A stretch of 46,649 bases of DNA from positions 1-46,649 of the forward strand of contig CAZAUE010000004.1 in the NCBI GenBank assembly GCA_964488565.1. Direction: 5' to 3'. The translations under genes and the position numbers were made by a program. Source of the DNA: an uncultured Candidatus Saccharibacteria bacterium. Lineage in GTDB: Bacteria; Patescibacteriota; Minisyncoccia; 2-02-FULL-40-12; GWA2-44-9. The notes beneath the pieces are model-generated. The model made no database searches, was not told where the DNA came from, and saw nothing but the letters and a program-made list of their open reading frames with translations. Shown here one piece after another: positions 1 through 46,649 of this stretch (positions are counted from its first letter, which is position 1; each line of letters begins with the position of its first letter).

Positions 1-83
1 GCGGTCAGGAAAATTAGGAGTGAATCAAATGACTGGCTCTATGAGGAGCTCCGGCAAGAAGAGGGGGTGGGGTTGAGCGCCTT

Positions 84-111
84 TTGACAGAACCACCCAA
101 AGTGCTAAATT
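84..111 (+). promoter_or_regulatory. sigma70-type promoter for the M48 peptidase gene
   Basis: TTGACA (84-89), 16-nt spacer, TG-c-TAAATT extended -10 (103-111); SD-like GAGGTG just before the TTG at 149. Confidence 0.55.
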
Positions 112-148
112 GTGAGAATTAGTTTTCTGCAAACCCCAGAGGTGCAGA

Positions 149-718
149 TTGGTTCGTTTAAAATCACTACTCCTCTTACCGCTCATCCTATTCTCACTAT
201 TTATATACATCGTATCTGATACGTTCGTTTACGCTCACCTGTTTGATTGCGCTGGATCTGAAGCTATCGCTTCTGGTGTTTATGCTGAAAAAATAAAAAC
301 GGCACGAAAATTATTCACAAAACCCCTAGACTTTCCTGAGCCCGAATACTACGTAAAATCAACACAATGCTACAACGCATGGTCGCTTGGCACCGAAAAA
401 GTGATAGTTTCAGAGTCTGTCATCCAGAACTTCACCCCCGAAGAGCTGGCTGGCATATTGAGTCATGAGCTAGCTCACACCAGAACCCACATACAAAATG
501 AGTACCCAAGTCACTGGGAAATTGATGTTATGGGAGCAAGACTCACAAGCAAAAAAATTATGCTAAAAAAACTAGTCAGAATGTTGAACGAGTATGATAA
601 TCTTTATGAGGATAATAAATTACTGATGTATGCATTTCCTTTTTCTTATAGCACGTACATCGCAATAAGAAATGATTATCTTTTCAGAATAGATATGGTC
701 AATACTTATCTAAAATAA
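149..718 (+). CDS. M48/HtpX-like zinc metallopeptidase with N-terminal membrane anchor
   Basis: Hydrophobic N-terminus; NAW motif; EELAGILSHELAH (HEXXH); downstream E-x-D (WEIDVMG) third-ligand motif. Confidence 0.75.
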   Translation: MVRLKSLLLLPLILFSLFIYIVSDTFVYAHLFDCAGSEAIASGVYAEKIKTARKLFTKPLDFPEPEYYVKSTQCYNAWSLGTEKVIVSESVIQNFTPEELAGILSHELAHTRTHIQNEYPSHWEIDVMGARLTSKKIMLKKLVRMLNEYDNLYEDNKLLMYAFPFSYSTYIAIRNDYLFRIDMVNTYLK

Positions 719-745
719 AATATGCCGATTTAAGGCATATTTTTT
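717..745. terminator. bidirectional intrinsic terminator
   Basis: AAAATATGCC-gatttaa-GGCATATTTT hairpin with A/T tails between convergent genes. Confidence 0.7.
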
Positions 746-769
746 ATTGCCACATTAACAACCTCAAAC

Positions 770-3004
770 CTACCAAACCCCACCAATAGATTGCACAAAA
801 GCTTTCGCGTCTTCAGTAAATGAAGGGTCAAGTTGAGCCGCTATTTTTGCCTCTCTAACAGCTTCGTTAATCTTTCCAATTCTGGAATATACAACAGCGA
901 GTGAAACATGATACTGAACTTTTTGTGGAGCTATGGCCACAAGTTTCTCGTGAATTTCCGCTAATTTTTTATAATCATTAAGTTTTATATACACATTAGT
1001 CAACTTGAGCAAATCTGACTCATCAGGACCGTAGCCTTTATTCTGAGCTATTTCTATCAATTCAAGACCTCTTTGTGTATTCCCAATCTGCATTTCTGTT
1101 ATGCCCCAATACCAATAAGACAAACCCACGTCTGGATTTAACTCTGTCGCCTTTTTAAAATATTCAATTGCGGTTTTATAATCCTCCTTATTTAAATATC
1201 CTTGAGCAACTTCATAATAGGTCCTCATAAACGTGGGTGAAATTTTCAAAGCTTCTAGTGAATTCTTAAGAGCTTCATCGTTATGAGGAGATTTAGAGCT
1301 TTCTTTTCCAAGAATTATATGCATTCGAGAGGCATATAATCTGGGTAGATAATCCATGGGCCTTTCTTTGGCCAATTCTTCAACTTTTTCAATAGTAAAC
1401 TCTACTTCCTTTGTTATGTCCGGTGTTATTTTTTCTTTATTTGCCGAATATTCAAACAAGTATTGGGCGTATCTATGTCTTATTTCGTATTTACCAAAAA
1501 CATTATATCCTATTGCTTCTCTAAATTTAGCTGAAGCTGTATCAAAATCATTTGTCCAACCAGCAACTATCCCCCGAGTTGAAGCATAATTGGCCTTTGT
1601 TTGTATAATATTAGTTTTATAAATCAAAACAATAGAAGCAATGATGAGAATAAATCCAATTGAATTATTTAATGTTTTTTTATGCTTGATTGGCTTAATG
1701 GTTTGTGAATCCTGAGGCTTGCCGAGATATGATACAAAACCAACAATCGTAAAGAATGCAACAAAGTTGGCTGAGGTGTCAAAAATAAAGAAATTGTGAA
1801 TGAGATATGCCAAAACCAAAGATATCAGACTAATTGCCATTTTCTTTTGCGTACTATTGCCAACTTTAATTATCTTTCCAATTTTCCATAAAATCGAAGC
1901 AAACATTGCTAAATATGCCAACAGACCCACGAGTCCCATCGTAACAAGAACCTCGACAAACATGTTGTGTCCCCGATCAAAAAGAGTTTCTGATCCAGGA
2001 CCTTTAAAAAACTTGGGGTTGAAATGAATGGAAAATGGAATATTAAAATTTTCCGGCCCCCAGCCAATCAAAATCGTTTTAACACTATCGTTCCAACCAT
2101 CAATTCCTGCTTGCCATGCCCAAAAACGAGTCTGAACAGTAAATGTTTTTAAAGAAAAATCAGTTAATCGTGTTAGATAGCCAGAACCTTTTACAAAATC
2201 CGAACCCCTCATCGTTTGTGCAAAAACCACAAATAAACCAGCCAAAATGAGCAGGCCAATTAAAGTCTTTTTTGCTTTTACAGAATCAAATGTCCATGCA
2301 TACAAAAAAGCAAACACCAAAAACCCAAAACCAATACCCAAGATTGACCCTCTTACTGCGGTCATCAAAATAGCTATCAAATTTATCCCTGCCACCGCAA
2401 CAAAAAAGTAATTTTCATTCTTTGAATTCTGCGAACGGAAATACAAAGTAATTGCCAAAAACATATTTACTATCTGGTATCCGGCAAATAGCGCCGCATT
2501 ACCAATTGTTCCAAATATTCTCGTCCTATTTCCAGAGCCAACAATCCAAGAAATGTCTGTTTTCTGAAGAAACCCATAAAACGCCGAGAGTACGCCCACA
2601 AAAACCATAAATCTTAATAAACCAAACCAATCTTTTTCCGTTCTCATCACCGAAACCAGAATTACAAAATAAATAAAGTAGTGCCAAAATGTCCATAATC
2701 CTCCCATTCTTTCAAGTGTCCCCCAAAAACTTTCATAAACCTGAATACTGGTTATCGTTGTCAAAGTAAAAGCTCCAGTAAAAATCAGGAAACCCCAAAA
2801 AACCAAATCCCTCTTGGGCAAATAGGAACGATCCTGCCAAACCAACAAAAGATAAAACACCACAGCCAATTCAATCAAGCTCCTAAAGACAACAACCTTT
2901 CCAAAATGAAAAGGAGAGATGTATTGCGAGAAAATAATAAGTGGAACAATTGTAACACCGTACAATAACCACCTTAGCACTGTAACAATTTTTTGTTCAG
3001 ACAT
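770..3004 (-). CDS. O-antigen ligase / O-oligosaccharyltransferase family (Wzy_C) membrane protein with C-terminal TPR repeats
   Basis: About 12 TM segments; RIFGTIGN, TAVRGS, R..W...GWGPENF and RGHNMFVE..GLVG motifs; TPR-like helices at the C-terminus. Confidence 0.85.
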   Translation of the reverse strand: MSEQKIVTVLRWLLYGVTIVPLIIFSQYISPFHFGKVVVFRSLIELAVVFYLLLVWQDRSYLPKRDLVFWGFLIFTGAFTLTTITSIQVYESFWGTLERMGGLWTFWHYFIYFVILVSVMRTEKDWFGLLRFMVFVGVLSAFYGFLQKTDISWIVGSGNRTRIFGTIGNAALFAGYQIVNMFLAITLYFRSQNSKNENYFFVAVAGINLIAILMTAVRGSILGIGFGFLVFAFLYAWTFDSVKAKKTLIGLLILAGLFVVFAQTMRGSDFVKGSGYLTRLTDFSLKTFTVQTRFWAWQAGIDGWNDSVKTILIGWGPENFNIPFSIHFNPKFFKGPGSETLFDRGHNMFVEVLVTMGLVGLLAYLAMFASILWKIGKIIKVGNSTQKKMAISLISLVLAYLIHNFFIFDTSANFVAFFTIVGFVSYLGKPQDSQTIKPIKHKKTLNNSIGFILIIASIVLIYKTNIIQTKANYASTRGIVAGWTNDFDTASAKFREAIGYNVFGKYEIRHRYAQYLFEYSANKEKITPDITKEVEFTIEKVEELAKERPMDYLPRLYASRMHIILGKESSKSPHNDEALKNSLEALKISPTFMRTYYEVAQGYLNKEDYKTAIEYFKKATELNPDVGLSYWYWGITEMQIGNTQRGLELIEIAQNKGYGPDESDLLKLTNVYIKLNDYKKLAEIHEKLVAIAPQKVQYHVSLAVVYSRIGKINEAVREAKIAAQLDPSFTEDAKAFVQSIGGVW

Positions 3005-3016
3005 ATGAAAATAATA

Positions 3017-4324
3017 TTAGAGTTTTTTAAGTTTTTTAGCAAGGTAAACAAAAGAGGTTAAATGAGAGGCTGTAAACCACACTGTCACCATCATCACCGA
3101 TCCCCAAAGACCATAATTTTTAATAAGCCAAAGCCCCAAAGGAATTCCCGCTCCCAAAATAACCAGATTTATAATTATAGAAACCTTAACGCCATTAATC
3201 GCCCGCCACATGGGTCCCAAGCCGACTCCTATCCCATACAGCGCACCATAGACAATCAAACCAATAACATAAGGTACGCTCGGCAAGAAATTTTCTCCAT
3301 AAAGAATCTTAAACGCAATCGGGGAAACAATAACTGCTACAACTGTTAATAATGTTGAAATACCGAGACCATACAAGGAAACCTTTTTAAAGTTTTTAAC
3401 TAATTTTTCCTTGTTCTCAATCTGTAATTTAGGAAACTCTACATTTAAAAGCACTGATATTGGTCCAAGTAAGCTTAAAGCAAGATTGACATATCCAAAA
3501 GCTAATCTAAAAAATGAAACCTCGGAGGTAGTAACATAGATACCGGTAAGAATGACTGGCAGGGCCATAAATAAATTACCCATATTCCTATCCAATGCGA
3601 CCCAAAAAGTAAATCCGAAATATTTTTTAAAACTCACCCTCTTCGCGCCAACAACCAACTGGCACAAAGAGGGGAAAATAGAATCGCCAGTTCTCAGGTT
3701 TCCGAACAACCATGCTGAAGAAATAAATATTATCAAAGCACCAACCAAGTGCCCGCTGACCGCACCCAAAACTCCAAAGCCGGCAATAACTAAAACCAAA
3801 GACAGACCTGATCTCAATGACTGGTCTGTAACAATTAAATATGTAAGAGATTTAATTCTTCCGGTAACTTGAAAAACTGAGTATGCGAGAGTAAAAAAGA
3901 ATGATGATAGAACTACGGCAACAACAATAATTGAAGCATAAATACCAATAACAGAATTTCCATAGAGCTTATTCGCGATACTTGGCAGAAAGAAACTAAA
4001 AACCAACACAGCTAATGTGGCCAAGAAAGTTATCTTGAACATAAAACCAAGAATGTTTTCCACCTCAACCTTATCTTTTTGTGCATATGCCCTCCCCAAC
4101 ATGCTTGATACCGCCTCCTGAATCCCCATACCTATTACCAGTGAGGTAGTAGCGGCCAACCCAAAAGCAAGTGAATAAATACCCAAAAGCTCCGGTTGTA
4201 AAATCCGAGCTATTAATATCCCAACTATCGCCTGAACAACTGTTCCACCAAAACTCCCTACCTGCAAAGTGGCCACATTTCGGATAAAATCCTTTTGCCA
4301 TAATTGACTTAAGAGATTTATCAT
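3017..4324 (-). CDS. wzx: Wzx-type oligosaccharide flippase (MOP superfamily)
   Basis: About 12 TM segments; 'IARILQPELLGIYSL' and 'ILYGENFLPSV' Wzx signatures. Confidence 0.8.
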   Translation of the reverse strand: MINLLSQLWQKDFIRNVATLQVGSFGGTVVQAIVGILIARILQPELLGIYSLAFGLAATTSLVIGMGIQEAVSSMLGRAYAQKDKVEVENILGFMFKITFLATLAVLVFSFFLPSIANKLYGNSVIGIYASIIVVAVVLSSFFFTLAYSVFQVTGRIKSLTYLIVTDQSLRSGLSLVLVIAGFGVLGAVSGHLVGALIIFISSAWLFGNLRTGDSIFPSLCQLVVGAKRVSFKKYFGFTFWVALDRNMGNLFMALPVILTGIYVTTSEVSFFRLAFGYVNLALSLLGPISVLLNVEFPKLQIENKEKLVKNFKKVSLYGLGISTLLTVVAVIVSPIAFKILYGENFLPSVPYVIGLIVYGALYGIGVGLGPMWRAINGVKVSIIINLVILGAGIPLGLWLIKNYGLWGSVMMVTVWFTASHLTSFVYLAKKLKKL

Positions 4325-5424
4325 TTTTTATAAAAAGACTTGATTACCTTGCAAATCTTAAGGACCTCAGACTCCTTTAGTTCTGGGTACAAAGGAAGGG
4401 ACAGTATTTCTTGAGACAACTTGGATGTTACTGGCAAATCAGCATCAGAGTATCCAAGAAACCTGTAAGCTTCTTGTCTAAACACTGGTATCGGATAATG
4501 AATAGCAGATTCTATGTTATTCTTTTTTAAAAAATCCCTAAGCCTATCTCTCTCTTTGGTTCTAATAACGAAAAGATGCCAAACTCTTTTTGTTTCATCA
4601 TGACCCACAAAAGGTAAGGTTATGGGTAAATCACCAAGCTCTCTTAAATAGACGAGGGCCAAATCCTCTCTAGTATTATTCCATCTATCCAAATAATCAA
4701 TGCCCCAATTCAAAACTGCCGCTTGTATCTCATCTAACCCACTATTAACCCCTTCTATTCTATTGAGGTATTTATCTACTTCTCCGAAATTCCTTAATTC
4801 TCTTGCTCTGTCAAATAATTTTTTATTATTCGTAATCATCATTCCCGCATCTCCAAATGCTCCTAAATTTTTAGTTGGGTAAAAACTAAAACAACCAATA
4901 TCACCCATGGTTCCGACCATTTTATTCGAATATCTTGCACCATGCGCCTGACAAGAATCTTCAACCACAAATAAATTGTGTTTTCTTGCTATCCGCACAA
5001 TCTTTTTCATGTCTACTGGATAACCATATAAATGTACAGGAAGTATGACCTTTGTATTCTTGGTGATTTTATTCTTAACAAGATCAAGATTCATAACCAT
5101 AGTCTTTTCATCGACATCAACAAAAACTGGGATTGCTCCAGTCATTCTTATTGCCGCAATCGTAGGTGTGGCGGTATGAGAAACAGTTATTACTTCGTCA
5201 CCAACACCAACACCCAAAGACCTCAAGGCAATTGCTATTGAATCGGTTCCAGAATTTACCCCAACAGCAAACTTAGCCCCGGAATAATCAGCAAACTTTT
5301 TTTCAAATCCAATTCGTTCTGGACCACCAACAAACCATCCCCTCTTAAAAACAGAAAAGATTTTTTTGTTAATCTCCTTACCATGAAGACGATACCTTCT
5401 TTTAAAATCAATAAATCTTATCAT
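4321..5424 (-). CDS. fdtB: DegT/DnrJ family NDP-sugar aminotransferase (FdtB/QdtB-like 3-aminotransferase)
   Basis: NSGTD, PVHLYG, EDSCQAHG, SFYPTKNLGAFGDAG (PLP lysine); directly coupled to an fdtA-like gene. Confidence 0.8.
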   Translation of the reverse strand: MIRFIDFKRRYRLHGKEINKKIFSVFKRGWFVGGPERIGFEKKFADYSGAKFAVGVNSGTDSIAIALRSLGVGVGDEVITVSHTATPTIAAIRMTGAIPVFVDVDEKTMVMNLDLVKNKITKNTKVILPVHLYGYPVDMKKIVRIARKHNLFVVEDSCQAHGARYSNKMVGTMGDIGCFSFYPTKNLGAFGDAGMMITNNKKLFDRARELRNFGEVDKYLNRIEGVNSGLDEIQAAVLNWGIDYLDRWNNTREDLALVYLRELGDLPITLPFVGHDETKRVWHLFVIRTKERDRLRDFLKKNNIESAIHYPIPVFRQEAYRFLGYSDADLPVTSKLSQEILSLPLYPELKESEVLKICKVIKSFYKK

Positions 5425-5843
5425 TTAATATAATTTAAAAAATCTTTATAATTCCTTAAATAATCGCTCTCATCATACCAATCATCAGCCAATACCAAGA
5501 TTGCACAGTTGTCGGAAAAATTTTCCATCTCGTGCCACAATAGTTTTCCCAATCTTATGCCAAATGACGGATTGGTCATTTTTATTTTTTGTTTTTTATT
5601 GCCGTCATCAAGCAAAAGGTCAAACGAGCCATTAATGCAAAATATTATCTGCTCCAATTTTTTATGTGCGTGTTTACCGCGAACAGATTTCTGATCGGCT
5701 AAACTAGTGATGTAATAAATCCTTTTAATCTCAAAGGGGATGTGTTGTCCAACTTGAGCAACAGTTAGTGTTCCGTCTGGACGATCATGGATAGACTGAA
5801 CAGTAATCACTCCTGAATTTTTTACTTTTATTTTTGGAATCAT
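5421..5843 (-). CDS. fdtA: FdtA/QdtA family dTDP-4-keto-6-deoxyhexose 3,4-ketoisomerase (cupin)
   Basis: PFEIKRIYY, RGKHAHK, WHEM, YDESDYLRNY..F motifs. Confidence 0.88.
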   Translation of the reverse strand: MIPKIKVKNSGVITVQSIHDRPDGTLTVAQVGQHIPFEIKRIYYITSLADQKSVRGKHAHKKLEQIIFCINGSFDLLLDDGNKKQKIKMTNPSFGIRLGKLLWHEMENFSDNCAILVLADDWYDESDYLRNYKDFLNYIK

Positions 5844-6121
5844 TTTAAATTCACAAGTTTTTTATATAAATCAATCTGTTTATCCATGAGTATTTCTGAA
5901 TTATAATTTTTGATAACATGCTCTCTCCCCTTACGACCCATTTCTGGCCAAACTTCTGGATGTTCTAACATATACACAATTTTCTCCGCCAAATCTTTCC
6001 AATCGCCTTCATTCACCAAAAAACCACTTTCTCCATCTTTAACCTGTTCGGGCAAACCACTATGCCTCGTCGTTATTACGGGCAATCCTGTTGCCAATGA
6101 TTGTGAAATTATTACATTCAT
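5840..6121 (-). CDS. C-terminal fragment of a split WcaL-like GT4 glycosyltransferase
   Basis: SLATGLPVITTRHSGLPEQVKDGESGFLV..D...LA matches the GT4 C-terminal part; own ATG 5 nt after the upstream TAA, in a different frame. Confidence 0.75.
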   Translation of the reverse strand: MNVIISQSLATGLPVITTRHSGLPEQVKDGESGFLVNEGDWKDLAEKIVYMLEHPEVWPEMGRKGREHVIKNYNSEILMDKQIDLYKKLVNLK

Positions 6122-6126
6122 AGCGA

Positions 6127-7077
6127 TTATTCCATATTACCGTCTTTAGCTGTTTTAGATGGCTGAACAAAAAAATGCATATCGCCCATCAGTGAAATTA
6201 TTTTTTTAATATTCATGTAGCCTTTAAAATCCAATACGTCGTTCAGCTTAAATTTTTCAGTCATATCCAAAATTGTTTTTTTCATGGGACCATCGCCGAC
6301 AATTGTGCAAATAAATTGTCTTTTTGTTTTTTCTCGAACGATGTTCAAGGCTCGCAACAAATCGTCAAATCCCTTCTTTTCTACAAAACGACCCACGGAA
6401 AAAATTCTGATGGGTTCATCTACAGAAACCGTCCTTTCCTTAAAAGGATATTCCTCAATATTTATACCAATGGGATGGACAATCACCTTTTCTGTACTAA
6501 AACCGTAATCAACAACCCTCTCTTTGGCATTTTCCGACATCACTAAAAAAAGAGAGCATTCTTTTTTTAATCTCTCATAAACACCCGGCCCACTTTTAAT
6601 AATTGTACGACTAATGTCGTAACCATAAAAAGTGGTGATAAATTTTTGTGGCAAATTCAAAACATCTTTAATTTTAAGATATTTATTTCCCACCGGCCCA
6701 AAATGGCAATGAGCCAAATCAAAACTCTCACCAACCAAAGCTTCTGCCCAATAAATAAGATTCAGCGAGAAAACCTCACGGCCATAAGCTTTAAAATCAA
6801 GCGCCCCAACAAACGCTTTCGGATTTTTACATAATAAAGAAACTCCTTTTGGAATGGCCATCATTATTCTGGCAAATTTATTTTTAGGTACGTTGATATA
6901 TTTAGTTATTTTTGCCAATTCATATTCATAAAACTTATCCGATATTTCTTTGTTACCGCCGTGCCTGAAAGAGAATATTTTCACCTCTATCCCACGATCA
7001 ATAAGACCTGTGACCTGATCAATAATAAAAGGCTCGGAAACAACAGGAAATGCTTCAATTAAAAATACAATCTTCAT
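6127..7077 (-). CDS. N-terminal part of a WcaL-like GT4 glycosyltransferase
   Basis: FPVVSEPFIIDQ, HCHFG, VGRFVEKKG; ends at FVQPSKTAKDGNME, i.e. at the first Glu of the EX7E motif. Confidence 0.8.
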   Translation of the reverse strand: MKIVFLIEAFPVVSEPFIIDQVTGLIDRGIEVKIFSFRHGGNKEISDKFYEYELAKITKYINVPKNKFARIMMAIPKGVSLLCKNPKAFVGALDFKAYGREVFSLNLIYWAEALVGESFDLAHCHFGPVGNKYLKIKDVLNLPQKFITTFYGYDISRTIIKSGPGVYERLKKECSLFLVMSENAKERVVDYGFSTEKVIVHPIGINIEEYPFKERTVSVDEPIRIFSVGRFVEKKGFDDLLRALNIVREKTKRQFICTIVGDGPMKKTILDMTEKFKLNDVLDFKGYMNIKKIISLMGDMHFFVQPSKTAKDGNME

Positions 7078-8234
7078 CTTATAAAATCCAAAATTAATTT
7101 TGCCCTAGAAACCCATGAATATTTTTGAGAATCATTAAAAGCCTCTTTTGCAAGTTTATCAGCTATATCCGGATTTTCAAAAACAAATTTAATTTTTTGA
7201 GCCAAATCATCTACATTTTCGGGTTTAAAAAACAAAGAATTTTTTTCATTGAGAACTCTCCTTAAAGACGGTAAGTCTGATGTAATTACGGTTTTACCTG
7301 CCGCCAAAAACTCAAATAACTTTATGGGAGATGCTGTAAGAAACTGCTGTTTCGCGGGAGATGGAATTACAACCACGTCAAAAGCTCTCAAATAGCTGGG
7401 TATAATCTGATAATCAACTTGGCCAGTAAAAACAATGTTCGAGTAATCCTCAGCAAATTTATTATACTTTTCAATATAACTACTGGGCCCCCCTACAATA
7501 TACAGCATCATGTCTGAGATTTCTGAATGAACCATTTTAAAAGCTTCGATCAGGTCACCAACCCCTTTTTCTAGACCAATTGATTCAAGACGTCCAACAT
7601 AAGCAATAATTTTTTTATCGGAGGGAATAGATAATTTTTTCCTTGCCTCTTCTTTTGATTCCTTAATGTTGAAGAATTCAATATCAACACCATTGTGTGC
7701 AACCAGTATCTTTGAATGTGGGGTGCCAAATTTTAACACCTCATCTCGCGTTCCCTCAGAGTTTACAATTATTTTCTTAGCTTTTTTAAAAACATATTTC
7801 AAAAGAATTCTAGTTCTCGACGGACGTAAATCGTGTATTTCAGCTAAAAAATTAAAGTTGAATAATCCAAGAAGGAATAACACTGCATAGTCTCTGGAGT
7901 AAAAAAAATGGTCAGGTTTTTTGTGTTTTGATAATAAAAAGCATGCTGTGGAAAAAAGAGCAAACACTGAAGAACGTAAATAAAAAGCAGTCCTGTCAGA
8001 TATTTTAGAAACCATCCTACTTAAGAAATCCCCACTATATACCTTTTTAATATTAAAAACTCTTTCAACTCCATAATAAGAGAAGGGGTCTCCCTTAATT
8101 GGGTTTTTCTGAAGAGGAGCAACAAGCTCAACTGAAACTCCGGCCTGAACAAAAGCTTCACACGATTTCATTATTTGAACCCCTCTGGCTTTTTCGGTTG
8201 GCAGTCTTGTGTTGGTTATATAAATTATTCTCAT
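7074..8234 (-). CDS. GT4 glycosyltransferase
   Basis: RLPTEKARGVQI, HNGVD, YVGRL, SPIKLFEFLAAGK motifs. Confidence 0.88.
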   Translation of the reverse strand: MRIIYITNTRLPTEKARGVQIMKSCEAFVQAGVSVELVAPLQKNPIKGDPFSYYGVERVFNIKKVYSGDFLSRMVSKISDRTAFYLRSSVFALFSTACFLLSKHKKPDHFFYSRDYAVLFLLGLFNFNFLAEIHDLRPSRTRILLKYVFKKAKKIIVNSEGTRDEVLKFGTPHSKILVAHNGVDIEFFNIKESKEEARKKLSIPSDKKIIAYVGRLESIGLEKGVGDLIEAFKMVHSEISDMMLYIVGGPSSYIEKYNKFAEDYSNIVFTGQVDYQIIPSYLRAFDVVVIPSPAKQQFLTASPIKLFEFLAAGKTVITSDLPSLRRVLNEKNSLFFKPENVDDLAQKIKFVFENPDIADKLAKEAFNDSQKYSWVSRAKLILDFIR

Positions 8235-8258
8235 AGTAATCTGACTCTTACAACCTTA

Positions 8259-8310
8259 ACTGTATGAATAGAATTGAACCTTGTCAATCATTAAATTTAA
8301 TGATAAAAAT
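8259..8310. promoter_or_regulatory. divergent promoter region with a perfect 18-bp palindrome
   Basis: Minus strand TTGACA (8287-8282)-17-TACAGT (8264-8259); plus strand TTGTCA (8281-8286) with TG-a-TAAAAA; palindrome ATCATTAAATTTAATGAT at 8287-8304. Confidence 0.5.
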
Positions 8311-8342
8311 TTTTTAGCACAATTAAAAACAAGGAGTTTTCC

Positions 8343-9287
8343 ATGAATCTGGCTGGGCGAAGAGTACTACTAACCGGCGGATCAGGATTTTTGGGAAATC
8401 ATGTTTGGCAAAAACTCATTGATCGCGGAGTAAGATCTGAACAAATTACAGTTCCTCGCTCCAGGATAATCGATTTAAGGAAACAGGTCGTTTGTAATGA
8501 ATTACTCAGATCAGTAAGGCCAGATTTCTTGATCCACCTCGCCGGACATGTGGGAGGCATAGGATTAAACAAAGAAAAACCATACACATTATGGCATGAT
8601 AATTTACGTATGGGCATGAATGTTATGGATGCTGCCATAAAAAACGGTGTCCCAAAAATTGTAGTAATAGGCACCATTTGTGAATATCCAAAATTTACAC
8701 CTGTACCATTTTGCGAAAACGATCTTCACAACGGTTATCCAGAAGAAACAAATGCTCCCTATGGGTATGCGAAACGCTCACTCTTGGTTGGAGGTAATGC
8801 TGCCCGATTAGAATTTGGTACGAATGTAATCCATCTCCTACCAGTAAATTTATACGGTCCAAAAGACCACTTTGAACCAGAGAAAAGTCACGTCATTCCT
8901 GCTTTGATTAAAAAAGTTGCAGATGCCAAGAGTGCAAATCAAAACTTTATGGAAATCTGGGGCACTGGCAACGCTTCGAGGGAATTTCTGTACGTAGAAG
9001 ATGCTGCCGAAGCGATAGTTATGGCGACTGAATATTATGATGGAGCCGAGCCTGTCAACATTGGTGCCGGATTTGAAATTACCATCAAAGAACTTGTGAA
9101 CACAATTTGCCGACTTATGGATTTTACGGGTGAAGTTCGTTGGGACACATCAAAACCAGATGGCCAGCCTAGGCGCATGCTGGACACAAGTCGCGCACAG
9201 AAAGAATTTGGTTTTAAAGCCAAAACAAGTTTCGAAGACGGCCTAAAGAAAACAATCGATTGGTATTTAAAGAATCAAACCCGCTAA
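8343..9287 (+). CDS. fcl: GDP-L-fucose synthase family epimerase/reductase
   Basis: TGGSGFLG, HLAGHVGGIG, GTICEYPK, YGYAKR, NLYGP.D.F...SHVIPAL, WGTG..SREFLYV, KPDGQPRR; SD AAGGAG. Confidence 0.92.
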   Translation: MNLAGRRVLLTGGSGFLGNHVWQKLIDRGVRSEQITVPRSRIIDLRKQVVCNELLRSVRPDFLIHLAGHVGGIGLNKEKPYTLWHDNLRMGMNVMDAAIKNGVPKIVVIGTICEYPKFTPVPFCENDLHNGYPEETNAPYGYAKRSLLVGGNAARLEFGTNVIHLLPVNLYGPKDHFEPEKSHVIPALIKKVADAKSANQNFMEIWGTGNASREFLYVEDAAEAIVMATEYYDGAEPVNIGAGFEITIKELVNTICRLMDFTGEVRWDTSKPDGQPRRMLDTSRAQKEFGFKAKTSFEDGLKKTIDWYLKNQTR

Positions 9288-9299
9288 TGCGGGTTTTTT
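9277..9299 (+). terminator. intrinsic terminator of fcl
   Basis: AAACCCGC-taat-GCGGGTTT followed by a T run. Confidence 0.75.
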
Positions 9300-9310
9300 A
9301 TTTATAAAAT

Positions 9311-9337
9311 AAAAAAAGGCCAGTCAAATAACTGGCC
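9311..9337 (-). terminator. intrinsic terminator of the hypothetical gene
   Basis: GGCCAGT/ACTGGCC stem with an A7 run on its left (U tail on the minus strand). Confidence 0.75.
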
Positions 9338-9349
9338 CGCTCACCTCTT

Positions 9350-9757
9350 TCATGACAACTTCATAAATCGAAGGTGTTCTGGGGTAGTTCCTCCCTGATC
9401 AGCCATGGTGGAACCAAACCCACCCTCGTCACGTGCCGACACACGCTCCACAACGACACGACCAAAACGCATCATGGTTTTAGGTCGCATTGCTTTCTTT
9501 ATGGCCTTGCAAATAGGGGTCGATGGTTTAATGGCAACCTCATCCGAACATGAAAAACTTTTCAACCAAACTCGACCATCCCAACCATTTTCGAAGGGCA
9601 CCCATCGTCCGCCCCTAAACCACTGAACAACCTCTTTGCCAACCAGTCCAGCTAAAAGCTTCAAACCCTTCTTGGCATCTTCTGCCTTAAGAACCCGCTG
9701 GAGAACCTTCTCTGCTTCAGGACTAATCCTCATCTGACCAAGCATTGGCCTACTCAT
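9350..9757 (-). CDS. hypothetical protein (135 aa, start revised from 9802 to ATG 9757)
   Basis: GGGAG SD before ATG 9757; TTGACA(9826-9821)-17-TATGTT(9803-9798) promoter; own terminator; no recognisable domain. Confidence 0.6.
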   Translation of the reverse strand: MSRPMLGQMRISPEAEKVLQRVLKAEDAKKGLKLLAGLVGKEVVQWFRGGRWVPFENGWDGRVWLKSFSCSDEVAIKPSTPICKAIKKAMRPKTMMRFGRVVVERVSARDEGGFGSTMADQGGTTPEHLRFMKLS

Positions 9758-9881
9758 TTGTAACTCCCAATATTTAAAAAGTAAAAAACTGCTTAATAAC
9801 ATACATCAATATTGGCAATGTGTCAACAACAGAATCCTTGTGAGCTTCTGTGCCAAACAACGAGAGTTTATCCACTTTACC

Positions 9882-9909
9882 ATTGACACCTTTTGACACT
9901 TTTTGATAC
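9882..9909 (+). promoter_or_regulatory. 28-bp motif with three 10-bp-spaced TTGAYAC repeats, copy 1 (promoter/operator)
   Basis: ATTGACACCTTTTGACACTTTTTGATAC, identical to 15546-15573; contains TTGACA and ends 10 nt before ATG 9920. Confidence 0.75.
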
Positions 9910-9919
9910 TTTTAATGTA

Positions 9920-10165
9920 ATGAGCGAAATAAAACCAAATGAAGTCTATACCACCAACGAAGCCCAGTCTTTGCTTAAGGTAAGCAATAGTACTATCAAA
10001 CGACTCTTAAAAGGCGGAATTCTTAGGGCCAACAAAGTTGGCGGGCAATACAGAATTATGGGTAAAGAAATTTTGCGAGTTATCTCTCCCACAGCAGAAC
10101 GAAAGGCTGTTAATCTTTATCAAAAAATTAGAAAAAAAGTTAAAAATAAAGTAAAAACTTGGTAA
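9920..10165 (+). CDS. excisionase/MerR-like (HTH_17) small DNA-binding protein
   Basis: YTTNEAQSLLKVSNSTIKRLLKGGILRANKVGGQYRI is a typical HTH_17 pattern; start revised to ATG 9920. Confidence 0.85.
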   Translation: MSEIKPNEVYTTNEAQSLLKVSNSTIKRLLKGGILRANKVGGQYRIMGKEILRVISPTAERKAVNLYQKIRKKVKNKVKTW

Positions 10166-10167
10166 CC

Positions 10168-11949
10168 ATGATAAACATAAAAAAAATATTCAGAGTTGGG
10201 AGAAGACTGTTTGGAACTTTTAAGCGCTACAAACTAAAATTTTCCCTAATCATTATTTTAGGTTTTTTGGCAGGATTATCTGGAGCTTTTGGTGTGGGAA
10301 CATTGATTCCTCTTTTTTATCTTCTAACTGGTCAAGAACCGGAAGGTCTTGATTTTATAACACGGACATTAAAAACAGTATTAGAACTTTTTAACATACC
10401 GTTCACTCTCCCCTTCTTGATTTTACTTGCCATAGTTCTATTCATAGCAAAGGGCGTAATACAATTTCTGGCAAAATATCTGAATCAGAAAATCTCTGCA
10501 GATTACGAAAATACCATACGAACCAAATTGTTTAAAAAAACATTAATGGCATCCTGGCCATATCTTATTGAACACAAAATCGGATTCTTAGAAAGAGTTT
10601 TGATAAAAGATACCTATGTTGTGTCTGGTGTCATAAACCAAATCAGTAATTTATTTCTCATTTCCACAAGCTTTATTACCTATGCACTAGTTGCCTTTAA
10701 GATATCCGCCCCAATCACACTTACGACTTCTCTATTTGGAGTAGTATTACTGATTACATTCCGACCATTTTTAAATAAGATAAAAAGATTATCTCAAAAT
10801 ATTGCAGATTCCGAAAAACAAATGGCCCACTTCCTAAATGAAAACATTCTCGGCTCAAAGATGATTAAGACATCCGCCGTGGAAGAAAAAGTCATAAAAC
10901 AGGGTCAAACATACTTCCAAAAATATAGAGACGATCGCCTAAAGATAGCATTCTATCAAACCTCTATCGGCTCAGCATTTGAACCAATTAGTTTTGCCTT
11001 TATTGCCTCTCTAATGTTCTTTTATTATCGTTCTCCGTCATTTGAAATTGCCTCATTCGCGGTAATAATATATTTAATTCAAAAAATATTTTCATTCATT
11101 CAATCGGGACAAAACCTAATTCAAGACATTGTTTCAACCATTCCATATCTTCAATCTATTTCTCGCTACAGAAAAGAAGTTGCATTGAATCAGGAATCAA
11201 AGGATGGAACGAATTTTGTGTTTAACAATAAAATTGAATTTAAAAATCTGAAATTTGCCTACAATAAAGAAAAAAGTGTTTTGTCTGATATAAATTTCGT
11301 CATTAATAAAGGCGAAATGATTGGACTCATTGGTCCATCTGGCTCTGGCAAAACAACGATAGCCGACTTATTGATGAGACTCTTTAACCCTGAAGCTGGA
11401 GAAATTTATGTGGACGGTAAAAACATAGCCGAAACAAAACTTCAAAGCTGGAGAAAAAACATAGGATACATGCCACAAGATGCATTCTTGTTGAATGACA
11501 CCATAGAAAATAATATTAAATTTTACAACAAATCCATGACGGAAAGTGAGGTTGTTGAGGCGGCCAAAATGGCAAATATCTATGACTTCATAAAAGAATC
11601 TCCCGCCGGACTAAAAACACATATCGGAGAAAGGGGAATTAAAATTTCCGCTGGACAACGACAACGAATCGCCCTAGCAAGAGCTCTTGCCCGTAATCCA
11701 AAAATATTAATACTTGATGAAGCAACAAGTGCACTAGACAATCAGTCTGAATTAATGATACAAAATACCATTGAGCACTTGAGAGGAAAGACGACGATTT
11801 TGGTTATCGCCCATCGATTATCAACTATAACCAATTCGGACAGACTCCTTGTTCTTGATAACGGAAAGATAATTGAAGAAGGTACTCCTGACAAACTTCT
11901 TGCAGATAAAGACTCTCATTTTTATCAAATCTATAACATCTTAAAATAA
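10168..11949 (+). CDS. ABC transporter ATP-binding/permease fusion (MsbA/PglK-like glycolipid flippase)
   Basis: N-terminal TM domain; Walker A GPSGSGKT, signature ISAGQRQR, Walker B ILILDEATSALD, H-loop IAHRLST. Confidence 0.9.
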   Translation: MINIKKIFRVGRRLFGTFKRYKLKFSLIIILGFLAGLSGAFGVGTLIPLFYLLTGQEPEGLDFITRTLKTVLELFNIPFTLPFLILLAIVLFIAKGVIQFLAKYLNQKISADYENTIRTKLFKKTLMASWPYLIEHKIGFLERVLIKDTYVVSGVINQISNLFLISTSFITYALVAFKISAPITLTTSLFGVVLLITFRPFLNKIKRLSQNIADSEKQMAHFLNENILGSKMIKTSAVEEKVIKQGQTYFQKYRDDRLKIAFYQTSIGSAFEPISFAFIASLMFFYYRSPSFEIASFAVIIYLIQKIFSFIQSGQNLIQDIVSTIPYLQSISRYRKEVALNQESKDGTNFVFNNKIEFKNLKFAYNKEKSVLSDINFVINKGEMIGLIGPSGSGKTTIADLLMRLFNPEAGEIYVDGKNIAETKLQSWRKNIGYMPQDAFLLNDTIENNIKFYNKSMTESEVVEAAKMANIYDFIKESPAGLKTHIGERGIKISAGQRQRIALARALARNPKILILDEATSALDNQSELMIQNTIEHLRGKTTILVIAHRLSTITNSDRLLVLDNGKIIEEGTPDKLLADKDSHFYQIYNILK

Positions 11950-11953
11950 ACTC

Positions 11954-13180
11954 ATGAAAAAAAATATTTCGTGCCTAATTTGCTCATCTCCCTTATACCA
12001 ATTTATTGATTTTGGAAAAATGCCTATCGCTAACGGTTTTCTTTTACCGAAAAACTTCAAAAAAGAATACTTCTTCAATTTAGGCACGGCTTTCTGTTCC
12101 AAATGCGCCATGGTTCAATTAACTGAATTTGTGGACCGAGAAAAAATGTTTCATGAAAACTACGCCTTCTATTCTTCCACCTCCTCACGAATGGCACAAC
12201 ACTTCAAAGAATTTGCAGAAGATGTGATGACAAGAAACAAAAGCAAAAAAATATTTGTGGTTGAGGTGGGAAGCAATGATGGAATAATGCTTAGGAATTT
12301 TTCAAAAAAGGGAATAAAACATCTTGGAATAGAACCCTCCGCTAACGTGGCTCGAGTGGCCATTTCAGAAGGCATAAATACAACAACAGAGTTTTTTGAT
12401 GAAAAGTCGGCCGAAAAAATAATATCCGAATACGGCCAAGCTGATTTCTTTTTAGGGGCAAATGTAATGTGCCATATTCCCTATATTCATTCTGTGGTGG
12501 CGGGAATTAAAAAACTCTTGAAACCCAAAGGACTTCTCATGTTTGAGGACCCATATCTTGGCGACATAGTTCAAAAAACATCCTACGACCAAATATATGA
12601 TGAACATGCTTTTTACTTTTCAGTAACATCTGTAGGCAATTTAATGAAAATGCATGGCCTTGAGATTATTGATGTGGTTCCCCAAGAAACTCATGGCGGA
12701 TCAATGCGCTACGTAATTGGACATCAAGGTGCGCATAAAATAAAAATTGCTGTTTCAAAATGGCTTAAGAAGGAAAAAGAATTAGGATTAAGCAAAGCAA
12801 AGACATATGACACTCTTAGAAAAAATATAGAAAAATCCAGAAAAGATTTAGTGTCCATACTCACAAAGCTAAAAAAACAAAACAAACGAGTGGTCGGATA
12901 TGCTGCCACCTCAAAAAGCACAACAATCACTAACTATTGCGGAATCACTTCTGACTTGGTGGAATTCATAAGCGACACAACCCCAATTAAGCATGGCAAA
13001 TTTAGTCCAGGAACACATATTCCCGTGAAACCCTATGAAAATTTCAAAAATAATTACCCAGATTACGCAATACTTTTTGCATGGAATCACGGCAAAGAAA
13101 TCATGGCAAACGAAAAAGACTTCACGAAGCAAGGTGGTAAATGGATTACCTTCGCCCCCGCTCCGGTTAAAATACTTTAG
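11954..13180 (+). CDS. NDP-hexose C-methyltransferase (TylC3/EryBIII/NovU family)
   Basis: CxxC...CxxC zinc motif, EVGSNDG, YDQIYDEH, THGGSMR, YAATSKS, DTTPIKHGKFSPG.HIPV, LFAWN. Confidence 0.88.
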   Translation: MKKNISCLICSSPLYQFIDFGKMPIANGFLLPKNFKKEYFFNLGTAFCSKCAMVQLTEFVDREKMFHENYAFYSSTSSRMAQHFKEFAEDVMTRNKSKKIFVVEVGSNDGIMLRNFSKKGIKHLGIEPSANVARVAISEGINTTTEFFDEKSAEKIISEYGQADFFLGANVMCHIPYIHSVVAGIKKLLKPKGLLMFEDPYLGDIVQKTSYDQIYDEHAFYFSVTSVGNLMKMHGLEIIDVVPQETHGGSMRYVIGHQGAHKIKIAVSKWLKKEKELGLSKAKTYDTLRKNIEKSRKDLVSILTKLKKQNKRVVGYAATSKSTTITNYCGITSDLVEFISDTTPIKHGKFSPGTHIPVKPYENFKNNYPDYAILFAWNHGKEIMANEKDFTKQGGKWITFAPAPVKIL

Positions 13181-13192
13181 GGTCATCTATAG

Positions 13193-13235
13193 GTAACTAT
13201 TTCAAAACCGCCTAAGGCGGTTTTGAAATAGTTAC
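13193..13235. terminator. perfect 20-bp inverted repeat, probable bidirectional terminator
   Basis: GTAACTATTTCAAAACCGCC-taa-GGCGGTTTTGAAATAGTTAC between convergent genes. Confidence 0.75.
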
Positions 13236-13251
13236 AGTTTTAAAATTTGCT

Positions 13252-14640
13252 CTATATTGATGTAACTGTAAATGTTCCACTACTTGTAAAAGTATGGATT
13301 GTATTTCCCCCAGAAGTCGTAATTGTCCCACCAGTAGCAGTCAATGAACCTGTCGGATAAGCTATTATAACAACACCATCTCCCCCTTTTTGTTCCGTAC
13401 CAGAATCCCTAACACCACCAGAACCCCCACCCAAACCATTTGTGCCTGCGGTTGGACCAGTTCCACTATAACCACCATTTCCGCCGCCACCAGCTCCGCC
13501 TGTTCCAGAGAAACCACTTGTTTGGTCGTTTCCTCCTCCACCACCACCCGCATAAGTAACTGCTGTACCACTAATTGAGTTAGAAATACCAGCACCTCCG
13601 TTCCCAGGAGGCGTTAAGGCATCTGCACCAGCAGCATTTGCTCCGCCACCACCGCCACCAGCATATCTTGAAGAAGCAGAATTACCACCAAATCCACCAT
13701 TACCACCCTGACTTCCTGTTCCTCCGGCTGCACCATTACCTGAAGAAGAAGTTGTAGCTCCACCTCCACCACCAGAACCTCCGTTGCGTCCCGCCGTTGC
13801 AACTCCACTAACTAAAGCTCCGCCACCACCGCCACCAGTGACAGTTATGGTGCCAAAGATGCTATTACCACCATCATTACCCACAGCATTTGCAGTGCCC
13901 TGTCCTGCTCCACCCAAACCAACCGTAACTGAATATGTCTGAATTGAGACAGTATAAGCTGAGTCATATTGATAACCACCGGCTCCGCCACCACCGCCAC
14001 CACCGTTACCTCCACTACCGCCGCCGCCCACCACAAGAACACTGACAGGCGCTTGTGCTGTTGTAAAAGTTGTCCAACCAACCCCATTATACCCCCTGAA
14101 TTTATTTAAAGTCGTGTCAAAATATATCTGGCCAGTTCGAGGATTAGAAGGCGCGGCAGATTTAGATGCAACGACAATTGAATCTCCACCAACAACAAGT
14201 TCTCCTGTACCAGTCGGATTTAAAAATAGTGATTGATTGGTACCAGTCGCTGATACCGTGTTAGCTATGATCTGTGTGGCCTTAACTGTGCCATTAACAT
14301 CAATACTCTGTGTGGGACTGTTTGTGCCGACACCTAATCTTTTGTTGGTGTTGTCCCAGAATAGATTTGAATTATCTTGAGATATTGATGCTCCAGAATA
14401 AAACAGCAATGATCCATTTGTAAACGAACCATTGCCCGTCCCCCCTCTTGAGACCGACAAGAGTCCCGACCAACCCAACGAATGAATGTCGCTGGCTGAA
14501 CTAATGGTCACATTGTTATCATTTGAAAATGTCTGGGTGGCACCTGTCTGACCATTAAGAGTTTGTACCACTGCCCAGGCAACTCCGCCAGACACCAAAA
14601 GCATTACTAAAACCGAAAGAAAAATTTTTAATTTTTTCAT
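13252..14640 (-). CDS. secreted glycine-rich protein with phage-tail-fibre-like motifs
   Basis: Signal peptide (…VAWA); VSRGGTG, LFWDNTNKRLGVGTNSP and GQIYFDTT..F.GYNG..W motifs; C-terminal polyglycine domain bounded by VLVVGGGGSGG and GGDGVVIIAYP…HTFTSSGTF. Confidence 0.75.
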   Translation of the reverse strand: MKKLKIFLSVLVMLLVSGGVAWAVVQTLNGQTGATQTFSNDNNVTISSASDIHSLGWSGLLSVSRGGTGNGSFTNGSLLFYSGASISQDNSNLFWDNTNKRLGVGTNSPTQSIDVNGTVKATQIIANTVSATGTNQSLFLNPTGTGELVVGGDSIVVASKSAAPSNPRTGQIYFDTTLNKFRGYNGVGWTTFTTAQAPVSVLVVGGGGSGGNGGGGGGGAGGYQYDSAYTVSIQTYSVTVGLGGAGQGTANAVGNDGGNSIFGTITVTGGGGGGALVSGVATAGRNGGSGGGGGATTSSSGNGAAGGTGSQGGNGGFGGNSASSRYAGGGGGGANAAGADALTPPGNGGAGISNSISGTAVTYAGGGGGGNDQTSGFSGTGGAGGGGNGGYSGTGPTAGTNGLGGGSGGVRDSGTEQKGGDGVVIIAYPTGSLTATGGTITTSGGNTIHTFTSSGTFTVTSI

Positions 14641-14698
14641 AATTTATTTTTTGTTAATTATTTATATTTTATAATATCGACCAATTATACTAATAATC

Positions 14699-14772
14699 GT
14701 ATCATAATATTTTGATACCTTAATCGTTGTTTCTATCTTTCATGTTGCATATTTAAAAAAATGTGGTACTAT
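14699..14772. promoter_or_regulatory. divergent promoter region with an imperfect palindrome
   Basis: GTATCATAAT/ATTTTGATAC (14699-14718, 1 mismatch); TTGCAT (14745-14750)-16-TACTAT (14767-14772) with extended TG. Confidence 0.45.
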
Positions 14773-14807
14773 TTGTACATTGTTTTTTGATAACATGGGA
14801 GACCAAC

Positions 14808-15497
14808 ATGAACAAAGAACGTTTCGGAAACATACCCCCAAACATTGTGTTGTGGGGTGGAAGTGGTTTGGCTGTTATGTTGCGACAGACCATAGAAACT
14901 TATGGTTCAAAAATCACAGCCATCATTGAAGACAACCTGTCAGAAGAAAGATTAATAAAACTTTCTGATTGTTTCCCCCACTCCAAAATCTTGGATAGTT
15001 CTAATTTATCTGACTGGCTACAAAGCCAAAACAAAACGAGTTTAGGATATCACATAACGATAGCGGGAATGAATGGTCGTAAAAAACTACTAAAAGCCTC
15101 CTATATGGAAAGTTTGGGCCTGAAACCCGTTACAGTTGTTCATCCAACCGCATTTGTTGCAGACGATGCTGAAATCGGAGATGGAACTTTTGTTGATGTT
15201 CAGTCTATTGTAATGGCAAAAGCAAAAGTTGGAAAACATTGTAATATCGGACCCAACACCAATATTTCTCATGATGATATTATTGGGGATGCATGCGACA
15301 CCAGTGTCCACACAACCATATGTGGAAATGTAACGATAGGTATTAATGTTTGCATGGGTGCTAATGTGACAATTCAGCCATGGCTATCCATCGGAGATGA
15401 TGTAATGATTGGGACAGGAGCTGTGGTAACTAAAAATATCCCCAGCGGAGAAATATGGATTGGATTCCCTGCAAAATTTTATAAGAAACAATCATGA
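14808..15497 (+). CDS. NeuD/PglD-family sugar acetyltransferase (left-handed beta helix)
   Basis: WGGSG N-domain; VVHPTAFV; hexapeptide repeats; ISHDD; IGTGAVVTKNIP..EIWIGFPAK; GGGAG SD supports ATG 14808. Confidence 0.85.
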   Translation: MNKERFGNIPPNIVLWGGSGLAVMLRQTIETYGSKITAIIEDNLSEERLIKLSDCFPHSKILDSSNLSDWLQSQNKTSLGYHITIAGMNGRKKLLKASYMESLGLKPVTVVHPTAFVADDAEIGDGTFVDVQSIVMAKAKVGKHCNIGPNTNISHDDIIGDACDTSVHTTICGNVTIGINVCMGANVTIQPWLSIGDDVMIGTGAVVTKNIPSGEIWIGFPAKFYKKQS

Positions 15498-15504
15498 TTT
15501 TAAT

Positions 15505-15528
15505 GCCCCGCTCAAACGGGGCTTTTTT
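15505..15528 (+). terminator. intrinsic terminator
   Basis: GCCCCG-ctcaaa-CGGGGC-TTTTTT. Confidence 0.8.
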
Positions 15529-15545
15529 ATTATTAACAAAACCTT

Positions 15546-15573
15546 ATTGACACCTTTTGACACTTTTTGATAC
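15546..15573 (+). promoter_or_regulatory. 28-bp TTGAYAC x3 motif, copy 2 (promoter/operator)
   Basis: Exact copy of 9882-9909; TTGACA-18-TACCAT with extended TG; ends 12 nt before ATG 15586. Confidence 0.75.
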
Positions 15574-15585
15574 CATGAACTTATT

Positions 15586-16350
15586 ATGAAAACTGGGCAA
15601 AAAGAGATAAAAATCTGGGAGGGTGTGTATAAAAACTTCAAAGAAACGGGTGTTAAAAATGATGTTTTTAATGAAGAGGCTTGGGTTTCTAATTCTTTAA
15701 AAAAATTAGAAAAAATAGTCCGAGACAGAAGCGGAAATTATAGTGAGAACTTAAACCAAGACGCCCTGCTTCCCCTATTAACAGCTTCTATTCTATCTAC
15801 AAATAAAAAACCCACGGTACTGGATTTTGGGGGAGGATTAGGGATTAGCTACGCACAGATATTAAAAAGTGTTGGAAAAGCAGAAAATGTTAAGTTTTTT
15901 ATTGTAGAAAAAGAAGCTGTCTGCAAGGCCGGCTCCAAATTTTTCAAAAACAACAAACAGGTAATTTTTTTGAATTCTTTGCCTAAAATTAAAAAGATTG
16001 ATTTAATACACCTGCGTTCCTCCCTTCAGTATATGGAGGATTGGAAAAATGTTCTGGCGAAGCTGGTTGAGTATAAACCAAGTTTTTTCCTGTTTATTGA
16101 TCTCTTTGCTGGAAACGTACCGACATATGTAACCTTACAAAACTACTACGGCAAAAAAATTCCTTGTCAATTTCTGAACATTAATGATGTTATTAAGGAA
16201 ATGAAGAAAAACGGGTTTGAGGTTTTATATAAAGCACCTTTCCCAAGCACATTTTTTTGTAAGTTAAGCGATTTCCCCCAGTCAAATCTACCTACCAAAT
16301 ATAGAGTAAAGAATTCCTACAATATCTTATTTTTCAATAAAAATAACTAA
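15586..16350 (+). CDS. putative SAM-dependent methyltransferase (TIGR04325-like)
   Basis: WEGVYKNF, VLDFGGGLGISY, SSLQY, VTLQ; paralogue of 26723-27556. Confidence 0.7.
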   Translation: MKTGQKEIKIWEGVYKNFKETGVKNDVFNEEAWVSNSLKKLEKIVRDRSGNYSENLNQDALLPLLTASILSTNKKPTVLDFGGGLGISYAQILKSVGKAENVKFFIVEKEAVCKAGSKFFKNNKQVIFLNSLPKIKKIDLIHLRSSLQYMEDWKNVLAKLVEYKPSFFLFIDLFAGNVPTYVTLQNYYGKKIPCQFLNINDVIKEMKKNGFEVLYKAPFPSTFFCKLSDFPQSNLPTKYRVKNSYNILFFNKNN

Positions 16351-16353
16351 CCC

Positions 16354-17460
16354 ATGAAAAAAATACGATTAGCCGATCCTTGGATAACAAAACATGAAAT
16401 AGACACAGTAACCAAAGCCATGAAAACCGGATGGACTAATTTTGAATATGTTGAAAAATTTCAGAAAGAATTTGCAACTTATCATGGTCGCAAATATGGA
16501 ATCATGACGCCAAATTGCACCTCGGCCATGCATTTATTATTATTGGCCTTAGGTATTAAAAATAATGATGAGGTTATTGTACCTGAGTGTACATGGACAG
16601 GAAGCTCAGCTCCAATAACCTATGTTGGGGCAAAGCCGGTTTTTTGTGACATAGATGAAACAAATTGGTGCCTTGACCCAATATCAGTAGATAAAAACAT
16701 CACAAAAAAAACAAAGGCCATTATCGCAATCGATCTTTATGGAAACATGCCTGACATGAAAGCTCTCACCAAGATTGCAAAAAAACACAAAATATATTTA
16801 ATTGAAGACGCGGCAGAAGCGCTTGGTTCCACATATAAAAACATTAAGGCTGGTAAATTCGGAATCGGTTCGGTCTTCAGTTTTCATCGCACCAAAACAA
16901 TAACTACGGGTGAGGGAGGAATGTTACTATTGGATGACAAGAAACTTTATGAGAGGGCTATGTTTTTGAGGGACCACGGCAGAAGTAAAACTATCCCCTA
17001 CTGGATTGAAGAGGCTGCGCCAAAATATACACCTTTCAATATTCAAGCCGCCATAGGTTATGCTCAATTTCAAAGAATCAATGAGCTGGTCGGAAAAAAA
17101 AGACAAATACTGAAGTGGTACAAAAAACATCTTGCGAACTTAAAAGACATCCAGCTCAATCAAGAAACTAAAGACATTAAAAACGGAGCTTGGATAACCG
17201 CATTGGTATTCGGCAAGTCATATGGCCCGAACAAGAAAGCAGTAATGGCCTCAATAGAAAAACAGAACCTCCCCGCAAGACCATTTTTTTATCCCCTATC
17301 CTCCATGCCTGGATATTCCAAATTTAAAACAGGAGGTAAGACAAAAAATCCCGTCTCTTATGATGTTTCCGAAAGAGGTATCATACTTCCGGCAGCATTC
17401 AATCTGGATGAAAATGACATAATAAGATATTGTAAAGCAATTAAAAAAGCACTCTTATGA
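16354..17460 (+). CDS. DegT/DnrJ family aminotransferase (perosamine synthase-like)
   Basis: NCTSAMHL, DLYGN, IEDAAEALG, SFHRTKTITTGEGGM, RPFFYPLS. Confidence 0.88.
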   Translation: MKKIRLADPWITKHEIDTVTKAMKTGWTNFEYVEKFQKEFATYHGRKYGIMTPNCTSAMHLLLLALGIKNNDEVIVPECTWTGSSAPITYVGAKPVFCDIDETNWCLDPISVDKNITKKTKAIIAIDLYGNMPDMKALTKIAKKHKIYLIEDAAEALGSTYKNIKAGKFGIGSVFSFHRTKTITTGEGGMLLLDDKKLYERAMFLRDHGRSKTIPYWIEEAAPKYTPFNIQAAIGYAQFQRINELVGKKRQILKWYKKHLANLKDIQLNQETKDIKNGAWITALVFGKSYGPNKKAVMASIEKQNLPARPFFYPLSSMPGYSKFKTGGKTKNPVSYDVSERGIILPAAFNLDENDIIRYCKAIKKALL

Positions 17461-18425
17461 AAAATATTAAAAAACAATCAGAACCAAAAAGAATAGTCGT
17501 CACGGGAGCATTGGGGCATATCGGTTCAAAGGTAATTCGTGACTTCACGAAAGCCTTTCCCAAAACCACAATAGTCATGATTGATAATCTTCTGACCCAG
17601 CGATATGGCTCGCTTTTTAAGTTACCCACAAAAGGTAAGTATAAATTTATGAGCAACGATCTTTTTGAGCTTGATTTAAAAAAAGTTCTTCAGCCCAAAG
17701 ATGTTGTCCTTCACCTGGCCGCAATCACAGATGCTGCGGGAAGTTTTACCAACCTAAAGGAGGTGGAGCGAGTAAACTTTGTTGGCACAACAAAACTCGC
17801 TGATGCTTGTGCTAAGGTGGGTTGTAAATTGATTTTTCTATCCACAACAAGTGTGTATGGGACACAAAAAAATCTGGTTGATGAAAGTTGTCCAAAATCT
17901 GAACTTAAACCACAAAGTCCATATGCGGAAAGCAAGCTTAAAAGCGAAGAATATCTAATAAAAACAGGGAAGAAGAACAAATTAAAATTCGTAATTTGTA
18001 GATTTGGAACCATATGCGGAATTTCTCATGGTATGAGATTCCACACCGCAGTTAATAAGTTCTGTTGGCAGGCCGTTATTGGTCACCCACTTTCAGTATG
18101 GAAAACAGCTCTCCATCAAAAAAGACCCTACTTAACACTAGACGATGCCTCTAGAGCAATCCAGTTTATTATAAAAAATGATCAGTTTGACCGAAATATT
18201 TATAATGTGGTAACCGACAATTTATCCGTACACAACATTGTCAGCTTGGTAAAAAAACATATCCCGAGTGTTAAGGTTGAGCTTGTTGATTCGCCAATTA
18301 TGAATCAGCTCTCCTATGAAGTTTCCCCCGCCAAGTTTATAAATTTAGGATTTAAATTTTCCGGTAGTATTTCAAATAACGTGCAGGATACAATCAAAAT
18401 CCTGCGCAAATCTAACGATGTCTAA
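17457..18425 (+). CDS. NAD-dependent sugar epimerase/dehydratase (extended SDR)
   Basis: TGALGHIG, HLAAITDA, STTSVYG, YAESK, RFGTI. Confidence 0.85.
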   Translation: MKNIKKQSEPKRIVVTGALGHIGSKVIRDFTKAFPKTTIVMIDNLLTQRYGSLFKLPTKGKYKFMSNDLFELDLKKVLQPKDVVLHLAAITDAAGSFTNLKEVERVNFVGTTKLADACAKVGCKLIFLSTTSVYGTQKNLVDESCPKSELKPQSPYAESKLKSEEYLIKTGKKNKLKFVICRFGTICGISHGMRFHTAVNKFCWQAVIGHPLSVWKTALHQKRPYLTLDDASRAIQFIIKNDQFDRNIYNVVTDNLSVHNIVSLVKKHIPSVKVELVDSPIMNQLSYEVSPAKFINLGFKFSGSISNNVQDTIKILRKSNDV

Positions 18426-19176
18426 AAAATTATTTACAAAGGAACAGTTTCAAAAAATGCTCAAAAAAGAAGCAGAGCGAATGGCAAACGACAAAGCCCT
18501 GAACAGAAAAGGGGTTGATTTGCTCATAGACGCAGCAGAATATCATTGGATTCATCAAACCGAATGGCTTGGTGAACCCGTATTAAATCCCGCTCAAGAC
18601 ATGTTTGCTCGGCAAGAAATAATTTTTAAAACCAAGCCAGATTATATTATTGAGCTCGGCGTAGCCTGGGGAGGTTCTTTGCTGTTTTACTCAACACTAA
18701 TGGAGATAATCGGTGGTAAAAAAATTATAGGCATAGATATATTTATGCCCCCAGATTTAATTAAAAGACTTAAGGCCAACAAAAGACTGTCCAAACGACT
18801 AGTTTTTATTAACGGGCCCTCAACAGAAAAGGACACATTGAATAAGGTTAAAAAAATTATAGGCAAAAACAAAAAATTATTAGTTATATTAGATTCAAAT
18901 CACACCCACGAACACGTTCTTAATGAACTCCGTGCTTATTCACCTCTTATTGGCAAGGGGTACTATTTAATCTGTGATGACACCTTCGTTGAGGACATTG
19001 GAAACAGAAAATCTAAAATAAACGAAAATCGTCCATGGGGTCCCGGCAATAATCCCGAAACGGCTCGCAGACAATTCCTGAAAGAAAATAAAAAATTTGC
19101 CGTTGATGAAGTTATAAAAAACAAAATCCTAATCAGCTGTAATGCCAATGGCTACCTAAAGCGCATTAAAAGCTAA
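18418..19176 (+). CDS. CmcI / cephalosporin hydroxylase family (rhamnosyl O-methyltransferase-like)
   Basis: WLGEP, QEIIFKTKPDYIIELGVAWGGSL, LDSNHTHEHVL.EL..Y, RPWGPGNNP. Confidence 0.85.
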   Translation: MSKKLFTKEQFQKMLKKEAERMANDKALNRKGVDLLIDAAEYHWIHQTEWLGEPVLNPAQDMFARQEIIFKTKPDYIIELGVAWGGSLLFYSTLMEIIGGKKIIGIDIFMPPDLIKRLKANKRLSKRLVFINGPSTEKDTLNKVKKIIGKNKKLLVILDSNHTHEHVLNELRAYSPLIGKGYYLICDDTFVEDIGNRKSKINENRPWGPGNNPETARRQFLKENKKFAVDEVIKNKILISCNANGYLKRIKS

Positions 19177-19178
19177 CT

Positions 19179-20249
19179 ATGCCGGAAGATTTAACCATAT
19201 TACTTATTCTTAAAGATCGAACGCCCTTCACTTGGCGCTGGTTACACCATGCAAACACCATTAAATTACCTTACAAAGTTATTATCGCTGATGGTGGTGA
19301 AGATTTTTCTTTAGAAAATAAATTGGCCGACAAAAAGCAATTTCCCAATGTAAATTATGATTATATTCGATATCCCCACGACAAAGACATTGCGACATAT
19401 TTTCTAAAACTAGCAAACTCTTCCAAATTAATAAAAACTTCATTTGTTTTACTTGCCAGTAATCACGACTTTTATTTTATAGATTCAATTAAGGAGTCGC
19501 TTGAATTTTTGAAATCTCATCCTGATTTTGCTTCGGTCCGTGGAGAAATTTATGATATCTCAATTCAAGATAAAAAAATTAAAGATTTCCATAAAACCTA
19601 CTTCAACCCAGCCAATACTGCCAACACTGGACTTGAAAGACTTGAGGCATATTCAAAAAAGCCTGGCTCACTGTGGCATGATATTAATCGTACAATAAAT
19701 ATACAGAAAGCCTTTACACACTTTCATGAATCTGGCATCAATGACATTGTTTTGGCTGAATATCTTTTAAATGCCATTATCGTTCTTTCGGGGAAAACCC
19801 ACAGGACAGATAAGCTTCACATGCTTCATCAAGAACCAGTTGATGGATTAGGCTTAACCCTTTCAAAACGTGACCCGATTGAATGGATGGCATCAGAAAA
19901 TTGGTCTGAGTATTTTTTGGGTATAATAAATATAATCTCAAACGAATTAGCTACACGTGATGATATTGCCAAGAATGTTTCTTACAATAAATCTCTACAA
20001 ATATTTCTTGCTTACTTTTTAGGCAAGAATATGATATCTGACCATTCAATAAGAAAATCGGATCACAGCCAGTCTTTTATTATAAGGCGCTCCCGTTTTA
20101 TTAACAAAAATAACGTGTTTAAGAAAATTGGAAAAAAAATATATCTATTTGCAAAAAATCACAAACAAAACAGTTTAAACAAAAACATTGTTCAAACTTC
20201 GCCTTATGGTCGGGAGCTGAGACAAATTGAAGATTTTTTAAGAAGTTAA
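19179..20249 (+). CDS. TIGR00180-like GT-A glycosyltransferase
   Basis: LTILLILKDR…IIADGG…T.FV.LA..HDF N-terminal pattern. Confidence 0.65.
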   Translation: MPEDLTILLILKDRTPFTWRWLHHANTIKLPYKVIIADGGEDFSLENKLADKKQFPNVNYDYIRYPHDKDIATYFLKLANSSKLIKTSFVLLASNHDFYFIDSIKESLEFLKSHPDFASVRGEIYDISIQDKKIKDFHKTYFNPANTANTGLERLEAYSKKPGSLWHDINRTINIQKAFTHFHESGINDIVLAEYLLNAIIVLSGKTHRTDKLHMLHQEPVDGLGLTLSKRDPIEWMASENWSEYFLGIINIISNELATRDDIAKNVSYNKSLQIFLAYFLGKNMISDHSIRKSDHSQSFIIRRSRFINKNNVFKKIGKKIYLFAKNHKQNSLNKNIVQTSPYGRELRQIEDFLRS

Positions 20250-20256
20250 AACAAGC

Positions 20257-20892
20257 ATGGATAAAGCAATAATATTTGATGTAGATGGAGTAATCGTAAC
20301 CGGTGATACGGCTAGGTTTGATTTTCTGAAGAAAAGTTATGAAAAAGTAGGATTAACATTAGACGATACTTTGTTTCCAAAAATTATCGGGGTAACATTC
20401 AAAAATTTTCTATCTCAAACAGAAATTAATCCTGATAAAAAAGCGGTCCTTCTCGATATGTTTCAAAAAGAGTATTTGGACAAAATAACCGAACATGTTT
20501 CCCCCATCAATACCACAATTAATTTCATAAAAAACTATAGTGGTCCTAAAAAACTAGCAATAGCTTCTAACGGTTTTCAAAATGTTAACGAAACACTTAC
20601 AAAAAAATTTGGAATCTATGAAAAATTATCAGCCATAGTCTCCAATGAAAAAGTTGAACATCCAAAACCCCATCCTGACATTTACCTCAAAACAGCTAAA
20701 ATTCTTGGAGTAGACCCCCTTAACTGTATCGCCGTTGAAGATTCTGTTGTGGGCGCACAGGCAGCCATAAGTGCCAACATGTCCTGTTATATATTTCTAA
20801 ATTCCCAAAACAAAAAGGGTGATTTCTTGGATATGCCAATCTCGGGATTCCTAGAAAGCAACGAGGACTTAAATAAAATTGGAATATTATGA
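20257..20892 (+). CDS. HAD-superfamily phosphatase (beta-PGM/CbbY-like)
   Basis: FDVDGV (DxD), ASN, KPHPDIY, VEDS..G..AA..A. Confidence 0.85.
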   Translation: MDKAIIFDVDGVIVTGDTARFDFLKKSYEKVGLTLDDTLFPKIIGVTFKNFLSQTEINPDKKAVLLDMFQKEYLDKITEHVSPINTTINFIKNYSGPKKLAIASNGFQNVNETLTKKFGIYEKLSAIVSNEKVEHPKPHPDIYLKTAKILGVDPLNCIAVEDSVVGAQAAISANMSCYIFLNSQNKKGDFLDMPISGFLESNEDLNKIGIL

Positions 20893-21638
20893 AAAAAGTT
20901 TTAGGAATAATACCAGCCCGATTGAATTCAACAAGACTACCGGGTAAAATGCTTGCTGATATCTGCGGAAAACCGCTTATCTTTTATACCATTCAGCAGG
21001 CAAAAAAATCCAAACTCTTGGATGATCTTGTTTTGGCTACGGATTCCGAAGAAATAAAAAGAGCAGTTAAAGATACGGGTATACAAGTAATAATGACCTC
21101 CGCAAAACACAAGTGTGGAAGCGACAGAGTTGCAGAAGCTGCAAAGAAGTTTAAAAAATTTAAACCCGAAATAATCATCAACATCCAAGGAGACGAGCCG
21201 TTACTTGACCCGAGTGTGGTTGATGCGGTAGCAAAAATTCTCCTAAAAAATAATGGGGTAAAAATGGCTTCTGCAGCTATTCCCATGAAAGACAAGGGTG
21301 CGTCAATTAAACCAAACTTTGTTAAAGTAATATTGGATAAAAATAATGACGCAATTTACTTTTCCAGACACCCTATCCCCTTTGAAAGAAATAGTTATTC
21401 TAATTATTTGAAACATGTCGGAATATTCGGATTCAAAAGAGATTTCCTGATGAAATATGTAAAAATGAAACAGACACCACTAGAAGTCGCAGAAAGTTTG
21501 GAACAATTACGAGTATTAGAAAATGGTTATAAAATCAAGTTAGCTGTTGGTGATTTTCGTGAGGTCAGTGTGGATACCCATGAAGACCTAGAGGTGGCCA
21601 GAGCTATCATTAAAAAACAGAAAAATGAAAAACAATAA
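20889..21638 (+). CDS. kdsB: CMP-Kdo synthetase (3-deoxy-manno-octulosonate cytidylyltransferase)
   Basis: IIPARLNSTRLPGKML, GSDR, NIQGDEP, AIYFSR, ESLEQLR.LE, SVDT.EDL. Confidence 0.92.
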   Translation: MKKVLGIIPARLNSTRLPGKMLADICGKPLIFYTIQQAKKSKLLDDLVLATDSEEIKRAVKDTGIQVIMTSAKHKCGSDRVAEAAKKFKKFKPEIIINIQGDEPLLDPSVVDAVAKILLKNNGVKMASAAIPMKDKGASIKPNFVKVILDKNNDAIYFSRHPIPFERNSYSNYLKHVGIFGFKRDFLMKYVKMKQTPLEVAESLEQLRVLENGYKIKLAVGDFREVSVDTHEDLEVARAIIKKQKNEKQ

Positions 21639-22461
21639 AAATATACATATAAAAATAGGAAACATAACTCTAGGCAACGACCTACCTTTTGTTTTAATTG
21701 CTGGGCCAGACTCTTTAGAATCATATGAAAGGACCAATTCTATAGTTTCCAAGATAAACAAATACACTAAAGAATTGGGAATTCCATGGATAATGAAAGC
21801 TTGTTTTGATAAATCTCAACGCACATCCATTGATGGTTGGCGTGGACTTGGCTTAGATAAAGCACTCCCAGTCTATCGCCGTTTAAAAAAAGAGTATGGT
21901 GTGCCAATAACATCTGATTTCTCAACCACAGAGGAGGCTAAAAAAATGAGCAAAGTAGTAGATTTATTACAAGTACAGGCACGACTATACCGCCAAACCG
22001 ATATTTTAGTGGCTGCCGGTCGTTATGGTAAATCGGTAAACCTCAAGCGCTCACATGGCGAGTCACCAAAAGGTCTCCCTGGAGCAATCGGAAAAATCAC
22101 ATCCACAGGAAACAAAAACATCGTCATAACGGAGCGTGGCAGTGTCTTTGGTCACGATGATATTGTTGTGGACATGCGCCTACTTGAGGCTCACAAGAAT
22201 CTTGGCTACCCAATTTGTCTAGATGTCTCGCATACTTGTCAAAAACCTTCAGCCGACAATGGTGTGTCTGGCGGTGAACGAAAGTTTAGTCTTCCATTGG
22301 CTAAGGCCGGAGTAGCTGTTGGTGTTGCTGCTATTTTCATGGAGGTTTATGATAAGCCAGAACTGGCTCCAGTGGATGGCCCACACTCATTTCTGCTTAG
22401 TGAATTATTTGAAGCATTAAAACTTCTCAAAAAAATTGACCAGACAGTAAAGGGATACTAA
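21625..22461 (+). CDS. kdsA: Kdo8P synthase family protein with a divergent active site
   Basis: IAGP..ES, K..FDK..RTS, RQTD, ERG..FG, D.SH..Q.P, SGG.R and DGP scaffold retained; several canonical residues replaced. Confidence 0.8.
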   Translation: MKNNKNIHIKIGNITLGNDLPFVLIAGPDSLESYERTNSIVSKINKYTKELGIPWIMKACFDKSQRTSIDGWRGLGLDKALPVYRRLKKEYGVPITSDFSTTEEAKKMSKVVDLLQVQARLYRQTDILVAAGRYGKSVNLKRSHGESPKGLPGAIGKITSTGNKNIVITERGSVFGHDDIVVDMRLLEAHKNLGYPICLDVSHTCQKPSADNGVSGGERKFSLPLAKAGVAVGVAAIFMEVYDKPELAPVDGPHSFLLSELFEALKLLKKIDQTVKGY

Positions 22462-22471
22462 AAGAAGTATT

Positions 22472-22502
22472 AAAAAAAACCCGGAGCATTCAAGCAACCG
22501 GG
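22472..22502 (-). terminator. intrinsic terminator of the radical SAM gene
   Basis: CCCGG…CCGGG stem with an A8 run on its left, between convergent genes. Confidence 0.6.
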
Positions 22503-22513
22503 CTTACTAAACC

Positions 22514-23545
22514 TTAAGACTTCGCCGCATCAGAATAGATCAATTCCGTTGCGGTCATACTTTGTCCGACTTTTCGTCCGGACTTGTTGGTCCACGCCAA
22601 CACCTCTTTTAGATCCGGGTAGAGATAATCACAACCCTCACAGAAAGTTCCACCAAACAATCCTTCATCATGAAAACGACGCAAATTCTCAAACAGAGAA
22701 CTTGAAACAACTTCCGCAATTGTCTGTGTATCCAAGTGACCTAATGTTCCTTGAGAATCTCGTCCCAAAACAATAGGGCAAGCAACCACTGCCAACTTGT
22801 GCCCATTAATTCCTCCCGCACGCACTTCAAGATAGTTTGCACGAGGACGACCACAAGATTTTAAGCCAAGTGATTTTTGCTTTGCCATTTCCGAACGTGA
22901 AACAATCGGAGCATAGCTACCGGCCCAATTGTGAGGTAACCAAATCTCGGCTTCAACACCCAACGGATTGATTATGTTTTTTAAATACTGTTCAACTTCC
23001 CAATCTTTCTTAGACGAATCGAGAACCAAATGGCGGGTATTTATTTTTGTATTCGGATATTTTCCGGTTCGGAGAATGTCTTGAAAGGCAAGGACATGCC
23101 CCATCACAACTTCAAAATTACCACCAAGCATTGATTTGTTATAAGCTTCTCTGTCATAACCAATCATTGATACGGTTACCTCATTAATTCCACTTTCAAT
23201 AACTCGTAAAGATAATTCTGGCGAAAGACGATTGCCGTGTGTTAAGAACGACACATAAGTATTGCCTTTTGATTTTGCATATCTGATGATTTCGGGAAGG
23301 TGTCGATTAAGAGTCGGCTCACCTGAGCCATGTAGTGAGACGTAAAATGTCTTGTTTGGGTCACGATACTGATATGCATCATCGACCACTTTTCTAAACT
23401 CCTCCAACGTCATCGTGGCTCTAAATTCTTTTTCCCGGCCTCCGTTTATTTTTGCCTGCGGACACGTCACGCATTGGAAATTACATGATCCGGCAATCTC
23501 CATGTTGAGTTGCTCAATGACAAGATTAGGCAATGGCAGTGGCAT
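22514..23545 (-). CDS. radical SAM protein with SPASM/twitch domain
   Basis: CNFQCVTC (CxxxCxxC), GSGEPTL; C-terminal C…VVAC…LGHL…CEGC; GGAG SD. Confidence 0.88.
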   Translation of the reverse strand: MPLPLPNLVIEQLNMEIAGSCNFQCVTCPQAKINGGREKEFRATMTLEEFRKVVDDAYQYRDPNKTFYVSLHGSGEPTLNRHLPEIIRYAKSKGNTYVSFLTHGNRLSPELSLRVIESGINEVTVSMIGYDREAYNKSMLGGNFEVVMGHVLAFQDILRTGKYPNTKINTRHLVLDSSKKDWEVEQYLKNIINPLGVEAEIWLPHNWAGSYAPIVSRSEMAKQKSLGLKSCGRPRANYLEVRAGGINGHKLAVVACPIVLGRDSQGTLGHLDTQTIAEVVSSSLFENLRRFHDEGLFGGTFCEGCDYLYPDLKEVLAWTNKSGRKVGQSMTATELIYSDAAKS

Positions 23546-23661
23546 GGTTTTACTCCAATTTCAATGAACTTATTAAAGATTAAAGCACAATTTAACAATA
23601 AGGTCTATAGTTAGATAAATCCTTGAATTATTGGTCAAAATATGGTAAAAAATAAGGTATT

Positions 23662-24411
23662 ATGCAACCCAAACATAAGCCACTAAAAGCTCTCATTACC
23701 GGCGGAAGCAGGGGTATTGGTCTTGGCATTGCTGATTCTCTTCAGGGGGCCGGCTATGAGGTCATCTCTATCGGAAAAGACAAGCAGGCCAAGTTTCTCG
23801 ATCCTCGAATTAGATATGTTCAAGCCGACCTTTCTACAGCAACAGGCGTATCAAAAATTTCTAACCTCATCAATAAAGAAAAGCCGGTCATTTTGATTAA
23901 CTGCCTGGGAATTGAGAGAAATGGCGACTTCACAGAAACCACAAAAAAAGACTACGACCTCGTAATGAATACGAACGTTGCCTGCCATTTTGAACTCACA
24001 AAAAAAGCAATTCCCCACATGGTAAAAAACAAATGGGGTCGGATAATTTTTATAACAAGTGTTTGGGGTAGTATTGGAACCCGCCGAAGAGCAGTCTACA
24101 CAATGAGTAAGTTTGCCTTAAATGGACTAGCGATGAGCCTTGCTGATGAATACGCCAAAGATGGTATTAGGGTTAATTGTGTAGCCCCGGGCTTTATTGA
24201 TATAGACAAAACATCTCCAACGGGAGGACGTGGGGGGAAAAGAAATAAATTTCTATCTAAAAAAATCCCTTCCCAAAGATTAGGTCAGCCCGAGGAAATA
24301 GGAAACCTTGTTAAATGGTTAGTTTCAAAAGAAAGTGATTATATTTCTGGACAAGTAATTGTGGTTGATGGTGGTTTCCTTAATAGCGGTTCAAGAGGTG
24401 AGCCTTTTTAA
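23662..24411 (+). CDS. classical SDR oxidoreductase (FabG-like)
   Basis: TGGSRGIG, YTMSK, VNCVAPG, R.GQPEE, ISGQVIVVDGG. Confidence 0.88.
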   Translation: MQPKHKPLKALITGGSRGIGLGIADSLQGAGYEVISIGKDKQAKFLDPRIRYVQADLSTATGVSKISNLINKEKPVILINCLGIERNGDFTETTKKDYDLVMNTNVACHFELTKKAIPHMVKNKWGRIIFITSVWGSIGTRRRAVYTMSKFALNGLAMSLADEYAKDGIRVNCVAPGFIDIDKTSPTGGRGGKRNKFLSKKIPSQRLGQPEEIGNLVKWLVSKESDYISGQVIVVDGGFLNSGSRGEPF

Positions 24412-24420
24412 ATTCAGACC

Positions 24421-25836
24421 ATGAAATATCAAGACCAAGTAGACATAATAACCAACATTGAAAATAATTTTCCAGTAAATAATCTAGTCTATAAAAACAT
24501 AAGAATATGGCCCATTATAAGGCTGGCTATCTGGCAAAGTATCTTTGATGGACCATCTGAACCCAAGCAATCAACACCTAAAAAATCAATCTCCAAAAGA
24601 TTGATTAGGTTCTTAAGCAAAGTGTTTTTCTTGAAAAATAATATTTACAGAAAAACTGAAACTGTGTTTCTAATCGCACCAAGCGAAAGAAAAGTTCTTG
24701 TTGAAGATAAATATTACAGCCCTTTTTCAAATAGTTTAAATGACATTCTAAAAGAAGCGAGGATACCCTCTTCTGTTTTAGATTTGGGCAAAAGAAGATT
24801 ACCTGTCTATGGGGATACCTACTTTATAGATCAAGAGACCATTGACCATCCTGTCTTATCTAAAATATTTAAACACCTAAAAAAATATTTTATCGCAACC
24901 AAAAATAATATTTCCGAATGGGATAAATTAACATCCTACATGGAAACTCATCACCCCAAACACACCCCCAACAAAACTGCCATAATAAAATATTGTGAAA
25001 ATGTTATCAGATATGAAAATATTTTCACCAGAATTCTTAAAAAAATAGAGCCCAAAGTTGCTTTCCTTGTTTGCTACTATCATCCCGCAGCAATGGGTTA
25101 TATTAAAGCTTGCTACAAACTTGGAATCAAAAGCGTTGATATTCAGCATGGTGACCACTATGGCATGTATAGAAACTGGACCAAATTACCCAAAGAAGGC
25201 TATCAACTCCTACCCTCCTCTTGGTGGTGTTGGGGCAAGGGATCTGCTGATGAGATAAACAACTGGTCAATTCCTGCTCATCCGAACCACAAAGCGTTCG
25301 TAGGTGGCAATCCTTGGATTTCCCGATTCATTAATAACAGCGTCAAAAATACGGAAACAAATAAATCAAAAATAAATGTATTGGTGGCTCTTACCAATGT
25401 GGCTTATCCAGTAGAAAATATTGTTTTAGCAATAAAAAATTCCCCCAACAACATCAATTGGATACTTAGACCTCACCCAGCAATGCCAAATGAAATTGAT
25501 AAATTCAAACAAGTAGCAGAAAGATTTACAATGGATAAATCCACTCTCGTATTTGAGTCATTCAGAAACGTTGATTTTATAATAACTCCATGCTCTACGG
25601 TTGCCTATGAAGCATTACTCTTTAAAGTTCACCCCACTATTACCCACGCCGATGGCAAGGAAAAATTTCATAATTATATAGACAAAGGACTTTTCAGTTA
25701 CGCCGAAACTGATGACAAAATACTGGAAGTTTTGCAAAAAAATAAATCAAATTTTAATTTTAAAGAAGATGTCCCCTACATGGAAACAAACATGGCAAAA
25801 ATTAAAGAAAATCTGTTAAACTTAATAAGATCATGA
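24421..25836 (+). CDS. putative polysaccharide biosynthesis protein, possible CMP-ulosonic-acid transferase (GT-B-like)
   Basis: DIQHG, WCWG, GNPW, LRPHP and STV.YEAL motifs typical of sialyl/Kdo-transferase-like proteins; near kdsAB. Confidence 0.5.
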   Translation: MKYQDQVDIITNIENNFPVNNLVYKNIRIWPIIRLAIWQSIFDGPSEPKQSTPKKSISKRLIRFLSKVFFLKNNIYRKTETVFLIAPSERKVLVEDKYYSPFSNSLNDILKEARIPSSVLDLGKRRLPVYGDTYFIDQETIDHPVLSKIFKHLKKYFIATKNNISEWDKLTSYMETHHPKHTPNKTAIIKYCENVIRYENIFTRILKKIEPKVAFLVCYYHPAAMGYIKACYKLGIKSVDIQHGDHYGMYRNWTKLPKEGYQLLPSSWWCWGKGSADEINNWSIPAHPNHKAFVGGNPWISRFINNSVKNTETNKSKINVLVALTNVAYPVENIVLAIKNSPNNINWILRPHPAMPNEIDKFKQVAERFTMDKSTLVFESFRNVDFIITPCSTVAYEALLFKVHPTITHADGKEKFHNYIDKGLFSYAETDDKILEVLQKNKSNFNFKEDVPYMETNMAKIKENLLNLIRS

Positions 25837-26741
25837 ATCACGCTCCCATAGTTTTATTCGTGTATAATCGCATATGGCACACTCAACAAACAGTTGAGGC
25901 GCTTAAGCAAAACCTGCTTGCACAAGAAAGCGATCTTTTTATCTTTTCCGATGGATTCAAGGATGAATCAGACAAAATTAAAGTTGAGGAGGTTAGAAAT
26001 TATATAAAAACAGTAACTGGGTTTAAAAGTATTAATATAATCGAAAGAGAAAAAAATCTTGGACTAGCTGACTCTATAATTTCAGGGGTCACGGAGTTGG
26101 TCAACAAATATGGAAAAGTTATTGTCCTTGAAGACGACATCGTAACCTCACCCTACTTTCTTAAATACATGAATGAGACTCTTAGTCTTTACGAGGATTC
26201 AGAAGAAGTAATAAGTATACATGGGTATGTATATCCCATAAAGAATAATTTACCGGAAACTTTTTTCATAAAAGGGGCAGATTGCTGGGGATGGGCAACA
26301 TGGAAAAGAGGTTGGGATTTATTTGAACAAAATGGCCTAAAACTCTTAAACCAGATAAGGGCAACTGGTCTTGAAAAAAGTTTTAATTTTGATAATTCTT
26401 ATGACTATGCAGGTATGCTCGATGGTCAAACAAAGGGCAAGAATAATTCATGGGCAGTCCGATGGTACGCCTCCGCATTTCTTAAAAAGAAACTCACACT
26501 CTATCCAGGACGCTCTTTGGTTAAAAACATTGGAATGGACAATAGTGGCAGGCATTCAGGAAAAACACACGTTTTTGATCAAGAACTGACAAAAACTCCA
26601 ATTTCAATAGAAAAAATTGTTGCCATTGAAAATAAATCAGCCAGAAAAGAATTTGTTAAGTTTTTCAAATCAACCAAGCCACGAATAGCTCGGAGGGTTT
26701 TAAACAAATTTAATAAAATATTATGCAGTTTAAAAAAATAA
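25833..26741 (+). CDS. GT-A (GT2-like) glycosyltransferase
   Basis: PIVLFVYNR..HT, FSDG, NLGLA.SII.GV, VLEDD, CWGWATW, NIG.D.SG.H. Confidence 0.85.
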   Translation: MNHAPIVLFVYNRIWHTQQTVEALKQNLLAQESDLFIFSDGFKDESDKIKVEEVRNYIKTVTGFKSINIIEREKNLGLADSIISGVTELVNKYGKVIVLEDDIVTSPYFLKYMNETLSLYEDSEEVISIHGYVYPIKNNLPETFFIKGADCWGWATWKRGWDLFEQNGLKLLNQIRATGLEKSFNFDNSYDYAGMLDGQTKGKNNSWAVRWYASAFLKKKLTLYPGRSLVKNIGMDNSGRHSGKTHVFDQELTKTPISIEKIVAIENKSARKEFVKFFKSTKPRIARRVLNKFNKILCSLKK

Positions 26742-27556
26742 AAAAAAGAATTACCAGATTAATCCCTCCTGTGCTTTTAGATTCATACAGAAACGCTAAT
26801 AGAAAATATGGCTATTTTGGAGTTTACAATAACTGGGAAGAAGCCAAAAAAAATTCCACCGGATATGACAGTGATCTTATAATAGAGAAAGTTAAAGATT
26901 CTGCCCTAAAAGTAAAAAATGGAGAAGTTGCGTATGAAAGAGATTCCATGGTTTTTAAAGAGATTGAGCCCTCTTGGCATGTTTTAGCTCCCCTTCTTTG
27001 GATAGCATCGAAAAACAATAACTCACTCAATGTTCTTGATTTTGGAGGTGCTCTGGGAACAAGCTACTATCAGAACCGGGGATTTCTCAATCATCTTAAC
27101 AATTTTAAATGGTCAATCATTGAGCAAACAAAGTTTGTAGATTACGGAAAAAAATTATTTGAAGACCAAAATTTAAAATTTTATTTCTCAACCGAAGAAT
27201 ATGGAAAAGACCAAGAACCAGATGTGGTAATCATGTCCAGCGTTATTCAATATTTAGAAAATCCATACGAACAAATGGAGGATGTACTAAAATTAAATCC
27301 GAAATTTATAATTTTTGACAAAACACCCTTCACAAAATCTGGTAATGACATCATTACTGTCCAAAAGGTCCCATCTCATATCTATAACGCCAGTTATCCG
27401 AGTTGGGTTTTTGATTTTAATAAATTTATTTCTTTTTTTAATAAACATGATTATAATCTAAGAACAAATTTAAGCCATTACTCAAAAGACATATTCAGCA
27501 TAAATAATGTTCCCGTAAGCTGGGAGGGATTCTTACTTGAACACATAAACAAATGA
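26723..27556 (+). CDS. TIGR04325-family methyltransferase
   Basis: W.EA...STGYD, YERDS, VLDFGGALGTSYYQ, SSVIQY, VQKVP..IY.ASYP.W. Confidence 0.8.
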   Translation: MQFKKIKKRITRLIPPVLLDSYRNANRKYGYFGVYNNWEEAKKNSTGYDSDLIIEKVKDSALKVKNGEVAYERDSMVFKEIEPSWHVLAPLLWIASKNNNSLNVLDFGGALGTSYYQNRGFLNHLNNFKWSIIEQTKFVDYGKKLFEDQNLKFYFSTEEYGKDQEPDVVIMSSVIQYLENPYEQMEDVLKLNPKFIIFDKTPFTKSGNDIITVQKVPSHIYNASYPSWVFDFNKFISFFNKHDYNLRTNLSHYSKDIFSINNVPVSWEGFLLEHINK

Positions 27557-28278
27557 GCAAATTAGCTACCATTCTAAGGAGACAGGAGTTTTTTCCGGGC
27601 TTTATTGGCCTATTTACCAATCCGGTATATTTCACACGCAAAGAATTATTAAAAAATATCAGACATTTCAGTAGCAAAATTACAGGAAAAACTCTTGATG
27701 TGGGCTGTGGAACAAAACCATATAAAGAACTGTTTTCAAACGCTAAGTATGTAGGTCTTGAAATTGACACACCAATCGCCAGGGCAAATAAAAGCGCAGA
27801 CTTCTTTTATGACGGTAAAACATTCCCCTTTCCTGACGATGAATTTGATTCGGTGATTTCTAGCGAAGTATTAGAGCATGTTTTTAACCCTGTTGAATTT
27901 TTAAAAGAAATAAACAGAATAACCAAAATCGATGGACACTTGCTTCTAACAGTTCCTTTCATCTGGGGGGAGCATGAACAGCCTTATGATTTCGGACGCT
28001 ACTCTTCTTTTGGTATTAAAAGTCTATTAGAAAGAAGCGGGTTCTCGGTTATTGAACAGATCAAAACCCTAAATGACATAAGGATTCTATTCCAGCTTAC
28101 AAATTGCTATGCAAGAAAAAAACTAAAATTCAGAAACAAAAAATTAAAACTTCTAGCCTATATTATTGTATTCGGATTGTTAAACATTTTAGGAAGCTTA
28201 CTTCACAAGGTAACCCCCAAAGACAATGATCTCTACGCCGACAATGTTGTTTTTGCCAAAAAAATTTCAAACATTTAA
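27553..28278 (+). CDS. class I SAM-dependent methyltransferase (Methyltransf_11)
   Basis: LDVGCGTKPY, FPFPDDEFD, EVLEHV, VPFIWGEHEQPYDFGRY. Confidence 0.88.
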   Translation: MSKLATILRRQEFFPGFIGLFTNPVYFTRKELLKNIRHFSSKITGKTLDVGCGTKPYKELFSNAKYVGLEIDTPIARANKSADFFYDGKTFPFPDDEFDSVISSEVLEHVFNPVEFLKEINRITKIDGHLLLTVPFIWGEHEQPYDFGRYSSFGIKSLLERSGFSVIEQIKTLNDIRILFQLTNCYARKKLKFRNKKLKLLAYIIVFGLLNILGSLLHKVTPKDNDLYADNVVFAKKISNI

Positions 28279-28290
28279 TTAATTTCCTAC

Positions 28291-29241
28291 ATGTTGCTTA
28301 AAATAAATAATCTGATTAATAAGTTTTACTATCTTGTAACGAATATCACCGACACAAAAATGCGTCGGAGTTTTTATGTTTTTTCTAAAAAATATCAAGA
28401 ATTTTACAACAAAATAAATCTCGCAAACGAGATTGATGATTTTGTGGTTCCTTTTTGGAAAGAAGCCTCAATGGAAATGGAAAAAATATTGAATAATATT
28501 GATTACTCTTTTTTAAATCAACCCCTCATAAGAAAAACCATGTTCATTACCAACAAACCAGACCTACGAAATAGTCAGCTGGACTTTTTGAGAGGTGTTT
28601 ATTCGAAAAAATTTTTAAAAAATACTCTCAAGGAGGAGCCCATCGGTAATCCCTTGATAGAAGATTGGGGTAATTTAACCTCCCACAACACAATTCACCA
28701 CCTATCCCACCTAACCAATTTTTCTATCTCTTCCAATGTGGAGTTGGATAAAATGAATACTATCATAGAGTGGGGTGGTGGCTATGGAAACATGGCTAGA
28801 ATATGCAGAAAGCTTATCCCCCATGGGACCTATATTATTATTGACGTTCCCGTATTTTCCGCCTTGCAAGGAATTTATCTGTCCACAATATTAGGGGAAG
28901 ATTCCATCAATGTCGTTAGTGCGGAAAATAAAATTAAGAATGGTAAAATAAACATAGTACCCCTATCAAAAGAATTGATAAATTCATTAAACCTAGTAAA
29001 CGCAGATCTATTCATGAGCACATGGGCACTAACGGAATCTTCCACATATGCCCTAGATTATGTTAAATCAAAATCCTACTTCAATTCAAATTACCTACTA
29101 CTTGCTCATGTTGCGGATAATGAGAAAATATCCTCAGTAACGACAAAAATAATGGACAATTTGAATGGTTATACAATCATGGCCCACAACAAGATAAATA
29201 ACCTAAAAAATAACTACTATCTTTTTGGTAAAAAAAAATGA
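28291..29241 (+). CDS. putative sugar O-methyltransferase (TIGR04371-like)
   Basis: EEPIGNP, IEWGGGYGNMAR, YIIIDVP…LQ..YL, DLFMSTWALTE. Confidence 0.7.
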   Translation: MLLKINNLINKFYYLVTNITDTKMRRSFYVFSKKYQEFYNKINLANEIDDFVVPFWKEASMEMEKILNNIDYSFLNQPLIRKTMFITNKPDLRNSQLDFLRGVYSKKFLKNTLKEEPIGNPLIEDWGNLTSHNTIHHLSHLTNFSISSNVELDKMNTIIEWGGGYGNMARICRKLIPHGTYIIIDVPVFSALQGIYLSTILGEDSINVVSAENKIKNGKINIVPLSKELINSLNLVNADLFMSTWALTESSTYALDYVKSKSYFNSNYLLLAHVADNEKISSVTTKIMDNLNGYTIMAHNKINNLKNNYYLFGKKK

Positions 29242-30230
29242 ACAATAAAACTTTAAATTTTTGTACACTTTTGGATTCAAACTATCTTTCAAGATGTGTA
29301 GCAATGTATTATTCTCTGACAGAAAATTGTCCTAATTTTCATTTATACATCTTCACCTTTGATGACAACAGTCACCGTGTCCTAAGCAAGCTCAATCTAC
29401 CATCAACAACGATAATACCTCGGAACGAATTTGAGGATGAACAGCTCTTGAGCGTCAAATCCAAAAGAAGTAGTGCTGAATATTATTGGACATGCACACC
29501 CTCTGTAATCAAATATTCAATTGAAAAATACAACTTAAGCGAGTGTACCTACATAGATGCCGATTTGTTCTTTTTTGGCCCTCCTCAGGCGTTATTAGAC
29601 GAACTTGGCGATAATTCAATACTTATAGTAAGTCACGGATATGGACCAGGTCATGACAAAGCTCTAAAGTATGGAAAATACTGTGTACAATTCAACACAT
29701 TTAAAAACAATACGGATGGCATGACAGCTCTAATTTGGTGGCGAGATAGATGCATTGAGTGGTGCTATGTCAGACTCGAAGATGGCAAATTTGGTGATCA
29801 AAAATATCTAGATGATTGGCTAGAAAGGTTTTCGGGTGTTCACGAACTTCAACATCTTGGTGGCGGAGTAGCTCCATGGAACGATAATCGATATAATTTT
29901 CACCTAAAAGGAGGCAACGTTTGGATCAGCGACAATGGAATAAAAAAAGAATTTCCTCTAATTTTCTATCATTTCCACAGAACCAACATTTACAAAATTC
30001 TTGGAAAAATCAAGATAAAAAGTCACTATCTTTTTGTTAACCAAAACCACAATCTCCAAAGAATGGTTTATGATAAGTATGAAAAAGCTATCACCAAATC
30101 AATCGTGTTGCTAGAGAAAGTTGGGTTTAGTTCTGAGTTTAACAGTAATTTTGAATATCTTTTTAAATCTCTTCAGGAAATGTTGCCAAGCTTTATTAAA
30201 CGCCCCATTAAGAATCTCTTCCGTTTTTAA
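29238..30230 (+). CDS. GT-A fold glycosyltransferase
   Basis: FCTLLDSNYL, EYYWTCTP, YIDAD (DxD), FGDQKYLDDW, APWN, FYHFH. Confidence 0.8.
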   Translation: MNNKTLNFCTLLDSNYLSRCVAMYYSLTENCPNFHLYIFTFDDNSHRVLSKLNLPSTTIIPRNEFEDEQLLSVKSKRSSAEYYWTCTPSVIKYSIEKYNLSECTYIDADLFFFGPPQALLDELGDNSILIVSHGYGPGHDKALKYGKYCVQFNTFKNNTDGMTALIWWRDRCIEWCYVRLEDGKFGDQKYLDDWLERFSGVHELQHLGGGVAPWNDNRYNFHLKGGNVWISDNGIKKEFPLIFYHFHRTNIYKILGKIKIKSHYLFVNQNHNLQRMVYDKYEKAITKSIVLLEKVGFSSEFNSNFEYLFKSLQEMLPSFIKRPIKNLFRF

Positions 30231-30705
30231 ATGACTCAACAAATTCCTCGATTTTCTTCCACGACTCTTTGGTTTCTATTTCTTCTACGGGAATATCGAG
30301 CTGTTCTTTAAACTCGGGGTCCCACGAAGGAAACCTATAGCAAAGGATGCATGCCTGCTCAGTACCAACATTAGCCATATAATGAGCCGAACCAAGAGGG
30401 ATTTCATAGGTTTTGAAGTCACCATCTCCAGACTCAAATTCCTGCTTTGTGTTCTGGTCAAGATAGACAATTGTTTTAATCTTTCCACTAATGCACGTAA
30501 TGAAGTATTGGGCTCCAGCATGAATATGGTAGCCCTTCTCAACACCAGGATCAATTGTTGTCATATAGACTTGGCCATTAATGTTCTTTGTGAACCCATC
30601 CTTATCGCTCATAATCTCAAGGAGCCAGCCATTAACCGATTTCTGGTCTAAAGATCGAGTATCTACTTTTTTACAAGGTTTTATTTTTATAAAATCTTTA
30701 CTCAT
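30208..30705 (-). CDS. cupin protein, RmlC/WxcM-like sugar epimerase/isomerase
   Basis: GWLLE, QVY.TTI.PG..KGYHIH, IP.G.AH cupin motifs. Confidence 0.65.
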   Translation of the reverse strand: MSKDFIKIKPCKKVDTRSLDQKSVNGWLLEIMSDKDGFTKNINGQVYMTTIDPGVEKGYHIHAGAQYFITCISGKIKTIVYLDQNTKQEFESGDGDFKTYEIPLGSAHYMANVGTEQACILCYRFPSWDPEFKEQLDIPVEEIETKESWKKIEEFVESFKNGRDS

Positions 30706-31747
30706 TAATTTTATGCAACAAATCAGAAACTATTGCTTTTGGAGTACACTTCTCTAAAAACAGTTCGTGTCCATTTTGAGCTATTATTTTTCTAAGTTCG
30801 TGGTTATTTTTTATCTCCAATATTTTATTCGCCAGATCTTCAGAATTAGACCTGACGCACAATAACACATTCTTCCCATCTTCAAACATTTCTCGAATAG
30901 CCAAGGTGTTGGCCGTTATCGTTGGTTTAGCCATGGCAATCGATTCAAAGATTTTATTTGGAATAACCATATCCGCCTTTATTGTGTCTCCGAAAATTCC
31001 TAGACAAACATCTGCTCTTGAAATATGCTCGGGCAAGTTTGCATAGGGAACCTTAGTTATCCAGTTTATGTTGTCCAATTCCAAATTTTCAGCAATTTTT
31101 CGCACTCTTAAATACTCCTGACCACTTCCTATTATTTGGAAAGTAATTCCTTTGTTTTTTAAAATATGTGCCGCCCTGATTATATATTCTACTCCCTGTA
31201 AAGGAATGAAGTGTCCGTGAAAATGTACTAAAAAACCATTATTCTTTATAAATTCTCTGGGATAAAAAACCTCCGAATCTGTGCCCACAAAAACCCTTAA
31301 AAACTTACCTCTTTTTAATCCGAATTTTTTTACAAAGTACTCAATGTGAGTGTTGGTATCCAATAAAATTTTATCGGCAAGAGTACACGCCAACCAATCA
31401 AGCAACCAGTAATAACTTGCCTGAATTGAAAACTTGCCTAGGGTCTTTCTGTCTTCTGTTGCCTGATTATAAATCGAATAAAATGAATCATAAACAATCG
31501 GTTTACTGGTAATAAATCGAGCAAGTATCATGGACTGAAACCCTGGATATGCAACCAATAATACGTCATATTTTCCTCTCAAGTGCCAGTGTTTTTTTAT
31601 CAGATCAAAATACTTTTTTACGCCAGAAAGTCGACTATTACATTCAATAATCTCAACCCCATTGGCCTTAAACCCTTTTATCAATACCCTGTTCCGACTA
31701 TATTCGGGGTCATAAATTCCAAAAAAACAAACTTTTTTTATTTCCAT
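30698..31747 (-). CDS. GT4 glycosyltransferase
   Basis: FGIYDPEYSRN, FHGHFIPLQG, ADVCLGIFG, IPNKIFESIAM. Confidence 0.85.
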   Translation of the reverse strand: MEIKKVCFFGIYDPEYSRNRVLIKGFKANGVEIIECNSRLSGVKKYFDLIKKHWHLRGKYDVLLVAYPGFQSMILARFITSKPIVYDSFYSIYNQATEDRKTLGKFSIQASYYWLLDWLACTLADKILLDTNTHIEYFVKKFGLKRGKFLRVFVGTDSEVFYPREFIKNNGFLVHFHGHFIPLQGVEYIIRAAHILKNKGITFQIIGSGQEYLRVRKIAENLELDNINWITKVPYANLPEHISRADVCLGIFGDTIKADMVIPNKIFESIAMAKPTITANTLAIREMFEDGKNVLLCVRSNSEDLANKILEIKNNHELRKIIAQNGHELFLEKCTPKAIVSDLLHKINE

Positions 31748-33459
31748 AGATATTTTATAAATTTACCCAAAATAGGCACTGAACGTATCCGTCGTTTTGT
31801 ATATTCAAATCTTCTTTCAGATAAGCGCTGACTCGTGCTTATATCAATACCCTCCTTCTTAAATAATTGAATCGCATCGAATGTCCATCTGCCTTTTTTA
31901 ATTCCTGTTGATTTTACATATTGAATAACGGGTTTTTTTACACTCAAAAACAATCTCCTATTCTGATCAGAATGTGTTTTAAGCTCAAAATCCCATCCGG
32001 TCTCTCCGTCAACAAGAATCCCATCTAAATATTCCTTATTCCACAATGCTGTTTGTGTGGAGATTCTGTATGGAGCATCATCACTTATTTTTCCCAGGTT
32101 TGGAAATTCGGAATATGAAGTATTTGGGCCTGGTGAAGGAAATAAGCGCAAACAAGCAAGATTTGTTTTTTGAGCATAACTCACCAAAGAAATAATTGTA
32201 GCGGTATCAATCTTCTTGTTAAGAAAATAATCCTCCTGAAAATATATAACATATTGGGTATCAATTTGTCTTAATGTTTCCTTAAGATTTGAAGACCATT
32301 TACGGTCAGGGCTGATGGCAATTGTTCTAACTCTTTCATCATCATATCTCTTCCCATTTGTAATCAAGTAAACAGGAAACGGGCAATCGGGCCAATATTT
32401 AAAGAATAATCTAAAAAACGGTTGCCATGCATCTTCAAAACCATCACATGACGAAACAACAACGGAACATGAATTGGATATTTCAGCCAACCTACTTTCC
32501 GCTGATGAAATTATTGTTTTAACCCTAGCAACAGCGGAATGGTCACGAAGTATTGTTTCATATTCTCCTCCAAGTTCAGATTCAGCATAAGAAGTTCTCA
32601 GCATATCTCCGACTTCAGCCAATTTTGTTTTAAAACCCTCAAGGTCGCTAAACTCAATAATCCGCTTATATGGCAGTGCCTGCTCCGGATTCGTAAAAAT
32701 ATCAATTGCTTCCGTCATCAATAGACAATTATTTCCCAAAATTTCCCAAAAACGAGCCGTGTCATATCCCCCACCCCCAACAGAGACACCCACCTTTGCT
32801 CGAGCCAAAAGTTCATAAAATTCATCTTGGGTTTTAGTTTTTTTGGTTATGCATTTAAAACCATTCCTGAGACAATATTCTTCCAAATATTCCCGAACAT
32901 CCCGCCTTAAGGGTGGGAAGTCTTCCTGCCCAAAAATGCAAACAAAGTCAACATCTTTGTTTGCTTCCAATGAATAATTCTTATGGTATCTAGATTCAAT
33001 CCCATAGGGCAGTGGAATCACTCCTTCAACATACGGCTTCTCTCGTCTAAAATACAAAAGACATCTTTTAAGCATCTCTTCGTTAATTTTTCCATTATCT
33101 AACCACTCACCCTCGCTCACAGATTTCAAAACATCTTTATCGTATCTTCTGTTTTTTCCCAGTTCCGAACCATCAATAAAAATGGTCTTTCCCCAGAGGT
33201 TAATTTTATTGGCCAAAGCAAAATCCGTGTCATCCTTACCCCAGCTTAGGAAAATAAAATCAGCGGTACGAGCAAAATCTAAAAAACTTTTCCTGTCTAA
33301 TAAGGAGTCTTTAAAGTTGTGTATTCTTGAGGGATACTTCGCTGAAGAAGATAAGAATTCCACTTGGCCTTCTTTTTTTAAAGAAACAAGACCATCAATA
33401 AGGGTTTCCGTAAGATAATCTATTTTTTTTACAGGAGTTATTAATGCAATTTTAACCAT
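31738..33459 (-). CDS. two-domain glycosyltransferase-like fusion (GT-B-like N-terminus, GT-A-like C-terminus)
   Basis: N half: YFRRE, LARAKVGVSVGGGGYDTARFWE; C half: VVSSCD…W.PFF.LF.KYWP, YFQEDY, ETGWDFE. Confidence 0.6.
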   Translation of the reverse strand: MVKIALITPVKKIDYLTETLIDGLVSLKKEGQVEFLSSSAKYPSRIHNFKDSLLDRKSFLDFARTADFIFLSWGKDDTDFALANKINLWGKTIFIDGSELGKNRRYDKDVLKSVSEGEWLDNGKINEEMLKRCLLYFRREKPYVEGVIPLPYGIESRYHKNYSLEANKDVDFVCIFGQEDFPPLRRDVREYLEEYCLRNGFKCITKKTKTQDEFYELLARAKVGVSVGGGGYDTARFWEILGNNCLLMTEAIDIFTNPEQALPYKRIIEFSDLEGFKTKLAEVGDMLRTSYAESELGGEYETILRDHSAVARVKTIISSAESRLAEISNSCSVVVSSCDGFEDAWQPFFRLFFKYWPDCPFPVYLITNGKRYDDERVRTIAISPDRKWSSNLKETLRQIDTQYVIYFQEDYFLNKKIDTATIISLVSYAQKTNLACLRLFPSPGPNTSYSEFPNLGKISDDAPYRISTQTALWNKEYLDGILVDGETGWDFELKTHSDQNRRLFLSVKKPVIQYVKSTGIKKGRWTFDAIQLFKKEGIDISTSQRLSERRFEYTKRRIRSVPILGKFIKYLWK

Positions 33460-34483
33460 AGAGACTTCTTATTTTTTTAACCAATCCTGTTAAATTGTGT
33501 TTTTTTTCAACAAAAACCCTCTCCTCTTTACCTAAAGACTCTCGATCAGTTTCAGACATGTTAAAAACAACCTCTAGAGAATCTGCTATCTCTATTGGAT
33601 TATCACTGACAATCCGCATGCCACCAGCATCCTCAAAGGCCCTGTTTGTTGTTACAACAGGCACCTCACACGCCATTGCACTCAAAACCGCTTTATCATA
33701 CGACCCCGCCTTAGTGAAACTTGCCAAAAGACTGTAACTATTAAATACTTCGGGCAACATTTGATAATCAACAGGGTTGGTTATTTCAATTTTACCGTTT
33801 AAGTTATAATCCGTAATCATTTTTTTTAATTCTAAAAAATACGAACGATGCGATAACGCATAATCACCCATAATATTACAGTAAAAATCTAATCCCCTCT
33901 CATTCAATATTTTTAATGACTCAATCAACAGTAGATGCCTTTTCACGGGCGATATTCGTCCCAAAAAAAGAATAGAGTTTGCCCTAGAATGGACGGCTTC
34001 TTCTTTTTTAAAAAATCGAGTATCAATTCCGTGCCCAGTGGCAAGAACTTTTTCAGACAGAAGTGGGAAAGAAGATTTATCAGCAGTAACGATTCTATCT
34101 ACCATTAGTTCGGCCACCCTAAGTTTAAAAGTATCGGAAATGTGTGTATACCACAGAACAATCTTCTTTTTGCTTAATCTCCAAAAAACAGAACCCAGGA
34201 TACCATAAATAGGGTTCATGTGAATAAATACCCCATCATAGTTATTTCTTTCTTTCCAGATAATTGAATAAAAATGAGCAAGATAACCCAAACGAGAACC
34301 GCCTTTTTCTTTTCCAAGAGATATCACCCTCACATTAGATGGTTGGCTATATTGACCACGCTGAAGACACACAACAACAACAGAGTCAAAATTAAGGGAG
34401 AACTCCCTAATCCAATCGCAAACAAAACCAAGCACATGGTCTTGTTGATCAACTTTTTGTGTTATGAAAAGCAGTTTTGCCAT
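33452..34483 (-). CDS. GT4 glycosyltransferase (GSxDKA subtype)
   Basis: ITQKVD, GHGIDT, GRISPVK, GSYDKAVLSAMACEVPV. Confidence 0.8.
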   Translation of the reverse strand: MAKLLFITQKVDQQDHVLGFVCDWIREFSLNFDSVVVVCLQRGQYSQPSNVRVISLGKEKGGSRLGYLAHFYSIIWKERNNYDGVFIHMNPIYGILGSVFWRLSKKKIVLWYTHISDTFKLRVAELMVDRIVTADKSSFPLLSEKVLATGHGIDTRFFKKEEAVHSRANSILFLGRISPVKRHLLLIESLKILNERGLDFYCNIMGDYALSHRSYFLELKKMITDYNLNGKIEITNPVDYQMLPEVFNSYSLLASFTKAGSYDKAVLSAMACEVPVVTTNRAFEDAGGMRIVSDNPIEIADSLEVVFNMSETDRESLGKEERVFVEKKHNLTGLVKKIRSLYG

Positions 34484-35565
34484 GATTTAAGATAATTAGA
34501 TAAATACTCTTCCTTTGTGGGTAAAGCTTTTACGGAATCAAGGGCGTGTTTTTTAATTTCTTCCATAGATTCTTTGTTTTCAATTGCATAGATAATTTTT
34601 TCAATAAATTCAATCTGACTGTTTGTGTTAAAAGAAAGACAAGTGTATCCTGCTGAAAATATATCGCCAGATAAAATCATATTACTCATAAGTACCGGGC
34701 AACCTGCCGCCATTGCCTCAACGGCAGTTCTAACAAAGCCTTCATAAAAAGAAGGCAATAAAAGAATGTCGGATGTTTTAAAGTAAGACACCAAATCATC
34801 ACTCCATGATTCAAAAATAATACTAGGGTTATTCTGTGACATTTTTTTAAATTTTTTCTCTTCAGGGCCAGAACCGACTATCAACAGTCCCGTCTTTGGG
34901 TATCTGGAAACTATTTCCTTCGTAGACAAGATGGCCAGATCTATATTTTTTTGCTTAACCAGTCGAGAAGCAATTAACATCAAGAAGTTGAATTGGGGAT
35001 ATTTTTGATGCAGATTCGTTTTAACGGGATAATTAATTATCTTTTCCACGTCAGTAAAAACAGGAAGAACGAAAATTTTATTTTCAGAAATTCCAAAGCT
35101 AACAAGATCATCTTTTATCTTTTCTGAAACAACCCTGATACCATCGGCTTTTGGCAAAATTTTCTTGGCAATAAAAACTGATATCCAATTAAGTAGCGAT
35201 TCGTTTTTAAAATAAGGCCCAAAAAGATCTATATGGATTTGCATCTGGATAGGTTTTTTAAGTTTTATTTTTAAAAGATACCCTATCAATCCCGTAAAAA
35301 ATGGATCCTGAGTAGATATTAGATATTCACCACTACCCGAACCCAAAATATCCTTGCCTAATTTATATGCCCTAAGTAGGCTTTTTATCTTATTTTTTGA
35401 AGTTGTAAAAACAGATAAATTTTTGTCGTGTTTGTTTTCACCGGCAGAGCCCAGTACTATTATGTCTAGTTTTTCAACAAGACCGGCATACTCAAATAAA
35501 CGCTTCCCTGTTGGGCTATCAAAATTCAACGCATTTTTATCTAAACCAATAGTTAATACTTTCAT
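34462..35565 (-). CDS. GT4 glycosyltransferase
   Basis: TQDPF, IRVVS, SRLVKQK, IVGSGPE, EGFVRTAVEAMAAG. Confidence 0.85.
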   Translation of the reverse strand: MKVLTIGLDKNALNFDSPTGKRLFEYAGLVEKLDIIVLGSAGENKHDKNLSVFTTSKNKIKSLLRAYKLGKDILGSGSGEYLISTQDPFFTGLIGYLLKIKLKKPIQMQIHIDLFGPYFKNESLLNWISVFIAKKILPKADGIRVVSEKIKDDLVSFGISENKIFVLPVFTDVEKIINYPVKTNLHQKYPQFNFLMLIASRLVKQKNIDLAILSTKEIVSRYPKTGLLIVGSGPEEKKFKKMSQNNPSIIFESWSDDLVSYFKTSDILLLPSFYEGFVRTAVEAMAAGCPVLMSNMILSGDIFSAGYTCLSFNTNSQIEFIEKIIYAIENKESMEEIKKHALDSVKALPTKEEYLSNYLKSWQNCFS

Positions 35566-36731
35566 GAGTTCAATAGTTTTAATGTTTCATCATACATTTT
35601 TTCAACACTGAAACGTTCTGTTGTCTTTTTACCATTCTCAACAAACTCATCTCTCAACTCCTGACTTTCCCATAATGTTTTTATGGCTTCTACAATATTA
35701 AACTCATCATTATATCGGACAAGAAAACCATTTTCACCCTGTTTGATTATCTCCTTGTTGCCACCAACCGCTGTTGCGATAACTGGCACACCTGCCGACA
35801 TTGCCTCTAAAATAGACTGGGGAAAGGCCTCAAAACCACTTCCGAGAATGTAAATATCGGAAGCTGCCAAATATACCGCTAATTCATCTCGAGATTTCTT
35901 GCCCACCAAGTAAACCTTACGATCTAATCCTAAATTTCTAACCATTGCTTCCAGCATCTTTTTATCGGGCCCCTCACCAACAATTACCAAACGGAAAAAT
36001 TGACTTATATTAAGCAGTTGGGGCATTATCTTGATTAGCATTCTAAAACCTTTTAGTGGAATAAGCCGTCCTGACGAAATAATAATATTTCCAGGAATTC
36101 CTATTTTTTTTCTTGCATCTTCTTTTGTTAACTCGCTTATTTTGAGACTTGAACCGGTATAAATTATTTTGATTTTATCCTGTTTAATTCCCCATCCTTG
36201 AACTATTTTTGCCATACACTCAGAAGGAACAATCACATGTGATGCCTTTTTACACACCCAGACCTGACTCTTGTGAAGAATTTTTGTCCAACCCTTTTTA
36301 TCTGAAGACTGAAAATCATTTATAAGCAAGCCGGTTTTTTTATTTACAATAGCCATGTCCCATGCATAATCTCCAACAACCCTTACCACTAATTTTTTTC
36401 TAAAAAACCTAGACACTATAGCTGCTGGAACCCCGACACTTACAATGTTAAGTGAATATATAACATCAGAGTTTTTTGCTTCAATCAATATTCTCAAGAG
36501 AAACACTAGATGTTTAAAAAAACGAGGCAAATTTTTCCAAATTCGGACAACCTTATACGCTAAAAATTTATCGCCCTTCTTAGAGGCACTTGAATAGGTA
36601 ATAACTGTGACCTTCAAGCCCTCTTTTGAAAGTCTCTCTGCTAAACTGGAAGCATATGAAGCTGGACCGCCTATTTCTGGCGGGAAAATACCTGTTGCTA
36701 TTAAAACTCTCTTTTCTTGTTTATCTTTCAT
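35562..36731 (-). CDS. GT4 glycosyltransferase
   Basis: FPPEIGGPA, GDYAW, GRLIPLKG, EAFPQSILEAMSAGVPV. Confidence 0.88.
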   Translation of the reverse strand: MKDKQEKRVLIATGIFPPEIGGPASYASSLAERLSKEGLKVTVITYSSASKKGDKFLAYKVVRIWKNLPRFFKHLVFLLRILIEAKNSDVIYSLNIVSVGVPAAIVSRFFRKKLVVRVVGDYAWDMAIVNKKTGLLINDFQSSDKKGWTKILHKSQVWVCKKASHVIVPSECMAKIVQGWGIKQDKIKIIYTGSSLKISELTKEDARKKIGIPGNIIISSGRLIPLKGFRMLIKIMPQLLNISQFFRLVIVGEGPDKKMLEAMVRNLGLDRKVYLVGKKSRDELAVYLAASDIYILGSGFEAFPQSILEAMSAGVPVIATAVGGNKEIIKQGENGFLVRYNDEFNIVEAIKTLWESQELRDEFVENGKKTTERFSVEKMYDETLKLLNS

Positions 36732-37435
36732 TATTTTCTTGTAAAAACATTAAATCTAATTATGTGCCAAATTGCCGCAAGACCATCTTTCCAGCCAATC
36801 TTTTTTCCCTCAGAATATGTTCGTCCATGATATGATATCCCTACTTCATATACTCGTAAACCATGTTTTGCAACTTGGGCAGTAATTTCTGGTTCTATTC
36901 CAAATTTATCTGAAGAAAGGCATGGCAATATTTCTTTTAACGCTTTTCCCGTAAAGGCCTTAAATCCTGTTTCCATATCCGACAAATTCAAACCAGTAAA
37001 AATATTGGACAAAAAAGTCACAAATTGATTGGCAAGATAGTGAGGGAAATAAAGAATTCTTCTTGGATAAACAGTAACAAATCTTGAGCCATATACAACA
37101 TCTGCGCGACCATTTAAGATTGGTTTTAAGACAATCTCATACTCAGCCGGGTCATATTCCATGTCTGCGTCTTGGATTATCACCATATCGCCTGTAGCGG
37201 CCCCAAATCCTTTTCTGATGGCCGAACCCTTACCCCTGTTCTTGTCTGACAATATAACCTTGTATTCGCTTTCTAGGGCTTTTAAAATCTCTCTGGAGCC
37301 ATCTGTGGAACCATCATCAATCAATATAACTTCTTTTTCATATGGCAATTCCACCTTTCTAATAGCAGACAAAAGAAGCGGAATGGTTTTCCTTTCATTA
37401 AATACGGGAACAATAATGCTAAGCTTCTTAAACAT
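36731..37435 (-). CDS. GT2 polyprenol-phosphate glycosyltransferase (DPM1-like)
   Basis: IIVPVFNE, IDDGSTDGS, NRGKG, QDADMEYDP, VYGSRF, DMETG.K, GKKIGWKDG. Confidence 0.9.
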   Translation of the reverse strand: MFKKLSIIVPVFNERKTIPLLLSAIRKVELPYEKEVILIDDGSTDGSREILKALESEYKVILSDKNRGKGSAIRKGFGAATGDMVIIQDADMEYDPAEYEIVLKPILNGRADVVYGSRFVTVYPRRILYFPHYLANQFVTFLSNIFTGLNLSDMETGFKAFTGKALKEILPCLSSDKFGIEPEITAQVAKHGLRVYEVGISYHGRTYSEGKKIGWKDGLAAIWHIIRFNVFTRK

Positions 37436-37463
37436 AATTTCTAATTACCTAATTACTAAATAA
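37435..37463 (-). repeat. solo heptamer-repeat arm at a gene junction
   Basis: Minus strand TTATTTA GTAATTA G GTAATTA GAAATTA|TG, ending in the start codon like the right arm at 40264. Confidence 0.5.
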
Positions 37464-38602
37464 AGGCGCCTAAATTGTTCGGCTATTTTGTTCCAATCAT
37501 ATTTTTCCTCAACAAGTTTTCTGCCATTTTCGGACAATTTTTTTCTCAACTCACCATCTTCAAGAAGTTTAATTATTTTATCAGCAATATCTGTAGGGTC
37601 TCCCACCTTACAAAATAATCCTGTTTCTCCATCCTTAAGAAAATCAGGAATTCCTCCCACTGGAGTTCCGATAATTGGCAACCCAGAAGCCATCGCTTCC
37701 AAAAATGATATACCTAATCCCTCTGAAAGTGACGGTCGAACAAAAACATCTGCCATGGATAAATATTTAGGTAATGATTCATTAGAAATTTCTCCCAAAA
37801 ACTCAACCTTATTTTCTAAACCCAAATGGCCATAAAGGCCACTGCTCGGCTTCGCACGGTTGTTTTCAACTTTTAATTTTAAACTTTCCATCAAATTACC
37901 ATCCCCAATTATTTTTAATCTTGCATCAGGAATTTTGGCGCTAACCATAGCCATCGCTTCAATTAAATCCCCGACACCATTTTTTTCAACCAAACGAGAC
38001 GAGGTTATGATTGTTTTAGAATCAATATGATTTTCGCTCGGTTTAAATTTACTTAAATCTACTCCGTTTGGAATTATTTCAATTGGTATTTTAGAATTTT
38101 GAGACTTAACATATTGAGCAAGATAATTACTAATCACAGTAGCAGAATCTGCCTTTCTAAAAATAAAGTGTCTAAAAAGTTTCATCAACCATGGTTGCCG
38201 ATTTAAATCTTTTCCTTCTTGTACCGTAACCAAGAATGGAGTTTTGGGATATATCCATTTTAATAGCCATCCGCCTCCGGCTGCCTGCGAAGCTTGGTAT
38301 GCGTGAACAATATCATATGAACCATTTTTCCTAATTAAGTGGCGTGCTTTAAAAAAAACCGCCAATGGTAGAAAATTCTTGGGCAACAAAAAAGAAAAGA
38401 GGCCAATTGAGTTGCCGACACGATACACATTTACGTCCCCCATTTTTTCGTATTCAGGAATATTTTTTGAAGGACGAGAAGTAATCAAATCAAAACTAAT
38501 CTCGGGTAACCTGTCCGTTATGTTTTTTATGGCGAGTTCAGAACCGCCCACTTGGGGCAAGTATGCCGTAGTAAGGATTAAAACTCTGGATTTTTGCGTC
38601 AT
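37445..38602 (-). CDS. GT4 glycosyltransferase (PimA/PimB-like) with a short in-frame insertion
   Basis: YLPQVGGSE, IPNGVD, SRLVEKNG, EGLGISFLEAMASG; extra NRAKPSSGLYGH segment. Confidence 0.88.
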   Translation of the reverse strand: MTQKSRVLILTTAYLPQVGGSELAIKNITDRLPEISFDLITSRPSKNIPEYEKMGDVNVYRVGNSIGLFSFLLPKNFLPLAVFFKARHLIRKNGSYDIVHAYQASQAAGGGWLLKWIYPKTPFLVTVQEGKDLNRQPWLMKLFRHFIFRKADSATVISNYLAQYVKSQNSKIPIEIIPNGVDLSKFKPSENHIDSKTIITSSRLVEKNGVGDLIEAMAMVSAKIPDARLKIIGDGNLMESLKLKVENNRAKPSSGLYGHLGLENKVEFLGEISNESLPKYLSMADVFVRPSLSEGLGISFLEAMASGLPIIGTPVGGIPDFLKDGETGLFCKVGDPTDIADKIIKLLEDGELRKKLSENGRKLVEEKYDWNKIAEQFRRLYLVIR

Positions 38603-38630
38603 TTTGTGTTAATTTTGCCACATAATACCC

Positions 38631-39830
38631 ATGGAATCAACCCCAAATAATGCTTATATAAATACGACTGGGAGCCTCAAAAAAAAGGTTTTGTTTGTAA
38701 TTACACAATCAGAACTGGGAGGCGCACAAAGATTTCTTTCTACTCTCACCTCTCATCTCGATAAAGAACTTTATGAGATCTTGGTTGCGGTTGGCTCAAG
38801 TGGAAATGGTGATTTTTTGAGAGTTTTAAAAGCCGGAGGAATCTCACACAAGACCTTAAAATTTCTAAAACGAGAACCTGCTCTAAGCGACATCAAAGCT
38901 GTTTTTGAAATCCGCAGTTTAATCAAAAACTATCGTCCTGATATTTTATTCTTAAACAGCTCCAAGGCAGGATTTATTGGTTCCTTGGCGACTGTTTTTC
39001 CAACAAGAATAAATGCATTAAAAGTGGTTTACAGAATTGGTGGCTGGTCATTTAACGACCCGTGGCCAAAATGGAAAAAATGTTTTTGGGTAATTTTAGA
39101 ATGGATTAGCGCAAAATGGAAAGACGTCATCATTGTTAACAACCAACACGACTTAGATCAAGCTAAAAAACTTAAAATTAAACCACGAAGACAAGTAGCA
39201 TTAGTTCATAATGGTATTGAGGTTTATAAATTAGACTTCCTGCAAAAAGAAGAAGCGCGAGCAAGATTAATTGAAAAAGTTGAAAAATTATCTGGTAAAA
39301 ATATTTCGGCAAAAAACATAATCGGCACTATCGCAAATTTTTACCCAACCAAGGGTCTGGAGTATCTCATTGGGGCTGCCGATTATTTTAAAGATGATGA
39401 CAACACGATTTTCTTTATTATTGGCGACGGAGAATTACGACCTGAAATCCAAAAAACAATAATAGAAAAAGGGTTAGAAAAAAAGATTTTCCTTTTGGGA
39501 CAAATTCCCGATGCGTATCGATTTTTACCAGCCTTTGATGTTTTTGTTCTTTCATCCGTAAAAGAAGGTTTTCCGTGGAGTTTAGTTGAGGCAATGTCGG
39601 CCAAATTACCTGTTATTGCCACCAATGTTGGAGCTGTGCCTGAAATAATCAATGACCATAAAAATGGCTTACTTGTAGAACCAAGAGATTCCATGGGATT
39701 AGCAGATGGAATTAAAGAAATTTTAGGAAAAGACCTCCTCAAAAACGAACTGGGAATTCAAGCTCACCAAACCGTACTCTTCAAATTTGAACTTGATAAA
39801 ATGGTAAAGCAGATTGAAGATTTGTTATAA
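38631..39830 (+). CDS. GT4 glycosyltransferase
   Basis: ITQSELGGAQ, NSSKAG, VHNGI, KGL.YL, EGFPWSLVEAMSA. Confidence 0.9.
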   Translation: MESTPNNAYINTTGSLKKKVLFVITQSELGGAQRFLSTLTSHLDKELYEILVAVGSSGNGDFLRVLKAGGISHKTLKFLKREPALSDIKAVFEIRSLIKNYRPDILFLNSSKAGFIGSLATVFPTRINALKVVYRIGGWSFNDPWPKWKKCFWVILEWISAKWKDVIIVNNQHDLDQAKKLKIKPRRQVALVHNGIEVYKLDFLQKEEARARLIEKVEKLSGKNISAKNIIGTIANFYPTKGLEYLIGAADYFKDDDNTIFFIIGDGELRPEIQKTIIEKGLEKKIFLLGQIPDAYRFLPAFDVFVLSSVKEGFPWSLVEAMSAKLPVIATNVGAVPEIINDHKNGLLVEPRDSMGLADGIKEILGKDLLKNELGIQAHQTVLFKFELDKMVKQIEDLL

Positions 39831-40264
39831 GCCCTAAGCACTAAATCCGAAATCCTAAACAATATCTAATGACCGAAATAAAAACTAAAAAATATGACCT
39901 CGAGGAACGGACATTTGAATTTACCAAGAAAACTATTGAATTTATCAATAAGTTGCCAAAAACGATAAGCAACAATGAGATAGCCAAGCAATTAATGCGC
40001 TCATCTGGTTCTGTCGGGGCAAACTACATAGAAGCTAACGAATCTCTGGGTAAAAAAGATTTTATTCTACACATAAGAATCAGTCGAAAAGAAGCTAAGG
40101 AAACTATTTATTGGTTAAAACTTTTAAACAGTGGGGCTGACGATTTAATTCAAGAAGCTACAGAGCTAATGAAAATTTTTGGAGCAATACTGGGAAAATC
40201 TCAGTAGTTTTGGATTTATTATTTTGAATTTGTTTAGAATTTAGATATTAGGATTTAGGATTTA
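39828..40264. mobile_element. putative element: four-helix-bundle gene enclosed by inverted heptamer-repeat arms
   Basis: Left arm TAAGCCC TAAGCAC TAAATCC GAAATCC TAAACAA (39828-39862); right arm (40230-40264) reverse complement TAAATCC TAAATCC TAATATC TAAATTC TAAACAA; mobility is inferred, not shown. Confidence 0.6.
39869..40207 (+). CDS. four helix bundle protein (TIGR02436 / 23S rRNA IVP / Avd-like family)
   Basis: DLEERT..F, QLMRSSGSVGANYIEA, DF…I.ISRKEAKET.YWL.L, L..EATEL.KIF. Confidence 0.92.
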   Translation: MTEIKTKKYDLEERTFEFTKKTIEFINKLPKTISNNEIAKQLMRSSGSVGANYIEANESLGKKDFILHIRISRKEAKETIYWLKLLNSGADDLIQEATELMKIFGAILGKSQ

Positions 40265-41748
40265 TGAAAATACTTCGTATTTTATCTTTGGTGCTTTTGT
40301 TTGTCTTTTTTGCATCTTTTTTAATCCATCCTCTCTACTCTATTAATCAAGACATCGGGCGACATTTAAAATCAGGTGAGATAATTTGGCAGACAAAAAG
40401 CGTCTATAAAACAAACTTATTCTCATTTACCGAACCCGAACACTCATTCATAAACCACCACTGGTTAAGTGAGGTTTCTTTTTACGGCTTAAACAATGTC
40501 ATCGGACTGAAGGGTCTAATTCTGTTCAAAACTGTAATTTTATTGTTGTCTTTGTGGCTCTTGTTTCTGGCTGTCAAAAATAAGGCCGACCTTTGGATAT
40601 TTTTGATTTCTGCCATGGCTGGAATAATGATATGGACAGAACGCACTGATGTCAGACCGGAAATATTTAGTTATTTATTTTTATCATTCTTTATTTTTGC
40701 GATATTGCGGGCTAAATATCAAGGTCAGGCTCGATGGCTTTATTTTTTACCGATTGTTCAAATATTTTGGACAAACATGCATATATATTTTGCTTTGGGG
40801 CCAATACTTTTAACATTTTTCTTACTAGAAAAAATGTTAAATCCTAAGCACGAAATACTAAATCCTAAACAATATCAAAATTCAAATAAAGAAAGTTTCG
40901 GATTTTGGATTTGGGATTTGTTTAGAAATTCGAGATTAGAATTTAGGATTTGGCTGTTAGTTATTTTAGCTACGCTTATTAACCCCAATTTCATTTCTGG
41001 GGCTCTGTATCCCCTCGTTGTGCTAAAAAATTATGGGTATTCAATCGTTGAAAATCAGAACATATTTTTTCTTACTGATTACGGAATATTAATAAGAAAT
41101 ATTCAGTTGTTTCAACTCTCTTTGGCTGTGCTTATTTTAAGCTTTATATTCAGAAAGCGTATCGCCATATTTGAATTACTATCAGGAATTTTCTTTTCCA
41201 TAATGGCCATGAAAATGCTAAGAAATTTCGGTCCGTACGGCTTAGTATTTATACCCCTCACAACCCTCAATTTGTTTGGGATTAAATTAAGCACAAAAAA
41301 AGAGATGGCCGTGCTTATCTCTGTATGTGTTATTTTGATTTCTACCACCTCTTACAACATCAAAAACAAAGTCTCTCTTGCCATCCCCACAGGGGCAGAA
41401 AAGGCCGTTGAATTCGTTAGGAACAACAATATTAAAGGCCCGGTTTTTAATAACTTTGATGTTGGAAGTTTTTTAATATGGAAAATGTACCCCGACCAAA
41501 AAGTTTTTGTTGATGGGAGACCAGAGGCATATAGTCAGGAATTTTTTGAAAATATCTATAAACCCATGCAGATGGATCAGAAAATATGGGAAAAATATTC
41601 TAAAGAGTATGGTATTAACCATGTCTTTTTTGATCACCGTGACATAACTCCTTGGGCAAGAACTTTTCTTGCCAGAATATCACAGGATAAAAAATGGGAG
41701 AGAGTGTATCTTGATGAATATGCTGTCATATTCATCAAGAATTTCTAA
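40264..41748 (+). CDS. multi-pass membrane protein, GT-C-like, with an in-frame repeat-derived insertion
   Basis: DIGRHL..GE, NHHWLSE, RPE, WTNMH, INP, R...P, FN.F..G.FL.W, VFVDGR. Confidence 0.65.
   Translation: MKILRILSLVLLFVFFASFLIHPLYSINQDIGRHLKSGEIIWQTKSVYKTNLFSFTEPEHSFINHHWLSEVSFYGLNNVIGLKGLILFKTVILLLSLWLLFLAVKNKADLWIFLISAMAGIMIWTERTDVRPEIFSYLFLSFFIFAILRAKYQGQARWLYFLPIVQIFWTNMHIYFALGPILLTFFLLEKMLNPKHEILNPKQYQNSNKESFGFWIWDLFRNSRLEFRIWLLVILATLINPNFISGALYPLVVLKNYGYSIVENQNIFFLTDYGILIRNIQLFQLSLAVLILSFIFRKRIAIFELLSGIFFSIMAMKMLRNFGPYGLVFIPLTTLNLFGIKLSTKKEMAVLISVCVILISTTSYNIKNKVSLAIPTGAEKAVEFVRNNNIKGPVFNNFDVGSFLIWKMYPDQKVFVDGRPEAYSQEFFENIYKPMQMDQKIWEKYSKEYGINHVFFDHRDITPWARTFLARISQDKKWERVYLDEYAVIFIKNF
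40838..40952. repeat. gene-less (MITE-like) copy of the heptamer-arm element, in frame within a CDS
   Basis: Left TAAATCC TAAGCAC GAAATAC TAAATCC TAAACAA TATC; right reverse complement CAAATCC TAAATTC TAATCTC GAATTTC TAAACAA ATCC; translated as LNPKHEILNPKQYQNSNKESFGFWIWDLFRNSRLEFRIW. Confidence 0.8.
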
Positions 41749-41824
41749 TTTCTAATTAACCTAATTATTCTAAATGGATTCCAAACTCCAACCCTAGATC
41801 AATTAGATAATAATGGCGCTTAGA

Positions 41825-43471
41825 TTAATTATTCTTAGCATCTTCTTCTAAACGCCTAATCGCCTCGTCAATAACTGGGTCATTGGGTACAATTTTTTTC
41901 AATTCTTGTAAGACCCTTATTGATTCGGCAAAAAAACCAAACTTGGCATATAATACTGCCAAATTTTTATAGGCAAATGGGAATTTAGGATCAACTTCAA
42001 TTGCTTTTATATACATCCTAGCTGCCTCCTCAGGTTTTCCTTGGTCCCTGTAGGTGTTGGCCAAGTTGTAAAATGGCTGAGCAAATTCCTGTCCATCGGG
42101 AAGTTGAATTGCCCTTTCATACATTCCGGCTGCTTTTGGCAAATCACCCTTAGAGGCATAAGCATTGCCGAGATTGTTTATAATCCTAATAGTGTCGGGA
42201 TTATATTTAAGGATATCTTCATAGAATCCAATAATATTTCCCCAGGCCAAATTTCGATTGGCCGAGGCCACTGAGAAAAATGCCACATATCCAACCGCGA
42301 CAACAAGCACCAAGCGATAAATATAAGCCCTGGGCCCAGCGTAAGTAAGCAGAATGTCTAAGTAGTAGCCCACCAACACAAAGAGACCAATCAGGGGCAA
42401 ATAGAGCCAATGTTCGTACATGATGGCATTGATAGGAATAATCCCCGACACTGGACTCATGGCAATGAAAAACCAACCGAAACCGAATAACCATATTCGG
42501 TAATGACTAATTTTCAATGACGAATGACCAATGGCTTTTTTGTACAAAATAACTCCAACCGCGACAATAAGTAAAATCATCAAAAACCCGAGCCAGACGG
42601 GCCACTGGAATAAAGAGGTATTCACCGATAATTCCCGTTCCATGTGTAGACCAAGAGGAACAAATATCAATTTAAAATACTCAACAAGTGCATGTCCGAA
42701 TGTATAAAGACGATAACTCAAATGTTCGGTGTAAACATTGGATTGAGCATAAAAATTGAGAGTGTTTTGAAAATTTAAAACAGTAAGACGCAAAATCATA
42801 TAGATGACTGAAACGCCCCAATATGGCAAAGTTTGCCAAACACTTTGTTTAAATGCTGGCCAAAATTTATCTTTAGCAACAAAAGAGATGTAAAGAATCA
42901 TCGCCAAAGCCGGAAAAAGAATTGCAGTTTCTCTGGATAAAACTGCCAAAACCATGGACAAAACCGCCCACCACCTCTTTCCTCCAGCAAACAAAGTGAG
43001 CCCTCCGAGTATAAAGAAAACTGACATTGGATCTCCCCTGCCTGATATGTACGCAACCGCCTCTACGTTCAGCGGGTGCACCAACCAAATTAGCGCAGCA
43101 ATAAAAGCCGGCCTCTGCCTTCTAAATACGAGATACGAGATACTAAATACTAGTATCGCATTGGCAATGTGAAATAGATTACTAATTAGGTGATATCCAA
43201 TCGGACTTGAACCATGCAGAACCCAATTAAATGCAAAGCTCAACAAAAGAAGTGGCCGGTAATAATTACTATTTAAACCAAATCCATGAAGAATGTCTGT
43301 GGTGAAGATGCTTTTAATGTTCTGTCCCGATAAAGAATGGACAAATGAATTGTTAACTATCCAATCATCATCATCCCAGAATAATGGGTTACCCAAATTA
43401 AAAGAGAAGACAATGAGTCCAATGAAAAATAAAACCAAGATCCATCCGGAATTTTTCTTCCATTCAAACAT
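41825..43471 (-). CDS. TMTC-like GT-C protein (putative protein O-glycosyltransferase) with C-terminal TPRs
   Basis: WDDD, YYRPL, HPLNVEAVAYISGR, SRETA, YEHWLYLP, RN..W; TPR motifs NNLGNAY and YNLANTY. Confidence 0.82.
   Translation of the reverse strand: MFEWKKNSGWILVLFFIGLIVFSFNLGNPLFWDDDDWIVNNSFVHSLSGQNIKSIFTTDILHGFGLNSNYYRPLLLLSFAFNWVLHGSSPIGYHLISNLFHIANAILVFSISYLVFRRQRPAFIAALIWLVHPLNVEAVAYISGRGDPMSVFFILGGLTLFAGGKRWWAVLSMVLAVLSRETAILFPALAMILYISFVAKDKFWPAFKQSVWQTLPYWGVSVIYMILRLTVLNFQNTLNFYAQSNVYTEHLSYRLYTFGHALVEYFKLIFVPLGLHMERELSVNTSLFQWPVWLGFLMILLIVAVGVILYKKAIGHSSLKISHYRIWLFGFGWFFIAMSPVSGIIPINAIMYEHWLYLPLIGLFVLVGYYLDILLTYAGPRAYIYRLVLVVAVGYVAFFSVASANRNLAWGNIIGFYEDILKYNPDTIRIINNLGNAYASKGDLPKAAGMYERAIQLPDGQEFAQPFYNLANTYRDQGKPEEAARMYIKAIEVDPKFPFAYKNLAVLYAKFGFFAESIRVLQELKKIVPNDPVIDEAIRRLEEDAKNN
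42501..42535. repeat. solo arm of five heptamers in frame within the TMTC-like gene
   Basis: TAATGAC TAATTTT CAATGAC GAATGAC CAATGGC; encodes AIGHSSLKISHY in a loop between TM helices. Confidence 0.65.
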
Positions 43472-43499
43472 AAATTTAATTCTACTATAGTTTATGCAA

Positions 43500-43531
43500 A
43501 CTAAAAACCGCCCCGAAGGGCGGTTTTTAGT
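43500..43531 (-). terminator. intrinsic terminator of the S-layer-like gene
   Basis: ACTAAAAACCGCCC-cgaa-GGGCGGTTTTTAGT, perfect 14-bp stem. Confidence 0.85.
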
Positions 43532-43564
43532 ACAATTGTTAGTTATTGTGAAACTCGAGCGACA

Positions 43565-46500
43565 TTAGAGACTCAAGGCCTGTGAAGTAGAGTCCTTGAT
43601 CAAGTTGTCGTTCATCCAGTCACCGCTAGTTAAGCCATGGCTGGTTGCTGATCTGTCGGTCCAAGCAAGATTTGCACCTTCACCTGCATTTACAGCTGTT
43701 TGCGGTAATGCATATGCGGTGTCGTTCATCTTGAATTGGGTCAACAAGCTTCCAGTTGCAGGAACCGATGTTACGGTATGCTTCAACTCGAATACTTTAG
43801 GAGCTCCGGTAGGAATCTGGTATTCACTGGTAAATCTGAAGTCGATTACACCAGTTGAAAGACCTGTGACTCCACCTTCAAGATAGAATGTACCCAATGA
43901 AGTGACATCGTTACCATCGATAAACAATTTAGCAGATGATGCAGATGCAAGTACTACAGTGCTGGTCTTCGTGAAGTCCCAGCTCATAGATGCCAATCCA
44001 ACAGTTGCACCATTTGCAGTCATGTTGAATTTAGACATTGTTACTTCTCCAGCAACTAATACCGATGAAGGTAAAGCGGCTGCAGCAATTGATGGGTAAG
44101 ACTTGTGTACATAGATATCGTTTCCTTGTACCTCGGTAGTGTCAGTGGTGACAGTACCAACTGAATCTCTTGCCTTGTAGGACTCGAGGTTCAATTTAGC
44201 ATTTGCAGCTGTTGATGCTGCACCAACACCGACATTTCCGAACTGTAAGTCAAAGGTCAATGTTGTGGTGTCGTTGTTAGCTACCAAGATATTCAATCCA
44301 GTAAAGCTGACAGATGCGCCGTTTAACGGAGCGCTGGCAACTACTGTGCTACCATTTTTAACAATTACATTTGCAACTGTTGCAGAAGGAGTTGCACCAC
44401 CATCCATGTCTAATACCATCTCATAGATAGTAAAGGCATCGTTGGTTGCGGTGAAATCAACTGCATGAACGGTTGATGTAGTGTTTGCAGCAACAATCTT
44501 GTCAGAAGGAGCAGAGCCTGACAATGCTTCCGCTATGGAACCAGTATTGGCAGTCAAAGTCTGACCAGATGCTTGAGCACCAGTGACGGCTCCGCCTGAA
44601 AGGGCAGATGTACCACTTGTGTCTAAGCTCGTTATCAAGGTGTCATTAGCACCAGCAACAACGAAGGAACCTACAGTACCCCAGATTTCAGCATAGTATG
44701 ATGTGCTCTGTGGCAAAGTAAAGTTTACTGAGTATGCATTGTCTGCATCAGCTCCTGTTACTGAAGATTTTGGAGAAGTCGTTAAGACTGTTCCTCCGGT
44801 TGTGTTCAATATCTTTATGTAGACATTGCTCAATGTACCGATGGTCCATTCATTAGCAACAGTGAATCCTGCATTCATCGTGTTGATGTTTACAGCTTCA
44901 GCAGAACCTCCGGTCAAAACGTATTTACCGAGAAGCATTAAGGAATTCGGAACAATTACATTTTGGCTGGCATATGCAGTGTATTTAGCCACTGTCATGC
45001 TTCCTGCTTTTACGGTCTGGTTATTGCTCTCAATTGCAGTAGAACCAGGAACATCTAATACGCTTGCGGAAACAACTCCTATACCATTATTGTAGTCTCC
45101 TCCGGCCATGAATACAGAAACAACGTCGTTAGCAGAAACTGAATCTGTATCTCCTGAAGCCTCATGGAGGTCAGCTCTTACTTCAACAGTTGCGGGTGAA
45201 CCCGGAACTAATGTGTAATTAACTGTAAATGATGTTGAAGAAGTGTCATCGCTAAACACACCTAATGTGGTAGTGCTTCCGTATTGAGTACCATTAATCA
45301 ACACTCTACCGTTTCTCAATGAATCAACATCGGAATTAGAGGTTGAGGCCATGAACTTCAAGGTTTCAACCTTGATGCTATCGCCATAAGCAGTCAATGT
45401 GAATCTTCCCAAAACTACATCACTGGAATCATCAACTAAATCTCCGGATGGAGAATCAGAAGCTTTGACTCCGGTAACACTTGGAGTACCAATAGTTGAA
45501 GCGTTTGGATCTTCTGGGAAGGCAACTCCTGCGGTGACTTTAACATTAACATTGTAGCTCTCGTCCATGACATCAATGTCATAGAATCCTCTGAATGAGA
45601 ACTGCATTGTTCTTGTAGAACCGCCGATTACATCAGCGAGAACTTTGACAACTCTTGTTCCTGTCAACATTCTGTGATTCATCAAGAATGTTGCGTATCC
45701 GTCTGCATCAAGATCAGCATCGGTAGCAACTTGAGTTCCATCAACATAGAGTCGGAGGTTCTTTATATCTTTGCTATCAACAGAACCAATTTCTCTGATG
45801 GTAAATCTCTTGAAGTAAACATCCTCGTTGCTGACAGTAAGGTTTGATTGCCAAACATTTATATCATTCTGAGGATTAAAGTCTCCAGGACCAGTAGATG
45901 CACCGATTGAAACAGTAGCTAATGTTGCAGGGTTTGCAGCAATAGTGTGTATGTTTCCAAGAGCAGAAACAACTGTAGTGTTGACCTTGGTCAATTGAAC
46001 TCCAATTGTCTGACCTGAAGTGCTGTCTGCGACATATGCTCTTACAGAGACATTAGCAGGAGCAGTAAACAAACCGCTTCCATTGGCAAAAGTAATCAAG
46101 CCACTAGAAACATTTCCGGAATCAGAAACACGTGCTCCGTTTACAAATAAGTAAACATCGCTGATTGTTGTGTCTCCGGAAACACCTAATCTCTTTAATT
46201 CAAGATTGGTGACAGTACCAGAACCGTTGATTTGGAAATGGGCCAAATCCGCCATGGACTGGGTTTCCATCAAAGTTCCTGAAACTGGGTTATCGGAAGC
46301 CAACATTGCTGACAATGGGCCAGTTGGGGTTGGGGTTGCACCAGGGACACGAGCGTAGCTCGGAACCTGATTTACAGAAGTGTAGGTGGAACCAACTGTG
46401 TACAAGTTGAATTCAGCTTGGTTGATGATGAAAACTTTTTTGAAGAAGTTAGGATCATCGAGGACGGCCTGTGCACCTGAGGTATTAACCCAGTGTAAAA

Positions 46501-46649
46501 CAGCGACGTCTTCTGAAACTGATTCAATTCCGTAAACTTTTTCAGTTCCATCAACTCGGAACAAACCGGAAGTTACGAAAGCATCTCTTGTTGTAGGAGA
46601 AACATTCTTAACAGCGGCGAATCCTCCAAGGTGACCATACAAATTGAAG
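43565..46649 (-). CDS. large S-layer-like surface protein (5' end outside the window)
   Basis: Frame open to the window edge; more than 1025 aa rich in S/T/A/V/G/N/D with no Cys; TPTPT linker; about six repeated beta-sandwich-like modules; strong terminator. Confidence 0.7.
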   Translation of the reverse strand, partial: FNLYGHLGGFAAVKNVSPTTRDAFVTSGLFRVDGTEKVYGIESVSEDVAVLHWVNTSGAQAVLDDPNFFKKVFIINQAEFNLYTVGSTYTSVNQVPSYARVPGATPTPTGPLSAMLASDNPVSGTLMETQSMADLAHFQINGSGTVTNLELKRLGVSGDTTISDVYLFVNGARVSDSGNVSSGLITFANGSGLFTAPANVSVRAYVADSTSGQTIGVQLTKVNTTVVSALGNIHTIAANPATLATVSIGASTGPGDFNPQNDINVWQSNLTVSNEDVYFKRFTIREIGSVDSKDIKNLRLYVDGTQVATDADLDADGYATFLMNHRMLTGTRVVKVLADVIGGSTRTMQFSFRGFYDIDVMDESYNVNVKVTAGVAFPEDPNASTIGTPSVTGVKASDSPSGDLVDDSSDVVLGRFTLTAYGDSIKVETLKFMASTSNSDVDSLRNGRVLINGTQYGSTTTLGVFSDDTSSTSFTVNYTLVPGSPATVEVRADLHEASGDTDSVSANDVVSVFMAGGDYNNGIGVVSASVLDVPGSTAIESNNQTVKAGSMTVAKYTAYASQNVIVPNSLMLLGKYVLTGGSAEAVNINTMNAGFTVANEWTIGTLSNVYIKILNTTGGTVLTTSPKSSVTGADADNAYSVNFTLPQSTSYYAEIWGTVGSFVVAGANDTLITSLDTSGTSALSGGAVTGAQASGQTLTANTGSIAEALSGSAPSDKIVAANTTSTVHAVDFTATNDAFTIYEMVLDMDGGATPSATVANVIVKNGSTVVASAPLNGASVSFTGLNILVANNDTTTLTFDLQFGNVGVGAASTAANAKLNLESYKARDSVGTVTTDTTEVQGNDIYVHKSYPSIAAAALPSSVLVAGEVTMSKFNMTANGATVGLASMSWDFTKTSTVVLASASSAKLFIDGNDVTSLGTFYLEGGVTGLSTGVIDFRFTSEYQIPTGAPKVFELKHTVTSVPATGSLLTQFKMNDTAYALPQTAVNAGEGANLAWTDRSATSHGLTSGDWMNDNLIKDSTSQALSL

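What the first reader, a model, noticed from the sequence alone, without database searches (positions are those of the whole stretch)
39828..40264. Four-helix-bundle (IVP/Avd-like) gene packaged between inverted 7-bp-periodic arms: candidate undescribed mobile or regulatory element
Seen: each arm is four NAAnnnC heptamers, then TAAACAA, then 4 nt, and the two arms mirror each other. The 437-bp unit starts on the TAA stop of the upstream GT4 and ends on the A of the downstream ATG, so it fills the junction exactly. Known: TIGR02436/23S-IVP proteins have no established function, were first found in excised rRNA intervening sequences, and are related to the pentameric nucleic-acid-binding DGR protein Avd. 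Inference: the arms are either binding arrays for the protein (five heptamers per arm could match a pentamer, which is speculative) or pair in the mRNA to loop the gene out. No transposase, integrase or RT is present in the window.
Basis: partly seen in the sequence, partly recalled or inferred. Interest (0 to 1): 0.85.

Follow-up and report, generated by a model that had tools for sequence, protein, structure and literature searches.

The report
Small gene inside heptamer-repeat hairpin element
A tiny four-helix-bundle gene sits between two mirrored arms built of 7-base repeats, the same design as the "intervening sequences" that split ribosomal RNA in some bacteria, and this gene-plus-arms unit recurs in many bacterial phyla together with gene-less hairpin copies, which points to an overlooked kind of selfish genetic element.

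Summary
Window 39828-40264 holds a 112-aa TIGR02436/PF05635 four-helix-bundle gene between two mirrored arms. Each arm is four NAAnnnC heptamers, then TAAACAA. The unit fills the GT4 | membrane-protein junction to the base.

The arms belong to a dispersed family. The strict pattern occurs 14 times in the 745-kb genome and 0 times in each of 20 simulations. One gene-less copy lies in frame inside the next gene, where four orthologues lack it.

41 of 45 homologues in 41 related genomes have 7/8-nt periodic flanks, against 32 of 616 control ORFs. So do 69 of 79 cross-phylum relatives, which carry the same arm consensus, and 11 of 12 plasmid copies. Copies inside 16S and 23S rRNA genes have the same design.

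A congeneric pair shows an occupied and an empty site. The closest unit in the order sits at another junction (def|fmt).

Best reading: a free-standing, gene-bearing member of the rRNA-IVS type of selfish hairpin element. It is probably transcribed by read-through, and its arms probably form an RNase III stem. The protein's role is not shown. I suspect it recognises the heptamer arrays.

Heptameric repeats and a 28-bp stem were already reported for the Coxiella IVS. This is therefore a new variant of a known kind, but a broad and largely unrecognised one.

The parts
39828..39866 (+). Left arm: four heptamers (TAAGCCC TAAGCAC TAAATCC GAAATCC), then TAAACAA and TATC. Its first TAA is the stop codon of the upstream GT4 gene. 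The ATG of the enclosed gene follows 6 nt after TAAACAA.
   Evidence: The unit order (AAGCAC as second unit from outside) and the 6-nt spacing to the ATG recur in cross-phylum relatives.
39869..40207 (+). 112-aa four-helix-bundle gene (TIGR02436 / PF05635 23S_rRNA_IVP, 'S23p' family). It belongs to the subfamily with KYDLEERT...GANYIEAN..KKDF. There is no Shine-Dalgarno-like purine run in the 15 nt before its ATG.
   Evidence: HMM scores above cut-offs; PDB 2rld, E 5.4e-10; AF2 pLDDT 90.8, four helices; TM 0.77-0.81 to 2rld, about 0.8 to 2gsc. It is the only TIGR02436 gene in the genome.
40208..40225 (+). 3' segment between the stop codon and the right arm (TTTTGGATTTATTATTTT...). Gene-less copies of the element keep it.
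   Evidence: 40206-40263 aligns to the 3' half of the gene-less copy at 40838-40966 with 48 of 58 identical.
40226..40264 (-). Right arm. Read on the minus strand it is TAAATCC TAAATCC TAATATC TAAATTC TAAACAA ATTC. Base 40264 is the A of the downstream gene's ATG. On the plus strand the arm supplies AGGA at 3 and 10 nt before that ATG.
   Evidence: AATATC as the unit second from TAAACAA recurs in 8 of 21 parsed relatives.
40838..40966 (+). Gene-less copy of the same element: left arm TAAATCC TAAGCAC GAAATAC TAAATCC TAAACAA, a short loop, then the right arm. It is inserted in frame in the downstream membrane-protein gene (residues about 193-233, LNPKHEILNPKQYQNSNKESFGFWIWDLFRNSRLEFRIW).
   Evidence: Four same-genus orthologues lack this stretch. 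The RNA hairpin is -29.1 kcal/mol, z -3.79. It equals the unit minus its ORF.
38631..39830 (+). Context: upstream GT4-family glycosyltransferase whose stop codon is the first TAA of the left arm.
40264..41748 (+). Context: downstream 494-aa membrane protein with no family match. Its start codon overlaps the last base of the right arm. It carries the in-frame gene-less element and is 153-199 aa shorter at the C-terminus than its orthologues.

Best explanation
The 437-bp unit is a free-standing, gene-bearing member of the element type known from rRNA intervening sequences (IVS). It is a small four-helix-bundle (S23p/TIGR02436) ORF lying in the loop of a hairpin element whose two arms are inverted arrays of about 4-5 heptamers.

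Shown here:
- The gene and its arms form one conserved unit that recurs across phyla.
- The unit occupies different gene junctions and is present or absent at orthologous sites.
- It has gene-less derivatives dispersed in the same genomes, some in frame in coding sequence.
- It has the same design whether it lies in 16S or 23S rRNA genes or between protein genes.

Inferred:
- The unit has no promoter of its own and is transcribed by read-through in the sense of its host operon.
- In that transcript the arms pair into an imperfect stem of about 35 bp.
- RNase III, which the genome encodes, cuts this stem as it cuts rRNA IVS stems. That releases the small mRNA and separates the flanking messages.

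Most speculative:
- The protein, a pentameric nucleic-acid binder by homology, recognises its own type of heptamer array and helps the spread or upkeep of the cognate hairpins. This is REP/RAYT-like logic without a transposase fold.
For: Anatomy.

Non-chance family: 14 strict arms against 0 in 20 simulations, at 12 loci in the genome.

Association with the gene family:
- One search listed 60 TIGR02436 places in 41 related genomes. I took the 48 best (E <= 6e-17), and 45 were usable.
- 41 of 45 have a 7/8-nt periodic flank, against 32 of 616 control ORFs.
- 15 of 45 have both flanks periodic, against 0 of 616.
- 22 of 45 have mirror identity >= 0.70, against 2 of 616.

Cross-phylum relatives:
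- 595 relatives were confirmed, and the tool kept 80 (54-70% identical; Myxococcales, Ignavibacteria, Omnitrophota, Dehalococcoidia, Planctomycetota, Bacteroidota, Nitrospirota, Verrucomicrobiota, Gammaproteobacteria, CPR).
- Of 79 usable, 69 are periodic, 38 on both sides, and 50 are mirrored.
- They share one arm consensus, (T/G)AAATCC...(T/G)AAACAA + 6 nt + ATG.

Plasmid copies: 11 of 12 examined are periodic, including perfect (TAATTCG)x4, (GGAAGTC)n and (GGAATTT)x6 arrays in Nostocales.

rRNA copies have the same design: L047 in 23S, L017 and L054 in 16S.

Pairing potential:
- Own left:right duplex -23.5 kcal/mol, against -13.1 for shuffled arms and -15.6 for reversed arms (n=79).
- Own -20.7 against -11.6 for arms of other loci (n=46).

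Orientation: 88 of 97 upstream and 82 of 96 downstream neighbours are co-oriented, with median gaps of 52 and 54.5 nt. No promoter-like site lies on the + strand. An RNase III gene is present.

Mobility or gain and loss:
- Occupied site in G026, empty site in congeneric G032: 514 nt against 76 nt between matching flanks.
- The closest unit in the order (68% aa identity, same arms) lies between def and fmt in G013.
- G000 has a lone arm at that same def|fmt junction.
- One gene-less copy is an in-frame insertion relative to 4 orthologues.
- That gene-less copy equals the unit minus its ORF.

Cognate logic:
- CAGG-type arrays give 86 hits in G026, the one genome whose 4HB gene has such arms. Each of the other 40 genomes has <= 2, and its congener has 0.
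- ATAG-type arrays give 24 hits in G013 and 38 in G026. Both carry 4HB genes with ATAG arms.
- A Chloroflexia genome has 27 arms and one gene. A Planctomycetota genome has 17 arms, two pairs of which enclose genes.

Precedent (PMC4990558, passages read): the Coxiella IVS has a 28-bp terminal-repeat stem, RNase III cutting mapped in the stem, and 2-3 tandem GACAGAT heptamers before the S23p ATG.
Against: - No RNA data exist for this organism. No RNA run was listed, so transcription, pairing and cutting are all inferred.
- The whole-unit fold is not exceptional (z -1.68).
- Within the subfamily the arms show almost no locus-specific compensation. Matched units share 4.80 of 7 positions, against 4.56 for arms of other loci and 4.64 for other units. 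Mismatches show no G-U strand bias (37 against 41). This fits selection on each array as such better than selection on a stem.
- Conserved odd units (AAGCAC on the left, AATATC on the right) create conserved mismatches.
- Arrays do not strictly need a resident cognate gene. G012 has 9 strict arms and no TIGR02436 match, though it is only 74% complete. G032 has the ATAG-type gene but only that gene's own arms. G018 has 4 genes and no strict arms.
- The patterns for the cognate test were chosen from the genomes in which they were then counted, so only the other 40 genomes are a fair control. The clean contrast rests on one congeneric pair.
- The protein has no known catalytic motif and no mechanism of movement is known. 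Target-site duplications could not be defined.
- Contigs of four metagenome runs show no empty-site allele at this locus.
- Co-orientation of 85-91% is only modestly above what compact genomes show anyway; no baseline was computed.
Confidence: 0.6

Rival explanations
1. The arms are operator-like binding arrays for the encoded protein, which regulates itself or its neighbours. They do not act through RNA pairing, and the unit is an ordinary though horizontally transferred gene with its control region on both sides.
For: - Each arm keeps a position-specific unit order across phyla: AAGCAC third from TAAACAA on the left in 7 of 21 loci, AATATC second on the right in 8 of 21.
- Left and right arms hardly compensate each other within the subfamily, and there is no wobble bias.
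- Arm unit types follow protein clades.
- Homologues are pentameric rings. 2rld has 5 chains. The ring is described for Xcc0516 in PMC4990558.
Against: - Gene-less arm pairs are dispersed, lie inside coding sequence, and sit at junctions far from any 4HB gene.
- Genomes can hold many arrays with one gene or none.
- rRNA copies are known to act as RNA stems.
- Arms of diverse unit types are complementary locus by locus (-20.7 against -11.6 kcal/mol).
- Unit number varies from about 2 to 5, so there is no fixed match to a pentamer.
Confidence: 0.15
2. The heptamer hairpins are the primary element: host-useful or selfish REP/BIME-like structures such as terminators or mRNA stabilisers, made and resized by polymerase slippage. 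The four-helix-bundle ORF is a passenger that lands in hairpin loops, including rRNA helix tips. On this view the arms are the target, not part of the gene's element.
For: - A lone arm lies at def|fmt in G000, where G013 has arm-gene-arm.
- The gene-less copy differs from the unit exactly by the ORF.
- Arrays occur without a cognate gene (G012).
- Heptamer arrays of mostly four units, 70 of 186 in convergent pairs, are reported in Xanthomonas with no mention of S23p (PMC4692102, section 10 read).
- rRNA insertions in CPR sit at tops or bases of stem-loops (PMC11270868, passage).
Against: - One protein subfamily carries one arm consensus in at least ten phyla with a fixed 6-nt spacing to its ATG. 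This is hard to obtain if each host supplied its own hairpins.
- Other protein clades carry other unit types on both sides.
- The dispersed CAGG-type family exists only in the genome that has the gene with those arms.
Confidence: 0.15
3. The dispersed hairpins are REP elements moved by the genome's IS200-like Y1 transposases (RAYT), or copied by its reverse transcriptase. The four-helix-bundle gene is unrelated to their spread.
For: The genome encodes two Y1_Tnp proteins (C8 25142-25861, C17 1991-2659) and a DGR-type RT with a bAvd (C18).
Against: - The C17 Y1 gene is flanked on both sides by a different, perfect GC-rich hairpin, and no heptamer arms lie next to either Y1 gene.
- The RT sits beside its own bAvd (PF22296), which shows no similarity to the window's protein (BLASTP E 0.55).
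- The association of arms with TIGR02436 genes holds in 41 of 45, 69 of 79 and 11 of 12 loci in many genomes.
Confidence: 0.05
4. The periodic mirrored flanks are chance, or plain low-complexity AT-rich spacer.
For: The genome is AT-rich (39% G+C). Some single inverted-repeat pairs in the region are chance-level (one search lists 25 pairs).
Against: - 14 strict arms against 0 in 20 simulations.
- The reversed-pattern control gives 1 hit in 41 genomes against 45 real hits.
- Lag 7 is the best lag in 56 of 90 flanks of homologues, against 113 of 1232 control flanks.
- G+C-rich versions (GAAATCC, GGAAGTC, CAGGTTA) occur in other hosts.
Confidence: 0.01

Closest known systems
rRNA intervening sequences carrying an S23p ORF (Coxiella burnetii 23S helix 45; Leptospira; also 23S_rRNA_IVP ORFs in CPR 16S/23S insertions)
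   Same: - Same protein family.
- The ORF lies in the loop of a stem made by terminal inverted repeats of about 28-35 nt.
- Tandem heptameric repeats stand just before the start codon.
- The ORF is in the sense of the host transcript, with a poor or absent Shine-Dalgarno sequence.
- Sources: PMC4990558, passages read; PMC11270868, passages read.
- In the related genomes examined here, the copies in 23S (L047) and 16S (L017, L054) have the same periodic mirrored arms as the free-standing ones.
   Different: - This unit lies between two protein-coding genes, not in rRNA.
- Its arms belong to a family with gene-less copies dispersed in the genome and in coding sequence.
- The same gene+arm consensus recurs across phyla.
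- RNase III excision is shown for rRNA IVSs but only inferred here.
- My searches found no paper describing free-standing copies, their gene-less derivatives, or the generality of heptamer arms. The two Ralph and McClelland papers are not held, so what they say about copies outside rRNA could not be checked.
REP elements with their RAYT gene (REPtrons). Features recalled, not from a call.
   Same: - A single small gene is flanked by inverted copies of a short repeat.
- That repeat is also dispersed in tens of gene-less, often paired, copies in intergenic spacers.
- The repeat type matches the resident gene and differs between genomes.
   Different: - The gene is a four-helix bundle, not a Y1 (HUH) transposase.
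- The repeats are arrays of heptamers rather than a single imperfect palindrome.
- The genome's own Y1 genes carry another hairpin.
- No activity on DNA is known for the protein.
Rickettsia palindromic elements and other MITE-like palindromes that insert in frame in genes. Recalled, not from a call.
   Same: - Palindromic copies of about 75-130 bp are dispersed.
- Three of 12 arm loci lie inside ORFs.
- One is verified as an in-frame insertion against four orthologues.
   Different: - A gene-bearing 'master-like' copy exists and is conserved across phyla.
- The arms are internally periodic.
- No transposase parent and no defined target-site duplication were found.
Dispersed heptamer arrays: GGGAATC arrays of Xanthomonas and GGGGA(T/C)T of Nostoc (PMC4692102). 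The STRR heptanucleotides of heterocystous cyanobacteria are recalled; the paper mentions Calothrix heptanucleotides.
   Same: - Heptamer unit, mostly four units per array.
- Mostly intergenic and close to the neighbouring ORF.
- 70 of 186 arrays lie in convergent inverted pairs (section 10 read).
- Here, Nostocales plasmids show perfect heptamer arrays mirrored around four-helix-bundle genes.
   Different: - That paper treats the arrays as possible G-quadruplex formers. It does not mention S23p or four-helix-bundle genes (0 occurrences of 'S23', 'intervening' and 'four-helix').
- Whether the Xanthomonas arrays match the flanks of Xcc0516-like genes could not be tested here, because no Xanthomonas genome was within reach of the tools.
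Avd, the accessory protein of diversity-generating retroelements
   Same: Distantly related four-helix-bundle fold (Foldseek 4dwl, TM 0.57, E 0.26). The homology between cd16375 and PF05635 is stated in PMC10053308 (passage).
   Different: - No RT, template repeat or variable repeat lies nearby. The genome's only RT is on C18, beside its own PF22296 bAvd.
- The window's protein does not hit PF22296.
- It shows no BLASTP similarity to that bAvd.

Membership tests
TIGR02436 / PF05635 (four helix bundle protein, 23S rRNA-IVP, 'S23p') | Profile score above the curated cut-off over nearly the full length | tested here: met
   TIGR02436: 70.6 bits against 24, profile positions 3-106 of 109. PF05635: 57 bits against 33.8.
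TIGR02436 / PF05635 (four helix bundle protein, 23S rRNA-IVP, 'S23p') | Four-helix-bundle fold like BT_0352 (2rld) and Xcc0516 (2gsc) | tested here: met
   AF2 gives pLDDT 90.8 with helices 12-27, 33-57, 62-85 and 91-111. Foldseek TM is 0.77-0.81 to 2rld and about 0.8 to 2gsc. phmmer to 2rld_A gives E 5.4e-10.
TIGR02436 / PF05635 (four helix bundle protein, 23S rRNA-IVP, 'S23p') | Homopentameric ring | not testable with these tools
   Complex prediction takes at most 4 copies, so no job was sent. 2rld holds 5 chains.
rRNA intervening sequence (IVS) element | Lies within a 23S (or 16S) rRNA gene | tested here: not met
   It lies between a GT4 gene and a membrane-protein gene. Relatives L047 (23S) and L017, L054 (16S) do lie in rRNA genes.
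rRNA intervening sequence (IVS) element | Terminal inverted repeats able to form a stem that encloses the ORF | tested here: met
   25-nt arms at 72% complementarity. The MFE pairs the arms. The duplex is -24.8 kcal/mol. The stem is less perfect than the 28-bp Coxiella stem.
rRNA intervening sequence (IVS) element | Tandem heptameric repeats just upstream of the S23p start (Coxiella) | tested here: met
   Four heptamers plus TAAACAA end 6 nt before the ATG. For Coxiella.
rRNA intervening sequence (IVS) element | Excised from the host transcript by RNase III | not testable with these tools
   An rnc gene is present at G000:C5:15759-16415. No RNA run was listed.
DGR accessory protein Avd | Encoded next to a DGR reverse transcriptase with template and variable repeats | tested here: not met
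   The only RVT_1 hit in the genome is on C18, beside its own PF22296 bAvd.
DGR accessory protein Avd | Matches the bAvd profile (PF22296) | tested here: not met
   The Pfam scan lists PF05635 only. BLASTP to the genome's bAvd gives E 0.55.
REP/RAYT system | Gene flanked by inverted copies of a repeat that is dispersed in the genome | tested here: met
   for this genome. for others.
REP/RAYT system | The gene is a Y1 (HUH) transposase | tested here: not met
   The gene is a four-helix bundle. The genome's Y1_Tnp genes lie elsewhere, with another hairpin.
MITE / RPE-like palindromic element (the gene-less copies) | Short dispersed palindromic copies, some in frame in coding sequence | tested here: met
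   There are 12 arm loci. Five are complete gene-less pairs (C4 40838, C8, C12, C14, C19), and three lie inside ORFs. The in-frame insertion was verified against 4 orthologues.
MITE / RPE-like palindromic element (the gene-less copies) | Target-site duplication and a transposase-bearing parent | tested here: inconclusive
   Flanks are too diverged (about 50% aa identity) to define a duplication. The only gene-bearing form encodes no known transposase.

The most novel reading that the evidence does not exclude
TIGR02436 four-helix-bundle proteins are the trans-acting factor of a pan-bacterial class of mobile hairpin elements that has no transposase and has not been recognised as a class. The termini of these elements are heptamer arrays. 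On this reading:
- rRNA intervening sequences are simply the copies that landed in rRNA helices.
- The dispersed heptamer arrays long noted in cyanobacteria (STRR), Xanthomonas and other bacteria are their gene-less derivatives.
- Each protein lineage recognises its own heptamer unit.
Probability: 0.3. Interest if true: 0.9.

Novelty: new variant of a known kind. Interest (0 to 1): 0.76.

Why it matters
The S23p/TIGR02436 family is large and found in many phyla. Its function has been open since the ORF was reported in an rRNA intervening sequence in 1993 (Ralph and McClelland 1993, as cited in PMC4990558). Heptamer tandem arrays are known to be over-represented in bacteria without an accepted reason (PMC4692102, passages read).

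This locus and its relatives tie the two together:
- The gene almost always sits between mirrored heptamer arrays.
- Gene and arms travel as one unit across phyla.
- Genomes hold gene-less hairpins of the same type as the arms of their resident gene.

This gives the protein a concrete candidate substrate, its own heptamer array, which simple binding and RNA-end-mapping experiments can test. It recasts rRNA IVSs as one landing site of a more general element.

There is also a practical side. Such hairpins break metagenome assemblies; here contigs end at the right arm. They also create in-frame peptide insertions and spurious ORFs in annotated proteins.

Tried and rejected
1. Heptamers as three-frame stop signals. 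I supposed that period 7 cycles a TAA through all frames. Rejected: stops in all three frames within 42 nt upstream occur in 24 of 79 (30%) and 22 of 47 (47%) homologue flanks, against 200 of 619 (32%) control ORFs. G+C-rich hosts use GAAATCC, which has no stop.

2. 'Five units per arm = pentamer'. Tract lengths vary from about 2 to 5 units, with modes at 2 and 4. No support, but not a refutation of binding.

3. Empty site at this very junction. The membrane-protein orthologues in 4 of 5 same-genus genomes have other upstream neighbours, so no comparator exists. In G002 a different four-helix-bundle gene lies just downstream of the orthologue.

4. Population data.
- Contigs of runs X1, X3, X5 and X7 (groundwater metagenomes; two may be the source of this DNA) cover the locus without differences.
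- They break at the right arm and show no contig joining GT4 to the membrane gene.
- The 'skips' of about 340-370 nt have sides of only 22-34 nt. They are arm-loop-arm copies from other loci or organisms.
- Summed depth on the arms is about 100-400, against 5-10 on unique flanks.
- No RNA holder was listed.

5. Rfam. No family matches; the best hit is E 1.7 and lies far below its gathering score.

6. Promoters and terminators. Five promoter-like sites were found against 6.1 expected, all on the minus strand. There is one weak terminator-like hairpin at 40188-40206.

7. G022's 12 ATAG-type arrays were not matched by its four-helix-bundle remnant. L024 is a truncated gene with an AAAGTGA-type left arm, just before a gene that begins like a methionyl-tRNA synthetase (judged by eye, not scanned).

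8. Phages. Only 2 weak partial hits in 50,697 records.

9. Papers.
- The text search for TIGR02436 returned 0 papers.
- The arm motifs returned only 3 unrelated primer matches.
- Combined term searches found no paper on heptamer arms of four-helix-bundle genes outside the Coxiella IVS.
- Supplements were not opened.
- PMC47033 and PMC196815 are not held.

Full report
**1. What is at the coordinates**

The window is the whole of contig C4 of a 745-kb, 31-contig genome with 39% G+C. A GT4-family glycosyltransferase ORF ends at 39830. A 112-aa ORF runs 39869..40207, and a 494-aa membrane-protein ORF with no family match starts at 40264.

The small ORF is a full-length member of TIGR02436 (70.6 bits, cut-off 24) and PF05635 (57 bits, cut-off 33.8). 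It matches PDB 2rld by sequence (E 5.4e-10). It is predicted with high confidence as a four-helix bundle (pLDDT 90.8). The model superposes on 2rld and 2gsc at TM about 0.8, but on the DGR protein Avd only weakly (TM 0.57, E 0.26).

- The left arm, 39828-39866, is TAAGCCC TAAGCAC TAAATCC GAAATCC TAAACAA TATC.
- The reverse complement of 40226-40264 is TAAATCC TAAATCC TAATATC TAAATTC TAAACAA ATTC.
- The first TAA is the GT4 stop.
- The last base is the A of the next ATG.

**2. More than chance, and not unique in the genome**

The pattern 'four NAANNNC units then TAAANAA' occurs 14 times in the genome and 0 times in each of 20 second-order Markov simulations.

The matches fall at 12 loci:
- the gene-bearing pair in the window;
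- five complete gene-less pairs of 75-129 bp (C4 40838-40966, C8, C12, C14, C19);
- lone arms (C7, C10, C11, C15, C28, and a contig-end copy on C27).

Nine of the 12 loci lie between genes, several with gaps of only -3 to 7 nt. Three lie inside ORFs.

The copy at 40838-40966 is inside the downstream membrane-protein gene, in frame. Four same-genus orthologues lack exactly this stretch. As RNA it folds into a hairpin of -29.1 kcal/mol (z -3.79).

It is the window's unit minus the ORF. Its 5' half matches 39828-39869 at 36 of 42 positions. Its 3' half matches 40206-40263 at 48 of 58. The C19 copy even keeps TATCTAATGACC, the first two codons of the gene.

The genome has only this one TIGR02436 gene.

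**3.

In the genome and 40 relatives of the same order, 30 of 41 genomes have a TIGR02436 match. Of the 60 places listed I took the 48 with E <= 6e-17 and dropped 12 weak or partial ones. Three more fell out for N runs or contig ends.

| Measure (28-nt windows) | 45 usable homologues | 616 control ORFs of this genome |
|---|---|---|
| At least one flank with best self-similarity lag 7 or 8, at >= 0.6 | 41 | 32 |
| Both flanks | 15 | 0 |
| Left flank and reverse-complemented right flank >= 0.70 identical | 22 | 2 |

Lag 7 is the best lag in 56 of 90 homologue flanks.

The unit sequence differs from locus to locus but is the same on both sides of a given gene. Examples are GGTTACA, ATAGGNN, CTAAAGA, ACAAGNN, GAAACTT and GTAACTA. 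Unit types follow protein clades.

Three copies lie in rRNA genes: L047 in the 5' part of 23S, and L017 and L054 in the 5' part of 16S. They have the same periodic mirrored arms. The free-standing copies and the classical 'intervening sequences' are therefore one architecture.

**4. The same unit across phyla**

The window's protein belongs to a subfamily with KYDLEERT...GANY(I/M)EAN..SKKDF. A scan of one genome per species found 595 confirmed relatives. The 80 best, at 54-70% identity, come from Myxococcales, Ignavibacteria, Omnitrophota, Dehalococcoidia, Planctomycetota, Bacteroidota, Nitrospirota, Verrucomicrobiota, Gammaproteobacteria and several CPR groups.

Of 79 usable loci, 69 have a periodic flank, 38 have both, and 50 are mirrored. 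Their arms follow one consensus: (T/G)AAATCC units, then (T/G)AAACAA, 6 nt, ATG.

In the 21 loci whose arms could be parsed unit by unit (23 of 81 parsed, two dropped), the two arms are not plain copies of each other. AAGCAC tends to be the third unit from TAAACAA on the left (7 of 21). AATATC tends to be the second on the right (8 of 21). Both hold in the window.

Plasmid records gave 30 hits, mostly cyanobacterial. I examined 12, picked from the list and not at random. Eleven have periodic flanks, and some are perfect: (TAATTCG)x4 on both sides in Nostoc flagelliforme, (GGAAGTC)n in N. punctiforme, (GGAATTT)x6 in Dolichospermum, (TAAATCG)n in Planktothrix, and GATGAAN in a Chloroflexota plasmid.

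**5. Gain, loss and different sites**

(a) G026 carries a unit with GGTTNCA arms. Its congener G032 matches both flanks (71% and 67% identity) but has 76 nt where G026 has 514.

(b) The closest unit in the order (G013, 68% protein identity, same arm units) sits between def and fmt. The def ORF ends in a TAA of the arm.

(c) At the same def|fmt junction this genome has a lone left-type arm. It again supplies the def stop and ends 6 nt before the fmt ATG.

(d) The in-frame copy in the membrane-protein gene is an insertion relative to four orthologues.

(e) One remnant (L024) keeps a left arm and about 60 codons of the gene.

At the window's own junction no comparator exists, because the relatives have other neighbours there. 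Metagenome contigs show no empty allele.

**6. Arrays match the resident gene**

- CAGGNNNCAGGNNNCAGG has 86 hits in G026, mostly in convergent pairs 30-50 nt apart. Each of the other 40 genomes has at most 2, and congeneric G032, which lacks that gene, has 0.
- ATAG-type arrays number 24 in G013 and 38 in G026, both with ATAG-armed genes. G032 has 5, all of them its gene's own arms.
- CTAAAGA-type arrays are dispersed in G034 and G027, which carry such genes. That pattern also hits the TAAATCC type and has higher control counts.
- Outside the order, a 2.5-Mb Chloroflexia genome has 27 arms of the window's type and one TIGR02436 gene. A Planctomycetota genome has 17 arms, of which two pairs enclose genes.

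Against a strict dependence:
- G012 has 9 strict arms and no gene found, though it is only 74% complete.
- G018 has four genes and no strict arms.
- G022's arrays do not match its gene remnant.

I chose the patterns from the genomes that then scored highest, so the fair control is their near-absence elsewhere.

**7. How it probably works**

The genes are co-oriented with their neighbours: 88 of 97 upstream and 82 of 96 downstream, over 99 loci. The gaps are just wide enough for the arms, with medians of 52 and 54.5 nt. No promoter-like site lies on the + strand here, and no purine-rich ribosome-binding site precedes the ATG. That fits read-through transcription, as for IVS ORFs in rRNA.

The arms can pair. 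The window's duplex is -24.8 kcal/mol. Subfamily means are -23.5 for own arms, against -13.1 shuffled and -15.6 reversed. In the order, own arms average -20.7, against -11.6 for arms of other loci. The genome encodes RNase III.

For the Coxiella IVS, RNase III cutting within a 28-bp terminal-repeat stem is published. So are two or three GACAGAT heptamers before the S23p start, with the 5' cut at the first repeat (PMC4990558, passages read). I therefore take RNase III processing of the paired arms as the most likely RNA-level function. It is inferred, not shown.

Two results pull the other way. Within the subfamily, left and right units barely compensate each other (4.80 of 7 against 4.56-4.64). 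Mismatches show no G-U bias (37 against 41). The periodic, position-specific unit order thus looks selected in each arm for its own sake, which suits recognition by a protein.

The homologues are pentameric rings. 2rld has five chains, and the ring is described. However, the number of units per arm is not fixed.

The idea that the protein reads its own heptamer array and promotes the spread or upkeep of cognate hairpins rests only on the co-occurrence data of section 6. I rate it at about one in three.

**8. What it is not**

- It is not the Avd of a DGR. The genome's only reverse transcriptase is on C18, beside its own PF22296 bAvd, which is unrelated at sequence level to the window's protein.
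- It is not a REP/RAYT system. The two Y1 transposase genes carry a different G+C-rich hairpin and no heptamer arms.
- No Rfam family matches.

**9. Known and new**

In print, as far as I could read:
- IVS elements with an S23p ORF, terminal inverted repeats and RNase III excision.
- Heptameric repeats in the Coxiella IVS.
- The old suggestion that the IVS is a mobile element whose ORF serves mobility (PMC4990558, citing Ralph and McClelland 1993).
- 23S_rRNA_IVP ORFs in CPR 16S and 23S insertions (PMC11270868).
- Dispersed heptamer arrays of about four units, often in convergent pairs, in Xanthomonas and Nostoc, with no link drawn to this protein family (PMC4692102).

Not found in seven full-text searches:
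- free-standing IVS-type units in protein-coding operons;
- the near-universal heptamer arms of TIGR02436 genes;
- the cross-phylum gene+arm consensus;
- the gene-less derivatives;
- the match between arm type and dispersed arrays.

The library lacks most subscription papers and the two Leptospira papers. Supplements were closed. Prior description elsewhere therefore cannot be excluded.

**10. Verdict**

The interpretation as a candidate mobile or regulatory element is partly supported. It is best filed as a new, free-standing variant of the IVS type of element, with an open and testable role for the protein.

Confidence by claim:
- About 0.85 that gene and arms are one conserved, insertable unit related to rRNA IVSs.
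- About 0.5 that the arms act as an RNase III stem.
- About 0.3 that the protein acts on its cognate arrays.

Noticed in passing
G000:C18:6256-7624 (locus L155 1257-2622): The genome carries a diversity-generating-retroelement-like pair: a 340-aa RVT_1 reverse transcriptase and, divergently overlapping its start, a 131-aa PF22296 bAvd-like protein. Template and variable repeats were not looked for.
   Followed up: partly
G000:C17:1991-2659 and C8:25142-25861 (locus L156): There are two IS200-like Y1_Tnp proteins of 222 and 239 aa. The C17 gene is bracketed on both sides by the same perfect hairpin (core ATTACCGACTTGCGAAGTCGGTAAT), which looks like a separate REP/RAYT-type system.
   Followed up: partly
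Plasmid loci L145, L147, L149, L157, L161, L162: In 6 of the 12 plasmid copies examined, the four-helix-bundle gene sits inside or beside a defence operon. The junctions are cas2|cas1 (Anabaena), next to cas1 (Pseudanabaena), helicase|N6-methylase (Chlorohelix), after a helicase-related gene (Dolichospermum), DISARM DrmD|MmeI-type enzyme (Planktothrix) and DUF1156|Swt1-HEPN (Gloeocapsa). A figure legend of PMC10910872 also lists '23S rRNA IVP' among CRISPR-linked domains. Whether this reflects a role in defence or only tolerance of insertions there is open.
   Followed up: no
window 40264-41748 against L034, L036, L037, L038: The window's membrane protein (494 aa) lacks the C-terminal extension of about 150-200 aa present in all four same-genus orthologues (647-693 aa). 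The orthologues carry other short lineage-specific insertions, for example about 22 aa in G001 and 13 aa in G005. These may be further small inserted elements.
   Followed up: no
G000:C27:1-200 against C19:6820-6940: Contig C27 starts inside a right arm and continues with a near-identical copy of the sequence downstream of the C19 element, differing at a few bases. This is either a second strain or a duplicated locus. The assembly breaks at the repeat.
   Followed up: no
window 39824-39907, 40160-40327, 40832-40999: In four groundwater metagenome runs the arm segments collect summed contig depth of about 100-400, against 5-10 for unique flanks. Hundreds of contigs run on into unrelated sequence. 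The arm type is therefore shared by many loci or organisms of that community.
   Followed up: partly
G000:C10:12979-13030 and C7:22860-22925: Single arms lie inside long ORFs (C10 10422-13868; C7 22599-24143) and read through as peptides such as SKSEILNPKQIQNSN. Whether these are insertions relative to orthologues was not checked.
   Followed up: no
L024 (G022:C17) 1440-1660: A truncated four-helix-bundle gene (about 60 codons) with an AAAGTGA-type left arm lies directly upstream of a gene that begins like a methionyl-tRNA synthetase (judged by eye, not scanned). It looks like a decaying copy.
   Followed up: partly

Follow-up and report, generated by a model that had tools for sequence, protein, structure and literature searches.

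The DNA under study, referred to below as the window, makes up the complete contig C4 (46.6 kb); the genome comprises 745 kb in 31 contigs and has a G+C content of ~39%; the nearest named homologues of the proteins it encodes are from Patescibacteria/Paceibacterota bins, and the sequencing runs which contain this DNA are groundwater metagenomes. On the forward strand, a gene for a glycosyltransferase of family GT4 is followed by a PF05635 gene enclosed by two arms (the "full element") and then by the gene for a polytopic membrane protein (the host gene), inside which lies a second palindromic repeat which is devoid of a gene (the "short copy"; Table 1).

Table 1. Features of the locus and other copies of the repeat in the same genome (G000; contig numbers are given where the copy lies outside the window)
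Feature	Position	Strand	Description
GT4-family glycosyltransferase gene	38631-39830	+	upstream; context of the empty-site comparison
Full element	39831-40263	+	433 bp; PF05635 gene enclosed by a left and a right arm; between the GT4 stop codon and the host ATG
112-aa ORF	39869-40207	+	family 23S_rRNA_IVP (PF05635), E 2.6e-15
Host gene	40264-41748	+	494-aa polytopic membrane protein; GT-C glycosyltransferase fold (predicted); no Pfam family
Short copy	40838-40952	+	115 nt; gene-less palindrome, in frame in the host gene; encodes ~residues 192-230, LNPKHEILNPKQYQNSNKESFGFWIWDLFRNSRLEFRIW
Left arm of short copy	40838-40876	+	four heptamers, TAAACAA box, TATC
Inner part and loop of short copy	40877-40917	+	further degenerate heptamers, mutually paired in the fold
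Right arm of short copy	40918-40952	+	TTGTTTA box, four heptamers
Other whole hairpins	C8:12486-12578; C12:~4715-4790; C14:~14460-14541; C19:6738-6856		
Single arms	C5, C7, C10, C11, C27, C28		

A Pfam search of the 494-aa host ORF returned no family; of 8000 candidates, 1111 scored as its homologues at E <= 0.001. The AlphaFold2 model of the protein, calculated from an alignment of 30 sequences (pLDDT 78.3, pTM 0.82), matched GT-C glycosyltransferases when compared with the PDB by Foldseek, namely DPY19 (7zlh, E 6.5e-7), STT3/PglB/AglB, AftA, and ArnT, with query TM-scores of 0.45-0.62; as far as can be judged from this model, the host protein is a membrane glycosyltransferase of GT-C fold. 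In the model, the residues encoded by the short copy (~192-230) lie between two helices formed by residues 174-192 and 224-238; the blocks of the insert have pLDDT values of 49-58 and those of the bordering helices 80-94, and equally low confidence is seen elsewhere in the protein (residues 258-274 and 370-376). The junctions of the insert in the predicted protein read ...FFLLEKMLNPK... and ...LEFRIWLLV....

The left arm of the short copy begins with the heptamers TAAATCC, TAAGCAC, GAAATAC, and TAAATCC (40838-40865), followed by the box TAAACAA at 40866-40872 and by TATC; the mirror box TTGTTTA (40918-40924) is located 45 nt from TAAACAA, and the four heptamers after it end at 40952. These borders are defined by the breakaway of metagenome contigs at 40838/40839 and by the register with the full element, which ends 575 nt before the short copy starts. 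In a repeat search, 39828-39869 pairs with 40838-40879 (86% over 42 nt), and 40206-40263 pairs with 40894-40951 (83% over 58 nt). The self-identity of 40839-40951 at a lag of 7 is 0.566, compared to a mean of 0.266 (sd 0.052) for 2327 segments of 113 nt from the contig; no other such segment reaches this value, and the top ones are all inside the two elements. The 17-mer AAATCCTAAACAATATC has two exact matches and one with 3 mismatches, where 0.63 matches are expected and three were reached in 3 of 100 shuffles. As RNA, the short copy is predicted to form a hairpin (-29.1 kcal/mol, z -2.68), an equally good fold being obtained in 0 of 200 shuffles; its terminal inverted repeats form a long stem. 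An Rfam scan of the whole window gave 0 matches at gathering thresholds, that is, neither an intron nor any other curated RNA family.

The reading frame of the host ORF stays open across the short copy, and the comparison with orthologues indicates that the segment is additional to the protein: the 23-residue core YQNSNKESFGFWIWDLFRNSRLEF is absent from 28 of 29 aligned orthologues and present in the remaining one, P0007, and the matches of the host protein, found in 20 of the 41 related genomes, break at ~residues 192-228. The length of the loop from the motif NxHIYF to xNPx, measurable in 113 of 120 homologues, has its mode at 37-39 residues (78 of the 113) and is ~62 residues here; the shortest of the close orthologues, P0003, has 461 aa, and the entire host protein exceeds it by 33 residues. 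The insert most likely adds ~33 amino acids to the predicted loop; over its C-terminal two thirds the host protein is complete, with the invariant motifs retained. The loop differs too much among orthologues for the junctions of the short copy to be defined. An earlier note on this DNA, made from the letters alone, had described both arms of the full element as recurring ~575 nt downstream in the same layout of heptamers and TAAACAA with ~45 nt between the boxes, and had seen in this a gene-less copy of the same element, inserted in frame so that ~39 aa are encoded between transmembrane helices. Sequence and repeat search agree on the layout, the open 494-aa frame and the position of residues 192-230 between the model helices agree with the second point, and neither of the two findings it had named as refuting its reading was made: the alignment reveals orthologues without the segment in place of a conserved one of equal length, and the genome-wide search uncovers many other copies in G000 and its relatives. 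Still, the high copy number of the arms in the metagenome and the termination of some assembly contigs within an arm would suit an artefact of assembly brought about by the repeat; against this, contigs from two samples span the short copy and both its flanks with 0 differences (X1 record 5, 40236-41500; X5 record 20, 40386-41283), and the same insert is present at the same place in other lineages. The ORF, moreover, is intact, of full length, and conserved, which speaks against a pseudogene; either of the two is hardly conceivable. That the short copy is an insertion and that it belongs to the family described in the following are both well supported.

BLAST searches with a 120-nt segment (E <= 0.01) gave matches in 26 of 41 related Patescibacteria genomes of the order, up to 27 per genome, with 16 matching pieces in the genome of the window itself. 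The copies are found in intergenic regions, inside essential genes, and at two places in the 23S rRNA gene of a genome of the same genus; right arms in most cases end just a few bases from the next start codon, and often within ~15 nt of one. In four groundwater DNA metagenome runs the arms are covered at a depth of 100-600 and the unique flanks at 5-10, and contigs which share an arm diverge at 40838/40839, 40872, 40221, and 40263-40265; high arm depth combined with sharp common borders identifies a dispersed repeat with defined ends that is abundant across the community. Some assembly contigs (C27) end in arm sequence.

The 112-aa ORF is the sole copy found in its genome with PF05635 as query. 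At two metagenome loci, L051 and L053, whose orthologues are 82% and 62% identical, respectively, the site of the full element is empty: the GT4 stop codon is followed by 3 nt and the ATG of the membrane-protein gene. Because these orthologous loci have the empty site, the full element is an insertion that behaves as a unit and is present or absent as a whole; no target-site duplication is visible when the filled and empty sites are compared. The earlier note had considered the side-by-side arrangement of a full and an empty copy the best evidence that the arms behave as a unit; the behaviour itself stands, but it is the empty sites of L051 and L053, not the arrangement, that provide the best evidence for it. 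The note had also offered two origins for the short copy. One, a scar left after local loss of the four-helix-bundle gene, is not supported: no PF05635 ORF and no remnant of the gene is present within 40838-40952, and the copy has the canonical short form found elsewhere. The copy at C19:6738-6856, in contrast, retains 19 nt including the start of the PF05635 gene, and therefore at least one short copy descended from the long form. The other origin, a MITE-like partner, is apt as a description, since the repeat is short, present in many copies, bounded by terminal inverted repeats, and without a transposase gene; it is less apt in substance, as no target-site duplication is visible and the full partner encodes a PF05635 protein rather than a known transposase. 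No mobilising enzyme was identified in the genome: one RVT_1 gene is located on another contig, away from any arm found. Two Y1_Tnp genes were considered as mobilisers and rejected; they have their own, different flanking hairpins, which are G+C-rich and stand in place of heptamer arms.

The PF05635 gene and the architecture of its flanks connect the family to the intervening sequences (IVS) of rRNA genes. In PMC4990558, the Coxiella IVS is described as having a 28-bp terminal stem, being excised by RNase III, and containing an S23p ORF preceded by tandem heptameric repeats; heptamers in tandem likewise adjoin the ORF or the stem here, and an RNase III gene is encoded in the genome. The locus L032, from a genome of the same genus (G001), represents the 5′ portion of a 23S rRNA gene, with positions 1-529 of the LSU model spanning 818 nt; it holds two hairpins of the family of the short copy where the 23S gene of the genome studied here has short native helices. 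At L093 (G037), a PF05635 gene with complementary arms lies within a 16S rRNA gene, positions 1-588 of the SSU model spanning 982 nt. PF05635 was found in 30 of the 41 genomes, above the cut-off in 24; flanking inverted repeats at z >= 3.9 were seen at 15 of the 30 loci, counting that of the full element itself, and all 15 belong to the 24 above the cut-off. The arm sequence differs from element to element, each having its own, which amounts to covariation of the two arms across elements. Seven was the best period in 29 of 48 PF05635 flanks (eight in 7; one flank is a run of N, an artefact) and in 5 of 47 controls taken 250-400 nt away.

Within the family of the short copy itself, RNAalifold on 11 hairpin copies keeps the 8-bp box stem only, with 1 of 8 pairs compensatory; the heptamer arms fail to align in register, and the alignment yields next to no usable covariation. 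Folding of both strands of five copies gave no consistent strand asymmetry, and selection at the level of RNA within the family is therefore not shown, nor is the relevant strand indicated. A dependence of the hairpins on the PF05635 protein was also considered. By genome (n = 41), 21 have both, 5 the hairpin only (G010, G012, G025, G028, and G038, which lack a PF05635 match), 9 the gene only, and 6 neither; this tally shows no clear association, and the 5 hairpin-only and 9 gene-only genomes leave such a dependence unsupported.

The short copy is the only one of the five whole hairpins in its genome with a stop-free frame; the other four have stops in all six frames. In our reading, its right arm departs from that of the full element exactly where the latter would give an in-frame TAG. 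Elsewhere in the genome, in-frame segments of the family occur in IleRS (C10, ...NSKSEILNPKQIQNSN...) and in an O-antigen-ligase-like ORF (C7); in relatives they occur in RecG (L024), a GIY-YIG protein (L026, a whole hairpin), a Mur ligase (L027), class I aminoacyl-tRNA synthetases (L029, L036, and L037), and MnmA (L033). Copies within ORFs account for 8 of 27 loci of relatives, a count which leaves out L042, L044, and L045 (24-31 nt, E 0.003-0.007), where arm-like sequence is absent. Single arms within ORFs are, again in our reading, in the AAATCC sense orientation in 12 cases versus 1, a ratio to be taken with the fact that some share a site and that relatives are non-independent. From these frames, the completeness of the C-terminal two thirds of the protein, the recurrence of the segment with 0 differences in contigs of two samples, and the predicted position of the insert in a loop between confidently modelled helices, it is probable that the short copy is translated, that is, read straight through by the ribosome. 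Alternatively, the segment might be untranslated, being removed or skipped at the RNA level (through excision by RNase III into two mRNA pieces, or through ribosomal bypassing), in which case the open frame would be incidental. In favour of this scenario, excision is presumed for those members of the family which lie in rRNA, the genome encodes RNase III, and the RNA is predicted to fold into a hairpin at -29.1 kcal/mol; however, a cut without ligation would part the C-terminal two thirds of the protein from a start codon or ribosome-binding site, the frame is open in this copy alone of the five hairpins, arm remnants of varied length are in frame across many lineages, and the whole window contains no intron or other Rfam family. 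Removal or skipping is accordingly improbable. The runs listed for 39700-41300 include none of RNA. None of the 15 metagenome joints examined (of 35) removes 40839-40951, a comparison of DNA contigs by which absence of removal is not demonstrable. Joints that leap from one arm of the full element to the other over ~340-370 nt were also considered as excision; they have other letters in between and are read as other short copies in the community.

The loop that holds the short copy carries similar material in other lineages. Peptides corresponding to whole hairpins are found in the same loop of P0007, P0108, and P0109, inserts which are known as peptides only; P0071 and P0072 have a peptide corresponding to the left arm. 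Among 50 distinct loop DNAs examined, all of which are in frame, 9 are 7-periodic (the short copy's own, L051, L052, L112, L113, L117, L118, L134, and L004), 5 contain unrelated strong palindromes, and 36 are plain (27-75 nt, lag-7 identity 0.14-0.35). The VNLKFKIFNLKK tract of L051 and L052 aligns with the left arm of the short copy. L112 has a right arm only and L113 a left arm only, both belonging to one genus; these complementary half-remnants suggest an older whole hairpin which may have decayed by in-frame deletions. The unrelated palindromes are those of G027 (dG -61.5), G036 (dG -84.5, with a second palindrome nested), G033, G034, and G055, the first two with z of about -9 to -11, and arm-only heptamer tracts are found in the loops of G044, G048, G052, G054, G043, and G016. 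The occurrence of unrelated palindromes in the same loop of other lineages is consistent, too, with a site that is merely permissive or with hairpins having grown in place.

Such growth, by heptamer slippage and intrastrand template switching at a loop tolerant of length, might in principle have produced the short copy as well, which would then not be a copy of a mobile or dispersed element. The unrelated in-frame palindromes of G027, G036, G033, and G034/G055, the arm-only tracts in six genomes, and the total of 14 affected loops out of 50 are what one would expect from it; yet both arms are 83-86% identical to the element 575 bp upstream and have the same layout, similar copies exist in 26 of the 41 genomes, arms with sharp common borders occur in hundreds of contigs, and the long form is either there in its entirety or missing altogether, so that an origin in place is highly improbable. 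A recent hop from the full element is not supported: the arms share just 83-86% identity, and the same loop holds family material in other lineages; in view of the latter, the insertion looks older, or acquired by recombination. P0007 is a mosaic, being similar to the host protein at residues 201-270 (0.77-0.97 identity) and to P0011 at 81-200 and 261-330, and hence the insert may travel with its flanks by homologous recombination. The pattern in the loop would fit an old insertion that decayed, insertion on several occasions, or no more than a site which tolerates change.

Taken together, it is highly probable that the short copy belongs, as a member devoid of a gene, to a dispersed family of IVS-type palindromes, and that it resides in a loop of a GT-C protein and is most likely read through. 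The members of this family are imperfect palindromes; heptamers of the TAAATCC type in tandem make up each arm, and a TAAACAA/TTGTTTA box lies on the inner side. The family is assigned to the IVS type as copies interrupt the 23S rRNA gene of G001 and as its long form has a PF05635 gene in the loop. Located in the predicted loop between two transmembrane helices, the short copy would be read straight through by the ribosome, as is the case for Rickettsia palindromic elements (RPEs); its RNA hairpin could be a substrate of RNase III, as in rRNA, and part of its spread may occur via homologous recombination between alleles. A more general proposal, which at this point we find doubtful, is that PF05635 proteins (S23p/IVP, Avd-like) and heptamer-repeat arms together constitute a class of selfish elements free of transposase, the pentameric four-helix bundle recognising its own heptamers; if so, the classical rRNA IVSs would just be the rRNA-resident subset of that class, and in Patescibacteria the elements and their gene-less miniatures would also settle in 5′ leaders and in the loops of proteins, with recombination carrying them from allele to allele.

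By its effect on the protein, the short copy would work like an RPE. The MITE review PMC10969869, as far as its text is available, describes RPEs as dispersed palindromic repeats located in frame in genes and giving rise to translational fusions compatible with the fold; in both cases palindromes of ~100-150 bp in a small genome lie in frame in unrelated housekeeping genes, the hosts here being the GT-C enzyme, IleRS, RecG, the Mur ligase, MnmA, and the GIY-YIG protein. Compared by description, the two differ in phylum and in that the arms here are tandem heptamers; the family here is, in addition, found in rRNA genes and has a PF05635 long form, which are absent from the account of RPEs in the available text of PMC10969869.

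By architecture and relatives, in turn, the short copy belongs with the IVS-type hairpins, despite its location outside rRNA and its lack of an ORF. With the rRNA IVSs that carry an S23p/IVP ORF (Coxiella, Leptospira, and others), the family shares the inverted-repeat stem, the PF05635 ORF in the loop, and heptamers adjoining the ORF, as far as these are described in PMC4990558; unlike those, the full element is located between protein genes and the short copy inside a coding sequence, neither of them in rRNA, and the short copy is without the PF05635 ORF, which is optional in known IVSs. The survey of CPR rRNA genes (PMC11270868) lists, in its accessible text, 23S_rRNA_IVP ORFs among insertions in both 16S and 23S genes as well as many short (<200 bp) uncharacterised non-intron insertions at classical IVS sites, a class which the G001 hairpins fit; as far as that text goes the survey covers rRNA genes only, whereas the family described here is also found between and inside protein genes, and its main text leaves inverted repeats, palindromes, S23, and four-helix unmentioned. 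Neither PF05635 elements with heptamer arms outside rRNA nor in-frame palindromes of Patescibacteria were found in the literature, although the supplements of PMC11270868 may list such insertions.

Among other mobile repeats, the bacterial MITEs, including the Correia/NEMIS elements of Neisseria, are similar in being short, AT-rich, and numerous, with inverted ends and without transposase, and in their frequent location just upstream of genes. Correia/NEMIS elements form RNA hairpins which are cut by RNase III. Different from MITEs, neither a target-site duplication nor a transposase-bearing parent was seen for the family here, and its long form encodes a four-helix-bundle protein. REP/RAYT systems also combine hairpin repeats with a genome encoding Y1_Tnp proteins, two in this case; here, however, the Y1 genes are flanked by different, G+C-rich hairpins which the heptamer arms do not match.

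According to PMC4990558, the origin and mobility of rRNA IVSs and the role of the S23p/IVP protein are questions that are decades old. The family places one type of hairpin in three settings, that is, in rRNA, in intergenic positions directly before start codons, and in frame in essential genes; these settings, combined with presence or absence as a unit, offer a comparative system for the movement of the elements and the role of the protein. It would also add a further case, remote in phylogeny from the first, to the formation of protein loops by palindromic repeats, which is best known so far from Rickettsia, and the genomes in which it is found are ultra-small and usually considered poor in repeats. 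In practical terms, such repeats can break assemblies, and alignments of orthologues acquire from them spurious "LNPK/FGF" peptides as well as differences in length. Digestion with trypsin is predicted to release ESFGFWIWDLFR from the insert.

At the loop of the host protein that holds the in-frame insert (about residues 192–230), the orthologous genes of two related genomes also carry a near-perfect palindrome, again in frame, with a stem of ~37 bp (L007/L116 from G027, dG -61.5, and L019/L140 from G036); the loop of the G036 palindrome holds a further, nested palindrome (dG -84.5). The gene next to the host gene encodes a 548-aa protein with many transmembrane segments and C-terminal TPR repeats, and fusions to a TPR domain occur among the host-protein orthologues themselves (P0108 and P0109).

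The right arms of the full element in the window, of the copies on contigs C19, C14 and C8 of the same genome, and of the loci L023, L025, L030 and L031 end 0–15 nt upstream of the ATG of the next gene. Since the TAGGATT units of these right arms contain AGGA, the arm may, judging by its sequence, supply or mask a putative ribosome-binding site. Contig C27 starts within another right arm; the sequence beyond it resembles, with a few differences, that following the C19 copy, which probably reflects either variation between strains or a contig broken at the repeat during assembly.

Positions of the arms, genes and homologous regions discussed
Sequence	Position	Strand	Feature
Window	40206–40263		right arm of full element
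Window	41825–43471	-	TPR-containing ORF
C27	1–45		contig start within right arm
C19	about 6820–6870		region compared with C27 start
C17	2144–2410		Y1_Tnp ORF
C8	25355–25588		Y1_Tnp ORF
C18	6863–7459		RVT_1 ORF
L093	150–1115		region homologous to RVT_1 ORF
L093 (G037:C10)	about 1372–2353		16S rRNA gene interrupted by PF05635 gene
C10	10419–13868		isoleucyl-tRNA-synthetase-like ORF

The genome also has a 222-aa and a 239-aa ORF of the Y1_Tnp (RAYT/IS200-like) type; one and the same G+C-rich hairpin stands on either side of the one on C17, which suggests that this gene and its hairpins form a separate REP-like system. A reverse-transcriptase ORF (~345 aa) is located close to the end of C18, and its homologous region in the relative G037 lies directly upstream of a 16S rRNA gene. 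This rRNA gene is itself split, close to the 5′ end, by a PF05635 gene whose complementary arms include G-T pairings in the rRNA sense.

Outside the window, the isoleucyl-tRNA-synthetase-like ORF on contig C10 of the same genome has a histidine-phosphatase (His_Phos_1) domain within the synthetase, marked by an RHGHSQKN-type motif; the Pfam match to His_Phos_1 inside the synthetase comes from the ORFs of relatives (L029 and L036).
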